Shown piece by piece: positions 1 through 64,000 of a DNA stretch of 64,000 nucleotides. Where the stretch lies: the NCBI GenBank assembly GCA_963762565.1, contig CAVXLD010000001.1, positions 864,001 through 928,000 of the forward strand, written 5' to 3'. Each line of letters begins with the position of its first letter. The stretch's first letter is position 1. The position numbers were made by a program, and so were the translations under genes. The notes below the pieces were generated by a model, which worked only from the letters and a program-made list of their open reading frames with translations, ran no database searches and was not told the DNA's origin. This stretch comes from an uncultured Verrucomicrobiae bacterium. GTDB taxonomy: Bacteria; Verrucomicrobiota; Verrucomicrobiia; Chthoniobacterales; JAFAMB01.

Positions 1-63
1 GAGAAATCGATTCCTGGAGCTCTTGTAGCTTGTAACACTTAGAAATGCGAAAGTGCAAGCTGC

Positions 64-834
64 ATGGAGCGAATGGCGGCAGAATGCAGCAAATCAATGA
101 GCCAGCTCGTTCAAATCGGCCAGACCGTGCGTCGTCCGGTTCATCAGAACACGCCCATCGTTCAAGCGTTATTAAAACATCTCGAGGCAATGGCTTTTGA
201 TGGAGCACCCAGGGCCCTTGGCATCGATCAAGAGGGTCGCGAGATGGTGGATTACATCTCCGGCGAGGCCGGTCATTATCCACTTAAGCCGTATGTATTA
301 TCGGAATCGACACTGATTTAGCTTGGCCGTCTGCTCCGGCGCTTTCATGACGCGACGGTCAGCTTTTCACCGCCAAAAAATCTCGTTTGGCATAACATCG
401 TCGACGGGCCATGCGGGGTTATTTGTCACAGCGATGCCGGTCCCTACAATATCATCTTTCGCAACGGTAACCCAGTTGCACTGATCGACTTCGAACGAGC
501 AGCGCCAGGCCCTCGGGTTTGGGACATCGCATTTGTAGTTTATCGATTTGCTCCTCTCTGTGATTTGCGAGAGCAAGGACTCACTCAGACCTTTCTCAGA
601 CACATCGCTCGCCGAATCCGGATTTTGCTACACGCTTACGGTTGCTCCCGACAGGATGACCTATTCGATTGGATCCAGATACGGCTAAGGACTGAGATCG
701 GCTTATTCGAAGCCCCGGAAAAGGATGTCATAGGTGGACGTCGGCAGAAAATCGAGGAGGGCCATCTCGATCTCTATAAGCGCGACCTCCGTCTGATTGA
801 GCAGGTGTCCGGAGCATTGCGGAAGTTGATTTAG
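64..834 (+). pseudogene. Aminoglycoside phosphotransferase/choline kinase-like protein interrupted by one in-frame TAG
   Basis: ORFs 64..321 and 565..834 are in the same frame. Reading past TAG 319-321 gives LGRLLRRFHDA...VICHSDAGPYNIIF...ALIDFERAAPG, the APH-like HxDxxxxN and IDF motifs. Confidence 0.8.
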
Positions 835-888
835 GTAAACGCGAGAAGCTCCCTCATGGCACAGTATAGAACGTGAATCGCAATTAGA

Positions 889-956
889 TTTCGCTCCTAC
901 GGTAGCTGGCCTCTTTTTTGCCTCTCGGGCTATAAAGATCCGGCTCCTACGGAGCC
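889..956. repeat. REP-like palindromic element (GCTCCTACGGAGC type)
   Basis: tcgctcctacgg...ctataaagatccggctcctacggagccg. Confidence 0.45.
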
Positions 957-987
957 GTTTTTGAACAGCCTGCGACGTTGCGCGGCC

Positions 988-1043
988 CACCAATGACCTC
1001 TCACCAATCACCTCTCACCTCTCACTCACCTCTCACTTCTCAC
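988..1043. repeat. Heptamer tandem repeat (CTCTCAC/CAATCAC)
   Basis: caccaatgacctctcaccaatcacctctcacctctcac...; the same unit occurs at 13452-13550 and 33853-33912. Confidence 0.8.
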
Positions 1044-1127
1044 AACAAAAGGAGCGCCTCCGCTTGCCTTAGAAGCGGAGGCACCCTTCAACTAGTCCGG
1101 TTAGTTTCCCCAAACCACCAGACTAAA
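1043..1127 (-). terminator. 3'UTR module of the LamB-like porin: G-loop hairpin plus intrinsic terminator
   Basis: Minus strand UAGUCUGGUGGUUU-GGGG-AAACUAACCGGACUA, then GCCUCCGCUU-loop-AAGCGGAGGC and CCUUUUGUUG; near-identical copy at 7352-7434. Confidence 0.75.
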
Positions 1128-1133
1128 ATCGGT

Positions 1134-1162
1134 CGGCCTCGCAAGCGAGGCACGCTCCACGG
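1134..1162. repeat. REP family C (GTGGAGCG-GCCTCGCTTGCGAGGC)
   Basis: cggcctcgcaagcgaggcacgctccacgg abuts the porin stop codon; other copies at 20511-20565 and 53998-54281. Confidence 0.85.
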
Positions 1163-3040
1163 TTAGAAGAACCACTCAACCTGGGTACCGAACAACCAGC
1201 CATGGTTGGTGTTGCCATTGTATGGCGCCGCGAAACCACCGCCGCCGCCGGAACCTTCTTCGATGGGAGTCGTCATCCCCTTGAGCGAGTCTGACCAAAT
1301 GGCGTAGGTAGCGAAGAACCGGATCTCGGGTTTGGTATAGTAACCACCCTTTGGTTTGATCACCGGTCCAACGTCAAAGACTCCCAACCACCCGGATTTT
1401 CCGAAGCCGGGATAGCCGGCGATGTTGTTATTGCTCTCGTATTGCCCACTGAACTGGCCTTGGAGAGCGATATTGTCTGCTACCCAAAAGGCGGGACGAG
1501 TACCGAACTGAACATCGTGGACGTGCCCGGAAACAACTTTGCTCACGATGGGCTCAGTGGGATTAACTACGTTTCCGCCTTGGCCAAGACCAGGTCCGGT
1601 AGTCCCTCCAAAAGCAAAACCACTATATGAGTCTTCCCAGTCGCCGAAGAAGGCAACGGAGAACCAGGGAAGCGCTGGAGCAGCCGCCGGCGCCGGCGCC
1701 GCTACGCCCTTACCGTCTTTGGACGTCCCAGCCACCGCGGGCGCGGGTTCAGAATGGTACCAGGGCAGGGCTACGTACAGCTGGAAGCCCGCTCGATAAG
1801 TGAATCCGTGGTTGAGGGCGTCACCAACATTAACTTCCCCCGTGTATCCCGGATGACGGAAGAGGAATAAGTTTTCCGCCCCCTGGACGCTGCCAAGATC
1901 GGAGCCGCTGCTGAAATTCGTCACGCCCCTACCAAAGAGTGCATAAGCGGTGAACGAATTATTGCCGCCGCCGGGACCGAACTTAACATTGTAAATGAGA
2001 CCGCCACCAATACCCCACGCAGAATCGGTGTGGAGTGGATTCGTCAAATCGACGATATTGCCAGCGGAGTCGTAGTCTTGGGTAAAGGTCCCACCCTTTT
2101 CGTAGTTGCCGATCAGGACTAAGGCAATGGTTCCGGGGATCGGTCCGAGTTGAATATTCTTCAACCGCGCGTCGAATGTCTGCTTGAACTCAGAGCCGAT
2201 ACCCGGGGATATGTCTTGCGCGTTCAGACCACCAAGCCAGGCGAAATTGAGTTGGCCGATTCCCAGGTCGATGTTTTCAACACCAGCGCCGTACCCGGAA
2301 GTGTCTAACCAGAAGTAATCTTCCGGATCCGTGTTGTAACGGTCATAGAAGCGAACACCACTCCAGAAAGTGATCTCAGGGGCGGCCTTGAAAACGTTCT
2401 TCGCCTCCAGGTAAGCCTGGCGAAGAATGAAATCGAAGTCGTTGCCGCTACGAGTCACGTTGTTTTGAGCGTCGAAGCTCGCTCGGTTTTGCACGTAGCG
2501 GATAGCCGGCGTGAAGGTCATCGATACATCCATCACATCCGGGCTATCACCCAGCATATGGGCCTGCATCCAGGTCAACTCCATGTAGGTATCGTTTTCG
2601 TTACCCAGACGCTCACGACCCTCTCCCGGAAAGTTCGGCAGCTCAAAACTGAAGTTGCCGCCTCCACCGTTTCCATTGAATTGGAAGCCCGCCCGGATGT
2701 ATGCCGAGAACGTAAAATTCCGGGTCAACGACTTTAAGAAAGATTCGTCAAGGGTTGGCGCCGCTGACACCTCTGTTCCGTTCGCATCGGTCAGGATGCG
2801 GGTATTCAAGATGGAGCCGGAGTCAGCTCTGGATTCCAAGCTTTTCATCTCCGCTTCCATCGAAGTGATGCGGTCTTGATATTGCTGTTGCTGCTTCTGC
2901 AAGCTCTCGATCTGGGCTTTCAGAGCAGAGACATCATTATTGTTACTACTGTTGTCCTGGGCTAGAGCGATCGACCCAGTAAATAAAAAGGCGGCAGCCA
3001 CCTTCGCACACAGGGGACCTGTGGGGGGACGTAACTTCAT
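1163..3040 (-). CDS. Carbohydrate porin, LamB/ScrY family, with signal peptide and N-terminal coiled coil
   Basis: LamB motif RLGNENDTYMEL, ending KPEIRFFATYA...FGTQVEWFF with terminal Phe, and coiled coil ALKAQIESLQKQQQ. Confidence 0.85.
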   Translation of the reverse strand: MKLRPPTGPLCAKVAAAFLFTGSIALAQDNSSNNNDVSALKAQIESLQKQQQQYQDRITSMEAEMKSLESRADSGSILNTRILTDANGTEVSAAPTLDESFLKSLTRNFTFSAYIRAGFQFNGNGGGGNFSFELPNFPGEGRERLGNENDTYMELTWMQAHMLGDSPDVMDVSMTFTPAIRYVQNRASFDAQNNVTRSGNDFDFILRQAYLEAKNVFKAAPEITFWSGVRFYDRYNTDPEDYFWLDTSGYGAGVENIDLGIGQLNFAWLGGLNAQDISPGIGSEFKQTFDARLKNIQLGPIPGTIALVLIGNYEKGGTFTQDYDSAGNIVDLTNPLHTDSAWGIGGGLIYNVKFGPGGGNNSFTAYALFGRGVTNFSSGSDLGSVQGAENLFLFRHPGYTGEVNVGDALNHGFTYRAGFQLYVALPWYHSEPAPAVAGTSKDGKGVAAPAPAAAPALPWFSVAFFGDWEDSYSGFAFGGTTGPGLGQGGNVVNPTEPIVSKVVSGHVHDVQFGTRPAFWVADNIALQGQFSGQYESNNNIAGYPGFGKSGWLGVFDVGPVIKPKGGYYTKPEIRFFATYAIWSDSLKGMTTPIEEGSGGGGGFAAPYNGNTNHGWLFGTQVEWFF

Positions 3041-3171
3041 GTCTTGGTATTATTCCTTTGAGGTAAGAGTTAAGGCCGGTACCGGGTCATCAACATCAAC
3101 GCGGCACCGATGTAAGCTCTCTTAGGAATTTGAGTTAACAAAGTCTAGCCGTAAAACTTCGAATCGGAAAT

Positions 3172-3199
3172 ACGGATAAATTTTTCCGATGGTTAGATA
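3172..3199. promoter_or_regulatory. Conserved upstream box shared with 7561-7592
   Basis: ACGGATAAATTTTTCCGATGGTTAGATA versus ACGGATAGACACTTTTTCCCGATGATTAGATA. Confidence 0.5.
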
Positions 3200-3314
3200 A
3201 CCGGATAACTGCGCCTACAGCCGGCGTTGCCATACGCAAACCATCTTGCATTCGGACTGAGAATCCTTTACAACAGCCGAACCAGCCGCAGTTAGTATCT
3301 AATTTTAAAATCGG

Positions 3315-3510
3315 CTTATCTGTTCGTCCGAATGTTGTGTCCAACCGTTCCGATTACTTATCTGTTAGTCCGATTTCTAGTCCTTTTTAGACCGCGTGTT
3401 AGTTATTAATGTCAGTAAATTACCAAGATGAGTAATAGTTGGCGAACAGTATCGCAATTTACTGTCTACTTTACCTTGACTTTATTGGATCCGACGAAGA
3501 GATAAAGCCG
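3315..3510. promoter_or_regulatory. Candidate AraC operator: two direct repeats plus a degenerate inverted copy
   Basis: CTTATCTGTTCGTCCGA (3315-3331) and CTTATCTGTTAGTCCGA (3357-3373) start 42 bp apart; inverted copy at 3491-3510; lies between the divergent porin and AraC genes. Confidence 0.55.
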
Positions 3511-3545
3511 GTTAGTCGTTCAGGTCAGCCAGGGCCAGCACGGAT

Positions 3546-4442
3546 ATGCAGATTCTTAGAGCAAGAGGAGCGTTGCCAGGATTGAAGGTGGTTAATGTGG
3601 AGAAGATTCTCCCGGAGGTCATCGATTTGGGTGAACATCGAGAAGCAGCGAATCGGCGTTATCGGGATCACTCACCAAATCATTGGCTCCTCATGTACCT
3701 GATCGAAGGTACCAGCCGGGTCGGACTAGAAGGAGAGCCAGAGGTCTCGCTGCGTGCTGGTTCGATCGCGTGCGTCCCACCCAATTCAAGTCGTTCGTGG
3801 CAATACGGTCCGGAACCGAAGCACCATGTATTGTGGCTTGCTTTTGAGTTGCGAGCTATTCAAAGTCGTTACCCCGAATGGAAGCTTGCTCAGGCTTTGC
3901 ATCGCGTTCACTTCGCTCACGATCTGATGCATCTGGAACGCTACTTTCTTCAGGTGATACGAGAGGCAACCACGCCTTGCCTTCACCAGGCATGCGGGCT
4001 GCAACTGGCACTCGATAGCTTGGTCTTGGAAGTGGTCCGAGCCTTCACCGAACCAAGAAAAATTCTGTCTCTAGTCTCGGTTCATCCGGCTATTTCCAAG
4101 GCTCTAGGAATGCTCCAGACCAGATTCAGGAAGAATTGGACCTTGAACGAACTAGCCGGGGAAGTTGGACTCTCCCGAAGCCGGCTCGCCGAGCTCTTCA
4201 ATCTCGAGGCGGGCTGCACGATCCACAAATATCTTACTAAAGTAAGAGTCCGGCATGCGGAAACTCTGCTAAGCCATTCAGTCCTGCCGATCGGCGAAAT
4301 CGCCTCGGAGTGCGGCTTCGCCACGATCCAACATTTTTCTCGCGTTTTCAAAGAGGTGAACGGCCACGCTCCGATGATCTTTCGTCGCCGATGCGAGGAC
4401 CGTGACTTTGGAGAACCTTTGCTGCTGCCCTCGGCATCGTGA
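3546..4442 (+). CDS. AraC family transcriptional regulator
   Basis: N-terminal cupin-like domain and C-terminal HTH ...IGEIASECGFATIQHFSRVFK. Confidence 0.92.
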   Translation: MQILRARGALPGLKVVNVEKILPEVIDLGEHREAANRRYRDHSPNHWLLMYLIEGTSRVGLEGEPEVSLRAGSIACVPPNSSRSWQYGPEPKHHVLWLAFELRAIQSRYPEWKLAQALHRVHFAHDLMHLERYFLQVIREATTPCLHQACGLQLALDSLVLEVVRAFTEPRKILSLVSVHPAISKALGMLQTRFRKNWTLNELAGEVGLSRSRLAELFNLEAGCTIHKYLTKVRVRHAETLLSHSVLPIGEIASECGFATIQHFSRVFKEVNGHAPMIFRRRCEDRDFGEPLLLPSAS

Positions 4443-4511
4443 GACACCTGTATCTTAGTTCTTGCGCTCGCAACAGACTGGAATACCCGACCAAACGTGC
4501 GGCCGGCGTCG

Positions 4512-4724
4512 CCTGGAGGGGAGCCGCTTTGTAGGTTGGCAACTAAATCGGTTGGCAGCAGGCGGCTCCCGGGAGCGACCCTTGGTAATGTTTTGTCCAG
4601 CGCCTCGGCTACCTGGCCTGTCGATTCCGGCAAAGGAGATAGATCTGCGACACGTGGAGTTATTCGCGGGAGCCGCCTGCTAGCAACTTCAAGAGCTGCC
4701 AGCCTACAAAGCGGCTCCCCTCCA
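4512..4724. repeat. REP family A doublet (GGAGGGGAGCCGC...GCGGCTCCCCTCC)
   Basis: Four boxes: ggaggggagccgcttt / aggcggctcccggga / cgcgggagccgcctg / aaagcggctcccctcca. Confidence 0.85.
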
Positions 4725-4787
4725 AAGCTGGGCGGCGACGCACATATCACGGGCTACAAAACCTTCGAACACGAGGATGAATCGGCT

Positions 4788-5273
4788 CTACTCCCTATCG
4801 ACTCGGCACGCGTAACATCCCGGCTTGGCAAAGTGTACGTGCAAAAACAGGACGGCCGGATTTTCGAAGAACTTGGCAATGATTTCCTCGGCTCGGTTCC
4901 CTTCGATTACATCAGCGCCAACCAACATATCGTTCCCGTCGAAAGCCCGGATCGATAACAAGCGGCTTCTCAGCATTTCCGGGAGCGAATCGGAGTAGGA
5001 CGCTGCCGTCGTTGCCGCTCTGCGAACATAGACCGCGTGGGTGCTACGATATGGAGATTCCGACGGTAGATGCACAAAGTTAGTCAGGATCACTTCATCC
5101 CCCGCTTCGGCATCTTGCAATGACACTCGACATGGGAAACCGGGTTTAGTATCGGCCACCAGCCGTCGGGTGAGCCGCTTTTCTAATTGGTCGTCCGACA
5201 AGTTGAATAAGGCTTCAAACGGTTCCGGAGAAAGCCCACGGACTGTGAAATGAACTGATTCGGTCTTAGTCAT
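4788..5273 (-). CDS. DUF1203 domain protein
   Basis: GFPCRVSLQDAEAGDEVIL...SPYRSTHAVYV...LHVHFAKPGCYACRVDR; likely start ATG 5273. Confidence 0.85.
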   Translation of the reverse strand: MTKTESVHFTVRGLSPEPFEALFNLSDDQLEKRLTRRLVADTKPGFPCRVSLQDAEAGDEVILTNFVHLPSESPYRSTHAVYVRRAATTAASYSDSLPEMLRSRLLSIRAFDGNDMLVGADVIEGNRAEEIIAKFFENPAVLFLHVHFAKPGCYACRVDRE

Positions 5274-5321
5274 GGACCAATCTCGGTCCCCACACCCACA
5301 AAACGACCCGATTCTTGCTCC

Positions 5322-5368
5322 AGCCTGCGCCTCTAAAAAATGCGCAGGCATTCTTTTGGAGGCGCAGG
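5322..5368 (-). terminator. Hairpin/terminator after the OprB porin
   Basis: gcctgcgcctc...gaggcgcaggc inverted repeat with an internal alternative arm, directly after the stop codon. Confidence 0.55.
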
Positions 5369-6892
5369 CTACAGCGGCACGCTGAGCTGAACTCCTAACA
5401 CAACCTCGTTTGTAGCGTTATGGTAGCCGCCGGGATTGATAATCCACTGAAGATCCGGCTGAATGTTTGCCCCGTGGAAAACGTCGAACGAGTAGAAAAT
5501 TTCCTCTACCCATTCGTTATTTTGTACGTCGAAGCCAGAACCAGGATGAGTGTTGATGTATTCCCTCTCGGCGTTCCGTACACTGCCGGAAACGCGGTTC
5601 CAACCCGTTGCTATGCCAACGGAATCGTAGGGTCGCTTCGACCAAGGACCCCAGTAGTAGAGTCCAGTGAATATTTGGCCCTGTTGAAACGAGGTCCGAG
5701 GATCTAGCCAAATAGTCCCTGCAAAGGCACTCAAACCAGTCTTTGGTCGACTCGGATCCGGAGCAGTAAGCTGTTGGAAAACACTAGCATAAACACCCCA
5801 GTCTCCTGTGAACGTGCTGCCCAGGAGGGCCGCCGAACCCGGTGCACCGGCGAGCACGCTTTTGGCGGCTCCGGTGGTTTCTGTATGGTTTGTATTCCCG
5901 AAGGCTCCCAGCACCCAAAATCCCGGTAGCTTTTGCCCGCAAATATCCACTTTCGGTTTCCAATCGATTTCGAACGGGATAATGGCTCCGCTGGTCCCGC
6001 CCGGATTATCGACTCGAAGGTAGTATTGGCTGGAAATCCAATAGTTGTTGAAAGCAAAGAGGCCAACTCTGAAGGATAAGTCCTTGGTGGCGTTCCACTG
6101 GAAATCCGTTCCCCATTGGCTCACCGGCCAAGTGAACATGCTATAACCCGCCACGTTACCGGTGATCCCTGCTGTGAACGTCAGGTTTTCAAATGGGAAA
6201 GCGTAATAGCCTCCGAATTCCTGACTCATGTTCATCAAACCGACTTTAAATTCGAACGTGTCACTAAGCAGGGTCTGTTTGAACCACATGCTGGTGATGC
6301 GCCAGGTTTGGCCTCGTCCCCACACTTCCTGAATCAGTTGGATGGTATTGGGATTCTGGATATTGCCCAGATTGTTTCCAGTACGCTTGGTGACATAGAA
6401 CTCGAAACTGCCGCCTTCCCAACAGAGCAATTTTTCTAAATTTAAATCGATTCCGAAAAGGGCCTGATCCGTATAAGCCCATGCCTGACCACTGTTTTTC
6501 GCATTACCGGCGAAAGTGTCCTTACCTCCGCTGACGTTGCTGGCCGTCTCACTGAAATAATCGATGTTAAAATCGACACCCCAGTTGTGGAGAAGGGTAC
6601 GCAATCCCCACCAGTCGCCGGTCACGTATCTATCCCAATACTCCCTACCTTCTTCCGGCGTCAGATGCATCGAGGGATCAAAGGCGATAGGATTGGCAGG
6701 CGCGGTGCCGGAAGAAATCGCGTTTGCAGCCGACATTGGGGGCGGTGGAGGAGAGGGAGGGTTGGTGACAGAGGGAGGGTTGGTTTGACTTGAATCGTCA
6801 GCCGCAAAAGCGGGTAGGGAACAGATACAGAGCAACCCGATGGCAATAGGAACCGCTCTGTCAGTCAGCGGTGAAACTGAATTCCTTTTCAC
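5369..6892 (-). CDS. Carbohydrate-selective porin, OprB family
   Basis: Signal peptide; TGDWWGLR..L...GVDF, QEVWGRGQTWR, IQPDLQWIINPGG motifs. Confidence 0.9.
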   Translation of the reverse strand: MKRNSVSPLTDRAVPIAIGLLCICSLPAFAADDSSQTNPPSVTNPPSPPPPPMSAANAISSGTAPANPIAFDPSMHLTPEEGREYWDRYVTGDWWGLRTLLHNWGVDFNIDYFSETASNVSGGKDTFAGNAKNSGQAWAYTDQALFGIDLNLEKLLCWEGGSFEFYVTKRTGNNLGNIQNPNTIQLIQEVWGRGQTWRITSMWFKQTLLSDTFEFKVGLMNMSQEFGGYYAFPFENLTFTAGITGNVAGYSMFTWPVSQWGTDFQWNATKDLSFRVGLFAFNNYWISSQYYLRVDNPGGTSGAIIPFEIDWKPKVDICGQKLPGFWVLGAFGNTNHTETTGAAKSVLAGAPGSAALLGSTFTGDWGVYASVFQQLTAPDPSRPKTGLSAFAGTIWLDPRTSFQQGQIFTGLYYWGPWSKRPYDSVGIATGWNRVSGSVRNAEREYINTHPGSGFDVQNNEWVEEIFYSFDVFHGANIQPDLQWIINPGGYHNATNEVVLGVQLSVPL

Positions 6893-7018
6893 GAGGTAGA
6901 TCTCCTTGGTTAGGGTCAGCCCAGGGTCCTGCTCGACCTGAGCCAGGTCTCCCGATCGCTGGGCCGAGAAAGTTTCGGACTCACTTTGGTTAATTTCAAC
7001 TACTTAAATACGAACTAC

Positions 7019-7153
7019 TTAAAATCGCTCTGTGCCTGCCCATACATTCCCCGCTGACTCCAAGGCGTAGTTCTGCTGCCCCCCCGGATGGGTGCCGCCT
7101 GTACTAAGGAACAGTCCGCTTCCCCGGCCACACCGATAGAGGTCTTGCTCCAT
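7019..7153 (-). CDS. Candidate 44-aa uORF in the OprB leader (MEQDLYRCGRGSGLFLSTGGTHPGG...ERF)
   Basis: ATG 7153 to TAA 7019; GAGAGGA upstream; ATG sits in the hairpin TTGCTC-GGTAATG-GAGCAA. Confidence 0.35.
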   Translation of the reverse strand: MEQDLYRCGRGSGLFLSTGGTHPGGQQNYALESAGNVWAGTERF

Positions 7154-7245
7154 TACCGAGCAATTTTCCTCTCGAAGAGACGTCCTAATTCGCCGGTCTG
7201 TGCTCGCATATCAGACTTCGCCAGATTTTACCAATCAGCTTTCCC

Positions 7246-7345
7246 CCCTTCGACGCGCCTGGCTTGAGCTTGTCGAAAGCAAACGCGGGGCTGCATTGAG
7301 CTCGTCGAGATGCCTGCATCGAGCTCGTCGAGATGCTCAGGGTAG
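7246..7345. repeat. REP-like element (CTTCGAC / GAGCTTGTCGAA type) with a 23-bp tandem duplication
   Basis: cccttcgac...tgagcttgtcgaa; ctgcatYgagctcgtcgagatgc twice at 7291-7336. Confidence 0.6.
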
Positions 7346-7351
7346 GCTTCC

Positions 7352-7434
7352 CACAAAAAGAGCGCCTCCACTTGCCTTCAAAGCGGAGGCGCCCGTCAAT
7401 AGCCCGGTTAGTTTCCCCAAACCACCAGACTAAA
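7352..7434 (-). ncRNA. Orphan copy of the G-loop hairpin plus terminator; candidate sRNA 3' end
   Basis: 7404-7434 is identical over 31 nt to 1097-1127; terminator stem conserved; no CDS directly upstream. Confidence 0.45.
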
Positions 7435-7679
7435 TTGTCCATCCTGGCACTGCATTCTGTGGTCAGCTAAAACCCAAATAAAGTTCGAATTTAACCGAAC
7501 AGTACCTGACCGTTCTCAACTCATTTCTGGGCATTGTCGAGTGCTGCAGGGTGGTTTCAGACGGATAGACACTTTTTCCCGATGATTAGATACAAAGCAT
7601 TAATGCAGCAATACTTATACAAATCAGGTATCAATTTTCACAGAAAATATAAATCGCATTTCCATTGATAGATCGACCA

Positions 7680-8600
7680 TTAGCCGGCAGGCGTTGTCCT
7701 GGCGGCGGCTGTGTCGGATGGGGTCAAAATCTGCCCATTAATGCGCAACGACCAATCCCGACGGTATTCTGCGGCCGTCGATCCGGATTGTTGACGAAAA
7801 ATCCGAGCGAAATGCTGGCTGGTTGCAAAACCGCAATCCTCAGCAATCTCGCCGATACTCAGGCTCGACTCCTTCAACAACGTCTGAGCATGCTCCACCC
7901 GGACCTTATTGAGGACCTTGTGAATCGAGCTGCCGACCTGTCGACAAAACAATTGGGCTAAACGGGACCGAGACATTCCCGACTCGCTGGCCAGCCGCTC
8001 GAGGGACCAATTCTCCCGGAACCGTGTCTGCAGAAGGTTCAAAGCGCGCGAAACCGCCGGATGCACGACAACATTTGCCGCTCTTCTATCCCCGTCAGTG
8101 CCAGCTCTGACAATCTCTAGAAGCAAAGCGTCCACGCCCAGGCGGAGCGCTGCCGCTTGATAGTGAGATGGGGTAGCGGCTTCAGTGACGATCCGGGCAA
8201 ACAGCTGTTCAAACTGATAGACCTCGTGAAGAACCACAACTTCTCGCAAAAGGCCTCTCAAGTTCCACTCGGAATGCCGAGCGATGATGGCGGGAAAATG
8301 CAAACCAAGGCAGAGACGACGATGGCGCGCTTCGGTTCCTTGGCGAAGCCAATGCTCGGTCCCGGTAGTCACGCTCCAAAACGACCCGGCGCTCAGCTGG
8401 AACCCGCGCCCTCCGGTGACATAAAGCTCGCTGGTTCCTTCGGCGACGTAACCTACTTCCCAGTAACGATGTTGATGTCCCTCCTCTTGCCATCCAGGCG
8501 ACTCTCGGTGCTCGCCGAAATCTACTACCTCAGAAACTATCTGATTTAGCGCAACGGCATGAAAGCCGTTGATTACTCCTTTGGGCGTAACAGTTTGCAT
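7680..8600 (-). CDS. AraC family transcriptional regulator, paralog of 3546..4442
   Basis: Shares EV.D.GEHRE and VHPA.S.AL..LQTRFR.NW.L..LA...G.SRSRLA.LF with the first AraC. Confidence 0.92.
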   Translation of the reverse strand: MQTVTPKGVINGFHAVALNQIVSEVVDFGEHRESPGWQEEGHQHRYWEVGYVAEGTSELYVTGGRGFQLSAGSFWSVTTGTEHWLRQGTEARHRRLCLGLHFPAIIARHSEWNLRGLLREVVVLHEVYQFEQLFARIVTEAATPSHYQAAALRLGVDALLLEIVRAGTDGDRRAANVVVHPAVSRALNLLQTRFRENWSLERLASESGMSRSRLAQLFCRQVGSSIHKVLNKVRVEHAQTLLKESSLSIGEIAEDCGFATSQHFARIFRQQSGSTAAEYRRDWSLRINGQILTPSDTAAARTTPAG

Positions 8601-9223
8601 TCTGCCGGTCTTACCGCACCCACCAGTTACCGCGGGGATACGGTGATCACCTCCGCGACGGGCTCCAGGACTGGTTTAGCAGAATCTGTTCCTGACTCGG
8701 TTACAAACAAGTCTCACCTTCATGTCAGAGCATTTCCTCCATCGTAAGCTGGTCCGCTACGACCCGGTTTGTCGAAAACCCAGACAGCAGCGGTTCTGTT
8801 CAAATAGGTTTAACAAATCAGCCCGCTCGTCAAGTTTCGCGGATTCAGATTGCTAACTGCATTCTGGAATTAGCTATTTGCAAAACGAAATGCAGGGAAA
8901 CTTTTTGGAGCGGCCATCTATAGCGGCCCGGCGGCTGCAGTTGCCGCGAAGCGGCTTAAGATCATAGCCCAGGGCCGAAAGCGCGCCGCGAGGACGTGTT
9001 ACAACCCTTAGGGTGCGTTTTCGCTCGCGATCGTAATACGTCCTCAACTTCGGTAACAACGGATCGCGAGGACGCGATCCCTCCCGGGCGATGGGCCTAC
9101 ACACAATGCGACCCGCGCCTGGCACAATCTCAAACCAAAAAATTCTTGTCCAAATTGCGCCGGCTCATTCGTCGCAATCTGAAAGCTACTGGCCATTGGC
9201 CGCTAACTAAAAGGACAAACCTC

Positions 9224-10021
9224 ATGATCGCCACTGAGACTGATATCAATTTTCGCAACGTCGTTTCCCGAACCGAGTGGCTTAAAGCCCGACTCGAACT
9301 ACTCGAGAAAGAGAAAACGCTAACGCGCACCCGAGACCAGATTAATACGGCGCGGCGCGAGTTGCCAATGGTCCGGATCGACGAGAATTACGTCTTCAAC
9401 AGTACTGACGGCCCGAAATCTCTATCGGACTTGTTCGAGGGACGTTTACAGCTCGTTGTGTACCACTTCATGTGGCATTGGGAAAACGGCCAGGCGCTGA
9501 ACGACCCATGCCCGGGTTGCTCAGGCTGGGCCGACCAGGTCACCCGTGGTCACTTCAATATTTTACACTCACGCAATACCACCTTAGCGCTCATTTCGCG
9601 GGCTCCACTCGCGACGATCTTGGCTTTCAAGGAGCGCATGGGCTGGACCATACCCTGGTACTCTTCTTTCGGGAGCTCGTTCAACTACGATTTTCACGTT
9701 AGCCTCGACGAGGCCGTCACTCCCATGACCTACAACTATCGCACACCAGAGGAACACGAACGCGCTGGCACATCGGGTTACCTTGAGGGCCAGCAACCGT
9801 TTGATTTACCCGGGATCAGCTGTTTTCTCCGCATGGATATCGAAGTTTTTCACAGTTATTCCAGCTACGGTCGCGGGAGCGAAGCGGCAGGCGGCGGAGC
9901 GTATCTCCTCGATCTGACAGCCCTTGGCCGACAGGAAGACTGGGAAGAGCCTCAGGGAAGATCGGTTGGCAAGAGCCTACCGCCAAGGCCCGACCTGAAC
10001 CCTTATCCCGATCAATATTAA
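9224..10021 (+). CDS. DUF899 thioredoxin-like protein
   Basis: VVSRTEWLKARLELLEKEK, LFEGRLQLVVYHFM, CPGCS, LDLTALGRQE; AAGGA RBS before ATG 9224. Confidence 0.9.
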   Translation: MIATETDINFRNVVSRTEWLKARLELLEKEKTLTRTRDQINTARRELPMVRIDENYVFNSTDGPKSLSDLFEGRLQLVVYHFMWHWENGQALNDPCPGCSGWADQVTRGHFNILHSRNTTLALISRAPLATILAFKERMGWTIPWYSSFGSSFNYDFHVSLDEAVTPMTYNYRTPEEHERAGTSGYLEGQQPFDLPGISCFLRMDIEVFHSYSSYGRGSEAAGGGAYLLDLTALGRQEDWEEPQGRSVGKSLPPRPDLNPYPDQY

Positions 10022-10165
10022 CGAGGGGGAACGCCGCGAACGCACGTGACCGCCGCGAACCCGGTAGGGCGAACTTCTCGGCGCGCCCAGGATTCTGAAC
10101 TCAGACTGGAAAAAATCGCGCCGGTTTTGAGCCGTTCCGTGAAGCTGTTACACGCACGGCGCGGC

Positions 10166-12061
10166 TCACACGGAGCGTCGCATCCAAACCTGCATCTCGC
10201 CAGGTTCACGATTTGCCCAGGCGTAGTACGGAATCGCACACAGCTCGACCGGCTCGGTCGTAGGAGGATGCTCGGTGTAAAGCGCGTCTGGACCATTCGT
10301 TTCCTTAACAGCGCCCCCTTTCAATACGGTGATGCCACCCAACAAATCATTGGCTTCAACTGGGCGGAAGTCCGCTTCTGAGGGCAGCACGTACCGATCC
10401 AGATCCGGCCCATTATCCGCCTGCTCAATACAGTAGACCAGCGGCCCTCGAGTTAAAGCCGTGCGCCCTCGATCGGCTTCGACGTCAAAGCGGGCAAACT
10501 TCTGGCGTACCGGCATTTCGAAATCTAATTCGATCCTGTCACCGTTGTTCCAGACTCTACGCAAATACACATAACCCTTCTCAGCTTCGGTGCTTTGGGA
10601 TTGACCGTTGATTTTGAGCGCGGTTTTGCCGGACCATCCCGGAACCCGAAGCACAAGTGTTTTGTCACTCGGAGCTTCGGTAGCAATCTCGATAGAATTG
10701 TGACCCGCGAACGGTAGACCGCTTTGAATCGATAGACGAATACCGGGGAACGAAGCCTCACAACTCACATACTGGTGTATCGCGATTCCTTCTGATCCTT
10801 CGCTCAGGAGATAGCCGGAAAGCGAGCTAATTACCCGCGCCAAATTCTGCGGGCAACACGGGCACCACCACGGCCAAGCAACCCGGTGATGTGCTCCCCG
10901 GCTCGTCAGTGGATTGTCATAAAAGAAGGATTCACCATCCAGGCCGACCCCGGAAAGGATACAATTGTAAAGCGCCAGCTCCATGACATCGGTGAACTCC
11001 GAATCCAGCCGGGTCTGTACCAGCCGATGGCCGAACAGGAATAACCCAATCGAAGCGCACGTTTCGGCATAGGCTTTTTCGTTTGGAAGATCGAAATCGC
11101 GCGTAAAACCCTCATTTTCGGACGCGGACCCGATACCGCCGGTCAAGTAGAGCTTCGTATCAATCACATCACGCCAGAGACGTTCAGCAGTCTCTAACAG
11201 GCTCGCATCCTTGGTCGCTACGCCGACATCGACTACCGCCGACAACAGATACATGGCCCGCACCGCATGACCGACCACCTTGGTCTGCTGGCGGATCGGC
11301 TCATGTGCTTGCATGTAGGCATAGGGCGAACCCGGATGGTTCGGACGAAATTCGCGTCTATCCAATCGTTCAATCGCTTCGCGCTCGAAGTAGTTAGGGG
11401 ACGCACCTCTCTCGTCGATAAAGAATCGACTCAGTTCAAGATAGCGAACGTCACCGGTCAATCGATACAGCCGCATCAAAGCGAGCTCGATCTCGGGATG
11501 GCCGCAGTACCCATTCATCTTACCCGGGCCCTTACCAAAGCGCTCACACAAGAGATCTGCATAGCGCCGAGCGATACTCAACAAAGTATCCTTCCCGGTC
11601 GCTTCGTGGTGGACTACGGCCGCTTCAATCAAGTGCCCGGCACAATAAAGTTCGTGTAAATCTCGTAGATTCTTGAACCGGTGACGAGGGCGCCAGGTGA
11701 GAATATGGCTATTAACATAGCCGTCCGGCTGCTGAGCCCGCTCGAATCGCGCGATAATGTCATCCACCAGTTTTTCCAATTCCGGATCCTGCGTCTGCTG
11801 GAGCCGGGCCGCAGCGGCTTCCAACCACTTCGCCAAATCGGAATCCCAGAAAATGCTCCCGCCCCAATACCAATCATCACCGACAGCGCGACCCCGATGC
11901 ATCTTCTGATCCAGAGCCAACGCATCTATTTGACCTTCGCCCTGGAGCTGGCGGAATTCATGAAAAAGCGTGGTGCTCCCTATTAAGTCCCTCCACCGTT
12001 TCCAAAAGCCGTCGACGATCGTAACTCTGCTAGGGGGGACCGGAGACCAACTCGCTTCCAT
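10166..12061 (-). CDS. Glycoside hydrolase family 127 (beta-L-arabinofuranosidase-like)
   Basis: FWDSDLAKWLEA, HELYCAGHLIEAAV, GHAVRAMYL, YAETCAS, CPCCPQN. Confidence 0.92.
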   Translation of the reverse strand: MEASWSPVPPSRVTIVDGFWKRWRDLIGSTTLFHEFRQLQGEGQIDALALDQKMHRGRAVGDDWYWGGSIFWDSDLAKWLEAAAARLQQTQDPELEKLVDDIIARFERAQQPDGYVNSHILTWRPRHRFKNLRDLHELYCAGHLIEAAVVHHEATGKDTLLSIARRYADLLCERFGKGPGKMNGYCGHPEIELALMRLYRLTGDVRYLELSRFFIDERGASPNYFEREAIERLDRREFRPNHPGSPYAYMQAHEPIRQQTKVVGHAVRAMYLLSAVVDVGVATKDASLLETAERLWRDVIDTKLYLTGGIGSASENEGFTRDFDLPNEKAYAETCASIGLFLFGHRLVQTRLDSEFTDVMELALYNCILSGVGLDGESFFYDNPLTSRGAHHRVAWPWWCPCCPQNLARVISSLSGYLLSEGSEGIAIHQYVSCEASFPGIRLSIQSGLPFAGHNSIEIATEAPSDKTLVLRVPGWSGKTALKINGQSQSTEAEKGYVYLRRVWNNGDRIELDFEMPVRQKFARFDVEADRGRTALTRGPLVYCIEQADNGPDLDRYVLPSEADFRPVEANDLLGGITVLKGGAVKETNGPDALYTEHPPTTEPVELCAIPYYAWANREPGEMQVWMRRSV

Positions 12062-12189
12062 GAAACACTTTTCATTGCGAGACATGGAACCACAACTTAA
12101 CTGATCCGTAGAAAGGCGGCACAATTCCGACCTCAGCAAACCAGGGGCTGGGAGCTAGAATCTTGGAGCTAGGAGGGGCGGGTGGGCGT

Positions 12190-12481
12190 TGGTGGGGCGA
12201 GGCTCCCGAATGGCCTGAAACATCAAGCGAAGATCCGGATTTGGTGAAACCGATGAGTGTGCTTCACCAACTGGCGTGCCGAGCCGCGTCCCAGCATCCG
12301 CCATGCTACGGGCGTAGCGAAAAGCTCGGCGAATGGTCGACTCAGTAGGAGGGCGGTATACGGGCCCAGGTGGCAAACGCTCGACACGGCTCGGCAGCGC
12401 ACAGACACAATGCACCGATGATTTCGGCATACTCAGTCCCCGGCGAAACGTTTCAGGCCTCCAGGGAGCCTCGCCCCACCA
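12190..12481. repeat. REP family B doublet (GTRGGGCGAGGCTCC...GGAGCCTCGCCCYAC)
   Basis: Terminal inverted repeats plus inner boxes gtgccgagccg / cggctcggca; preceded by GGAGCTA heptamers at about 12150. Confidence 0.85.
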
Positions 12482-12578
12482 GAGTTGACGCCAATGGCCC
12501 CGTGCCGGACGATCTCCCTGAACCCAGCCACCTTTCACCTTTCACTATCACTTCCCTTCACCCCCCTTCCCCCTCCCA

Positions 12579-13442
12579 ATGCCCGCTCCACCGAACCAGC
12601 TGGTGATATCAACTCAAACGGCACTCTCGGCCTCAAACGGCGGACTGTTCATTGCGCCTGGTTACGTTTTACATCCAGAGCGCGAATTGGCTTCGTTCGA
12701 GCTGATCTTTGTTCGTTCCGGTGTCCTCCGGCTGTGGGAGCGGTCCCACGCTCTCGCGCCCCACGGAGAGAGTCAGAATCGATTCGAAATTTCGCCTGGC
12801 CATACTTTGATCTTGTGGCCCGGCCGGAGACACGGACCCAGCACGCCGTACGAGCCAAAGACATCATTTTATTGGCTACATTTCGAAGTCGACTCTGCGC
12901 CCGCGGCAGCCGGCGCCGTGGTACCTCAGGTTGCAAACGTCCCTCGGCCGTTACGGCTAGTCGAATTATTCAGGCGATTTCTTGACGACCAAGAGAACGA
13001 CGATTTGGAACCGAACTATGCCGCAACGCTGGTAAAGCTGATGTTGCTGGAGATTGCCCAACAGGATCGCGCGAAACACGGGAAACGCGGGCAACTGCCC
13101 GCGCGCAAACTAGCCGCCACCGCCCAAGTCGCGATTGGTAAGAGATTTCGAGAACCGATCACAACTTCGGAGATCGCCCGGACTCTGCATTGCAACCCGG
13201 ACTACCTGGGCCGGGTCTATCGGGAAACATTTGGGCATAGCCTTACGACCGGAATCCACCAAGCGCGGATGCATCACGCCAAGAATCTTTTATTGCTCAG
13301 CTCACTAAACGTGAAAGAGATCTCCGCAGCCTGCGGTTACGAGAACCCGGATTATTTCAGGCGCATGTTCCGCCGATTTTTCGATATGCAACCGAACCAG
13401 TTCCGGTCGTTGCATCCGCGGCAGCATACGAACGCGGCTTAG
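12579..13442 (+). CDS. AraC family transcriptional regulator
   Basis: N-terminal cupin and HTH VKEISAACGYENPDYFRRMFRR; divergent from GH127. Confidence 0.9.
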   Translation: MPAPPNQLVISTQTALSASNGGLFIAPGYVLHPERELASFELIFVRSGVLRLWERSHALAPHGESQNRFEISPGHTLILWPGRRHGPSTPYEPKTSFYWLHFEVDSAPAAAGAVVPQVANVPRPLRLVELFRRFLDDQENDDLEPNYAATLVKLMLLEIAQQDRAKHGKRGQLPARKLAATAQVAIGKRFREPITTSEIARTLHCNPDYLGRVYRETFGHSLTTGIHQARMHHAKNLLLLSSLNVKEISAACGYENPDYFRRMFRRFFDMQPNQFRSLHPRQHTNAA

Positions 13443-13451
13443 CCGCGTTCG

Positions 13452-13550
13452 GTGATGAGAAGTGAGAAGTGATTAGTGAGAGGTGATTGGTAGCAGCGGT
13501 CGCGCTACTTCTCACTTCTCACCTCTCACCAATCATTTCTCACCTCTCAC
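13452..13550. repeat. Inverted heptamer arrays (GTGAGAR / YTCTCAC)
   Basis: gagaagtgagaagtgattagtgagaggtgattggt ... cttctcacttctcacctctcaccaatca. Confidence 0.8.
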
Positions 13551-14567
13551 CTCCACCCACCTCCCCTGCTCGGCACTCTCAATCGCCGCCAAGACCATCG
13601 CTAGGCTGTGAATGTTGTCGGAGGAGCGAGTCTCCGGAGGCGGCCCACCATCGAGTGCCGATATAAATTGGTGCATCACACTGAAGTGACCGCGCGTTTG
13701 GGTTGGATCTGGTTCGACGGATGGGAGCACTGTTTCCATCTCTTTCAGGAACGCGTTGGGTTGGGCTGTCAGATGATCTGCTGGCAGTCTTTCGGCCTTT
13801 AGGTCTTCGCCTCCGTCCCAAATCAAAGTTCCTTTGGCGCCGATAACTCGCCAAACGCCTTCCCACGAAGTCCGGAACCCATCGGCACACCAGCTAGCAC
13901 GGTAGGAAAACCGGACACCTCCGCTCATCCGAAACACCGCGACTACGGAAGGTCCGCTCGCGTACCAGGAATTCTTGGGGATCCACTCTTCGCAGAACAC
14001 GGCTTCGGCGTTTAGCCCGGTTACAAATCGCGCCGCGTCAAATGCATGAATGGCCATATCGGCCAGGAGAACATGAGGCATGACCTCCCGAAAACCGCCA
14101 AAATGAGGAGCAATAAAAAAATCGACGTGAACAGTGGTCAATTCTCCGATGGCCCCTTGAAGCAACATCTCGCGCAGCTGCCTTATCCGGCGATTGAAAC
14201 GGCGGTTCTGGAGAACGACGTGCAGCTTTCCGGCGTTCTCAGCCAATGCGACTAGGTCCGCTGCGTCTTGAAAGTTTAAGGCCAAAGGCTTCTCCTCGAG
14301 CACATGCAATCCGGCAGTCAGCGCGGCGGAGGACACTTCTTTGTGCGCGGCTGGGATGGTGCAATCAAACAAAGCATCGGCCGGAACCTCCCGAATTGCA
14401 GTCTTAAGGTCGGTGTAGACCGGCACATCCAAGTTGAATTCTTGGGCTCGAAGCCGGGCATTCTTCTCTTCGATGTCGACCAAGGCCCTGATTTGGATGC
14501 CCAACTCAGCCGCCGGCCGGAGCCAATTTGGGCTCATCGCCCCACAACCGACATGGATAGCACGCAT
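13533..14567 (-). CDS. Gfo/Idh/MocA family oxidoreductase
   Basis: Rossmann VGCGAM, HVLEEKPLA, DMAIHAFDAARF. Confidence 0.9.
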   Translation of the reverse strand: MRAIHVGCGAMSPNWLRPAAELGIQIRALVDIEEKNARLRAQEFNLDVPVYTDLKTAIREVPADALFDCTIPAAHKEVSSAALTAGLHVLEEKPLALNFQDAADLVALAENAGKLHVVLQNRRFNRRIRQLREMLLQGAIGELTTVHVDFFIAPHFGGFREVMPHVLLADMAIHAFDAARFVTGLNAEAVFCEEWIPKNSWYASGPSVVAVFRMSGGVRFSYRASWCADGFRTSWEGVWRVIGAKGTLIWDGGEDLKAERLPADHLTAQPNAFLKEMETVLPSVEPDPTQTRGHFSVMHQFISALDGGPPPETRSSDNIHSLAMVLAAIESAEQGRWVEVRGEK

Positions 14568-14572
14568 GACTG

Positions 14573-14697
14573 AGTTTTAAGTTATAGGTTTTAAGTTTCA
14601 GGTTTTAAGTTCGGGGGCGCAGACCGGAAGGGTAGGTCGCGCAGTAAGAGCCTCTTAACGTAAAACTTACAACCTAAAACCTAAAAACTCGTAACTT
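14573..14697. repeat. Inverted heptamer arrays (GTTTTAA / TAAAACY)
   Basis: agttttaagttataggttttaagtttcaggttttaagtt ... taaaacttacaacctaaaacctaaaaact. Confidence 0.75.
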
Positions 14698-14703
14698 GTA
14701 AGT

Positions 14704-14755
14704 GGGAACCGGCGATGAGCAGACTCCCCCAAAAACAGCATCACCACCGGTTCCC
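14704..14755 (-). terminator. 3' stem-loop of the sugar-binding protein gene with a G-rich loop
   Basis: gggaaccgg...ccggttccc stem; minus-strand loop UGUUUUUGGGGGAG. Confidence 0.6.
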
Positions 14756-14775
14756 AAGGCTAAGGATGACAGCAA

Positions 14776-16020
14776 TTACTTCTTCGCTGCAAGTGGCTTA
14801 ATCTTGGCAGCTGCTTCCGCTAGGGCGGCATCGACGGTTTTCTGGCCGGTAAGCGCTTGCTGGATAGCCGTGCGCGCGTCCAGAGAAACTTTAGTGTAGG
14901 CCGCTCCGCCTTCTTCCGGCCGGGCGCGAGCTGTATCCATTTGCAGAACAAAAGGCTGTAATTCGGGATTCGCCTCACCCTGTTTTTGGGCCACGGTGCG
15001 CACAGAAGAAATGTAATTGAATGTATTACACAATTTCTCCAGGCGATCCGCATCCTGAACAAACTCGATGAATTTCATGGCTGCCGCTTCCACCTTCGGG
15101 TCGCCCTTCATGACACACCACACCTCGCCTCCCAACGGGACCACCGGTTTCCCGCCTTCTTTCGGCACTGGGATTGGGGTGACCTCGAAGTCAAGTCCGC
15201 TCTTGTGCACTTGGCCTAGCATCCACGGGCCCATCACCATCATCGCTGCTTGCCCGCTGATGAACTGGTTGGCCACATCTCCTTGGTTCCAATTCACTAC
15301 GTCCTTGGATACCGACCCTTTTTGCACGAGATCAACCCAAAGCTGTAATGCTTGCTTAGCCGGTGCTGCGTTTAGGTCGAGTAGGCTACCGCCGTTGCTC
15401 CATAGAAATGGTTCCCATTGCCAGGTGGCTTCTTCGGTGTTCGTTGCCGAAAACACCAGGCCATAAACCGGGCTCTTGGTGAGCTTAGCGGCGTCTGCCG
15501 TCAATTCGTCCCAGGTCTTGGGCGGGTCCGTAATCTCGGCGTCGCTCAGCATCTTCTTATTGGAGAAAATAGCGAGACTGTTACTGCCGATCGGTACCCC
15601 GTAAACCTTTTCGCCTTCGGTGACCGAATGTTTCGGCCCGGGGTAGGTGTCCTTCCAGGTTGGCAACTTCGCGACACTTGCGCTGATGTCCTTCAGGACG
15701 CCAGACTTGGCAATGAACCTGACATCCGGGTTATCAATACAAGAAATCCCTGGCGGCTTGTGCACGGCGGCCATCTGCAGGGTGCGGCTGACCAGTTCCG
15801 CAAATGGGATGTAAGTGAACTTAATTTTGATATCAGGGTTGGCCGCCTCGAAATCCTTTTGGATATCGGCCAAACCTTGGAGCTGGTCCGGGACGTTGAA
15901 GTAATGGACGATTTCAACCGTGGTTTCCGCTCGCGCGGCGCCAAGGCAGACAAGGACGGAGCTACAAATCAGAAATCTCCGCCAGAGCGGAAATGTTCTA
16001 GAGGGTGGTTTTAGGGGCAT
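14776..16020 (-). CDS. Sugar ABC transporter substrate-binding protein
   Basis: Signal peptide; FEAANPDIKI, VYGVP, PPKTWDEL, FISGQAAMMVMGPW. Confidence 0.92.
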   Translation of the reverse strand: MPLKPPSRTFPLWRRFLICSSVLVCLGAARAETTVEIVHYFNVPDQLQGLADIQKDFEAANPDIKIKFTYIPFAELVSRTLQMAAVHKPPGISCIDNPDVRFIAKSGVLKDISASVAKLPTWKDTYPGPKHSVTEGEKVYGVPIGSNSLAIFSNKKMLSDAEITDPPKTWDELTADAAKLTKSPVYGLVFSATNTEEATWQWEPFLWSNGGSLLDLNAAPAKQALQLWVDLVQKGSVSKDVVNWNQGDVANQFISGQAAMMVMGPWMLGQVHKSGLDFEVTPIPVPKEGGKPVVPLGGEVWCVMKGDPKVEAAAMKFIEFVQDADRLEKLCNTFNYISSVRTVAQKQGEANPELQPFVLQMDTARARPEEGGAAYTKVSLDARTAIQQALTGQKTVDAALAEAAAKIKPLAAKK

Positions 16021-16068
16021 TTTATCGGGTATTTTTGATGTTTGGGGGAAAGTGGTTTGGAGTACGTC

Positions 16069-17010
16069 TTATCTTCGCTGCAGGAAGAGCTGGAACAGGT
16101 TCAAACTGAGGATTAAGGCAACAATCACGGTGGCGATAGCGGCGGCTTGTCCAAAATTCAAGATCGAAAAACCAACTTGATAGGCGTAGGTCGAAAGCAG
16201 ATGGCTCGTGTTGGCCGGCCCGCCGCCCGTCATGATCCAGACCAGATCAAACACCTTAACGGTGTAGATGGTGCCTAACATCAGTACCGCCACCGTCACC
16301 GGTTTCAAGATCGGCAAGGTAATGTGACCAACCCGGCGCCAGTAACTCGCCCCGTCAATACGAGCCGCTTCGTAGATCTCCAGCGGAACATTGCAGACGC
16401 CTGAGTACAGCAAGATAAAATTGAATGGGAACCCGATCCAAATGTTCGCCACGATGGTGGCAGCTAATGCGAACCCGGGTGACGCCAACCAGGCAACCGT
16501 TGGAAGTCCAAGTAAATGCGCGATTTGGTTAATCGGGCCAACCTCATTGAACAAACCCTTGAAAGTATTGGCCGCCGTTAGAACTGGTGCGATCCAAGGA
16601 ATCAGCAGCAACGCAACCAACACGTTCTTGAGCGGGAACCGATTCTGAAAAAACAGCGCAAGCAGGAAGCCGATCGTGAATTGAAAAAGAATGCTGCAAA
16701 AAGTGAAGATGACCGTGTTCTCAAGCGCCTGCCAAAAAGTGGAGCTGGTAAGAACCTGCTGGTAGTTGCTGAGGCCATTGAACGGCATATCGCCGCTCAC
16801 AAACGTTTCTACGGTGGCGTCACGAAAGCTGAGCGCCAAGCTGTACAAAACGGGATAAACGAGCAGCAAGAGACCAAATACGGCGATCGGCAGAATAAAA
16901 GTGTAGGAGGCCAGAGCGCGTCGCCAGGGAGCTCGGCGCCGCGGAACTATTCGAGCTTCGGTCCCGGGGACAACCGCCGTGCGCGCTTCAATGGCCTCCA
17001 ATTGTTTCAT
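16069..17010 (-). CDS. Carbohydrate ABC transporter permease (MalF-like)
   Basis: EAA loop IYEAARIDGAS..RR...ITLP; GGGPANTS. Confidence 0.92.
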   Translation of the reverse strand: MKQLEAIEARTAVVPGTEARIVPRRRAPWRRALASYTFILPIAVFGLLLLVYPVLYSLALSFRDATVETFVSGDMPFNGLSNYQQVLTSSTFWQALENTVIFTFCSILFQFTIGFLLALFFQNRFPLKNVLVALLLIPWIAPVLTAANTFKGLFNEVGPINQIAHLLGLPTVAWLASPGFALAATIVANIWIGFPFNFILLYSGVCNVPLEIYEAARIDGASYWRRVGHITLPILKPVTVAVLMLGTIYTVKVFDLVWIMTGGGPANTSHLLSTYAYQVGFSILNFGQAAAIATVIVALILSLNLFQLFLQRR

Positions 17011-17022
17011 AGATCCCTTTGC

Positions 17023-17847
17023 CTAGTGCAACGCGCCGCGGGTGAAACCAGCCACAATGAACCGACTGGCGGCTATCACAAAAAACGCTGCTGGAAGAGC
17101 CGTCAACAAACTGCCAGGCAACAGGAAACTCCAATCGATGCCATATACGCCGACAGCTTTGTACAACTCGAGGGTGAGCGGTTGTAACCCGGATTCGGTA
17201 ATCAGACTCAAAGCGAAAATCAGATCGCCCCACGGCATCAAGAAGCTAAAGATGGCGACCGTAATCATGCCGGTCATCGTAACCGGCATAACGATCGAGA
17301 AAAACGCGCGCCATTGTCCCGCCCCGTCGACCTGCGCCGCTTCAACCAACTGATAAGGAAACTCACGGAGATAAGCGCCCAGCATGATGAGCGCAAACGG
17401 GACCGTGAAAGTCATGTCCCCCAGAATCAGGCCCGGTAAGGTGTTGACCAGGTCCGTCCGGGAAAAGAGAACGAACAACGGGATAACAAAAACAATTGCC
17501 GGGAGCATTTGGCTCGTCAGCATGAAAGAGAGAATGGCGCCGCGGCCACGAACTTTTAGCCACACTATCGCGTAGGCAGCAGGGGCAGTGATGAGCAGCG
17601 TTAAAGCTGAGGTGCAAACGCTAACGATGGCGCTGGTAGCGAAGTGCGGCAAAAGCCTAACGACGGCGTTTGACCAATTCTGAAACATGAACTGGTGGGG
17701 CCAAATAGAGAAATGCGGGCTAAACAGCTCGCGTTGGGTCATGAAACTTCCCGATAGAACCCAGTAAAGCGGCGAAAGCAAGATCACCGTAATGACGACG
17801 CCCACGACGGTATATGACCAAGGTGACCTAAGTGCCGGGGGACGCAT
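17023..17847 (-). CDS. Carbohydrate ABC transporter permease (MalG-like)
   Basis: EAA loop LVEAAQVDGAG; multiple TM helices. Confidence 0.92.
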   Translation of the reverse strand: MRPPALRSPWSYTVVGVVITVILLSPLYWVLSGSFMTQRELFSPHFSIWPHQFMFQNWSNAVVRLLPHFATSAIVSVCTSALTLLITAPAAYAIVWLKVRGRGAILSFMLTSQMLPAIVFVIPLFVLFSRTDLVNTLPGLILGDMTFTVPFALIMLGAYLREFPYQLVEAAQVDGAGQWRAFFSIVMPVTMTGMITVAIFSFLMPWGDLIFALSLITESGLQPLTLELYKAVGVYGIDWSFLLPGSLLTALPAAFFVIAASRFIVAGFTRGALH

Positions 17848-17947
17848 CGTGTATATGTACGCCAGTAAAAACTGTAGTCACAACCTTATTAGAGCGTAGA
17901 AAAACCGGACAATTCCGACTCGCTGTCGGCGTGTGGGCGAACAAACG

Positions 17948-18241
17948 TGGTGGGGCGAGGCTCCCGAATTACCTCAAACGTCCAAACAGAGAGGCACGTT
18001 TGCCTAAAGCGAGAATGTACTTCACCGACTGACGTGCCGAGCCGCTCCCAGCGTGAGCCACGGTCCCTGATCGTTGGAATATTTGAGAGCTCAGTTGAAA
18101 TCGTCGGGGGCGCTGCCGATGAGAGGGTAGCACGCCCTGGGACACGGCTCGGCACGCCAGTTGGCACAGCCCACCCTCGGTTTTAGCCAAATCGAAGTCT
18201 TCGTTTGAACTTTGGCGTGATTCGGGAGCCTCGCCCCACCA
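17948..18241. repeat. REP family B doublet
   Basis: tggtggggcgaggctcccgaa...gtgccgagccg...cggctcggcac...ttcgggagcctcgccccacca. Confidence 0.85.
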
Positions 18242-18246
18242 ACGCA

Positions 18247-18873
18247 TCACGCTCCCCAAATCCTCCTCAACGGACCATCCGCTCCATACACAGGGTCGTT
18301 ATCCGGGACCGGTAGAGCAGCGATGTTTCTGTCCGCTTGTGGCCGTTCTCCCGGTTTGCCGGTCAACAAATCCCAATGACGGCCGTCAGGGTAGGCGCCG
18401 ACCACGCCGAAGTCGTCGCTGGCGCCAAGATTCTTATGCCCAACGCCGGCCGGGATCACGATCACGTCCCCTGCTCGTACCTCAAAATCTTCCCCTTGCT
18501 CTCCACCAAGCCGAACCTTGGCTGAACCGGAGTACACACCTAATACTTCGTGGCTGGTGCTGTGATAATGATGAAACGGGTAAATACCGTTTCGCCAGGA
18601 GTTGGTCCAATTATTGGCCGCAAACAGTTGCACGACTCGCGTTGCCGGCTCGTTGTCGCCGGTCGGCAGAACTCCCTGGTACAAAAGCAGGTGGAGTCGA
18701 TTGTTCGGAATTACGCCATCGTCTTTAAAGAGCGCAGTCTCAGGTTGTTTCATCATGCTTCCCTGTGCCAAAGCTCGCCGAACCGTTTGCAATGATCCAA
18801 GAGCAAGCATAACGGCCATCTTGAATGATTTCGTCAAGAATTGCCGGCGATAGGTCCCACGTCGGTCTTCCAT
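18247..18873 (-). CDS. Cupin protein (YjlB-like) with a Tat-like N-terminus
   Basis: IYPFHHYHSTSHEVLGV, GDVIVIPAGVGH, VVGAYP; N-terminal YRRQFL...ALA-Q. Confidence 0.85.
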   Translation of the reverse strand: MEDRRGTYRRQFLTKSFKMAVMLALGSLQTVRRALAQGSMMKQPETALFKDDGVIPNNRLHLLLYQGVLPTGDNEPATRVVQLFAANNWTNSWRNGIYPFHHYHSTSHEVLGVYSGSAKVRLGGEQGEDFEVRAGDVIVIPAGVGHKNLGASDDFGVVGAYPDGRHWDLLTGKPGERPQADRNIAALPVPDNDPVYGADGPLRRIWGA

Positions 18874-19013
18874 TCCAAACCAAGATAATGCGAACGGAAA
18901 TCTTGGCCAGCATTGGGTTATCCTACGAACCGGCGACGCGGGGGTACCCGAATGGGCGAGCGGGCGAAACGGCGAAGGGGCGACCTCACGGCTGAGCGCG
19001 TCTTTCACAACCC

Positions 19014-19110
19014 CCGGCTCGGCGGCTTTCAGGTGTTGCATCTCATTTGCCCATGAACCATCATTCCGCCCTGCGAGTCCCTTTAGGTTATCCGGGAGCC
19101 TCGCCCTACC
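19014..19110. repeat. REP family B half element
   Basis: ccggctcggc...ccgggagcctcgccctacc, ending 4 nt before the can start codon. Confidence 0.7.
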
Positions 19111-19114
19111 GCAC

Positions 19115-19753
19115 ATGAGCTCAATCGAATTGTTGCTGGAAAACAATCGCACTTGGTCGCAGAGCATGACTTCAGATAAGCCCGATTACTTTCGTCGACT
19201 GGCAAAGCAGCAGTCCCCAAAATTCCTTTGGATCGGATGCGCTGACAGCAGAGTACCGGCAAACGAGGTCGTTGGTCTAATGCCCGGTGAATTGTTTGTC
19301 CATCGAAACGTAGCCAACTTGGTCTATGCGTCAGATCTAAACTGTCTTTCGGTCGTTCAATACGCGGTGGCAGTTCTTAAAGTAGAACATATCATCGTTT
19401 GCGGCCATTACGGTTGCGGCGGCGTCAAAGCAGCCATGTCCACCCAGCATCATGGTCTCATCGATAGTTGGCTCTCGAAGATTAAAGACTTATACGTCCG
19501 GAACCATAAGCATCTCGATTGTATCCCGGACCAGGAAGCCAGATCTGACCAGCTGTGCGAATTGAATGTGGTAGAACAAGTCGAAGCACTCAGCCGCACC
19601 GCGATTGTCCAAGATGCATGGTTCAGCGGACAAACCGTGGCCATCCATGGGTGGATCTACGGATTGAAGGATGGCCTGATCAAGGACCTCGGCGTCCGGA
19701 TCAATCACCTCGAACAAGTTCCAGAACCCTATCGATTCCAGCGAGACGGGTGA
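19115..19753 (+). CDS. can: Beta-class carbonic anhydrase
   Basis: WIGCADSRVP, ELFVHRNVAN, CGHYGCGGV. Confidence 0.95.
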   Translation: MSSIELLLENNRTWSQSMTSDKPDYFRRLAKQQSPKFLWIGCADSRVPANEVVGLMPGELFVHRNVANLVYASDLNCLSVVQYAVAVLKVEHIIVCGHYGCGGVKAAMSTQHHGLIDSWLSKIKDLYVRNHKHLDCIPDQEARSDQLCELNVVEQVEALSRTAIVQDAWFSGQTVAIHGWIYGLKDGLIKDLGVRINHLEQVPEPYRFQRDG

Positions 19754-19805
19754 GCGCTCGCAATGTGGACGGCGAGCTGTTTATGTCGTGAGGGCAGGCG
19801 CGGCA

Positions 19806-19943
19806 GGCGATACGGCGAAAGGGCGAAAGGGCGCGCGAAGCGCTGAAAGTGCGAAAGAATCGAGCTCTACTGAACGCGCCGCCTACGTCCACTACCTACG
19901 CGCCCATTCGCCCATTCGCCGTTTCGCCCTCTCGCCGGTTCGC
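19806..19943. repeat. Inverted octamer arrays (GGCGAAAG / TTCGCCCA)
   Basis: ggcgatacggcgaaagggcgaaagggcg ... cgcccattcgcccattcgccgtttcgcc. Confidence 0.75.
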
Positions 19944-19951
19944 ACACATCC

Positions 19952-20437
19952 CTAATCATTCCTTCCGCTTCTTCCCTTCCCCTTCGACGGGGTCGCTTTC
20001 TGTTTCGGGGTTGGCTTTGGGGGTGGAGGCGCTTTAACGATCGTGGCGCTCACGAGTTTTCCGGAGCTATCCACCACCGCGGTAAAATCGAATTCTCGAT
20101 CCGAATCTCCGAGATTAACTGCACCCGCGCAGACAATCTGCAGCTGAGCGTTAGAAAGCCATTTGGCGGATTTGTAAGTGGGCAGCGTTATTTTGCCCAA
20201 TTTTGACGCGGAAACACCGAAGGACTTAGCCAGGTAGGGTTTCAAAGCATCGATATCATCATAGAAAAGCCGGACCACTTTCACTCCGGTGCGTAATTGG
20301 AGAACATCACGCCGGCCGGATTTATCGATCATGAGAGAGTTAGAGTTATCCGGTGAAGGCACCTGCAATATTTCGACTGCGGGCGCCGGCGCCAAAAGGC
20401 AGACAAGCAAAAGGCTAATGAAACAACAGGCTTTCAT
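19952..20437 (-). CDS. Hypothetical secreted protein
   Basis: Signal peptide; Pro/Lys-rich tail. Confidence 0.7.
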   Translation of the reverse strand: MKACCFISLLLVCLLAPAPAVEILQVPSPDNSNSLMIDKSGRRDVLQLRTGVKVVRLFYDDIDALKPYLAKSFGVSASKLGKITLPTYKSAKWLSNAQLQIVCAGAVNLGDSDREFDFTAVVDSSGKLVSATIVKAPPPPKPTPKQKATPSKGKGRSGRND

Positions 20438-20510
20438 AAAATGAGAGTGGACTGGGGATGCAATAGAGCATTTTGCCGAACCAGTAGCCGTCTGGAAATA
20501 TTAAATATCA

Positions 20511-20565
20511 CCGTTGAGCGCTGCCTCGCTCACCACGGCCTCGCAAGCGAGGCAGCGCTCCACGG
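20511..20565. repeat. REP family C, collapsed inverted pair
   Basis: ccgttgagcgctgcctcgct-cacca-cggcctcgcaagcgaggcagcgctccacgg. Confidence 0.8.
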
Positions 20566-20575
20566 TTCCGACCTG

Positions 20576-20612
20576 GAAAACGGAAAGGGCGCACGAAACC
20601 GTGCGCCTTCCA
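20576..20612 (-). terminator. Intrinsic terminator of the HAF-repeat gene
   Basis: Minus strand AAGGCGCACG-GUUU-CGUGCGCCCUUUCCGUUUU. Confidence 0.65.
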
Positions 20613-20644
20613 TCCTCAGTTCTAACGCCTGGCCTACTTTCCGT

Positions 20645-22306
20645 TCACCGGCCGTTTTCTCCTCCACGTTTCTTCAACGTACGCGGCGGCGTTGGGGAGC
20701 TTGAGGGCTTTAAAGGCGCCGGGCGATGACCCGTGTTGTTGTGCGTAGACTTATGGCCTTCGTTTTCCCCGCCCCCTCTGTGTGGATCGTAGACATGGGT
20801 CGTCTCCGTCGTCCCACTATGATGGCCCTCGTTGTGGCCTTCGCTACGATGGTGCGTAGGCGTAGGAGTAGGTTTGCTTCGATGGGCTATCTGGATTTGT
20901 GGAGGGGTCGGCGTCGGCTTTGGTGTCGGACTCGGCGTTGGCCGCGGAGTCGGGCTTGGCGTTGGCCGTGGGGTTGGTGTAGTCCGAGGCGTCGGGGTTG
21001 GTCGAGGAGTCGGAGTACTACCAGGACGTGGCGGCGTTGGCCAACGCGGAGTGGGTGTAGGATGTGGCCGTCTCGGAGGAGTTGGCCACGGATGGGGATG
21101 ATGATGCCACGGCGGCCGCCACAAATTAGGCGGACAGAACCAGCCCGCACCAACCCAAACTACCCCAGTAACATCACCTGAATCAAAGACCGGAGCATCG
21201 GGTCCGCCAGGAGGGTCTGCGGTTACTCCAACCGGAATCGCTAAAAAAGCGGCTATCCGTCCATCTAAGGTGGTGCCAAAACCGACAATCCAACCTTGAT
21301 TGTTAATACCATCCGCCACGTCCAACGCCGAAAACCCAGCTTTCCTCAGGTTGATTGCCGCCCGGGTCAGATCGAGCATGTTGCCATCGGTGTACACAAA
21401 GGCTCGCTTCTGATTCTCGCTATCGCTCTCACCCACAATCTGGCCGCTGTCGTTCAACGCTCGGGCATAACTGCATTTTTCAAATCCGTTCAGCGTGCCC
21501 AGATCCTGTATGGAATTACCCTTGAAGACAAAGGCATGCGTTGAACCGTTGCCGGTTTCGCTGTCACCAACAACTAAACCGTTCTGGTTAATCCCTAATG
21601 CTTCGCTCCCGGCGCCTCCCAACGTGCCGAGGTCGGTAAGATGACCGGAAACAAGTAGAAACGCATGCGTCGAACCGTCGTCTAAGTCGTATCGCCCTAC
21701 AATCTGTCCGCCGGCATTAATCCCGTACGCGGTCTTTAAGGTGTCGGAGTTCTTGGCCGAGATCCCCAAGTCTTGTACACTGTCACCGCTAAAAAGCGCG
21801 GGCCGATGACTATCGCCATCCCCCTGGCTATCTCCCACAATTTGGCCAGACGCATTGATCGCAAAGGCCTCACTATTACTTCCACCAGGGAGAGTGCCTA
21901 GCGACGTGATCCCTTGATTTTGCGTATACAAGAATGCCAGCACATTATTATTACCATCTGCGCTGTAACCGACTATCTGGTTAGCATTGTTAATTGCGGT
22001 CGCGGCAGTTGCTTGTCCGCCTAACGAACCAAGATCCTTTATCGTACCGTCAAAATAGCTATACAAAAACGCATTGGATTCATTGTTCTGATAGCAGAAT
22101 CCGACCACGTCGGCGTGATCATTCAATCCTAATGCCGTGCTGTTGCAGCTGTCCGGCGTGGGGATATGAATAATCTGGTATCGAGTTTGAGCCTGGGCAG
22201 CTCCCATCAATAAGCCGGCTAGAAGTAGTGAGCCCACACTCGCGGGCAGAAGCGTCAAAGCGCAAAGAACGGGGGTGATTATAGAAAAGAGAGGGCTCGT
22301 TCGCAT
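20645..22306 (-). CDS. Secreted HAF-repeat protein with a Pro/Thr/His-rich tail
   Basis: Repeated DLGTLGG..S.A.GIN..GQIVG....HAF units; RPTPSPTP repeats. Confidence 0.88.
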   Translation of the reverse strand: MRTSPLFSIITPVLCALTLLPASVGSLLLAGLLMGAAQAQTRYQIIHIPTPDSCNSTALGLNDHADVVGFCYQNNESNAFLYSYFDGTIKDLGSLGGQATAATAINNANQIVGYSADGNNNVLAFLYTQNQGITSLGTLPGGSNSEAFAINASGQIVGDSQGDGDSHRPALFSGDSVQDLGISAKNSDTLKTAYGINAGGQIVGRYDLDDGSTHAFLLVSGHLTDLGTLGGAGSEALGINQNGLVVGDSETGNGSTHAFVFKGNSIQDLGTLNGFEKCSYARALNDSGQIVGESDSENQKRAFVYTDGNMLDLTRAAINLRKAGFSALDVADGINNQGWIVGFGTTLDGRIAAFLAIPVGVTADPPGGPDAPVFDSGDVTGVVWVGAGWFCPPNLWRPPWHHHPHPWPTPPRRPHPTPTPRWPTPPRPGSTPTPRPTPTPRTTPTPRPTPSPTPRPTPSPTPKPTPTPPQIQIAHRSKPTPTPTHHRSEGHNEGHHSGTTETTHVYDPHRGGGENEGHKSTHNNTGHRPAPLKPSSSPTPPRTLKKRGGENGR

Positions 22307-22734
22307 CGTAATTACGTGCCTTAGAATGTCGGCCCAGGCGTCTTACGGGGCGGGAATGGTTGTGGATTGATGAACGGGTTTCCGCTGAAACGAACCGGCT
22401 TGTTCGGTACGCCCCGCGCATGGACCGGACCGGCGCCGGCAAACGGTGTTAAGCTTGCAAGCGGAACATCTGAAACTAGTGATCGACGATATAGTTTCAT
22501 GATTGGTTAGTTCTTTTTTCTGGTAATGCTCGGGATGCCTAGACATAGGATTTCACTGACTGCGATGGGTCATTTGCCTGTTAAGCAGGTGCAATGCCGC
22601 AGTGTTAGAGAGAAGGCGTTTCCCCTCGGCAGATAACATATTTCGGAAAGGAAGGCGCGGTTTCCGCCGTTCCGAAATTGGCACGGACGTCCCAGATCCA
22701 GGACTCAGAGGCGCTAACTCGCCGTAGGCTCGTC

Positions 22735-22846
22735 AGCAATAGCAAATAGCAAATAGCAAATAGCAGATAGCAAATAGCAAATGCTCGCAGAAACAGCATC
22801 CGGCCGTTCGCGCTTCAATCTGCTATTTGCTACTTTCTATTTACTA
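22735..22846. repeat. Inverted heptamer arrays (AGCAAAT / ATTTGCT)
   Basis: About six copies of agcaaat, then tctgctatttgctactttctatttactatt. Confidence 0.85.
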
Positions 22847-23850
22847 TTCCGAACGAGCCCAAGGCGAGTTGGGCGCTTGCCAGGCGCATCGGTCACCACA
22901 GTTCTGTTGCGCCGATTCGCGAACACCACAATAATAACGACTGCCACTAAAATGACGGCAGCGCCCAAGACGGTGCGACTATCCAGGGTTTCACCGGCGA
23001 TCGCCCAACCGAGTAGAACGGCTACCGCCGGGTTCACGAACGCATAGGTCCCAACCAGAGCGGGTGAACAAACTCGAACCAGCCAGATATAAGCCGTAAA
23101 TGCGATGATCGCGCCAAACACCACTATATAGAGCCACGCAAGCGATGATTCAGCAGTGACGCGGCTCCAGTTGAACCGGGCGGCTTCACCGGTCGAAACA
23201 CTAACCAGGAGCAACAACGCGCCTCCACAAATCATTTGAATGCCGACGGCGACGATCGCGGATGAAGGGCGCGCAGCTTTTCTGGAATAAAGCGAACCGC
23301 CCGCCCAAACTGCAGCCGCCACGAGTAAAACGACAATTCCCGTGTACCAATTGAATCGGTCAGCCGGAGAAAGGTTCGCGTGGGTGCTGGGCCGAGATAA
23401 TATCGACACTCCCAGCAATCCCAACCCCAACCCTACACAAATCATCCCGCTCGGACGCGGACCGGCTTTAGTGACCCACGCAAAGACGGTGAGGAAAACC
23501 GGAACGGTAGCAACGAGCAGCGCCGCAGTTCCCGAGGGCACATATTGTTCCGCAAAAGTAACGCCGCCGTTGCCCACCAGCAGCAAGCAACCGCCCACGA
23601 TGACCGCTTCGCGCCATTCAACCAGCGAGGGCAATTTTGCGCCGCGTAAGAGCGCGAACAGAAACATCGCGCCTCCAGCCGCCAGATAACGAGTCCCGGC
23701 CATAAAAAAAGGAGGAATTGACGCAATCGCCAACCGGATCCCGAGATAGGTCGAACCCCAGATGACGTAGACCGTCAAGAGCGCGGTCAGTACCAGGACT
23801 GGATTCGGACTCGTTGTCTGTAAGGAAGAGGCTGACTTCGTGGTGCTCAT
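22837..23850 (-). CDS. EamA/DMT family transporter (YedA-like)
   Basis: VYVIWGSTYLGIR, TYAFVNPAVAVLLG; about ten TM helices. Confidence 0.9.
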   Translation of the reverse strand: MSTTKSASSLQTTSPNPVLVLTALLTVYVIWGSTYLGIRLAIASIPPFFMAGTRYLAAGGAMFLFALLRGAKLPSLVEWREAVIVGGCLLLVGNGGVTFAEQYVPSGTAALLVATVPVFLTVFAWVTKAGPRPSGMICVGLGLGLLGVSILSRPSTHANLSPADRFNWYTGIVVLLVAAAVWAGGSLYSRKAARPSSAIVAVGIQMICGGALLLLVSVSTGEAARFNWSRVTAESSLAWLYIVVFGAIIAFTAYIWLVRVCSPALVGTYAFVNPAVAVLLGWAIAGETLDSRTVLGAAVILVAVVIIVVFANRRNRTVVTDAPGKRPTRLGLVRNSK

Positions 23851-24014
23851 GATTAGGAACGTCGTGTTCGCCGACCGGACCGGCTGTCCTCCGGCCAAAT
23901 TCGGACCGCTGAGTCTCAAAACTACATTCTGGCAATTGAATAGATAGCCGAATGCGATTAATGTCTACAGGCTTTATCAGAATATCATTAAGAACGAACT
24001 CGGTTCAATCACCC

Positions 24015-24473
24015 ATGCTGCAACGTATGCCACCCGATGACCTCAACCGAAAGCTATTAACGTTGCTTCGTGAAGATGCACGGACCAAATACGTCGAGCT
24101 GGGACGTACAGTTCACTTGTCGCCTCCGGCTGTCTTCGAACGAGTCAGGAAACTCGAAAAGTCGGGGACCATTCTTCGGTACACCGTCGACCTCGACCCG
24201 AAACTGCTTGAGTTGAGCATATGCGCGTTTGTCCAGATCCGGATCCTTGATGACGTCACCTCTGAAGAGGTGGCAGAGCGGCTAACCGCGTATCGTGAAG
24301 TCGAGGAATGCCATTCGATCGCGGGAGAAGATTGTTTATTGACCAAGGTCAGAACAACGGACACCGCCGCCCTGACCCGCCTTCTCGTCGAAATGAAAAA
24401 GATACCTGGCGTACAACGAACGCTGACCACGATTGTGCTATCGACTCATTTCGAGCGCGGGATACAGCCGTGA
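24015..24473 (+). CDS. Lrp/AsnC family regulator
   Basis: DDLNRKLLTLLREDAR..ELG..V.LS....ERVRKLE; ECHSIAGED. Confidence 0.92.
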   Translation: MLQRMPPDDLNRKLLTLLREDARTKYVELGRTVHLSPPAVFERVRKLEKSGTILRYTVDLDPKLLELSICAFVQIRILDDVTSEEVAERLTAYREVEECHSIAGEDCLLTKVRTTDTAALTRLLVEMKKIPGVQRTLTTIVLSTHFERGIQP

Positions 24474-24479
24474 CCAACG

Positions 24480-24716
24480 AGGAGCTAGGAGCGTGCTGCC
24501 CGGAGCGATGGCAATCGTCGTCGTCCTCGTCCTCGAAAAGCGATTCTTTCCCACGGCGTGGCAAAACCTTGGAATCTCGGCCGCTGGGGAAAATTCACTC
24601 TAAGGACCGATGCAAATCAGCGAGCTAACACGCTACTTTCGAGGACGAGGACGAGAACGATTGCGATAGAGCCACGACGCAACGTCCTGGCTCCTAGATT
24701 CTAGCTCCCAGCTCCT
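24480..24716. repeat. Family D composite inverted element (GGAGCTA heptamers plus TCGTCCTCG boxes)
   Basis: ggagctaggag...tcgtcctcgtcctcgaaa ... tttcgaggacgaggacga...ctcctagattctagctcccagctcct. Confidence 0.8.
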
Positions 24717-24745
24717 ATGTTCTCATCAATCGCTTGTACGCACCC

Positions 24746-25381
24746 TCACCCCTCAACCCATTCTCCATCGCGACGGTTATATTCCTTCTCCAAAGGCTTC
24801 ACTTCTTTGATTGTCCGCTCCAGTTCTTCGGCGGCGTTCGCTTCCGGCATAGCATCGGTTACGAACCCGTCCTGATTAAAGAAAGCCTGTTCTTGTCGTT
24901 CGATGGCAGCCCTATCCCCTGGAGCCGCTTCATCAGCGATTCCAGTGTCCTGCGGCAACGCTTCTTCCGGGCGTACGTCTTTGATAGCACTGACCCGGTG
25001 TAGCGGAATAGAAACACCGTAATAAGCATTGATTGCCTGTTTTTCGACGTCGGACAGCTCGGCTTTCGGGTTATATCGAGGCGCCTGTTTTAAAAATTCG
25101 GCAGGAAATTCTACTCGAACAACCGCCTGACCTTGATCAACCTGGACATTGCGTGCCGGTATCAAATGGGTGCTACGAAAAAGCCAGCCGCTCCTCAGTC
25201 CCATGAATTCCACGCGACGTGTGCTCGGATCAACCCAGGTTCCGGCAATAGAACCGATTCTCTCTCCCTGCTCATCCACGACGTTTAGTCCGATCAAACC
25301 GCGCGCTTCGCGCTCAGCAAATGAGTCCAGACCTTTCATTTCAAGACTAGTTCGCATCTCGGCCTCGGCTGGGTTTTCCAA
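24746..25381 (-). CDS. PRC-barrel domain protein
   Basis: LIGLNVVDEQGERIGSI...GWLF..THLIP; start uncertain. Confidence 0.8.
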   Translation of the reverse strand: MENPAEAEMRTSLEMKGLDSFAEREARGLIGLNVVDEQGERIGSIAGTWVDPSTRRVEFMGLRSGWLFRSTHLIPARNVQVDQGQAVVRVEFPAEFLKQAPRYNPKAELSDVEKQAINAYYGVSIPLHRVSAIKDVRPEEALPQDTGIADEAAPGDRAAIERQEQAFFNQDGFVTDAMPEANAAEELERTIKEVKPLEKEYNRRDGEWVEG

Positions 25382-25485
25382 CGAATTTCAGCACAGAGAC
25401 AAAGAGATCACGGAGAAGTCTAACAAAGATTTGATTTTGGGTTGCTCTCTATGTCCTTTGTGTCTCTGTGGTGAATTTAAGCCCC

Positions 25486-25887
25486 ATGAGCTTCTCCATC
25501 GACACCATCGACCATCTAGTTCTAAACGTTAAGGATGTTGAAGAGAGCGCCGCGTGGTACGTCCGCGCGCTTGGCATGCAACGTATCACCTTCGAATCGG
25601 GATCAGGCGTACGCGTAGCCCTGCAGTTCGGTAATCACAAAATCAATCTACGACCTGCTGACTTCGATACAGTCACGTGGTTCACCAGTGCGGCTCCAGC
25701 GACTGGAAGCGCCGACCTCTGCTTCGTGACCAAATCAGGCCCGGCGACAGTGAAGGCACACTGGATCGAACAAAGTATTGCGATAGAGGAAGGGCCAGTA
25801 AAACGCGCCGGCGCACGCGGCTCGATGACGTCAGTGTATTGCCGCGATCCCGACGGGAACCTAATCGAGGTGGCAAGTTACGGATGA
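25486..25887 (+). CDS. VOC/glyoxalase family protein
   Basis: IDHLVLNVKD, GSADLCF, SVYCRDPDGNLIE. Confidence 0.9.
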   Translation: MSFSIDTIDHLVLNVKDVEESAAWYVRALGMQRITFESGSGVRVALQFGNHKINLRPADFDTVTWFTSAAPATGSADLCFVTKSGPATVKAHWIEQSIAIEEGPVKRAGARGSMTSVYCRDPDGNLIEVASYG

Positions 25888-25889
25888 TT

Positions 25890-26127
25890 GTAGGGCGAGG
25901 CTCCCTAACGACCGCACAATTTCGCAGCGCTCGTGTCGCATTCGTATCCGCGACGTTTTGGGCCGCCAAACCGCCGAGCCGCGGGTTGAGGTGTACCATC
26001 CAGGATCTCTCACGTTAGCAACACGCTGGTCCCGGCTCGGCGCGCGCAAAGGTATACAAAACCCAGTCGTGTTAGAGAGCGTAAATCCTCCGCGATAATC
26101 ATGGGATGTTCGGGAGCCTCGCCCTAC
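25890..26127. repeat. REP family B doublet (GTAG variant)
   Basis: gtagggcgaggctccc...gccgagccg...cggctcggc...gggagcctcgccctac. Confidence 0.85.
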
Positions 26128-26143
26128 CACTCCTGCCACCACT

Positions 26144-26914
26144 TCACTTCTCATCTTTCTTGAAATACGGCGCAAACAAATCAATCGGAATCGGCAGAAA
26201 CGTGGTGGTATTATGTTCACTGGAGATCTCTTTCATCGTTTGCAGATACCGAAGTTGCAGAGCAATCGGCTGAGCCGAGATCATCGCTGCGGCTTGCACC
26301 AGTTTTTCGGCGGCTTGAAATTCTCCTTCGGCGCTAATGATCTTGGCCCGGCGTTCTCGTTCAGTTTCTGCTTGTCGGGCCATAGCCCGCTTCATCCCAT
26401 CCGGTAAAACGACGTCTTTGACTTCTACACCCGTGACTTTGATACCCCAGGGATCCGTATGCCGATCAATGATCTCCTGCAAGGTGAGATTGATCTTGTC
26501 CCGTTGAGCCAAGAGTTCATCGAGTTCTGCCTGGCCTAGAACACTCCGCAAGGTGGTTTGAGAAATTAGGGACGTGGTTCTGAGATAGTTCTCGACACGA
26601 ACTACAGCTGCTTCCGGAACAACCACTCGGAAATAAACGACGGCATCGACCGTGATAGGAACATTATCCCGAGTCATCGCCTCTTGCCTGGAGACATCAA
26701 TCGTGACGACCCTTAGGTCTATTTTCACCATCCGATCCACGATCGGGATGAGCAGGATCAATCCGGGTCCCTTTGTGCCCAACAATTTTCCTAACCGAAA
26801 AATCACGCCCCGCTCATACTCCCGCAGAATTCTCACCATTTGCGGCAGCAGGATTAGCCCGATAACAATCAGGGCAACGATCCAAGCGAACAATACAGTG
26901 AATGTTTCAAACAT
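26144..26914 (-). CDS. SPFH/stomatin-like (slipin) protein
   Basis: [17 protein letters not shown]...[23 protein letters not shown]. Confidence 0.93.
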
Positions 26915-26916
26915 GA

Positions 26917-28200
26917 CTAGACTTTAGGAGTTACCTTAGCGGTTAATCCTTCGATCGCTCGGATTAATACGGCTTCCCCCATTTTTACCGGAACTTCACT
27001 GACAGCATTCCAATATTCTCCTTCAAAAAGCATTTTACCTCCAGAAACATCTATTGCCGTCAAAGCGCTGCCAGTTTTTCCGATCATGGTTTCTTTTCCC
27101 GTTTTTACCGGTAGTCGTTGTGCGCGAACACCCTTGCCTACTACCAGCACAAAAAAGGCGGCTGTGAGTACCACTCCCGGAATAATGTATTGCAGTGAAA
27201 GCCGAAAGACCGGGTCCCTGGGATCGAATAACATCAGAGAACCGATGAAAAAAGATATTATGCCGCCGGCGGTTAAGACGCCATGGGTTGGGGCGTAGAC
27301 ATCGATAATAAACAGCGCCACTGCGGTAGCAATCAGAAGCAAACCAGTGACGCTAACCGGGAGAGCAGCAGCCATATACAGGGCGAGCAATAATGCAATA
27401 GCGCCGGCTACACCGGGAAGAATCGCCCCCGGAGTCGTGATCTCTCCGATGATTCCGTACATGGCCACTAGCAAGAGTAGAAACATGACCTCCGGCCGCC
27501 AAGCAGCCTGAAAGATCGATTCTGCTGCCGACATTTTGATTTCTGCGATCTGTGCGCCGGCGGTCTTTAGCGGTTTATCGTTTACGATTCGCCCGTCCAG
27601 TTGCCGTAATAAATCGTCCAGCGTCGGCGCGATAATTTCGACCACTTTCAGTTCGAGCGCTTTCTCAGAAGTAATGGAAGCGCTGTCCCGCACGGCGGTT
27701 TCCGCCCAGGCCACATTCCGGCTCCGCTTCGCCGCGATAGCCTGAATATAACTAACCGCAAAGTTCTCCACTTTCTTAGTCATCGTGGGATCGGACTTGG
27801 AATCCTGGCTACCCGTTAACCCTAACGAAACCGGATGGGCAGCGCCGATCGTGGTAGCCGGCGCCATGGCCGCGATATCCGCAGCCAAAGTAATAAAACA
27901 ACCGGCGCTAGCTGCTGTGCCTCCGGTCGGAGAAACGTAAACAACGACGGGAATCGGCGATCCTAACAGCTTCTGCACAATGTGCTCCATTGAATCCAGT
28001 AGACCACCCGGAGTATTCAGCCTGATAATCAAACACTGGCTATTTTGGCGAGCAGCTTCATCGACAGCTCTGGAGACATAACTAGCGGTTGCGGGACCAA
28101 TCGCACCATCAACGGTAATCAAAGAAACAGTCTCACTCGTAGCTAGAGCCGGAACTAGGCTCAGCCAGAACAAGGCCGCTAAACCCGCCAACTTGGTCAT
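26917..28200 (-). CDS. nfeD: NfeD family membrane serine protease (ClpP class)
   Basis: [22 protein letters not shown]-terminal GEYWNA domain; typical pairing with slipin. Confidence 0.92.
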
Positions 28201-28253
28201 CGCATTCGAGGTTCTCCGGAAGTCTATCACGGGTTCAACGGAATGCGAAACTT

Positions 28254-28733
28254 GGTAGGGCGAGGCATCCTAAGATACGCAACCTTGGTGGGGCGAGGCT
28301 CCTGTATAACCCAAGCCTCTTCGCGAAGATTTGCGCTGCTCACGACAAATGGCATCCGCTGGACCTTTTCGCTGCCGAGCCGTTCCCAGGACTTCGCAGT
28401 TACAGATCGGTGGCGCGCCCTGGAACGCCTGGAGGGGAGCCGCTTTGGCCCGCTGCGAAATGACCGGATGTATCTTCTTGCACGGCGCGAAACGTCCCGA
28501 TCGCAACGCAACAGGCGGCTCCCGGGAACGGCCCCTGACGTATTCTTTACTCGGGTTTTCAGGGGTTTTTAGAATCGTCACCGAACCATGCGATAAAACC
28601 GAGAGCGCCCTTGGTTACATCTTCGCGCTGGGTAATTCCCGGGAGCCGCCTGCTGCACCGCGGTCGGGTTGAGCCGTGTTGATTGACGAACAACAGTCGT
28701 TGACGTTCGATGCGACAAAGCGGCTCCCCTCCA
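28254..28733. repeat. Family B fragments followed by a family A doublet (28428-28733)
   Basis: ggtagggcgagg, ggtggggcgaggctcc...gccgagccg, then cctggaggggagccgcttt...aaagcggctcccctcca. Confidence 0.8.
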
Positions 28734-28771
28734 AACGTTGCCGGCACTCGAAACCTGTGGCTAGATCTACT

Positions 28772-31711
28772 GTGCCCCTGCAGCCTGACTGGAACCAACT
28801 CGCATCCGAACTCGACGGTGATCTGTACTTCGATGATTTGATGCGGACGCTCTATGCGACCGACGCTTCTGTCTATCGCGAGATACCGCAGGCAGTCGCT
28901 CTTCCAAAGAACGAAACGGACATCTGTAAGCTCGTGCGATTCGCACACAAAAATCGGACTTCATTGATCCCTAGAACCGCAGGCACATCGTTAGCCGGAC
29001 AAGTCGTGGGGCCAGGGATTGTGGTGGACGTGTCCCGGTATCTGAATCGTATCCTGGAGATCGACCCGGACCGGCGCCGGGTTCGGGTACAGCCCGGGGT
29101 TGTTCGTAACGAGCTTAATCTCGCCCTTGCTCCACATAAGCTCTTTTTTGCGCCAGAAACATCGACCCAGAACCGGGCGATGATCGGCGGCATGGTCGGC
29201 AACAATTCTTGTGGCGCCAACTCGGTGATTTACGGGAGCACCCGAGACCACCTTATTTCCGTGCGGGCAGTGATGAGCGACGCTTCTATCGCCGAATTCG
29301 GCCCGTTGTCCCCGGCCGAGCTAGAGGAAAAATGCGTCGGCAATACGCTGGAGGCGGCGGTCTACCGGCATTTGCTCGACTTGCTCGGCAACAAAGAGAA
29401 CCAGGGCGAAATCGCACGCGAATTCCCCAAACCCTCGATTCATCGCCGCAACACCGGCTACGCGCTCGATTCGTTGGCAAAATGTGCTCCGCTTATTCCG
29501 GACGGTCCACCATTCAATCTTTGCCGGCTGTTGGCGGGCTCTGAAGGGACACTCGCTTTTTCAGTAGAGATAACGCTCGCTTGCGACCCATTGCCGCCCC
29601 CGGTGGCCGCGTTGGTCTGTGTCCACTGCCGCACCATCGATGAAGCACTCAGAGCCAACCTGACTGCTCTGAAATTTAAACCGCGTTCCTGCGAGTTGAT
29701 CGACGATCGGATCCTGGAATGTACCAAATTGAACCTGGAACAACGTCAGAATCGATTCTTTGTGCAGGGTGATCCGGGGGCGATTCTGGCGATAGAGCTG
29801 GCGGGTCCGAACAAGGAAACGGTAACCAACATAGTTGCACAAGTAGAATCGGACCTACGCGCTGCCGGTGAGGGTTACTATTATCCTGTAGTTTGGGGCG
29901 CCGACCAAAACCGCGTCTGGAACCTGCGTAAAGCCGCGCTCGGTCTCCTGTCCAACATACCCGGCGACCGTAAACCAGTTGCGGTCATCGAAGACACCGC
30001 GGTTGATCCTGCCGACCTGCCCGGGTTTGTGGCCGATTTTGACAAGCTTTTGGAGCACCATCGTTTGTCCGCAGTTCATTATGGACATGCTGCATCCGGC
30101 GAATTGCACCTGCGTCCAATCTTGAATCTGAAGACCCCGGACGACCGACGCCTGTTCCGCGCCCTGGCAACGGAAGTAGCGCAGTTGGTCAAACAATATC
30201 ACGGGTCATTGAGCGGCGAGCACGGAGATGGCCGGCTCCGGGGTGAGTTCCTTCCATTCATGGTCGGTAAAAGGAATTACGCTCTGATCCGTTCGATTAA
30301 ACAAAGCTGGGATCCAGAGCGAATTTTGAATCCGGGCAAGATTACAGATACGCCGCCGATGGATACCGGACTTCGTTATGAGCCAGGGCAAACCACTCGG
30401 GAACTGCGGACCGTGCTCAACTTCTCAGCTGCCGGCGGCATCCTGCGAGCAGCGGAACAATGTAACGGATCGGGTGATTGCCGGAAAAGTCATCTCATGG
30501 GCGGGACGATGTGCCCGAGCTTCATGGCCACCCGGAACGAACGAGATACCACCCGGGCCCGAGCGAACATTCTGCGCGAGGTTCTTACTCATTCCAACAA
30601 AGCGAACCCGTTCGAAAGCGACGAAGTGGCGGCGGCCATGGATCTCTGTCTTTCCTGCAAGGGATGTAAAGCCGAATGTCCCTCCAACGTGGACGTAGCC
30701 CGGCTCAAGGCGGAATGGTTGCAGCAGGTTTACGACACCAAAGGCGTACCGCTGCGGTCCCGGATTATTGGTAACTTCTCGACTACGATGAAGGTCGCTT
30801 CCGTTGTGCCAGCCATCTATAACTTTCTGGCAGGCAACCCGGTCACGGCCCCATTGATCAAAGAACTGGCTGGGTTTGCTCCAAAACGTTCGTTGCCTGA
30901 ACTTGGTAAGACCACGGTTCGCCGTTGGTTTCAGCAGAACGCTTCTAAGGGCCGTTCTTTTCCAAACGGACGCGTGTATCTGTTTTGCGATGAATTCAGC
31001 AATTTCAACGACGTGGAGCTCGGGATTAAAGCAGTGCAACTACTTAACCGGCTTGGCTACGAGGTGGTGATTCCCGAGCATTTCGATAGTGGACGCGCTC
31101 AAATCTCAAAAGGATTGCTCCGGGAGGCTCAGCGACTAGCAATCCGTAACGTCGAATTGCTAAAGGACGTCGTCACTAGCGAAACCCCGCTAATTGGAAT
31201 CGAACCGTCCGCCATCTTGGGCTTTAGAGACGAAATACCGGACCTGGTATCGAAGGATCTGATTCCATCGGCCGAAGATCTCGCCAAGAACGCATTGTTG
31301 ATCGACGAATTCATCGCGCGCGAAGCCGATCGAGACCGGATTAAAAGCGACGCATTTATCCAGGCGCCACGCCGTATCAAGCTACACGGCCATTGCCATC
31401 AAAAAGCGCTGAGTTCAGTGGCCGCCACTGTTAAATCGTTGAGTTTACCGGCGAATTACCAGGTAGAAGTCATTCCATCAGGCTGTTGTGGTATGGCCGG
31501 TTCTTTCGGATATGAGAAAGAACATTGGACCGTCTCCCAACAGATCGGTGAGCTAGTTTTGTTCCCGGCCGTGCGTTCGACAACCGCAGATACCATTATT
31601 GCGGCACCGGGCACCAGTTGCCGTCATCAGATCAAGGACGCCACCGGTCGCGTAGCGTTACACCCCGCCGAGATCCTGGCCGACGCACTGGTGAAAAACG
31701 AAGAGGTTTAA
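28772..31711 (+). CDS. FAD-binding and Fe-S-binding oxidoreductase (YdiJ/GlcD-GlcF fusion type)
   Basis: YATDASVY, GTSLAGQ, GEHGDG, CNGSGDC, CLSCKGC...CP, GCCGMAGSFG; start approximate. Confidence 0.92.
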   Translation: MPLQPDWNQLASELDGDLYFDDLMRTLYATDASVYREIPQAVALPKNETDICKLVRFAHKNRTSLIPRTAGTSLAGQVVGPGIVVDVSRYLNRILEIDPDRRRVRVQPGVVRNELNLALAPHKLFFAPETSTQNRAMIGGMVGNNSCGANSVIYGSTRDHLISVRAVMSDASIAEFGPLSPAELEEKCVGNTLEAAVYRHLLDLLGNKENQGEIAREFPKPSIHRRNTGYALDSLAKCAPLIPDGPPFNLCRLLAGSEGTLAFSVEITLACDPLPPPVAALVCVHCRTIDEALRANLTALKFKPRSCELIDDRILECTKLNLEQRQNRFFVQGDPGAILAIELAGPNKETVTNIVAQVESDLRAAGEGYYYPVVWGADQNRVWNLRKAALGLLSNIPGDRKPVAVIEDTAVDPADLPGFVADFDKLLEHHRLSAVHYGHAASGELHLRPILNLKTPDDRRLFRALATEVAQLVKQYHGSLSGEHGDGRLRGEFLPFMVGKRNYALIRSIKQSWDPERILNPGKITDTPPMDTGLRYEPGQTTRELRTVLNFSAAGGILRAAEQCNGSGDCRKSHLMGGTMCPSFMATRNERDTTRARANILREVLTHSNKANPFESDEVAAAMDLCLSCKGCKAECPSNVDVARLKAEWLQQVYDTKGVPLRSRIIGNFSTTMKVASVVPAIYNFLAGNPVTAPLIKELAGFAPKRSLPELGKTTVRRWFQQNASKGRSFPNGRVYLFCDEFSNFNDVELGIKAVQLLNRLGYEVVIPEHFDSGRAQISKGLLREAQRLAIRNVELLKDVVTSETPLIGIEPSAILGFRDEIPDLVSKDLIPSAEDLAKNALLIDEFIAREADRDRIKSDAFIQAPRRIKLHGHCHQKALSSVAATVKSLSLPANYQVEVIPSGCCGMAGSFGYEKEHWTVSQQIGELVLFPAVRSTTADTIIAAPGTSCRHQIKDATGRVALHPAEILADALVKNEEV

Positions 31712-31714
31712 TTG

Positions 31715-31847
31715 TCCGCAGATTACGCAGATTTCGTTTAGAGGCCAAGCATCGACAGGGAGACTACGACACGCGCTTCCCGCCGATGCGGCTCCCCTAA
31801 GTCTATCGCGAGATCCGTTGCAAACCGAAATCTGCGTAATCTGCGGA
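31715..31847. repeat. 22-bp terminal inverted repeat element (CGCAGATTA nonamer)
   Basis: tccgcagattacgcagatttcg / cgaaatctgcgtaatctgcgga. Confidence 0.85.
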
Positions 31848-31924
31848 TATTTACCTTCTTCGTTTCCTTCTGCGGAGATCCCCTCTGTTCTTAGCCGCGG
31901 CTTTCGGTTATACCTGAGGTCTCT

Positions 31925-32542
31925 ATGTCTGGGAACCCGTTAGTCGCCCATTCCATGCCGGAGCATCAGCGGAAAGGACTGGCATGGTTCGTTGCCGGGG
32001 CGTGCCAACTTTGGATCTGGCTCAATGCCTTGGGCGCACTCGCTTTCCGGTTCTGGGTTGTTGATCGGTTCAACTACACCACGTTCGTGGAAGAAAAGCT
32101 TTGGCCCAGTCTATTTCTACTTGAGAGCCTGATGCAACTCTGCCTGGTGATCGTGGTTTGCATTGGATTAGTGACGATCCCGCGCGACAGAAAATTCTGG
32201 GTTTTCTTGGCTGCCCTAGTTTTTAGCGTCTTCGTCTACGGCGTTATCGTGGCTGCGTGGACGCTCGTGATCGTGCCGGAAGAATATCGGCTCGCGGCTA
32301 CATTCGGTCTGTACGGAGCTTGTCTAACGATCCCGGCGGTCGCATTTGCTGTGTACTGCGCTGTGGTCACTCCCAGCACCGTATCACTTTTGATTTACGC
32401 AGTAACCGTCACCATCGCCCTGAAGTGCGCTGCGATCATTCTAATAACGATCCCTTCACTGGCGTTTATCTCGTACGTTGTGATGATTCTCATCGCCATC
32501 ACATCTGTCGTTCTTCCTCTGAGGTTCGGCTTCGCTAGATAA
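31925..32542 (+). CDS. Hypothetical integral membrane protein
   Basis: About six hydrophobic helices. Confidence 0.7.
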   Translation: MSGNPLVAHSMPEHQRKGLAWFVAGACQLWIWLNALGALAFRFWVVDRFNYTTFVEEKLWPSLFLLESLMQLCLVIVVCIGLVTIPRDRKFWVFLAALVFSVFVYGVIVAAWTLVIVPEEYRLAATFGLYGACLTIPAVAFAVYCAVVTPSTVSLLIYAVTVTIALKCAAIILITIPSLAFISYVVMILIAITSVVLPLRFGFAR

Positions 32543-32609
32543 TTCACAACAAGATCGCTAGGTTCAGGAGCCTTGGCGACGTCTGTTGCGGCTATTCTTG
32601 TCTTCGTTA

Positions 32610-32776
32610 ATGGCTCAGACCGAGACAACAACATTGTACCGGCCAGTGGGACCGAAGAGCTTGAGCTGATCAAGCGTGCGGATTGGAATACTTTCCCACA
32701 GCGCTTACTCGAGCAGCCTATTTTCTATCCGGCGCCGAGTATCGATGAATACATCGAAATTTATACAAGGAAGTGA
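32610..32776 (+). pseudogene. Frameshifted, truncated remnant of a small conserved protein (LYRPVGPxELEL...FP.RL.EQPIFYP)
   Basis: ATG 32610 MAQTETTTLYRPVGP, then a 1-nt gap, then ELELIKRADWNTFPQRLLEQPIFYP; family recognised from memory. Confidence 0.6.
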
Positions 32777-32803
32777 GCCGAAATTCTAGGGGACGATCGG
32801 ACG

Positions 32804-33016
32804 TCACGCGAGCGCGTGTTTTGGCTCGGGCAACGGGATTCCATCCTGTTTGCTGAGCCTAACCCACTCATCCACCACTTGGCGTAGGTGCCGAAACACT
32901 TCCTCAGGATCATCCCCATGAACCCCACCTCCCATGAGTTCCGGGCATTGGCCGATATAGCATTGATCTTCGTCGGACCAGTAGACCAAGTGCTCGTATC
33001 TATCGCCTTCTCTCAT
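32804..33016 (-). CDS. hicB: HicB-like antitoxin (70 aa, no C-terminal DNA-binding domain)
   Basis: VYWSDEDQCYIGQCPEL..G..HGD.PEE....L...PLPEP; ATGA overlap with hicA. Confidence 0.85.
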   Translation of the reverse strand: MREGDRYEHLVYWSDEDQCYIGQCPELMGGGVHGDDPEEVFRHLRQVVDEWVRLSKQDGIPLPEPKHALA

Positions 33017-33201
33017 TCTGACAACTTTCTTCGCAGCTCTTTTTCTTGGTAAGGTTTGGCATCGTCGCCTTCCTTTCCCGATATCGTTATTCTCTTCGTT
33101 CCATCCGGACTTGTAAAGTTGCGATGCGATCCCTTGCCACCACGATTGATCCACCCGGCTCTTTCCAAGTCCCTGATTAATTCGCGGACCTTGCGTGGCA
33201 T
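33013..33201 (-). CDS. hicA: HicA mRNA interferase toxin
   Basis: MPRKVRELIRDLERAGW...GKGSHRNF. Confidence 0.9.
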   Translation of the reverse strand: MPRKVRELIRDLERAGWINRGGKGSHRNFTSPDGTKRITISGKEGDDAKPYQEKELRRKLSE

Positions 33202-33285
33202 GCTCGTTGATTCTTCCTCAAGTAGGTCCAGGCCTGCAATAGGTTTTCTCCAGTCCAAAATTTGCTAAATTCGACCTCGCCCAAT

Positions 33286-33750
33286 ATGCCCAAGATCAGC
33301 GCTGGCCTGTTGATGTATCGTGGCGAACTCGCTTGCCGGGAAGTCTTGCTCGGTCATCCCGGGGGTCCTTTCTGGAGGAACAAAGATGATGGTGCTTGGA
33401 CGATACCCAAAGGCGAAGTGGAAACGGGAGAAGAATTGTTAGCGGCTGCTATCCGTGAATTCAACGAAGAGACCGGTCTAACGCCCATCGGGCCTTTTCT
33501 TGCATTGGGACAAGTCAAACATAAGTCCGGCAAAGTTGTTCACGCCTGGGCTTTCCGAGGCGACTGCAAACCGACCCAAATCAAAAGTAATACCTTCGAG
33601 ATCGAATGGCCGCCAAAGTCAGGTCATAGACAAGAATTCCCAGAGATCGACCGCGCCGATTTCTTCGATCTCTTTACCGCGCGAGGAAAGATCCTTGCAG
33701 CAGAACAACCCCTTCTGGACCGCTTGGCGGTCTTGATTGGTGAGAAATGA
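33286..33750 (+). CDS. NUDIX hydrolase
   Basis: HPGGPFW..KD.GAW.IPKGE....E..L.AA.REF.EETG. Confidence 0.92.
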   Translation: MPKISAGLLMYRGELACREVLLGHPGGPFWRNKDDGAWTIPKGEVETGEELLAAAIREFNEETGLTPIGPFLALGQVKHKSGKVVHAWAFRGDCKPTQIKSNTFEIEWPPKSGHRQEFPEIDRADFFDLFTARGKILAAEQPLLDRLAVLIGEK

Positions 33751-33852
33751 TCGGTGCAAGCGATCCTCGAATTACCCAACTCTAGCCATTGGGCCGACAC
33801 ACCCGCGACACAATTGACCGATGTCATGCGTCGCCCTATAGGAAACAATCGC

Positions 33853-33912
33853 CACCAATCACCAATCACCTCTCACCAATCACCTTTCACCTTTCACCAA
33901 TCACCTCTCACC
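33853..33912. repeat. Heptamer tandem repeat (CAATCAC/CTTTCAC)
   Basis: caccaatcaccaatcacctctcaccaatcacctttcacctttcaccaatcacctctcac. Confidence 0.85.
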
Positions 33913-33916
33913 AAGA

Positions 33917-34522
33917 ATGAACACCTGGCTAAACTTCGCCCTAGTCGCACTGGTGGTCTCGCTAGTCCCCGGCCCTGCCTTTATCGTCGTACTGACCACT
34001 GCTCTACGCCGCGGGTTTAAGCCCGGGGCTTATGCGACAGCAGGAATTGTAGTTGGGGACGCAGTTTACTTTTTTATGACTGCAGTTGGGCTCGGCTCAG
34101 TTTTGGCGACATCATTCTGGACCTTTACGATCGTTAAATGGCTTGGGATCACTTATCTCGCCTATCTAGGCTTACGTTCGCTGTTTTTTCCTAGCAACAA
34201 TTTGATCGCTGCGGACGGACGTTCTGTCTCGAGACGATCTTCATTCTCCACCGCATTAACCGTTCAATTAGCAAATCCGAAACTTATCCTCTTCCTGGCG
34301 GCTCTGGTGCCACAGTTTCTGGACCCTACCCATCCCATACCACCACAGCTCGCTGTTTTGGGTGGGATCTTCATGTTGTCCGACACAATCATCTACTTGC
34401 TGCTGTCGATGCTGGCGGCACGCGCCCGGCCATTGTTAGCCAGTCCGCGAGCAACGCGAATTGTGAGTCGGGTCAGTGGAGTGGCGATGTTAGGTGCAGC
34501 CGCCCGAGTGGCGACGAAGTAG
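33917..34522 (+). CDS. LysE/RhtB family translocator
   Basis: PGPAFI, KWLG..YL.YLG, LANPKL.LF. Confidence 0.9.
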   Translation: MNTWLNFALVALVVSLVPGPAFIVVLTTALRRGFKPGAYATAGIVVGDAVYFFMTAVGLGSVLATSFWTFTIVKWLGITYLAYLGLRSLFFPSNNLIAADGRSVSRRSSFSTALTVQLANPKLILFLAALVPQFLDPTHPIPPQLAVLGGIFMLSDTIIYLLLSMLAARARPLLASPRATRIVSRVSGVAMLGAAARVATK

Positions 34523-34569
34523 GAACAGCCGCAAAAGAGTTGGTAGGGCGAGGCTTCCGAAGGGCCTGA

Positions 34570-34815
34570 AGGAGCTAGGAGCTAGAATCTAGGACCTAGG
34601 AGGCGCGCTGCAGCTCGGTGACAGTCGTCCTCGTCCTCGTCGTCGTCCTCGTCCTCGGAAAGCGAATTCTTCCCGCGATGGCGTAGAAACCCAAGATTCT
34701 CGACTAAAGACCGGGATCCACTCAGCGGCCGATGCAACTCGGCCGAGCTAACCCGCTATTTTCGAGGACGAGAACGACGAGAGGACGAGAAGATACGAGC
34801 CGCGACACCCTCCTC
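34570..34815. repeat. Family D composite inverted element
   Basis: ggagctaggagctagaatctagg...tcgtcctcgtcctcg ... tcgaggacgagaacgacgag. Confidence 0.8.
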
Positions 34816-35590
34816 TCCTCTCCTTCCTTCGCTCCCCTCCTTTTTCCTCTCTCACCCCCCTGGCGATCCGAGCAAGATCGGCGAGAAGCTGCTGCCGTGA
34901 CTTTTGCTCAAGGGCCCGTACGGGAGAAAATGTTGAATACAGAGCGACTAGACTGGCGGTATCACAGGTGAGACTCGAGCGCCATATATCGACCTCTGCG
35001 TCCTGGAAGCCGTTAGCCGTCAGATCTTCAAGACGTCTGTCGCGGTCGAGCGCAAAGGGAATGCGTTTTTGGCCGCTCCATGCCGGGCTGTCAGCGGTAC
35101 CCACAAACAAGTGATCGGTCGCGCGATGAAAATCATCGGGTTCCTCCGACCCGAAATGGTTCCACCACATTGCCCACCAACCACCGGGCTTCAACGATCG
35201 GTAGACCTTTGCCAATGCAGAAGCTTGCTCCAGCCAATGAAACGAGGTCGCAGAAACTCCTAGATCAAAAACTGCTTCCGGGAGAGCCGCCTCTTCAAAC
35301 GACGTTTGATCGATTTCGAGGCTAGCGGTTCCGATAGTCTCCTGGAGAAACGTTACTAGGCGTGGATCCGGCTCAATCGCCCGCAGACGCGACACGCCAA
35401 GGCTAAGTAGCCGCCGGGTGGCCAACCCTGTCCCCGGACCAATTTCGAAAAGAGAGCTTCCCGGGCGCAAGCCGCATCGAGTTTTCAATCGATCGTACAG
35501 GACATCCGGATACTCCGGGCGAGCCGCAGCATAGACCTTTGGGTCATGCCCGAAAAGACGGCGACCCTCATTCAGGGGAATCGTCTGCAT
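34748..35590 (-). CDS. Class I SAM-dependent methyltransferase; 3' end runs into a repeat
   Basis: ARPEYP, FEIGPGTGLAT, SATSFHWL. Confidence 0.8.
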   Translation of the reverse strand: MQTIPLNEGRRLFGHDPKVYAAARPEYPDVLYDRLKTRCGLRPGSSLFEIGPGTGLATRRLLSLGVSRLRAIEPDPRLVTFLQETIGTASLEIDQTSFEEAALPEAVFDLGVSATSFHWLEQASALAKVYRSLKPGGWWAMWWNHFGSEEPDDFHRATDHLFVGTADSPAWSGQKRIPFALDRDRRLEDLTANGFQDAEVDIWRSSLTCDTASLVALYSTFSPVRALEQKSRQQLLADLARIARGVREEKGGERRKERRGGCRGSYLLVLSSFSSSKIAG

Positions 35591-35605
35591 CAGCTAAAAT
35601 ACAGG

Positions 35606-35802
35606 AATAGCCGCAAAAGGGCAAAACGCAAGAATAAGATCGGACGGATCTTCCCAGAAGCCCAGAAAGATCACGAAGAGGGATGTCGGGAGGAGGTCTA
35701 CGAAAAATAAAAGAAATCGCTTTGGACCTACGCGTTCTTCTGTGGATGAACCGCGTCCTGCAAGCTTCCTTTTTGCGCCTTTTGTGCCTTTTTGCGGCTA
35801 TT
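35606..35802. repeat. AATAGCCGCAAAA inverted element
   Basis: aatagccgcaaaag ... ttttgcggctatt. Confidence 0.75.
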
Positions 35803-36851
35803 TATTCCTTTCTGTCGCCCGGCTTAAGCACGACCTTGACCCCTTGCTTGTTTTTCACGACGTCGAGCGCCTGATCCCATTGCGCGATCGAAAAACGATG
35901 GGTGATCAACCGTTGAGCATTTATTTTTCTTTCGGAGAGTAATTTCAGCGCTCTGGTCCAGGCTGTGGTGACACTGGCGTTGGTACCGGTAACGACCAGC
36001 TCTTTATAACAGATGGCGTCTTGATCGAGCAGTATCGGTTTACCGTATAAACCCATCTGACAAAAGCGTCCTCCTCGGCGGGCCACGTCGAGCAAGGTCT
36101 TGGCAGCAGGGGCCGCGCCGGAACATTCGATCACCAAATCGGCGCCATCCGTTTTGAATGCATCTGTCACCGATTCAATTACATTCTCAACTTCTTGAGC
36201 ATTGATGGTGTGATCAGCTCCGAGCTCTTTGGCTAAGGCAAGCCGCTCCAGATCTTGGGTTGTGCCAATCATGGCGACAGTAGCCCCCGCCACTTTTGCC
36301 AGCTGCAACGCTAGCAAGCCAATCGGGCCGGGACCGGTAATCGCAACATTATCTCCGGCTCGAACCCCAGCGGTCTCCAGAACCCCATGGACGGTGCATG
36401 CTAGCGGTTCCGTCAACGCTGCGCTTTCGAGATCGAGTTGGTCGGGAACTCGATGAAGGTTCGCTGCCGGAGTCAGCAAATAACGGGTAAAAGCGCCGTC
36501 TTGTTTCGAACCGATAGAACGCCGTCGAGGACACAGATTGGGTCTCCCCTGCCGGCAGGGCGCGCATTCGCCACAGGTGTAAAAATAAGTTTCCGTTGTA
36601 ACCCGATCGCCGACTGACCACCCTGTGACCTGTGGCCCAAGCTCGACAATAGTACCCGCGGTTTCATGGCCGATCGTGACCGGAGGATTGGTCTCGAATT
36701 CGTCCAGATAAATGTGGAGATCGGTCCCGCAAATCCCAGCCGAATCAACCTCGAGCACGATCTGACCAGATCGAGCCCGCGGCTCCAGGATATCCTGTAC
36801 TTCGATATTCCCGACTCCGCGCGCAGTTTTACGTACCGCTTGCATAGCCAT
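35802..36851 (-). CDS. Zn-dependent alcohol/polyol dehydrogenase
   Basis: GICGTDLH, GHE, CGECAPC...C, GPGPIGL. Confidence 0.93.
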   Translation of the reverse strand: MAMQAVRKTARGVGNIEVQDILEPRARSGQIVLEVDSAGICGTDLHIYLDEFETNPPVTIGHETAGTIVELGPQVTGWSVGDRVTTETYFYTCGECAPCRQGRPNLCPRRRSIGSKQDGAFTRYLLTPAANLHRVPDQLDLESAALTEPLACTVHGVLETAGVRAGDNVAITGPGPIGLLALQLAKVAGATVAMIGTTQDLERLALAKELGADHTINAQEVENVIESVTDAFKTDGADLVIECSGAAPAAKTLLDVARRGGRFCQMGLYGKPILLDQDAICYKELVVTGTNASVTTAWTRALKLLSERKINAQRLITHRFSIAQWDQALDVVKNKQGVKVVLKPGDRKE

Positions 36852-36865
36852 TTACTAAAGCAGAA

Positions 36866-37063
36866 GGAATAGCCGCAGGCGAAAAGCGCGAAAAAAAGGA
36901 GGCGCTGGAACAAAGGATGTCAATGGGTTATTCCCGGGAGCCGCTTGTCTACCCCGAATGCTTTCGGAGGCAGCCTGATTGCAGAACTGCCAACCTATAA
37001 AGCGGCTCCCCTCCAGGCCCATTCTTTCTTTTGCGCTTTTTGTGCCTTTTTTGCGGCTATTCC
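36866..37063. repeat. AATAGCCGC inverted element enclosing a family A half element (36931-37017)
   Basis: ggaatagccgca ... [ttcccgggagccgc...aaagcggctcccctccagg] ... tgcggctattcc. Confidence 0.8.
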
Positions 37064-37085
37064 CGTTTGAAGCGACGAGACTAAC

Positions 37086-37898
37086 TTATTTGCCGCCGTC
37101 GGTTTTATCCGTGTCAGATTTCTGTTCGTCGGCTGGACTCGCGGAGGGACTAGCACTGGGACTTGGGCTTTCAGTTCCGGATTTCAGTTCTCCGGATTTC
37201 TGCTCCTCAGACTTCGGCGCCGCTGGTGAGAATTGAGGAAGCGCTGGTTTCATTTGAGGAACCGCAGGCCGCTCGAACTTTTTGTAATCGGTCGGCAACT
37301 CGAACACGGATGCATCCGGCGGTCCTAACTTAATATTCTTCCATTCAGCCGTGGTCATTGCGTCATCCGACTTAACCAACATATGGGTGTTTTGGCCGAC
37401 CCAGATAAAACCGGTCACATTGCGTCTGGGCGGCAACATCTGCTTATTCTGCGCCAGCATTTTCTTTGGATCGGAAGCGAAGTGGTACTTGTCACAAAGC
37501 TCTCCGTTAACCTCCTCGGTACCCACCTTTTCGTGGACAATTCCGAGCCTCTTAGCCCAATCTCCCGTCGACTCCAGCAGCTTAGGATCCAAAGCCGCTT
37601 CCATGTATGTCTTGGTGCCGGGGTTCAAAATGTACCGCTTACCGAGGTCGCCTCGAATGATAACGGTACCGCCGCCATTGGACACCTGGTCGGTCCGGCG
37701 CTTATTCCCGTCGACATAGACTCGCATGTTCACTGGCGGCGCTGTTTTCTCTCCCATTTTTCGGTTAACAACCAAATCCGCGCTGTATTGGGTTGGCGCA
37801 TTTGCCAGGGGGTTATCGCTCGTCTCTTCGGCCGGCGCATTAAACGCGGGGAGGATGGAAACCAGGGTAAAAAAGCCCGCGGAGATTAGTCTCTTCAT
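37086..37898 (-). CDS. Secreted protein, DUF4412-like
   Basis: Signal peptide; KVGTEEVNGELCDKY, PDASVFELP.DYK. Confidence 0.7.
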   Translation of the reverse strand: MKRLISAGFFTLVSILPAFNAPAEETSDNPLANAPTQYSADLVVNRKMGEKTAPPVNMRVYVDGNKRRTDQVSNGGGTVIIRGDLGKRYILNPGTKTYMEAALDPKLLESTGDWAKRLGIVHEKVGTEEVNGELCDKYHFASDPKKMLAQNKQMLPPRRNVTGFIWVGQNTHMLVKSDDAMTTAEWKNIKLGPPDASVFELPTDYKKFERPAVPQMKPALPQFSPAAPKSEEQKSGELKSGTESPSPSASPSASPADEQKSDTDKTDGGK

Positions 37899-37985
37899 GG
37901 TTCGCTCTTACAGTCTTCCAGGCATTTCGGCTAGAACCAAAAATGGAAGATTTTTTGTCCCACCAGTCGCGCCAGGCGCACCGGG

Positions 37986-38215
37986 CGCTTCGTTCTTGTC
38001 CTCGAAGGCGGCCACGCGGAGTGATGGAGTGTGGGAGTGTTGGAGCATTGCAGTAGTGCGTTTTGTCTGGGATTGCACCATTTTCTGGATGTCTGGCCGG
38101 ATGCTAGCACCATCAGCATCTGCAAAGCGTTGAGGCGAGTGCAAATCGACGGATGGGGCACCACTCCACCACTCCATCACTCCGCGCGGCCGGATTCGAG
38201 GACGAGAACGAAGCG
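37986..38215. repeat. Family E inverted element (TCCTCGAA box plus ACTCCATC octamers)
   Basis: cgcttcgttcttgtcctcgaa..cgcggagtgatggagt / actccatcactccgcg..ttcgaggacgagaacgaagcg; half copy at 40235-40326. Confidence 0.8.
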
Positions 38216-38231
38216 TCTGGTGGGGAAAGCC

Positions 38232-39758
38232 TCACCACAGACCCCGATCCAGCGTCCGATATTGGACAGCTTCACCCAGATGGTCGGCTGTAATCTGTTC
38301 GGCGCCGGCCAAGTCGGCGATCGTACGCGCGACTTTCAGGATGCGATCATACGCTCGCGCACTGAGGTTTAGGTTGGTGACCGCCCTACGGATCAATTCG
38401 ATTCCCTCCGAGTCCAAGCGGCAATGCTTCTTCAACAATCGAGTGGCCATTTGACCGTTGTTCCGAATCAACCCTTCCCGAGCGAATCGTTTCTGCTGCA
38501 CTAAGCGCGCCCGTCTCACCCGGTCTCGGATCGCAGCCGAACCTTCGCCTTCCGCGGTTGAGGTGAGCTCGTTCATCTCGATGGCCGGCACTTCAACGTG
38601 GATATCGATCCGGTCAAGCAACGGCCCGGATAACCTGCTCCGATACCGTTGCACCTGGTTGGGCGAGCAACGGCATTCCCGACGCGGATTTCCGTAGTGA
38701 CCACACGGACAAGGGTTCATAGCGGCAACTAACATGAAGCTCGCCGGAAATGTCATGGACCCGGCAGCTCGGGAAATCGTGACTTTGCCGTCCTCCAAGG
38801 GCTGGCGCAGTACCTCCAGAGTGGACCGATGAAACTCCGGCAGTTCATCCAGGAACAAAACCCCATTATGGGCCAAGCTCACTTCGCCCGGCGTAGGCTG
38901 CGCTGAGCCTCCTAATAGACCGGCGTCTGATACCGTATGATGTGGACTCCGGAACGGGCGTTCGGTAACGAATTGGCGGGATCCATTTAATAACCCGCAG
39001 ATGCTATGGATTTTAGTGGTCTCTATTGCTTCCGCCATGGTGATCGGAGGGAGGATCGTGGGCAACCGTTTTGCGATCATCGATTTACCGGAACCGGGCG
39101 GCCCGATCATGAGCAGATTATGGTTGCCAGCAGCAGCCACTTCGACGGCGCGTTTGACATGTTGCTGGCCATGAACCTCGGCGAAATCGTCGTCGATCTT
39201 GCCCGGAGTAAATGCAGGTTGGCCGGCGACTGGTTCCAGGGGGGCTTCACCGCGCAAGAAATTCACGACCTCGCTAAGGCTGTTAGCGCCGTAAGCAGCT
39301 AAACCCTGTACTGGAGCCGCTTCCTCGGCATTCAGTTTCGGGACAATGAGAATCTGGCGTCCGCGCCTTTTCGCTTCAAGAGCAATGGCCAACACTCCTC
39401 GGACCGGCCGGAGCTCACCAGAGAGCGCGAGTTCGCCAGCCAAACAATACGGATCCAAGTCCGGTATCCTGTTATCGTCAATTAACTTGAGCAGGCCCAA
39501 CGCAATCGGCAGATCGAAACTCGGACCTTCTTTTCGAACCGTCGCCGGAGCGAGGTTGACGGTGATTTTACCACGTGGCCAGCGCAGAGCCGTATTGGTA
39601 ATGGCTGAACGCACCCGGTCCTTGCTTTCACGAACCGCGGTATCCGGTAGGCCAACTACTGTAACTTTGCCTTCTTCGCCCCAGCCGGCATGCACTTCGA
39701 CTTCGATCTCAAAGGCATCGACTCCGACCACCGCAGCAGAATAGACCTTTGATGCCAT
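38232..39758 (-). CDS. yifB: YifB/ComM Mg-chelatase-like AAA ATPase
   Basis: [45 protein letters not shown]. Confidence 0.93.
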
Positions 39759-39882
39759 AACAGACTGCAATAGTGTTTTATATCCCAAAAATTGGCAAGT
39801 TGTTTTGCTAATAATATAACGTCCTATTTTTACGTTGGTTCACCTTTGACGAATGCCCCGACTAGCACTAGGGTTTGCTGGC

Positions 39883-40101
39883 ATGAACGAGCAACTCAGA
39901 GAACTTCTGATCGCTTCAAGGTTTGTTCCTTTTAGGGTGCGATTGAATGACGGCTCAGCCTACGACGTGCCGTCAAGAGAACATGCCTGGTTCGGTACCG
40001 GACGATCAGGGTTGCTTTTCATCGAACGCGACTCCGGGGCAGCATCGGTCATCCAGATTCGGAATATCGTTGCAGTGGAGACGCCGGGAAGAGGGGGCTA
40101 G
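39883..40101 (+). CDS. Small hypothetical protein
   Basis: MNEQLRELL...FVPFRVRLNDGSAYDV resembles small proteins common in PVC bacteria (from memory). Confidence 0.65.
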   Translation: MNEQLRELLIASRFVPFRVRLNDGSAYDVPSREHAWFGTGRSGLLFIERDSGAASVIQIRNIVAVETPGRGG

Positions 40102-40124
40102 GCGGGCGAAATAGAGCAAATCCA

Positions 40125-40326
40125 AGCCCAGGACGCTTCTGCCGCCCCTTCAGGGCGCATTCTTCTCCTAACGGTAACCCTGGGCTAAGTTGTGCCGCCC
40201 CTTCGGGGCAAAGATCAGGAAAACTTACCCAAGCTACTCCATCACTCCAATACTCCATCACTCCAATACTCCGACACTCCATCACTCCGCGTGGCCGGAT
40301 TCGAGGACGACGATGACGAGAACGAG
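40125..40326. repeat. REP-like CGCCCCTTCAGGGCG element plus a family E half element
   Basis: agcccagg...gccccttcagggc...aaccctgggct...gcccttcggggc, then actccatc octamers. Confidence 0.65.
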
Positions 40327-40337
40327 TACGAAGTCCG

Positions 40338-41165
40338 CTACGCGACCTCGTTGACCAATTCCCCAAGAGGAGCAGCGGTGATCTGAACCACGTCTCCTGG
40401 CAACAACGTAAAATCGTTTGGGGGGACAATCCCGGTACCAGTCAATAAAAAGGCGCCGGCGGGGAAACTGAGTTCTCGGTAAAGGTATTCGACCAAGACA
40501 TCCAGTTCGCGATGAATTCGTCGGAGCGGAACCTGGCCTTGGAAAATTGTTTGGCCGCTGCGTTCAATCAGCAAGGCGATTTCCGTGTCCAGATCCAAGG
40601 GCTCTTCCGTCACCAGGATGGCAGGGCCCAGGGAACAGCTGCCGTCGTAGACTTTGGCTTGAGGGAGATAGAGCGGATTCTCCCCCTCGATATCGCGGGA
40701 TGAAACGTCATTTCCAAGGGTGTAACCAATGATTTTTGCATCCCGATTAATGACGAGAACAAGTTCTGGTTCGGGCACACTCCAACGCGCATCGCGCCGG
40801 ACCCGGATTTTGCCGTAGGGAGCCACGACCCGCCAGCCAGCCGCTTTAAAGAAGAGCTCTGGCCGCTCGGCGTCGTAAACCCGAGAATAAAACACGGCAG
40901 CGCCACTTTCTTGGGCTTCTTCCCGGCGTCCTTCCCGGCTCCGTTCATAGGTAACACCCGCAGCCCAAACCTCCTGAGCTCCAACCGGAGCTAGCAATTC
41001 TTCCGGCAAAGGGGGTCGCCCCGTTTTGGCATCCGCTTTGAGGTTCGAAAGATAAGCGTATAGACTCTGGTGGCTCAATAACTCGTCGAAGTCGGTGTCC
41101 GGGACCTGAAAATAGTTCTTGTCTGATCGGGCAAGAATGCCGCGCGAAGTCCGATAAAGATACAT
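40338..41165 (-). CDS. FAA-hydrolase family protein (2-keto-3-deoxy-pentonate dehydratase-like)
   Basis: QEVWAAGVTYERSR, ERPELFFK, NDVSSRDIEGENPLYLPQAKVY. Confidence 0.88.
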   Translation of the reverse strand: MYLYRTSRGILARSDKNYFQVPDTDFDELLSHQSLYAYLSNLKADAKTGRPPLPEELLAPVGAQEVWAAGVTYERSREGRREEAQESGAAVFYSRVYDAERPELFFKAAGWRVVAPYGKIRVRRDARWSVPEPELVLVINRDAKIIGYTLGNDVSSRDIEGENPLYLPQAKVYDGSCSLGPAILVTEEPLDLDTEIALLIERSGQTIFQGQVPLRRIHRELDVLVEYLYRELSFPAGAFLLTGTGIVPPNDFTLLPGDVVQITAAPLGELVNEVA

Positions 41166-41307
41166 GGTCAGATTTTTCTCTCTTAAGTTGTGATCCCTCC
41201 GGGCTACGTTTTCTAAACCGTTCTTTCCGCGAAAACCCAGCCCTCGCTAAAGCTATGGCGGGCAAGCCGGAGCCGCGGCCACTGCCCATTTCAGTGACCG
41301 CTCTTTA

Positions 41308-41529
41308 TCACACTTCGTGGTTGGTTGTGTGGTGACGTTCAAGATCGCTTCTGGCTGCCTCGACCGCATCATCGACCGTCTTCGACCCTTTGTTGGAAGA
41401 ACCACCAATGTTGCATTCGTGACAGTTCCAAGTGCCCCACATCGCCCCGGCTTCGCTTTCTTCGACGTGTATCGTATACCGAACACTCCCTTTGGTGTAA
41501 TCGTGCTGATGGATTTCCTTTACAGGCAT
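41308..41529 (-). CDS. Small hypothetical protein with CxxC and HH
   Basis: AAGGAG RBS; WNCHEC...LERHH. Confidence 0.65.
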   Translation of the reverse strand: MPVKEIHQHDYTKGSVRYTIHVEESEAGAMWGTWNCHECNIGGSSNKGSKTVDDAVEAARSDLERHHTTNHEV

Positions 41530-41588
41530 AGGAGCTCCTTTCGACTAAACCCAACCTCGCGTCGAACCCGCGGACGCACAAGTCACAG

Positions 41589-41769
41589 TTCGGCGTTTGG
41601 CGTTTGGCGTTCGGCGTTTGCGGTTTGGAGGTGCCGAGGGTATTGGGAGAATCCACGCGTGCGAGCATTTAAGAATGAGACCTATGCGACCAATCGCACG
41701 TATGGGTCGCAGCCAGAAACCTTGCAAGGAAAGGTCGAGCGCCGAACGCCAAACGCCAAACGCCGAACG
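41589..41769. repeat. Inverted heptamer arrays (GGCGTTY / RAACGCC)
   Basis: ttcggcgtttggcgtttggcgttcggcg ... cgccgaacgccaaacgccaaacgccgaa. Confidence 0.85.
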
Positions 41770-41776
41770 TGAACCC

Positions 41777-42624
41777 GTGAGCTTCCTTGGAGTCACATTT
41801 GCCGGCGTCGATGAGACCGCCGATGTCGAAATGCTTAGAGAGATCCGGTCGCATTACTTCACGGTTGAATGGGGGCTCCGGCTAGCGGTTGAACATCAAG
41901 GCCGCGCGCCAGGATTCCCCGGTGTTGCCTGGATCCGTAAACTGAGACCAGAGCTTAATCTCTCGGCTCAGCTATGGGGAAAAAACGCCACCGACTTTCT
42001 TCACGGCGACGACACTGAGCTCATGGTTCATTACGGTGAGGCCTGGTCGCTGTTTCAGCGAATCCAAATTAATTCCACGAACGGGATCGACCGGGTGGAT
42101 CTGCCGGCCCTGACTCGGCTCCTAGAGAAGTCCCGGACAAACAAGTGATTCTCCGGATCCGTGACCTGAACCTCGAATTGGCCGATGCTTTGGTTGCGCA
42201 AGGTGTTTCTTGTTCGACGCTTTTTGATCAATCTGAAGCCCCGGAAGGCGCTCAGAAAAGGTGGCCAAAAGGACTAAAACGATTTGCCGGGTGCGGCTAT
42301 GCCGGCGGGTTAGGTCCAGACAATATCTATAAACAGTTATCGCCAATTCTTAACGCAGCGCAAGGCGCGGAGCGTTGGTGGGTTGAAATGGACTCCAGCC
42401 TGCGAACCACACAACACGAGCAGGAGGTGTTCAGTTTGGCAAACTGCAAACGAGCGATCCGAGAATTCGAGAGCTCCTCTGGACCATACCATCTAGGTGG
42501 CAGATTGGCCGGGAGGGATCACTGCCTGTCCGACATAGCCTTCATTCGTGGGTCTTTTCTTCACGGCGCTGGCGACGTCGGATTCTCGCGATCCGTGGTT
42601 ACAGAAGCCGAGGACGTGATGTGA
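41777..42624 (+). pseudogene. Frameshifted TIM-barrel (TrpF-like) hypothetical protein
   Basis: VTFAGVDE..VEWG..RIQIN in the first ORF and GYAGGLGPDNI..WWVEMDSSLR in the second; frame change near 42130. Confidence 0.6.
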
Positions 42625-42908
42625 TCCCGGACCAAAATAAACGTTTGAGTTGCGGCGCACGTTCGCGGCGCACGGGGACGCGCCCCCCCCGGTACTGAAA
42701 ACTTTGGCCAGCCGATACGCCCTTACGTTCTTTCGGCTTGGACTACCGCCAGAAACACAAAGATATAGCCACCATAACGCACCATGACCGCCAAAACAGA
42801 TTCTAGCCGGTCGGCCGGTTACTACCCGTCTCCCGGCCCATCCATCTGTAGGTACATAATCCGTTCGCTCAGGTCGTGCCACGCGCTTTGATGACTGTTA
42901 TTCCCAAG

Positions 42909-43984
42909 ATGAACGACGACGCAAGAGAGTTCCGATTTAGTCTGCCTAACCTATCAAGCCCGACCGGAATTCAGGCTGAAGCCCAGAAGAACTGGATCAG
43001 CCATATTAGCCGTTATAGCGATTCCGTGGACAACGACGCGTACGGCAACGCGTGGGCCATCCGCAATGGGGAAAAAAAAGGCCTCACCCTGACGGTGGAG
43101 GCGCACGCCGATGAGATCGGTTCCATCATCCAGAACATCGGGGATGAAGGACATCCGTACCAGATCGGATCGGAGGCAGTGATCGGGAAATCGCTCGCGG
43201 AAGACGCTCAGAGTTCTGGGTGACCGTGGGCCAGTTATTGCAGTGATCGGCAACACCGCCATTCACCTGCGGGAAAAGGATGAAGATAAAATCCCGGAGG
43301 TACATCAACTCTTTGTCGATATTGGAGCGAAATCCCGGGCTGAAGTGGAAAGCCGAGGGATCCAGGATCAGGCATCCCGCGATCTACACCGATGCGGTCG
43401 AAATGATCACACCCGATCGCCTGGTTGGCCGGGCCATCGATAATCGCATCGGCGGATTTATCATTAACCAATTGTTTGCCAGTCTTTCGAGCCTCCCCGA
43501 GCGCCCGGCTGCGACCGTGATCGGTTTGAACGCCGTCCAGGAAGAGATCGGCGGGTTTGGGGCAAAGATGGCGACCTATCGATTGGACCCAAAAATCGCG
43601 ATCGTTCTCGACGTTACCCACGCCACAGATTCTCCTGGGATCGATCGGAACAAACATGGCTCGGTCAAGTTGGGCGGCGGCCCGTCTGTAACCCACGGAA
43701 GCGCCAATCATCCTCAATTAGTTGCGCAGCTGATTGAGACGTCGCGCCGGGTTGATATTCAGCTGCAGCACGAAGCCAGTTCCCGAACCACCGGGACCGA
43801 TACCGATTCGATCTTTCAATCGAAACAAGGAATTCCGAGCGCTCTGATTTCGATTCCTCTCAGGTACATGCATTCTACCGTCGAGATGGTCGACTTGCGT
43901 GACGTAGACAGCTGTGTCCGTCTACTGAAAGAATTTGTGACCGGACTCACCGATCTTTCGGAGTTTTATCCGAAGTTTTCGTGA
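42909..43984 (+). pseudogene. M42 family metallopeptidase with several frameshifts
   Basis: DAYGN..EAHADEIG, LFVDIGAKS, AIDNRIGG..VQEEIG..GTDTD..IPLRYMHS are split across frames. Confidence 0.85.
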
Positions 43985-45031
43985 GCTGGCTCGCTGAAAT
44001 CGCCAAGAATGAAGGCGGCCGTCTGCGGTTTGACCGTTTTATGGAGTTGGCGTTGTTCCATCCGACTCACGGTTATTATACCCGTCGAATCCGTGGAGTC
44101 GGACAGTCTGGCGACTTTTCCACATCGACCACCCTTAGCCCCGCGTTGGGGAAAGCGGTGTTCCGCTGGCTCGAGGCAGAAGCGAAATATCTAGGATTCG
44201 ATCCCCTGATCATCATCGAGCCTGGCATCGGGACCGGAGCACTTGCCAAGGTTGTTCTCTCTCAAATGAGGCCTTGGAGCCGGGTCCGCTATTTCGGCGT
44301 CGATCTCCGACGCCGCGCCAACGCATTTTGGATAGGTCGTTGAGCAGGCCGCCGCCGCTTCCGTTCATTCAATTCGATCGAAACCGCTCTAGCTGGAGGC
44401 GAAAGGGAAAGCGATCGTAATTTCCAACGAATTCGTGGACGCATTTCCATGCCGGCGACTGGTTCGAGTCAGAGACCGGTTGGGCTGATACTCTACCTCC
44501 GCTATGAAGGTGATCAATGGCGACAGGAATTATCGCCGGCGCGGACCTTTCATTTCCAGGCAGCGCTCTGGATAGCCGGTTTTGGAGTCGGGACAAACCA
44601 TCGAAGTCCATGAGCGATTTCGTGACTGGCTCGCGACACTCTCCGCTGAGCTCACCGCCCGGTGCGATCCTGACCATCGATTACGGCGGTCAACCCAGAT
44701 GAGATTTATCAACGCCGGCCCAACGGCACTCTTACGCGGTTATTTCCGGCAACAGCGAATCGAAGGAAACGAAATCTTTCATCGAGCCGGCTTTCAAGAT
44801 CTTACCGCCGACGTTAAGCTCACCGACTTGCAGGTCTGGGGCGACGAATGCGATTTCAAAATCGTCAATTACCTTACTCAACGAGAATTTGTATTTAACT
44901 GGACCCTATCGCCTGCACTGAAGAAACGTTCAGCACGCAACGGCATTCACGTTAGACCAGGGTGGAGCGGGAACCGCTTTCAAGGTGTTGCATCAACGGA
45001 AGGGATAACGGCGTGCTTTAACGCTCCTTGA
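43981..45031 (+). pseudogene. MidA/NDUFAF7-like SAM methyltransferase, disrupted
   Basis: FDRFMELALFHP..GYY, GDFSTS, SNEFVDAFP, LTIDYG, QDLTADV fall in different frames; TGA at 44341. Confidence 0.8.
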
Positions 45032-46036
45032 TAGGGCACTTGAGAGAAAATCCGCCAGATCTTTTTCGAATTTGTCAGGCTCTTCAGCATAAGGGAAATG
45101 AGCGCTTTGATCGAATTCATCGAACCGAGCGTGTGCCAAGTGATCAGCCAGATCTCGCATTTGATCCACCCCAACTGCGCCATCATACTTTCCCACCATA
45201 ATCAGGACCGGCATGGTCAGCCTGTCGTACGCCGTGAATTTGTAGCAAAGAAACTGGCTGTCGGAACCAAAGCAGGCCCGGCTAAGTTCGCCGGTGTTAC
45301 TGAGCCCGCTGGCTGCGTCCCGGTCCGCTTGCTCTTTTTGGTAGCGTTGATCGTGGAATTGTTGCCAGTTGTGAAAACTCTGCGAATCAACTTTAGCTAG
45401 AGCGTCCTTTTCTACTGCGAACAACGCTTTGGTAATCGCGCAGATATCACCATTCTTTGATGCCTGCTGATAGTTCTTTTGTTTATCCCCCGAGAACGCG
45501 CTCGCCCAGGCATCCGGGTAGCGTTGTTCGATTTCGGTCCGCCAAAGCACGAGGGTTGCGGGAAGATCCGCAGCTCCGTCGACAACGATTAAGTTCTGCA
45601 CGTTGTCTGGATAACGGGACGCGTACTCTAGGGCGATGTCTCCGCCAAAGCTATGCCCCAGAAGAGAGATTTTTGTCACCCCGAGACTCTTTCGCAGCGC
45701 TTCGACGTCATCTACCAGTGTCGGTATTGCATAGTTATTGGTCCAAGGCCTCTCGCTGTGACCACAACCCCGCTGGTCGAGATAAATCATAACCGCATGC
45801 CGTTCCAAGCGAGGCCCGATGGTTTGCTTGAAACTGTAGCTATTGTATCCCGGACCTCCATGCAGGTAGATTAAAGGCGCGTCTCCGCGCCGTTTCTCGC
45901 CCGCTACTTCGTACCAAAGCCTCACCCCATTCAAAACGACGTTATGTTCACCGGGATCGAGCGCCGTCTGACCGATCGATTTCATTGGGAAAAAAGCAGG
46001 CAGGAACGCCGCCAGGTAGAAGAGTTTCCAGAGCAT
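44993..46036 (-). CDS. Alpha/beta hydrolase (proline iminopeptidase-like), secreted
   Basis: LHGGPG, DQRGCGHS, GHSFGG, SAHFPYAEEP. Confidence 0.88.
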   Translation of the reverse strand: MLWKLFYLAAFLPAFFPMKSIGQTALDPGEHNVVLNGVRLWYEVAGEKRRGDAPLIYLHGGPGYNSYSFKQTIGPRLERHAVMIYLDQRGCGHSERPWTNNYAIPTLVDDVEALRKSLGVTKISLLGHSFGGDIALEYASRYPDNVQNLIVVDGAADLPATLVLWRTEIEQRYPDAWASAFSGDKQKNYQQASKNGDICAITKALFAVEKDALAKVDSQSFHNWQQFHDQRYQKEQADRDAASGLSNTGELSRACFGSDSQFLCYKFTAYDRLTMPVLIMVGKYDGAVGVDQMRDLADHLAHARFDEFDQSAHFPYAEEPDKFEKDLADFLSSALSRSVKARRYPFR

Positions 46037-46141
46037 TACTTTTGTCAGATTATGGCTGGGTCTGGTCGCGCAGCCGACAAGCTCAGTCAAACTAATTCGG
46101 CCAAACCGTGAAGCGAGGGAATGCTCCACAGGTGTCGCTCC

Positions 46142-47622
46142 TTAAAACCAACCCTTCAGCCGCGGATATAGTTCTTTGAAGCGGGCGTATGCTCGTTCGT
46201 ACAATTCAACCCGAGCGGCATCTGGTTGAGTGACTTCGTCGAACCGAGGCGCAAAAGATTGGGTTTCTTTAAACCCGCCAAAAACACCAGCGGCGATTCC
46301 GCCTAGAGTCGCGGCGCCGACTCCAGCCCGTTCCGCAGAGTTGGCGTCTTCGCCCCGCAGCAAAGGCCGATTGAGCGTGTCCGCAAGCATCTGGCGCGAC
46401 AACGGGCTAGCCAGTCCGTTTCCGGAAGCCACCCAGCGGTCCATGCGTACGCCGGTTTCTTCTATCGTCTCAATGATCTGGCGCATCGCATAGCTGATCC
46501 CTTCCAAAACCGCCCGGATCAAGTGACCGGTATCGTGCCGGAGGGTAGACCGGCGAAGGTGCCGCGGGCTTGCGGGTCCATCAGGGGCGAGCGTTCACCA
46601 ACCAGATAAGGTAAAAAAAACAATCCTTCCGCACCGATTGGGACTGCTCCGGCCATCTGATCCAATTCTCGATACGAGACTTGATCGCACCGCAGCACCT
46701 GCCGGGCCCATCGAAGCGCCATCCCGGCTGATAGCATTGCGCCCAGCAGATACCAGCGCGAAGGCAGGGCATGACAAAAGGTGTGCAGCCGGCCTTCTGA
46801 ATCAAAAACGGGAGCCGCCAACGGTACAAACACTTGGCCTCCAGTCCCCAGGGTTACCGAACCCTGGCCAGGCTCGATCAATCCATTGCCAACCGCTTGC
46901 GCCGGTTGATCGGCCGAACCAGCAGCAACCGGTATCCCCGGTTCAAGTCCAAGCTCCGCAGCCGGTCCTGGCAACAGTTTGCCGCAAATCGCGGCTGAAT
47001 CACGGGCCTCGGGAAAGATCGTTTTCGGGAGACCTAAGACTTCTATCACCTCCCAAGCCCATGTTCGGCGGGCGACATCAAATAAGCCCGTTGCCGCCGC
47101 GTCGCTAGCATCGGTAGCAACTTCGCCGGTGATCTTGAAGCGGATGTAATCCTTTGGCAGAAGGATTGCGCCGATGTTGTCCAAGCGGGCCGGATCATGT
47201 CGTTGCAACCACCGGAGCGTCGCAATCAGAAACCCCGCAGCAGGCGCAGTTCCGCAGACTTCAGCGAGACGCTTCTTTCCCACAACGGATTCAATCTCCC
47301 CTAACAACGGTCCACTGCGTTGATCTGCCCAAATGATAGCGTTCCCTAACAGCCGGCTTTGTTTGTCTAGAAGCGCGGGCCCGTGCATTTGCCCGGAAAA
47401 ACCGATACCCAGGATTTCCAGGCGACCGGCAGCGTTGAGGGCGGTTCGCACGGCATGCACGGTCGCCGACCACCAATGCTCTGGGTCTTGTTCCGCCCAG
47501 CCTGGTTGAGGCGTCAAAATTGGGTACTCGGCGGATCCCAAACCGAGAATTTTTCCAGCCGTCGAAAAGACGACCACTTTGACACTGGACGTGCCAAGAT
47601 CGATGCCAAGCAGTGAGCTCAT
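46142..47622 (-). pseudogene. xylB: Xylulokinase (FGGY) with a single frameshift near 46547
   Basis: GIDLGTSSVK, FSGQMHG, FLPYLVGERSP; adding one base restores GL-TLRHDTGHLIRAVLEG. Confidence 0.85.
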
Positions 47623-47753
47623 TCAGTTAAAGATATCCTGGAGCTTCCCGTAAAGTAATCAGTAATCGGTGCGACAGTGATCAGTTTCAAAACGCCGCAG
47701 CATCAACTGATTACTGATTACTTTGTAACAAGCTCGAGGACGATTAATCCGGT

Positions 47754-48602
47754 CTACGCCAGGCCATACTTGGCGGCTTTCGCCTTGAGGAACTCGAGGC
47801 CGTTAATCGCTAATTCACGGCCCTGATAGCGGCTTTTCCGCCAGAGGCAGGTGGCGCCGATTAGATCCGGATTGATGGCAGCAAACGCCTCAAGTACCAA
47901 CGGCCCTCGATAATTGATATCTTGCAGGCCCTGGAAAACATCGTCCCAATCGACAGTGCCCTCACCCGGCAGCCCGCGGTGACTCTCGGACATATGAATG
48001 TAACCAGCATAGTCACCGGCATTCCGTAGAGCAGAACCAAATCCATCCTCTTCGATGTTCATATGGTAGGTGTCGAAGTGAATCATCATGTCGTCAGCTC
48101 CGATCGCCTTAAAGTACTCGATGGCGTCGGACCCGGTGTTACAAAGATAGGTTTCGTAACGGTTGACCGGCTCGATCCCGAGCGACACGCCTTTGGGAGT
48201 TGCATACTGGCGGAGCTCACCCAGAACCTCAGCGACTTTCTTCTTCTCATCAGCCGTGGGCGGCTGTCGCGTCAATGTCGCCAGGTTACAATAAAGACAG
48301 CCCAAAAGCTGTTTGCCGCCAAAGTCGGCTACCTTGTCGACGGCATGTTTCAGAAACTGCAGGGCTCCAGTTGGATTGAACGGCAAATGCGCATCCGGAG
48401 GTAAACAGAGCGATGCGACAGCCTGGATACCGTTTTGCGACAGCGATTTCGCAACCAGCGCCGAGTCGAACTCCGACGGTTTCAGCAACGGGATTTCAAG
48501 AAGATCGAATCCAAGCTCGGCTGCCTGAGCAATCACTTTAGGAGCCAGATCGTTGTTCCAAAAACCTTCCAGGGTGAACGCGTGAATTCCGTATTTGGGC
48601 AT
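47754..48602 (-). CDS. D-psicose/D-tagatose/L-ribulose 3-epimerase family
   Basis: GIEPVNRYET, HFDTYHMNIEE, IHMSESHRG.PG.G. Confidence 0.88.
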   Translation of the reverse strand: MPKYGIHAFTLEGFWNNDLAPKVIAQAAELGFDLLEIPLLKPSEFDSALVAKSLSQNGIQAVASLCLPPDAHLPFNPTGALQFLKHAVDKVADFGGKQLLGCLYCNLATLTRQPPTADEKKKVAEVLGELRQYATPKGVSLGIEPVNRYETYLCNTGSDAIEYFKAIGADDMMIHFDTYHMNIEEDGFGSALRNAGDYAGYIHMSESHRGLPGEGTVDWDDVFQGLQDINYRGPLVLEAFAAINPDLIGATCLWRKSRYQGRELAINGLEFLKAKAAKYGLA

Positions 48603-48661
48603 AAACGAGTGAGATAGCCTGTTCCGTTCCCAAATGCATGCGCATTTGCGAACGGAACAGG

Positions 48662-50029
48662 CTACAGGAACTTGCCCGGGTTCAGGATCCGGTTCGGGTC
48701 CAGCGCCGATTTTATGGTCTGATGAAGAGCGAGGTTTTCGGCGGAAACCGCTTGCGGCCACCAGCGTTTTTTAGCGAGACCAATTCCATGTTCACCGGTA
48801 ATAGCGCCGTCCCATGCGATGATCTGGGCGAAAAGTGCGTCGAGAGTTTCGTCCATCCGTTGGCCGTTCTCGGGCTTCTCGGGATCGGCCACCATTACAT
48901 TGACATGAATGTTGCCGTCACCGGCATGGCCAAAACAGGCGATGGGGAATCCGGACCGTTTTTGCAGGTCTGCAGCGAACTTTACCAAATCAACCAGGTG
49001 CCCGCGTGGCACGGTCACATCTTGATTCAGTTTAGTTAGTCCGGTCGCTTTAAGCGATTCGGAGAATCCGCGCCGCAAATCCCAAAGCGCTTCGCATTCG
49101 GTCTCCCCAAAGGCAGTATCAATGCTGAGAGCGCCGAGTTTCTTCACGAGCGATTCCAGGATCGTCAATTCGTTCTGAACTGACTTTTCTTGTCCATCCA
49201 AATCCACCAGCAGATGGGCATTGCCGGCAGGAACGATCTGATGACCCAAATGCTGGCGCGCCGATTCCAAAGTGAACCGATCGGCAATTTCTAATGCCGA
49301 TGGCAAAAAACCGGCCCGGAGAATCTGTTGGACTGCTTCGGCTGCGTCTTCGATTTCCCGGAAACTCGCTGAAATGGAGGCTCTAGCCGGGGGCAATGGT
49401 ATCAGGCGGATAGTCGCTTCGGTGACAATGCCTAACATTCCTTCCGACCCGACAAAAAGACCGACTAAGTCGAAACCGGTCTTGTTTTTCATCGTTCTAC
49501 CGCCGACCCGGACGATGGTCCCATCCGCTAACCCGACTTCCAGTCCCAATACATAATGCCGGGTCACTCCATATTTCAGGCAGCGAGGACCGCCTGCGTT
49601 TGTAGCGATATTGCCTCCGATTGAACTGTTTCGGAAACTGGCGGGATCCGGCGGATAAAACATGCCGGCGTTGCGCGCGGCTGCCTGTAAGTCACCGGTA
49701 ATAACGCCCGGCTCGACTACAGCAACACCGTCCGGGACCGATAGTTCTTTGATTCGGTTCATCCGGATCAGCGATAAAGCGATTCCACCCTTCTCGGGAA
49801 CGCAGCCGCCGACATAACCGTAGCCTGCGCCTCTGGGAGTCACCGGTACTCGATGCTGATTGGCGATCCTGAGGATCGCGGCGACCTGCTCAGTATTAAT
49901 CGGTTCTGCCACCAAGTCCGGGAGATGGGAAGCAAACCATTTATCGCCGCTGTAGTCCTTACGCTTTACCTGGTCGCGCGAGATGACATCAGGGCCAACG
50001 GCGCTAGTCAGTTCATCAAAAATGTGCAT
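48662..50029 (-). CDS. FAD-linked oxidase (GlcD/D-lactate dehydrogenase family)
   Basis: YPPDPAS, GGNIATNAGG, GSEG.LG, GHAGDGN.H, GEHGIG, LNPGK. Confidence 0.9.
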   Translation of the reverse strand: MHIFDELTSAVGPDVISRDQVKRKDYSGDKWFASHLPDLVAEPINTEQVAAILRIANQHRVPVTPRGAGYGYVGGCVPEKGGIALSLIRMNRIKELSVPDGVAVVEPGVITGDLQAAARNAGMFYPPDPASFRNSSIGGNIATNAGGPRCLKYGVTRHYVLGLEVGLADGTIVRVGGRTMKNKTGFDLVGLFVGSEGMLGIVTEATIRLIPLPPARASISASFREIEDAAEAVQQILRAGFLPSALEIADRFTLESARQHLGHQIVPAGNAHLLVDLDGQEKSVQNELTILESLVKKLGALSIDTAFGETECEALWDLRRGFSESLKATGLTKLNQDVTVPRGHLVDLVKFAADLQKRSGFPIACFGHAGDGNIHVNVMVADPEKPENGQRMDETLDALFAQIIAWDGAITGEHGIGLAKKRWWPQAVSAENLALHQTIKSALDPNRILNPGKFL

Positions 50030-50216
50030 CGGAAACTAAGAGCCAACAACGTACGACAGGTATGGCCCGAACTAAAGGCCGAGGTCCGGTAAGGCGAAGG
50101 CTTGGGAGAGGCGACACCGTAGAACGCTGCCTGGCTTACGAGCCGGGTAAACAGGGCGAGAGAACGTACAAGAAGGACTTCTAGGCGCGCTCTTTCGCCT
50201 ACACGGTACCCGCCGC

Positions 50217-50993
50217 CTACATCCCGACAATCTGATAGCCGCCATCGACATAGATCACCTGGCCGGTGATGGCCGCAGCTCCGTCGCTGGCTAGAAACAC
50301 TCCGGTTTGGCCTAGCTCGGACGGCTCGCAGCTACGGCGAAGCGGAGCCCGTTCTTGATAGTGTTTCAACATCGAGGTGAACCCGGAAATACCCCGCGCG
50401 GCCAATGTTTGTACCGGTCCAGCGCTGATACAGTTCACCCGAATTTTTTTAGTGCCCAGATCGTAGGCCAAGTATCGCGTAGAGGCTTCCAGACTGGCTT
50501 TTGCTACCCCCATCACATTGTAGTGGGGCACAACTTTTTCCGAGCCATAATAGGTCATCGAGATCACGGAACCGCCGTTGGTCATTAACGGCACGGCCTC
50601 CCGGACCACCCCAACCAGGGAATAGGCACTAATATTGTGTGCGGTTAAAAAAGCGTCTCGACTGGTACTAACGAAATCGCCTTCCAAAGCTTCCTTAGGA
50701 GCAAACGCTACCGCATGCAGCAAGAGGTCAACCCGATCGGTGTGCTTTCTGACATTTTGAAAGAACTCGCCGATCTGTTCGTCACTCGAAACATCGCAAG
50801 GATAGGTCGGCACATCGGCGCCAAAAGTGCCTGTCAGTTCTTCGACGTTCTCCTTAAGCCGTTCGCCTTGATAATTGAAAATCAGCTTCGCCCCCGCTGA
50901 ATGCCAAGCCTGGGCGATCGCCCAGGCGATACTACGCTTATTCGCGACCCCAAAAACGACGCCGACTTTGCCATCAAGAGGTTGTGAGCTCAT
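50217..50993 (-). CDS. fabI: Enoyl-ACP reductase
   Basis: GVANKRSIAWAIA, YNVMGVAKASLE, ISAGP..TLAA. Confidence 0.95.
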   Translation of the reverse strand: MSSQPLDGKVGVVFGVANKRSIAWAIAQAWHSAGAKLIFNYQGERLKENVEELTGTFGADVPTYPCDVSSDEQIGEFFQNVRKHTDRVDLLLHAVAFAPKEALEGDFVSTSRDAFLTAHNISAYSLVGVVREAVPLMTNGGSVISMTYYGSEKVVPHYNVMGVAKASLEASTRYLAYDLGTKKIRVNCISAGPVQTLAARGISGFTSMLKHYQERAPLRRSCEPSELGQTGVFLASDGAAAITGQVIYVDGGYQIVGM

Positions 50994-51059
50994 GGGTATG
51001 ATCTCTCGAATAAAACAAGTCAGAGCAAATGCAAACCCCGAATGCACGCAAAGAAAACG

Positions 51060-51387
51060 GACCAACCGCAGCCCCGAAATTCTCCGGGGTGAAATGGACA
51101 CTGATTTAGGCAGATAAAATCGACCGCGAATGCACGCGAATAGACACGAATAAACATCGCAGAACAGAGATTAGATATCCGCAGATTAACGCAGATTACG
51201 CAGATTTCTTCAGGAGCTTGGATTCGACTCTTCAGTAAAAACATCTTCCTGGCTCGGTCACGTTTCCTATAACCCTGGGCGGCATCCGAACCTAAGATCG
51301 AAATCTGCGTAATCTGCGTAATCTGCGGATATTTAATCTTAGTCTGCACCCAATTCATCCCGGAGAATTTCGGGGCTGCGGTTGGTC
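51060..51387. repeat. Nested inverted element: 28-bp outer IR enclosing a CGCAGATTA IR
   Basis: gaccaaccgcagccccgaaattctccgg / ccggagaatttcggggctgcggttggtc; inner arms at about 51176-51208 and 51301-51332. Confidence 0.85.
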
Positions 51388-51402
51388 TTTCCAATCTGCG
51401 GT

Positions 51403-52836
51403 TCAGAGGGATTCGCTCAACAGGCGGATCCCTTCCCTGATCTGGGTTTCATTTAGCGCTGCGTAACCAAGCATCAATCCGGGACGGGACGGCTGTTTCA
51501 GGAAGCAATGGGATATCCCGTAAATACCGACCCCGCGGGATGCGGCGCGAGAAATCGCGGCAGCTTCAGAAATTGGCTCCCGTGGCCATAACACCACATG
51601 AGACCCTGAGTCGGCGCCGGTAATTTCTACACGATCGCCCAAGTATTTGCCGATGGCTTCGAGGAGTGCGTCACGCCGCCCGGTGTTCCTCCGGCGTAAC
51701 CTGCGCAAATGGCGCTCGTATATTCCAGTAGCGATAAATTCGGCGAGCGTCTTCTGCTCCAGAGTCGCGGAGTGCTGATCACTAAGCCACTTGGCGGTCG
51801 TGAAGATGGGGGCCAACGACTTTGGTACGATCATGTAACCAATACGCAAAGCGGGAAAAATCGTGCGCGAGAACGTACCGACGTACAGGATGCGGCCTTC
51901 CCGATCCAATCCTTGGAGGGATTCCAAGGGACGTCCCGTATAGTGAAACTCGCCATCGCGATCATTCTCGATGATCACCGCATTTTTTTGGACAGCCCAT
52001 TCGATAAGAGCCAGACGCCGCTCCAGCGGAAGAATAGCGCCGGTCGGAAACTGGTGCGACGGAGTAACAAAAATCAAACTAGCGCGATTGGGCAATTTGG
52101 CCGGGACAAGTCCCTGGCCATCGACCGGCACGGGCGCCAGGCGGGCCGAAGCAGCCCGAACCACTTCGCGAATCCCTTGGTACTGGGGATCCTCGACCGC
52201 TACCGTGTCGCCACGTTCAACGAGAACTCGCGTCACAAGATCCAGCGCTTGCTGGGAGCCGTTTACCACGATCACTTCTGACGGATCGCAGATCACGGCT
52301 CGCGAACGCCGTAGCTGAGCTGAGATAGCCTCACGCAATGCCGGCATACCTCCGGCAGGCCCATAGTCGAGTTCACGAGTAGAGGCTCTTAGCGCATGTC
52401 GAAGTAAAATACGGCGCCACGCGTCGAATGGAAAGATCGCCAGGTCGCTCCCGCCATAAGCAAAGTCATAACGAAGCCGCGTCGGAAGCCGGTCCGGAAA
52501 CTCAACGGTTTGGGAAGCAGCGGCGGCGGCAGCACCAAATTGCGAAAGCTGAATCTTGGCCGGTTTTTCCAGTATGCGTCGACTATTCAGCCGCAAACTT
52601 CCCGAGACATAGGTCCCCGAACCAGCACGTCCCTCCGCGTATCCCTCTGCCAGCAATTGGTCATAGGCCAAGAGTACGATTGTTCGGGAGACTCCCAATT
52701 GATCGGCCAGTTCTCTGGTTGATGGCAGCCGCTCGCCAGCAGAGAAGGTTCCGGACAAGATGCCTTGTCGGAGACCAAGATAAAGTTGTCTGAAAAGAGG
52801 CCTGCCGTCTTTTGCCAGTGGTATCACAACTTCCAT
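51403..52836 (-). CDS. MocR/GabR family regulator (GntR wHTH plus PLP aminotransferase-like domain)
   Basis: GERLPSTRELA..LGVSR, TPSHQFPTG, GTFSRTIFPALR.GY; start 52836 or 52851. Confidence 0.93.
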   Translation of the reverse strand: MEVVIPLAKDGRPLFRQLYLGLRQGILSGTFSAGERLPSTRELADQLGVSRTIVLLAYDQLLAEGYAEGRAGSGTYVSGSLRLNSRRILEKPAKIQLSQFGAAAAAASQTVEFPDRLPTRLRYDFAYGGSDLAIFPFDAWRRILLRHALRASTRELDYGPAGGMPALREAISAQLRRSRAVICDPSEVIVVNGSQQALDLVTRVLVERGDTVAVEDPQYQGIREVVRAASARLAPVPVDGQGLVPAKLPNRASLIFVTPSHQFPTGAILPLERRLALIEWAVQKNAVIIENDRDGEFHYTGRPLESLQGLDREGRILYVGTFSRTIFPALRIGYMIVPKSLAPIFTTAKWLSDQHSATLEQKTLAEFIATGIYERHLRRLRRRNTGRRDALLEAIGKYLGDRVEITGADSGSHVVLWPREPISEAAAISRAASRGVGIYGISHCFLKQPSRPGLMLGYAALNETQIREGIRLLSESL

Positions 52837-52862
52837 AGGGAGTGGTATCATCCAAATACCAC
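52817..52862. promoter_or_regulatory. Candidate MocR operator (ATACCA boxes: two direct, one inverted)
   Basis: AGTGGTATCA at 52817 and 52841; ATACCAC at 52856. Confidence 0.55.
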
Positions 52863-52895
52863 GTCCCTAGGCGTTGGGGAAGGTAGCCGATAGGA

Positions 52896-53003
52896 TAACA
52901 AAATGACAAATGACAGATGACAAATGACAAATGACAAATCCGCACCGCCTCAGGTACTAAGTTGTCCTCCGTCGCACCGTTTTCTGATCTGTCATTTGTC
53001 ATT
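52896..53003. repeat. Inverted heptamer arrays (ATGACAA / TTGTCAT)
   Basis: About five copies of aatgaca, then tctgtcatttgtcatt. Confidence 0.85.
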
Positions 53004-53031
53004 CCCAGCGCTTCGAGCGATGTCCTCATCC

Positions 53032-53994
53032 ATGCCGGACTCAATCAAAATCGCGGTGCTCGACGACTATCAACGCAACGCCGAATCGTTTGCTAACTGG
53101 GCCAGTCTGGAGCCAGCCGCCAAGACCGTATTTTTCCACGACAACGTGTCCGATATCGATCAGCTAGTATCGCGGCTGGAACCATTTTCTGCGGTGATGT
53201 TAATCCGGGAAAGAACTCGGTTTGGCGCCAATCTGATCGACCGGCTGCCCAACCTGAAATTGATCCTTAACATCGGCATGCACAACGCCGCCATCGATCT
53301 TGAAGCAGCGAAAGCACGGAACATCGTGGTTAGCGGCACGGAAGGGATCGATCTCGAAGCGACTCCGGTGCTGACCTGGGCATTGATCCTCGGAGTAACG
53401 CGGAACCTCTATTCGGAAACTGCGTCGGTGAGAGCCGGAGGTTGGCAAGTAGGTATCGGTATCGATCTGCCCGGTAAAACGCTGGGTTTAGTTGGTCTCG
53501 GCAGGATCGGCCAGGTAATTGCTCGTTATGCAGCCGCTTTCAGAATGCCGGTTATCGCCTGGAGTCAGAATCTGACAGCCGACAAAGCCGCTCAACACGG
53601 GGTAGAACTGGTGAAGAAAGCCGATTTATTCCGCCGAGCAGATATTCTTAGTATCCATGTGAGACTCAGCGACCGCACGCGCAACCTCATCGGCGAACAC
53701 GAATTAAGTCTCATGAAGCCGACCGCCTATCTCGTGAACACCTCGCGCGGACCGATTGTGTCGGAGACGGCTTTGATTGCGGCGTTGCAAACAGGAAAAA
53801 TCAAAGCGGCGGCGCTTGATGTTTTCGATAAGGAACCGCTACCGCCGGATCATCCGTTCCGGTTTTTGCCAAATGTCTTGGCAACCCCGCACATCGGCTA
53901 TGTGACCGAGAACACCTACGCGCAAGCTTTTCAGCAAATCGTCGAAAATATTTCCGCGTGGCTGGATGGTAAACCGCAGAGGGTAATGGGGTGA
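53032..53994 (+). CDS. D-2-hydroxyacid dehydrogenase family protein
   Basis: IAVLDDYQ, GLGRIG, NTSRGPIV, ATPHIGYV. Confidence 0.93.
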   Translation: MPDSIKIAVLDDYQRNAESFANWASLEPAAKTVFFHDNVSDIDQLVSRLEPFSAVMLIRERTRFGANLIDRLPNLKLILNIGMHNAAIDLEAAKARNIVVSGTEGIDLEATPVLTWALILGVTRNLYSETASVRAGGWQVGIGIDLPGKTLGLVGLGRIGQVIARYAAAFRMPVIAWSQNLTADKAAQHGVELVKKADLFRRADILSIHVRLSDRTRNLIGEHELSLMKPTAYLVNTSRGPIVSETALIAALQTGKIKAAALDVFDKEPLPPDHPFRFLPNVLATPHIGYVTENTYAQAFQQIVENISAWLDGKPQRVMG

Positions 53995-53997
53995 GAT

Positions 53998-54281
53998 CCG
54001 TGGAGCGCTGCCTCGCTTGCGAGGCCGATGGGGTCGCCACCCGTGGAGCGTGCCTCGCTTGCGAGGCCGATGGGGTCGCCACCCGTGGAGCGTGCCTCGC
54101 TTGCGAGGCCGATGGTGAGCAGGGTCCATGGTTAGCTCGGCAAATCGTCGAGTTGCGCTCTGTGTGTCTTAAGAAGCAAACCTCGCGACACAGAGCGTCG
54201 ATCGTAATAAGGTATGCGTCACGATTTCCCCTGGTCACAACGGCCTCGCAAGCGAGGCAGCGCTCCACGGGTGGCGACCCC
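53998..54281. repeat. REP family C: three tandem 42-43 bp units (third partial) plus an inverted copy
   Basis: ccgtggagcg(c)tgcctcgcttgcgaggccgatggggtcgccac at 53998, 54041 and 54083; inverted at 54241-54281. Confidence 0.9.
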
Positions 54282-54291
54282 TTCCACCCTC

Positions 54292-55512
54292 TCAAAACCT
54301 GTCCCAGAAGCTCAGGGCGGGATACTCGTTTGGAAACAGGACCGGCACCAGAAACTTAGCTTGCCCACGCAGTCGAATACCTCCCGAGTCAATCGTCTCT
54401 TGAGGGTCATCCGTTCCAAACATTAGCTGAGCGATCGCTTCTCCACCCGAAATGGAATTCTCAGACCGCGATCCAGGCAAAAGTTCTATCTTTCCCTGCT
54501 TGATGCGAAGTGTGACCGCTTCCTGGCTGTCATCCACCAACAGATCGCCGGACCAGCCTGAAAGGTGAGACCGTCGTAGGCGATCCTCGAGCTCGGGCAG
54601 GAGCCGCCGCGTAAATCTTTGGAGCGAAATCGCACGAATCATTGGACCACCCGAACTCCGATAGTCGCTTTTGAAATCACTATTCTGGCGACGCAGAAAC
54701 CGCGAAAGCTGGCTCTGGTAATGAATCCATCGAAACTGAATCGTAGCGAGACCCCGGGCCTTCGCTAAGCGTCTAACCACCGCTAAGATTACCTCAGGAT
54801 TTCCAGCCCAAGATCGAACTTCGAGAGTATTTCGATTAACCCCAACAAATACAAAACCAGCCACCTGTTGGTGTTGCTTCCAAAGGTAGGCGTCGGATTC
54901 AACCAATGGGTTGCCCAATGGGAACACCGGACGAACTGCGGTTCCGGTTAGGTTCGCGTTCTCCCGATTATATAGAGCAGCTAGATCGGATCGAGCGGCG
55001 GAACGGCATCGCTCTAGTTTCCCAGGGATCGCCTCCGTCGAGATTTGGCCAACTTCGATCGTTGCATTTAAGAATGTCCATGCCCGGCAATAGCCAAACT
55101 GCTCGTAGAAGTTTGGGATACCGAACAATACTGAGACTTCATAGTCGGAATCGCGCAGGGCTTCCAAAGTGGCGTTGGCAGTCTGACGCAGAAATCCTCT
55201 TTTCCGATAGTGACCATCAGTCGCCACCGATCCAATACCGGCAGTGAGAATTCGAGCGCGCCCCACTCGGACCTGCAACTTCCAAATTCCGAAATGACTT
55301 ACGATCTCGCTGCCCAATTTCCCGACCCGGGAAGCATTCCAATCATAGTTGCTGTTTAAGAGAAGGCCGTCCCGGCAGATGCGTTCACCCTGCCAATAGC
55401 CCGCACTAACCGCGAAAGTTTTACAAAGTAAATCAATGAGTTTAGGACCATCAGTTCCAGGGTCCGGCGCAGAGATTTGCAAGTCTTCGGCTGAACCTCG
55501 CGGAGCAGTCAT
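54292..55512 (-). CDS. Eis-like GNAT acetyltransferase with C-terminal SCP2-like domain
   Basis: GIGSVAT...YRKRG, SVLFGIPNFYEQFGY. Confidence 0.8.
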   Translation of the reverse strand: MTAPRGSAEDLQISAPDPGTDGPKLIDLLCKTFAVSAGYWQGERICRDGLLLNSNYDWNASRVGKLGSEIVSHFGIWKLQVRVGRARILTAGIGSVATDGHYRKRGFLRQTANATLEALRDSDYEVSVLFGIPNFYEQFGYCRAWTFLNATIEVGQISTEAIPGKLERCRSAARSDLAALYNRENANLTGTAVRPVFPLGNPLVESDAYLWKQHQQVAGFVFVGVNRNTLEVRSWAGNPEVILAVVRRLAKARGLATIQFRWIHYQSQLSRFLRRQNSDFKSDYRSSGGPMIRAISLQRFTRRLLPELEDRLRRSHLSGWSGDLLVDDSQEAVTLRIKQGKIELLPGSRSENSISGGEAIAQLMFGTDDPQETIDSGGIRLRGQAKFLVPVLFPNEYPALSFWDRF

Positions 55513-55634
55513 GGATATGGTTTGTCGAATGCCGGTTTGTCTCACTTTTTTAGCAGATCGACAAGAATTGTAGCCAATTGAGCTTGCTGGTTTCGCCATT
55601 TTGAGTCAAAGAGTTCGATAAATATCGAACTTCT

Positions 55635-56666
55635 ATGGAATACCGATTACTTGGGGGCTCAGGTTTCAGCGTACCGGTTTTAACCTTCGGGACCGGCACA
55701 TTTGGGGGAAAAAGTGAATTCTTTAAAGCCTGGGGAGAAACCGATGTCAAAGAAGCGACTCATTTGGTTGATATTTGCCTCGAGGCAGGTCTAACCATGT
55801 TCGATTCGGCCGATGTGTATTCGGGAGGCAATTCTGAGGAAGTGCTCGGCGGCGCCATTAAAGGACGCCGGGATCAAGTCCTGATCTCCACGAAAGCGAC
55901 TTTCCGGCATGGAACCGGCCCGAACGACGTTGGCTCGTCCCGTTTCCATCTCGTCAATGCGGTGGAAGGAAGTCTACACCGCCTCGGCACCGACTATATC
56001 GACCTTTTTCAGCTCCACGGGTTCGACGCTTTTACTCCGATCGAAGAAACGCTGAGTACGCTCGACGACCTGGTGCGAGCCGGTAAGATCCGTTATATCG
56101 GCTGCTCGAACTTCTCCGGTTGGCACCTCATGAAGTCACTGGCCATATCGGAAAGATATGGTTGGGCCCGTTATATCGCGCATCAGGCGTACTACTCGCT
56201 CATCGGCCGGGAATACGAATGGGAATTGATGCCATTGAGCGTGGACCAGAAGGTCGGTACCGTGGTTTGGAGCCCACTCGGCTGGGGGCGTTTAACCGGG
56301 AAGGTCCGGCGGGGGCAGCCGCTACCGGAAGTTAGTCGCCAGCGGAGCGCTCTTTCCCAGGAAATGGGACCGAAGGTCACTGACGATTATTTATATAAGG
56401 TCGTGGATGCACTCGATGAAGTTGCTGCCGAGACCGGGAAGACTGTCGCTCAGATTGCGCTCAACTGGCTGGTTCAGCGGCCCACGGTTGCGACGATCAT
56501 CATTGGGGCCCGCAACGAACAACAACTGCGCGACAATCTCGGCGCGGTCGGTTGGAACTTGACGGCCGAACAAGTCCGCAAACTCGACGCAGCCAGTGCT
56601 GTCCCGCTGATTTACCCCTACTGGCACCAGAAAATGTTTGATCGGAATCCCTTGCCGGTCAGTTAG
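55635..56666 (+). CDS. Aldo/keto reductase
   Basis: FDSADVYS, SLHRLGTDYIDLFQLH, GKIRYIGCSNF, WSPLGWG. Confidence 0.94.
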   Translation: MEYRLLGGSGFSVPVLTFGTGTFGGKSEFFKAWGETDVKEATHLVDICLEAGLTMFDSADVYSGGNSEEVLGGAIKGRRDQVLISTKATFRHGTGPNDVGSSRFHLVNAVEGSLHRLGTDYIDLFQLHGFDAFTPIEETLSTLDDLVRAGKIRYIGCSNFSGWHLMKSLAISERYGWARYIAHQAYYSLIGREYEWELMPLSVDQKVGTVVWSPLGWGRLTGKVRRGQPLPEVSRQRSALSQEMGPKVTDDYLYKVVDALDEVAAETGKTVAQIALNWLVQRPTVATIIIGARNEQQLRDNLGAVGWNLTAEQVRKLDAASAVPLIYPYWHQKMFDRNPLPVS

Positions 56667-56693
56667 GCGCGGGAAGGCGTGTGGGCAACAGCG

Positions 56694-56971
56694 CCTGGAG
56701 GGGAGCCGCTTTGGCGCGTGCCCCAAGACATCCCGATATTTGTTATATCGCGAGCCTGACTTGAAAACGTGAAAGCAAGCGGCTCCCGGGAATTACCCAA
56801 CGCGGTGTTTCGGCCCAGGGTTCATTGACTCGTTTTCTGTGCGACCGTTAGAACTACACAGCGCTCGGTCTTTCGCGGGAGCCGCCTGTTGCGTACGCTT
56901 CTCAGCCGTGATCATGACAGAGCAAACTCGACGGGATTTTTAGGCACGCGCCAAAGCGGCTCCCCTCCAGG
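56694..56971. repeat. REP family A doublet
   Basis: cctggaggggagccgctttggcgcgtgcc ... ggcacgcgccaaagcggctcccctccagg. Confidence 0.88.
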
Positions 56972-57062
56972 GCCTTGTCTCCCCCTGCCGATCGCTCCAT
57001 CGCCGTTTCGCCGTTTCGCCAACACGCGCCCAAGGCTTGAGCTATCGCCGACCCGGCATTAA

Positions 57063-58961
57063 TTGAGACACGTGGGAGACGCGCTGGTTGATTGCCCCAA
57101 CAGGTTAAGCCGGAGTGCACCGCCGGCGGAACGGCCACTTCTGGTTTACGATGGCGACTGTCAGTTTTGTTTCCGATGGATAGTTCGGTGGCAACGTACA
57201 TTTACCGACAAGGTTGATGTTGCTCCGTTTCAGTCGGTTGCCGCTCGCTTTGGCGAGGATCTGCCCGTTGAATGTTTTCAATCGGCCATCCGGCTGATTG
57301 AGCCGGACGGTCAGGTCTATTCAGGCGCAGAAGCAGTGTTCAGGGCGCTAAGCTACGGACCAGGCAACAGCAAGGCCTACTGGTATTACCGGCGCCTCCC
57401 CGGATTCGGGCTTTGCGCACGAGGTTTCTATTGGGTCGCATCCAAAAATCGCGGGTTAGCTTCATTCCTAACCACCACGCTTTGGGGGAAACAAGCACCA
57501 GTCCCAACGACCTACTATGGTGCTCGGCACTTATTTCTCCGGTTGCTCGGCCTAGTCTACTTTATTGCGATTGTCTCTTTTTGGGTACAAGCGGACGCAC
57601 TGGTTGGCCATGACGGCATCGTCCCGTTGACGCCATGGTTAGATCAAGTGCACGAGCGCCTCGGAGCGCAAGCTTACTGGGTCTGTCCCACCCTTTTCTG
57701 GTTCAACTCTTCTAGCGAGTTCGTGCATATGCTGTGCGGGATCGGCGCGGGGCTTAGCGTGTTACTCGCTTTCGAGGTTGTTCCGGTTCTTTGCCTAATA
57801 CTGCTTTGGTTAATTTATCTTTCGATCGCAGTTGCCGGTCAGGTATTCATGAACTTCCAGTGGGATTATCTCCTGCTTGAAACTGGTTTTTTCAGTATCT
57901 TTCTCGCACCACTACGCTGGCTGCCATACCGGCGATCTGAAGCACCGATATCGCCCTGGGCGCATTTCATTTTACGCTGGCTTTTGTTCCGGCTGATGTT
58001 CATGTCAGGAGTAGTAAAGCTAACCAGCGGCGATCCTTCCTGGTGGAACCTGACCGCCCTAAACTACCATTATTGGACCCAACCGCTGCCGACGCCGCTG
58101 GCTTGGTGGGCGAATCAACTTCCGGATTGGTTCCAATCCACCTCGATGGTCGTTATGTTCGCGATTGAATTGCTCGCTCCCTTCCTTCTCTTCTTTCCTA
58201 AACGACTTCGATTGATTGGCGTTACCAGCATTGTCGGGCTGCAAGTACTGATCGCCGCCACGGGCAACTATTGTTTCTTTAACTTGCTGACGGTCGCACT
58301 TTGCGTCTTATCGGTCGATGATTCGGTCTGGCCGCGTTTCGGGAGAAAAGTACGGCCTCCGGTTAAGCTGACCGGTTTACGCTGGTCATCCTGGCTTCTA
58401 GTTCCGGTAACGGCGATCGTATTGACTTTCAGTGGGCCGTTGCTTTGGGAAGCTTTTTATCCGGACAGCAACTGGCCTCCGTTACTCCAAGACTGGTACG
58501 GTTATATCGAGCGGTTTCGCTCGCTCAACAGCTACGGTCTGTTTCGGGTTATGACGACAAGTCGTCCCGAGATTATTGTGGAGGGAAGTAATGATGGTAT
58601 CACCTGGCAACCTTATGAATTCAAATACCAGGTCGGGAACGTGCAACAGGCGCCGCCGATTGTAGCTCCGCATCAACCAAGATTGGACTGGCAGATTTGG
58701 TTTGCGGCGTTGGGAGACGTGGAAGGGGAACCTTGGTTTGTTAACTTTCTTGCTCGCTTATTGGAAGGATCCCAGCCGGTCATCGGCTTATTAAAAACAA
58801 ATCCGTTTCCGGATTCCCCACCTCTTTATGTTCGGGCGAAGTTATACGAATATCATTTCACAACTCTGGAAGAGAAACAGAAGACCGGCGCCTGGTGGAA
58901 TCGGGAAGAGAAAGGGATGTATTGTCCGGTGGTGAGCTTACGGAAAGCGGGGTCGGAGTGA
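57063..58961 (+). CDS. DCC1/DUF393 thiol-disulfide domain fused to lipase maturation factor (LMF1) domain
   Basis: LVYDGDCQFC; QWDYLLLETGF, FRLMFMSGVVKL, TQPLP, PHQPRLDWQIWFAAL; start uncertain. Confidence 0.9.
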   Translation: MRHVGDALVDCPNRLSRSAPPAERPLLVYDGDCQFCFRWIVRWQRTFTDKVDVAPFQSVAARFGEDLPVECFQSAIRLIEPDGQVYSGAEAVFRALSYGPGNSKAYWYYRRLPGFGLCARGFYWVASKNRGLASFLTTTLWGKQAPVPTTYYGARHLFLRLLGLVYFIAIVSFWVQADALVGHDGIVPLTPWLDQVHERLGAQAYWVCPTLFWFNSSSEFVHMLCGIGAGLSVLLAFEVVPVLCLILLWLIYLSIAVAGQVFMNFQWDYLLLETGFFSIFLAPLRWLPYRRSEAPISPWAHFILRWLLFRLMFMSGVVKLTSGDPSWWNLTALNYHYWTQPLPTPLAWWANQLPDWFQSTSMVVMFAIELLAPFLLFFPKRLRLIGVTSIVGLQVLIAATGNYCFFNLLTVALCVLSVDDSVWPRFGRKVRPPVKLTGLRWSSWLLVPVTAIVLTFSGPLLWEAFYPDSNWPPLLQDWYGYIERFRSLNSYGLFRVMTTSRPEIIVEGSNDGITWQPYEFKYQVGNVQQAPPIVAPHQPRLDWQIWFAALGDVEGEPWFVNFLARLLEGSQPVIGLLKTNPFPDSPPLYVRAKLYEYHFTTLEEKQKTGAWWNREEKGMYCPVVSLRKAGSE

Positions 58962-58983
58962 TGGGCCGGTAGGGCGACCACCC

Positions 58984-59730
58984 TCACGCTGCCTTCTTCG
59001 GCTGCCGCCCGCGCGCCGGCGCCGGCAGAGCTCTGGCCTTGGAAGTCTTCGCGGTTTTCGTAGAAGATGCCGCTTCGGTGTATTCGTCGAAACTCGGACA
59101 GATCGATGCCAAGCCGCAATGGGCGCAATCCGGTTTCTGCGAATAACAACAACGGCGGCCGTGCCAAATCAGCCAATGACTGAAAAGGGTCCAATCGTTT
59201 TGCGGAACGAGCTTCATGAGCTCGATTTCAATTTTGTCCGGGTCCTCTTCGCGAGTCAGACCAAGGCGTTGAGCCAAACGCCGGACATGCGTATCCACGA
59301 CGATGCCGGCGTTAATATTGAACGCGTTGCCAAGAACCACATTTGCAGTTTTTCGGCCGACTCCCGCCAACGAGATTAATTCCTCCATCGAAGCGGGCAC
59401 TTTACCGCCGAATTTGTTAACCAAGTCCTGGGCCATGCTGCGAAGGCTCTTTGATTTGCTTCGGAAAAAGCCGGTCGATTTAATCGCGACCTCTAGGTCT
59501 TCCTGCGGAATCGCGGCGTAATCTGCGGCCGTTCTCAGTTTCTTAAACAAATCTCGCGTGACAATGTTCACGCGTTTGTCTGTGCATTGGGCGGACAGAA
59601 TAGTCGCCACCAACAGTTCCAGGGGATTAGTAAAATCCAGCTCGCAATGGGCATCAGGGTAAAGCTGGCGCAGCTTCCGAATCACTGCGGCAGCGTGTTC
59701 TTTAAGAGCTTGCCCTTTTTTGAGCTTCAT
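58984..59730 (-). CDS. nth: Endonuclease III
   Basis: LLVATILSAQCTD, GVGRKTANVVL, VDTHV, C-terminal 4Fe-4S Cys motif. Confidence 0.95.
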   Translation of the reverse strand: MKLKKGQALKEHAAAVIRKLRQLYPDAHCELDFTNPLELLVATILSAQCTDKRVNIVTRDLFKKLRTAADYAAIPQEDLEVAIKSTGFFRSKSKSLRSMAQDLVNKFGGKVPASMEELISLAGVGRKTANVVLGNAFNINAGIVVDTHVRRLAQRLGLTREEDPDKIEIELMKLVPQNDWTLFSHWLIWHGRRCCYSQKPDCAHCGLASICPSFDEYTEAASSTKTAKTSKARALPAPARGRQPKKAA

Positions 59731-59734
59731 TCCG

Positions 59735-60442
59735 TTACAAAACAGAGGCGTCGAGTCCCATCTCCCGCAGCACGCTCACAAAATAGCTACATTGACTTTC
59801 CGTATAATACTTATGCGCGTTCAGGCTGTACTGGGTGGCGTCTTTGACCAAGCCCTTTTTCAACCAGACTGCAGCCCGGGCATAGTAATACGCTGGAGTC
59901 TTGCCGGGGAAATCCATCTCATCAATCAGAGCCATCGCCTTAGCCGTCTGATTAGCTAGAACATAATCAAGCGCCATCCTGAACTGAAGGATTTCGGACT
60001 TAGGATCGACCTGACCTAGATCCTCCAAAACTGAACGGGCTTGGTCGTAGCTGCCCTGCAACATCAAGGTGTCCGCCAGATTGAATTTCGCTGTGTAGAA
60101 CTTCGGGTTCTCGGTTAGAGCACGATTAAATTGGGAAATCGCCTCCTGGTAATCTTTCTTTTTGCTAGCGACAATTCCCAGGAGATTAGCGGTTTCCGGG
60201 TTATCTGGATCCAGTTTCTCTGCCTGCTGGGCGTCGTTGGACGCATCATCAATTTTTCCGTCTTTCAGGTCACGCGCGGCTTTGTTTAGGACAGAGTCAT
60301 AGCTCTTCTTGGCCTCATTCTTATTTTCAGCGTAGCAAAACGAGGTACCAAGCAAAATCGCGATCAGGCCCAGGGTAGGGAGGGCGCGCGTCCCCGCGCG
60401 CCGTAATTGGCGATGTAGGGCCGAAGAACGTAACTTCACCAT
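59735..60442 (-). CDS. Tetratricopeptide repeat protein
   Basis: TPR units (LDPDNPETANLLG, ALTENPKFYTAKFNLA); signal-like segment. Confidence 0.8.
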   Translation of the reverse strand: MVKLRSSALHRQLRRAGTRALPTLGLIAILLGTSFCYAENKNEAKKSYDSVLNKAARDLKDGKIDDASNDAQQAEKLDPDNPETANLLGIVASKKKDYQEAISQFNRALTENPKFYTAKFNLADTLMLQGSYDQARSVLEDLGQVDPKSEILQFRMALDYVLANQTAKAMALIDEMDFPGKTPAYYYARAAVWLKKGLVKDATQYSLNAHKYYTESQCSYFVSVLREMGLDASVL

Positions 60443-60531
60443 TCGGCTTGGAATATCCTCGGCTTCTAAGACAGATCGCGTGGACGCGATCCCTCCCTTT
60501 TTTATCACATCCGTCGCACACAGATACATCT

Positions 60532-61545
60532 TCATACTTCACGTCCAATTGCTTGCGCTACCCCTCGAATTCTGCCGACCAAGTCCTCGAACTCGTTAGG
60601 GAGAAGACATTGTTCACCGTCGCTCTTGGCGAGTTCGGGCGCATTGTGCACCTCAATCATGATAGAATCTGCGCCAGCGGCAACTGCAGCTAAGGCCATT
60701 GCCGGAACAAATTGGCGGACACCGATTCCATGCGTTGGATCAACCACAACGGGTAAATGCGTTTCCGCTTTCAGGACCGGCACCGCATTCAGATCAAGCG
60801 TATTGCGGGTCATGGTCTCGAATGTCCGGATACCGCGTTCGCAAAGCAGGACATTAAAGTTCCCTTCGCTGAGGATATACTCGGCGCTCATCAAAAGATC
60901 TTTAATTGAAGCCGCCATCCCGCGCTTCAACATCACTGGTAGCCTGGTTCTGCCCACCTCACGTAGCAGCGAGAAGTTTTGCATGTTTCGGGCGCCAACC
61001 TGCAGGCAATCAGCGTATTCAGAAACCAGATCCAGATCTTTCGTGTCCATCACCTCTGTGATGATAGGTAATCCCGTTTCCTTGCGCGCTTCAGCCAAGA
61101 GCTGAAGGCCGGCCTTTCCCAAGCCTTGGAAACTGTATGGCGACGTTCGCGGTTTAAAGGCGCCTCCTCGAAGAATCTTGGCGCCGGCTTTGCCAATCGC
61201 TTGAGCAATCGCGATGATCTGATCCTCATTCTCCACCGAGCAGGGTCCCGCCATCAGCACCACCTCTTTTCCACCCACGACGACATCCCCTACTTTTATT
61301 TTAGAGGGCATGCCTCGGAACTCGTACGAAACGAGCTTGTATGGCTTTAGTACGGGCGTCACTGACTCGACGCCGGGAAACGCGCCCAGCGGCTTTTCCC
61401 GGATTTTATCCTCGGGGCCGATAACACCGATCACCACGCGCATTTCGCCGCGGCTGACTTCGGCTCTTAAACCCCAGTCATGGATTCTAGATACGATATG
61501 CTCGATCTGATCTTCGGTAGCATCGGGACGAGTGATAATTATCAT
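60532..61545 (-). CDS. aroF: DAHP synthase, type I-beta with N-terminal regulatory domain
   Basis: [43 protein letters not shown]; start ATG 61545. Confidence 0.95.
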
Positions 61546-61685
61546 TGCGAGGGCTTCGGCAGTCTGCGGCGGATTTACTAGTTCGCAACCCTTTTGGCTG
61601 TTACCCCAGGAAAGAGCGGAGCCGATTTTAGTGTCGGGTGCGAGAGGGTTTGAGAGAAAAGTCGCCATGGCGGGAAGTTGAGTTC

Positions 61686-61731
61686 CAGCTTCTGAGAGGT
61701 TGCGTAGGTACTAATCGCAGCTCAGAAGCTG
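61686..61731 (-). promoter_or_regulatory. Leader hairpin overlapping the leader peptide stop codon
   Basis: CAGCUUCUGAG ... CUCAGAAGCUG, an 11-bp perfect stem; no U-tract follows. Confidence 0.7.
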
Positions 61732-61820
61732 TTTGAGCCCCACCAAAAATAAAAGAAATAGACAGAGGACAACCCAGCGCTAGGCCTTGCAGAAAGGGTT
61801 CGGGTTGAACTCGTATTCAC
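61722..61820 (-). CDS. Aromatic amino-acid leader peptide MNTSSTRTLSARPSAGLSSVYFFYFWWGSNSF
   Basis: GGAGG SD 6 nt before GTG 61820; seven consecutive Tyr/Phe/Trp codons; directly upstream of DAHP synthase. Confidence 0.85.
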   Translation of the reverse strand: MNTSSTRTLSARPSAGLSSVYFFYFWWGSNSF

Positions 61821-61870
61821 GGTGGTCCTCCAGGAATACCGTAATGATCGGCCTTTGCCAAATGAAAAAA

Positions 61871-62385
61871 AACAGGAGCTAGGAGCTAGAATCTAGGAGT
61901 TAGGAGGCGTTCTGCGGCCTGAATCGTTCTCGTCCTCGAAAAGGTTGCACGTTAACAAGGCGTTTTTGTTCCCAACTCCCGGAGGGGAGCCGCTTTGGCG
62001 CGTAGCCCACGATCTCGCGATGTTTCTTTCAGCGCTCAATCCAACCACGAAATGGCGCAACAGGCGGCTCCCGTGAATAACCCAGCGCGATGATTTACCC
62101 GTGGTTCCGATTCGTTTAGACCGGGCCTCAGGGCTGCGAACCGCTGGGTCGTTCCCGGGAGCCGCCTGTTTTTGCACGTTTCGGCCGGATTAATGTTGAG
62201 ACGAATTTCGCGAGGGCGGACAGATTAACGCCAAAGCGGCTCCCGTCCAGGGCGCTGGGTAATGGCGCGGTGCACTAACTGCCACCGCCCATCGAGGACG
62301 AGAACGAGGACGATTTCAATAGAGCCGCGACGCCCCTCCTAGCTCCTAGATTCTAGCTTCTAGCTTCTAGCTTCTAGCTCCTGTT
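61871..62385. repeat. Three-layer nested element: heptamer IR, TCGTCCTCG IR, family A doublet (61979-62251)
   Basis: aacaggagctaggagctagaatctagg / cctagattctagcttctag...ctcctgtt enclosing tcgttctcgtcctcga / tcgaggacgagaacga. Confidence 0.88.
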
Positions 62386-62386
62386 G

Positions 62387-63460
62387 TCACACCCCCAACA
62401 AATCCCTTTGCCAATCCATCAGCACCTTCGTCGCGGATTCCGGCTCGCGGGCCACGGCCTCGAGGATACCTCTCGATGCAACAATAGCTGGATCCAGACT
62501 CAATTCGTTGGAAACCGCATCGCGTTTTGCTCGCAGTCGATCAAGACGCTGTTCTTGTTCCGGGGAAGAACGCAGACGAACGGATTTGGCTCGCTGAGGC
62601 CAACCTGATTCCGGGACTTCCAAGGCGCGCGCGATCGTCTCTTCCAAGCGACGGCGCCTGGAGTGCGGCAACCAAGCCGGCGCTCTCAGCTTATCGCCGG
62701 ATACCGCGTTTTTGGCGAGCTCGATCAATTCCTCGTTCCGCATAATCTGAAAGGTTGGACGATCCACCTTCTGCGCTTCGCTATCGCGCCAGAACCAGAG
62801 CTCACGCAATACCGCCAATCCTCTGGGAGAAAGCGCTGCACTGCCCGAAATCTTCCATACTCGCTCCGGGTCCCGTTCCCGGTCTTCGGCCGTAGCCGCG
62901 ATCGCGCGGTTGCAGGTCTCCTCATACCAAGACCAACGATTGATTTCTCGCAACTGAGCTTCTAGGCGTTCGGCCAGGGGAAGCAGGTATTTTGTGTCGT
63001 TGATCGCGTAGTCGAGCATTACCGGCGTCAAAGGCCTGCGCGCCCAATTTGCCTTTTGCGAAGATTTTGGCAGATCCAGACCAAAAAAACTTTTAACTAG
63101 CGACGCCAACCCAACTTCTTTGATCCCAAGCAATCTCGCCGCCAGATAAGTGTCAAATACTGCGCCCGGCACAAAGCCGGCTCCGCGCCGGAGCATTCGC
63201 AGATCGTAATCGCAGCCATGAAACAGTCCCATGCGCTCCGACAAGAATTGATTGAAGCGTTTAAAATCGATGCCGCTGAGTGGATCGACGATTAAATCCT
63301 GATCGGGAACCGAAAGCTGGATCAGGCAAAGCTTTTCGAAGTAACAATGTAAACTGTCGCCTTCAGTATCAACCGCGATCCGATCGGAAGAACCCTGAGC
63401 ATCACACCATGCATTGAGTTCGTCAGTGCTGGCTAGAATGAAAACCTCTTTTGGGACCAT
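62387..63460 (-). CDS. rnd: Ribonuclease D (DEDD exonuclease plus HRDC)
   Basis: AVDTEGDS, LCLIQ, FDTYLAA, W.RRPL...ML.YA.ND. Confidence 0.9.
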   Translation of the reverse strand: MVPKEVFILASTDELNAWCDAQGSSDRIAVDTEGDSLHCYFEKLCLIQLSVPDQDLIVDPLSGIDFKRFNQFLSERMGLFHGCDYDLRMLRRGAGFVPGAVFDTYLAARLLGIKEVGLASLVKSFFGLDLPKSSQKANWARRPLTPVMLDYAINDTKYLLPLAERLEAQLREINRWSWYEETCNRAIAATAEDRERDPERVWKISGSAALSPRGLAVLRELWFWRDSEAQKVDRPTFQIMRNEELIELAKNAVSGDKLRAPAWLPHSRRRRLEETIARALEVPESGWPQRAKSVRLRSSPEQEQRLDRLRAKRDAVSNELSLDPAIVASRGILEAVAREPESATKVLMDWQRDLLGV

Positions 63461-63493
63461 CAGTGTCCTGTCCCACAAATAACACGGCTTTCG

Positions 63494-64000
63494 CTAGCGG
63501 AGCGCGGATAGAAGCAGTTCTGCATTTGTCTTCGTGCCTTTAACAGTGTTGAGCAGGACTTCCATCGCCTCGATGGCCGGAAGTTGGGCCAGCTTTTTCC
63601 GAAGGATCGTGATCCGGGCGAACTCGTCCGGGTGATAAAGAAGATCATCCCGCCGGGTGCCAGACTTCAGAATATGAATTGCCGGAAAGATCCTTTTTTC
63701 GAGCAAGGTGCGGTCCAAGTGGAGCTCCATGTTCCCGGTGCCCTTGAACTCCTCGAATATGACTTCATCCATCCGGCTTTCGGTTTCAATCAGTGCTGTC
63801 GCCAGAATAGTGAGGCTACCGCCTTCTTCACAATTACGAGCAGAGCCAAAGAATCGTTTCGGCTTCAATAAAGCCTTGGACTCGACACCGCCGGACATAA
63901 TGCGGCCGCGCCCCGGCTGAAGCGAATTATACCCACGAGCCAGCCTAGTGATGCTATCCAGCAAAATCACGACGTCTTTGCGAAGCTCAACCAGACGCTT
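63494..64000 (-). CDS. rho: Transcription termination factor Rho, C-terminal part (runs off the window)
   Basis: [43 protein letters not shown]. Confidence 0.96.

What the first reader, a model, noticed from the sequence alone, without database searches (positions are those of the whole stretch)
61545..61835. YFFYFWW leader peptide upstream of DAHP synthase: candidate attenuator for all three aromatic amino acids
Seen: SD GGAGG, then GTG 61820 opens a 32-aa ORF (MNTSSTRTLSARPSAGLSSVYFFYFWWGSNSF) too short for the ORF track. It has seven consecutive aromatic codons (2 Tyr, 3 Phe, 2 Trp) and ends 176 nt before aroF, the first step of the shikimate pathway. Known: the trpL and pheL leaders each sense a single amino acid. 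Inference: one leader integrates Tyr, Phe and Trp tRNA charging at the common entry step. I do not know of a description in this lineage, but have not searched.
Basis: partly seen in the sequence, partly recalled or inferred. Interest (0 to 1): 0.82.

Follow-up and report, generated by a model that had tools for sequence, protein, structure and literature searches.

The report
Terminator-less aromatic leader with relay ORF
A short reading frame packed with Tyr, Phe and Trp codons, conserved across a family of likely soil Verrucomicrobia in front of the first enzyme of aromatic amino-acid synthesis, likely lets a stalled ribosome switch that gene on; it lacks the usual terminator and is followed by a hairpin and a second, always-open reading frame predicted to shield the RNA from the termination factor Rho and hand ribosomes to the enzyme gene.

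Summary
The 32-codon ORF (61820-61722, minus strand) with YFFYFWW is real. It recurs before the aroF orthologue in 27 of 39 informative genomes of this Chthoniobacterales-like family. All 27 carry Phe, Tyr and Trp, and the aromatic block is under purifying selection (dN/dS 0.10). Three corrections. GGAGG is not conserved (SD-like in 3 of 27) and abuts a conserved promoter-like motif, so the leader is likely near-leaderless. There is no intrinsic terminator. The 176-nt gap holds a covarying hairpin and a conserved ATG (61668) whose frame runs to aroF (fused in 25 of 27, ending at the aroF start in 2). That second frame is C-rich, weakly constrained as a peptide, and broken in the three leader-deleted loci that keep a remnant. 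Best model (inferred): stalling on aromatic codons keeps the hairpin folded, hiding a Rho-loading tract while ribosomes take over at the second ATG. Aromatic leaders before DAHP synthase are published (C. glutamicum aroR; Acholeplasma motif), and this scan noted many before, including this family (e1-9993523). New variant of a known kind; mechanism untested.

The parts
61856..61861 (-). P1 -35-like hexamer TTGGCA (predicted promoter of the leader)
   Evidence: TTG-x-x-x, 17-18 nt, TA motif found 17-26 nt before the leader start in 25 of 27 loci; not enriched genome-wide
61832..61838 (-). P1 -10-like element, TA-N4-T register
   Evidence: one search list: T at the 7th position in 20 of 25 matches, at the 6th in none; implies a 5' leader of about 5-12 nt (inference)
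61827..61831 (-).
   Evidence: SD-like 4-mer in 3 of 27 leaders; lies right behind the -10-like element
61722..61820 (-). Leader ORF (uORF1), 32 codons, GTG start
   Evidence: 26-32 codons in 27 loci, invariant last Trp
61740..61760 (-). Aromatic codon run YFFYFWW (sensor codons, inferred)
   Evidence: F, Y and W all present in 27 of 27; dN/dS 0.10 versus 0.48 for the leader's N-terminal part
61738..61745 (-). Trp-Trp-Gly codons; predicted to pair with 61668-61675 (bases just before and including the A of ATG2) in ribosome-free RNA; seen in this genus only
   Evidence: not conserved as a switch across the family
61686..61731 (-). Hairpin H, 11-bp outer stem covering the leader stop codon, with inner stem and pyrimidine bulge
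   Evidence: I14; median z -2.8, 22 of 27 below -2; covariation score reached by 1 of 500 shuffles
61629..61688 (-). C-rich, G-poor tract around ATG2 (rut-like, inferred)
   Evidence: C minus G = 17; 0.7% of 1203 control gene starts reach this; profile
61546..61668 (-). ORF2: 41 codons from the conserved ATG 61668, fused in frame to aroF
   Evidence: in frame in 25 of 27 over 8 different lengths; ends at -2 or +4 of the aroF ATG in the other 2; broken in 3 leader-deleted loci
61561..61588 (-). P2: internal promoter-like site TTGCGA-16-CAGACT inside ORF2, likely the older aroF promoter
   Evidence: matching site 42-44 nt before the aroF ATG in 15 of 27 leader loci and in outgroup loci L032, L033
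60532..61545 (-). aroF, type I-beta DAHP synthase (337 aa from ATG 61545; 378 aa from ATG 61668)
   Evidence: NF006421 and TIGR01361 over cut-off; PF18152 + PF00793
62387..63478 (-). rnd (RNase D-like), upstream neighbour in all 26 leader loci where it was in reach
63494..64000 (-). 3' part of rho (transcription termination factor), two genes upstream
   Evidence: NF006886/TIGR00767, E about 1e-78 on the partial protein

Best explanation
This is a conserved aromatic-codon leader ORF before DAHP synthase that likely works as a ribosome-stalling attenuator without an intrinsic terminator, most likely through Rho. Inferred steps: P1 makes a near-leaderless mRNA, and a ribosome translates uORF1. 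When charged Tyr, Phe or Trp tRNA is short, the ribosome would pause in the run, just upstream of hairpin H, which stays folded and hides most of the pyrimidine tract after the stop. A second ribosome would start at ATG 61668, cover the rest of the C-rich tract and run into aroF (fusion, or re-initiation at ATG 61545). When the three are plentiful, the ribosome reaches the stop, melts H and leaves; the bare C-rich RNA would load Rho and end transcription within ORF2. P2 inside ORF2 would give basal, unattenuated aroF.
For: Shown: the leader is conserved in 27 of 39 informative genomes with selection on the aromatic block. H is stable and covaries. Its core lies a fixed 20-23 nt after the last Trp codon in the 26 loci where the anchor was placed correctly, so a ribosome paused on the run spares it (core pair probability above 0.9 in 23 of 27) while one at the stop covers its 5' arm in all 27 (the latter follows from the assumed footprint). 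No hairpin plus U-tract at a shared position, unlike aromatic leaders of Gemmatimonadota and Acidobacteriota loci, which have one. C minus G around ATG2 is in the top 0.7% of control starts, median of 27 loci in the top 4%. ORF2 has no stop in 26 of 27 loci versus 12 of 54 for the other frames; dN/dS 0.55 against 0.05 for aroF. It loses its ATG or frame where the leader is deleted (L019, L122, L123). rho is encoded nearby. Precedent for stalling that favours a Rho-resistant fold: mgtA, corA (PMC12360218, passages).
Against: No experiment and no usable RNA-end data. H also forms in ribosome-free RNA at equilibrium (above 0.9 in 22 of 27), so the OFF state depends on kinetics or on an early competing helix (Trp codon with the post-stop segment) whose stability is unremarkable (median z -0.8; 6 of 27 below -2). 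A C-rich, G-poor tract could simply keep an SD-less start unstructured. 12 family genomes lack the leader. In C. glutamicum a Tyr codon in the leader gave no Tyr response (PMC11802643, passage). The P1 motif is not enriched genome-wide.
Confidence: 0.5

Rival explanations
1. Translational attenuation: the same stall sensor, but the switch is access to ATG 61668. A paused ribosome covers the Trp codons, frees the ORF2 start and lets ORF2 deliver ribosomes to aroF; Rho acts at most as ordinary polarity.
For: In this genus the Trp-Trp-Gly codons pair (8 bp) with the bases before ATG2, as in mycobacterial poly-Cys leaders (10.1101/834739, abstract). Predicted access to ATG2 is higher for a stall at Trp than for a ribosome at the stop in 20 of 27 loci. 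Starts in this genome mostly lack SD (165 of 1203), so structure should matter.
Against: Mean access changes little (0.60 versus 0.58; free 0.59), and no sequestering helix is conserved outside this genus.
Confidence: 0.27
2. The leader senses mainly one input rather than all three amino acids (for example Trp at the invariant last codon, or Phe), or the state of tRNA modification by MiaA/MiaB, which serves codons starting with U.
For: Only the last Trp is invariant. C. glutamicum aroR responds to Phe but not Tyr (PMC11802643, passage). MiaA loss overrides trp attenuation in P. aeruginosa (PMC13434334, abstract).
Against: All 27 leaders keep F, Y and W although their order varies. A pause at any codon of the run spares hairpin H in most loci.
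Confidence: 0.13
3. ORF2 is simply a functional N-terminal extension of AroF, and the leader and hairpin act alone.
For: In frame in 25 of 27; dN/dS 0.55 is below 1.
Against: Out of frame in 2 loci. Lengths of 38-46 codons with little sequence likeness. Absent in leaderless and outgroup enzymes, and broken where the leader is lost. Its one conserved motif coincides with the P2 -35-like site.
Confidence: 0.06
4. Not a regulator: a chance pyrimidine-rich ORF, or an arrest peptide acting through its own residues as TnaC does.
For: T-rich DNA yields Phe/Tyr codons easily; W-R-F recurs at the end of many leaders.
Against: Unique in the genome. Purifying selection on the block with free synonymous change. 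Fixed position before aroF. The Arg codon is CGC in 20 of 22 cases against 26% genome-wide, which points to an RNA constraint, though the loci are kin.
Confidence: 0.04

Closest known systems
Corynebacterium glutamicum aroR-aroF attenuator (Neshat et al. 2014, not seen; passages of PMC11802643 and PMC4046766)
   Same: Short leader with aromatic codons (F-Y-F) before DAHP synthase; ribosome stalling raises expression.
   Different: Here five to seven aromatic codons including Trp, a different phylum and enzyme class (type I-beta), no intrinsic terminator, and a second ORF running into aroF. Sequence homology not tested.
uORFC-13-1 motif of Acholeplasma (PMC8632094, passage)
   Same: Predicted uORF with Phe codon(s) found only upstream of aroF.
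   Different: That motif has an RBS and an intrinsic terminator; this one has neither.
uORF-controlled Rho-dependent attenuators mgtL-mgtA, corL-corA, speFL/orf34-speF (PMC12360218, passages; PMC6386406, abstract)
   Same: Translation speed of a uORF sets an RNA fold that hides or exposes a Rho-loading site; speF orf34 translation also aids downstream translation.
   Different: Different signal (aromatic aminoacyl-tRNAs); a second ORF covering the C-rich tract and fused or coupled to the enzyme was not among the cases in the passages read; Rho dependence untested here.
Mycobacterial poly-Cys leaderless sORF attenuators (10.1101/834739, abstract)
   Same: Leaderless or near-leaderless sensor ORF, no terminator; stalled ribosome blocks a duplex over the downstream start.
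   Different: The start-sequestering duplex is predicted only in this genus, not across the family.
Classical trpL/pheL attenuators of E. coli (PMC11802643, passage; details recalled)
   Same: Cognate codon run; geometry like the 2:3 antiterminator forming during a stall.
   Different: No 3:4 terminator with U-tract.

Membership tests
Classical leader-peptide transcription attenuator (trpL/pheL type) | Short leader ORF with a run of codons for the pathway's products before a biosynthetic gene | tested here: met
Classical leader-peptide transcription attenuator (trpL/pheL type) | Intrinsic terminator (G+C hairpin plus U-tract) after the leader | tested here: not met
   0 terminator-like sites in 61400-62500; no U-tract behind a hairpin at a shared position in 27 loci
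Classical leader-peptide transcription attenuator (trpL/pheL type) | Mutually exclusive 1:2 and 2:3 helices set by ribosome position | tested here: inconclusive
   2:3-like hairpin H strong and covarying; 1:2-like helix predicted in all 27 but median z -0.8
uORF-controlled Rho-dependent attenuator (mgtA/corA type) | C-rich, G-poor rut-like tract after the uORF, and Rho in the genome | tested here: met
   composition only, Rho binding not shown
uORF-controlled Rho-dependent attenuator (mgtA/corA type) | Stalling favours a fold that masks the tract; full translation removes it | tested here: inconclusive
   constrained folding fits, but H also forms in ribosome-free RNA
uORF-controlled Rho-dependent attenuator (mgtA/corA type) | Premature termination that depends on Rho | not testable with these tools
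   only contigs were available, no RNA ends
Leaderless sORF translational attenuator (mycobacterial poly-Cys type) | Sensor codons pair with the downstream initiation region | tested here: inconclusive
   predicted in this genus; no conserved switch over 27 loci
Leaderless sORF translational attenuator (mycobacterial poly-Cys type) | Transcript starts at or next to the sORF start codon | tested here: inconclusive
   promoter-like motif 17-26 nt before the start in 25 of 27, SD in 3 of 27; no start-site data
Any Rfam leader family | Match to a covariance model | tested here: not met
   0 matches at E up to 5 in 61400-62500

The most novel reading that the evidence does not exclude
A two-ORF relay attenuator. 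A tri-aromatic sensor ORF controls, through one hairpin, whether a second ORF with no peptide function of its own gets ribosomes; that ORF exists only to blanket a Rho-loading tract and hand ribosomes to aroF. The cassette was inserted before an older promoter in the ancestor of one Verrucomicrobia family and replaces both the terminator and the Shine-Dalgarno site of classical attenuation.
Probability: 0.4. Interest if true: 0.7.

Novelty: new variant of a known kind. Interest (0 to 1): 0.48.

Why it matters
If right, it shows how bacteria that mostly lack Shine-Dalgarno sites rebuild amino-acid attenuation without a terminator, using a second, sequence-free ORF as a ribosome relay. It predicts that gene callers will give AroF a spurious-looking 40-residue extension that is really a regulatory part. 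It offers a compact test of whether one leader can integrate three amino acids, which the C. glutamicum case did not show. The principle itself (aromatic leader before DAHP synthase) is already published and widespread.

Tried and rejected
Intrinsic terminator: none. Rfam family: none; no Pfam or NCBIfam match for the peptide. SD-led initiation: not conserved. A conserved helix over ATG2: not found. RNAalifold on 20 rows gave only a weak 5-pair helix of the Trp codon with the 3' arm of H (-2.2 kcal/mol), because the stems align poorly. One search counted pairs on a structure string one column off; one search is the corrected count. In one search the anchor was misplaced for L015, so its distance is left out. 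Sigma-54 reading of TTGGCA: the spacing does not fit the recalled consensus (by eye, one search list). Genome-wide enrichment of the P1 motif: not seen for TTGGCA; TTGACA-17-TA had T at position 7 in 0.40 versus 0.07 at position 6 (n=40), a weak hint. RNA data: two soil metatranscriptomes with word shares of 0.10 and 0.08. One 185-nt contig matches 61557-61741 exactly and one matches 61383-61516. Contigs show no ends or levels and the organism was not shown to be in the runs, so I give this no weight. The same design at other amino-acid genes of this genome: not seen at ilvB, cimA-like, trpE, pheA, hisG, lysC or the second aroF; leuA has a different leader. Gene-caller records of the 378-aa form could not be looked up (database unavailable), so how AroF is annotated stays open. 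The careful AroF tree did not finish; only the quick tree was read.

Full report
Observation. On the minus strand, GTG 61820 opens a 32-codon frame with the run YFFYFWW at 61760-61740 and a stop at 61724-61722, 176 nt before ATG 61545. The gene behind it is a DAHP synthase of the T. maritima/B. subtilis type (NF006421 and TIGR01361 over cut-off), with a ferredoxin-like regulatory domain starting exactly at ATG 61545. Among 22 runs of six or more aromatic residues in the six frames of the 6.1-Mb genome, only this one holds all three kinds. The nearest named relatives of the enzyme (76-79% identity) are Chthoniobacteraceae and Chthoniobacterales MAGs, so I take the organism to be a Chthoniobacterales member of Verrucomicrobiota (inference).

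Conservation. The aroF orthologue was found in 40 of 43 genomes of the family. I examined all 40: 27 carry the leader, 12 do not, and one contig gives only 63 nt upstream. The leaders are 26-32 codons long. Their N-terminal halves diverge to about 20-35% identity between genera, while the run keeps Phe, Tyr and Trp in 27 of 27 and always ends in Trp. Over 10 disjoint close pairs, dN/dS is 0.10 for the aromatic block, 0.48 for the N-terminal part and 0.05 for aroF codons 2-39. No such leader was found before the orthologue in 17 loci from other families of the order or in 5 named Chthoniobacterales-type loci (these sets may overlap). In several outgroups rnd abuts aroF. Leaderless family members are scattered among leader-bearing ones on the quick tree and mostly have the rnd-aroF gap shrunk to 15-145 nt, keeping the 3' end of the spacer. 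This fits one gain in the family ancestor and repeated deletion; I did not run a one-clade test.

The Shine-Dalgarno claim. An SD-like 4-mer precedes 3 of 27 leader starts, all in this genus. Instead, TTGGCA-like, 17-18 nt, TA lies 17-26 nt before the start in 25 of 27, and GGAGG begins right after its -10-like part. The leader mRNA is therefore likely to start a few bases before GTG. SD use is low genome-wide (165 of 1203 control starts, against 75 in a control window). The motif was not enriched genome-wide, so P1 rests on conservation alone.

What lies in the 176 nt. (a) Hairpin H, 61686-61731, with an 11-bp perfect outer stem over the stop codon. Folding each homologue alone gives median z -2.8, with 22 of 27 below -2, and pair types that swap on both sides (U-A/C-G, G-C/A-U, C-G/G-C). 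On the MAFFT alignment of 25 of the 27 loci, 79.5% of cells pair, 6 of 11 pairs change on both sides, 1 of 500 shuffles reaches the covariation score, and slid controls fall to 21-42% (relatedness inflates the shuffle test). The central A of the stem lies 20-23 nt after the last Trp codon in 26 of 26 correctly anchored loci, wherever the stop codon falls. (b) No intrinsic terminator. By contrast, aromatic leaders seen in passing before DAHP synthase in Gemmatimonadota and Acidobacteriota loci end in a G+C hairpin with a U-rich tail. (c) An ATG invariant in the alignment, 48-71 nt after the leader stop (61668 here). From it an ORF of 38-46 codons runs to aroF. It is in frame in 25 of 27, over eight different lengths. 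In L023 it ends on the TGA overlapping the aroF ATG, which any shift into that frame would give; in L117 it ends 2 nt before the ATG. For L012 and L020 I took the aligned ATG, not an earlier out-of-frame one. This frame is stop-free in 26 of 27 loci, the other two frames in 12 of 54 cases; its dN/dS is 0.55. In the three leader-deleted loci that keep a long remnant, the ATG or the frame is lost (L019, L122, L123). (d) The 60 nt around that ATG are C-rich and G-poor: C minus G is 17 here, reached by 0.7% of 1203 control starts, with a median of 13 over 27 loci, reached by 4%. (e) A promoter-like site 42-44 nt before ATG 61545 occurs in 15 of 27 leader loci and at the same place in two outgroup loci. 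It likely is the older aroF promoter and explains the one conserved motif in ORF2.

Mechanism. Shown: the parts, their order, fixed spacing and conservation. Inferred: everything dynamic. With a ribosome footprint imposed at the last Trp codon, H forms in 23 of 27 loci; at the stop codon its 5' arm is covered in all 27. That is the geometry of an antiterminator, but the terminator is replaced by a rut-like tract, and rho is encoded two genes upstream. I therefore favour Rho-linked attenuation of the mgtA/corA kind (PMC12360218, passages), with ORF2 as the means to cover the distal tract and bring ribosomes to aroF in the ON state (0.5). Against it: H also forms in ribosome-free RNA (22 of 27), and the early competing helix is weak (median z -0.8), so the OFF state must be kinetic. 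The translational rival (0.27) fits this genus, where the Trp-Trp-Gly codons pair with the bases before ATG 61668, but predicted access to that ATG barely moves across the family (0.60 versus 0.58). That some stall-driven control by aromatic amino acids exists I put at about 0.9; that all three are sensed, at about 0.7.

RNA data. Two metatranscriptome assemblies gave one exact 185-nt contig over 61557-61741 and one over 61383-61516; these carry no weight.

Comparison with what is known. C. glutamicum aroR (F-Y-F) before aroF responds to Phe but not Tyr (PMC11802643 and PMC4046766, passages; the primary paper was not seen). An Acholeplasma uORF motif with a terminator lies before aroF (PMC8632094, passage), and a Shewanella aroF leader RNA was predicted (PMC2659441, passages). 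Terminator-less leaders are known in Actinobacteria (PMC1262725, first third read; 10.1101/834739, abstract; PMC8079986, passages). PMC6386406 and PMC13434334 were seen as abstracts; PMC4833913 and PMC2965389 as passages, with no mention of Verrucomicrobia or aroF. Searches for Verrucomicrobia or Chthoniobacter with leader peptide and attenuation returned 0 papers, as did; searches showed no tri-aromatic or two-ORF case in their listings. The library lacks most subscription journals, and no supplements were read, so an earlier prediction cannot be excluded. This scan's own notes list 330 findings on aromatic leaders before DAHP synthase. One of them, e1-9993523, describes the same terminator-less family and its second frame.

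Verdict. A real, conserved regulatory leader. It fails the membership test for classical attenuators and works most like a uORF-controlled Rho attenuator with an added relay ORF. New variant of a known kind; interest 0.48.

Noticed in passing
window 61871-62385: A roughly 500-nt non-coding element of nested inverted repeats between rnd and P1, with dozens of 66-85% identical copies across the genome (99 matches; arms); MITE- or REP-like.
   Followed up: partly
G000:C12, 92 nt before leuA (L165); L143-L172: A Leu-rich leader ORF with a conserved LLLGSGAP-type motif, no SD and no obvious terminator before leuA in nearly all of 30 family loci; it recalls the actinobacterial LEU element (resemblance only, not tested). 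No in-frame second ORF like ORF2 was evident.
   Followed up: partly
L041, L042, L067, L083, L087, L089, L093, L095 (upstream of DAHP synthase): Aromatic-codon leaders followed by terminator-like hairpins in Gemmatimonadota, Acidobacteriota and an unclassified bacterium.
   Followed up: partly
window 61832-61861 and homologues: The -10-like element reads TA-N4-T (T at the 7th place in 20 of 25, never at the 6th) instead of TAnnnT; possibly a lineage-specific promoter register.
   Followed up: partly
G000:C3:314904-315878: A second DAHP synthase (53% identity) without an aromatic leader.
   Followed up: partly
G000:C1 about 43470 and 46460-46540, C3 about 250850, C8 about 52500: Long poly-T stretches in the assembly, probably read artefacts.
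   Followed up: no
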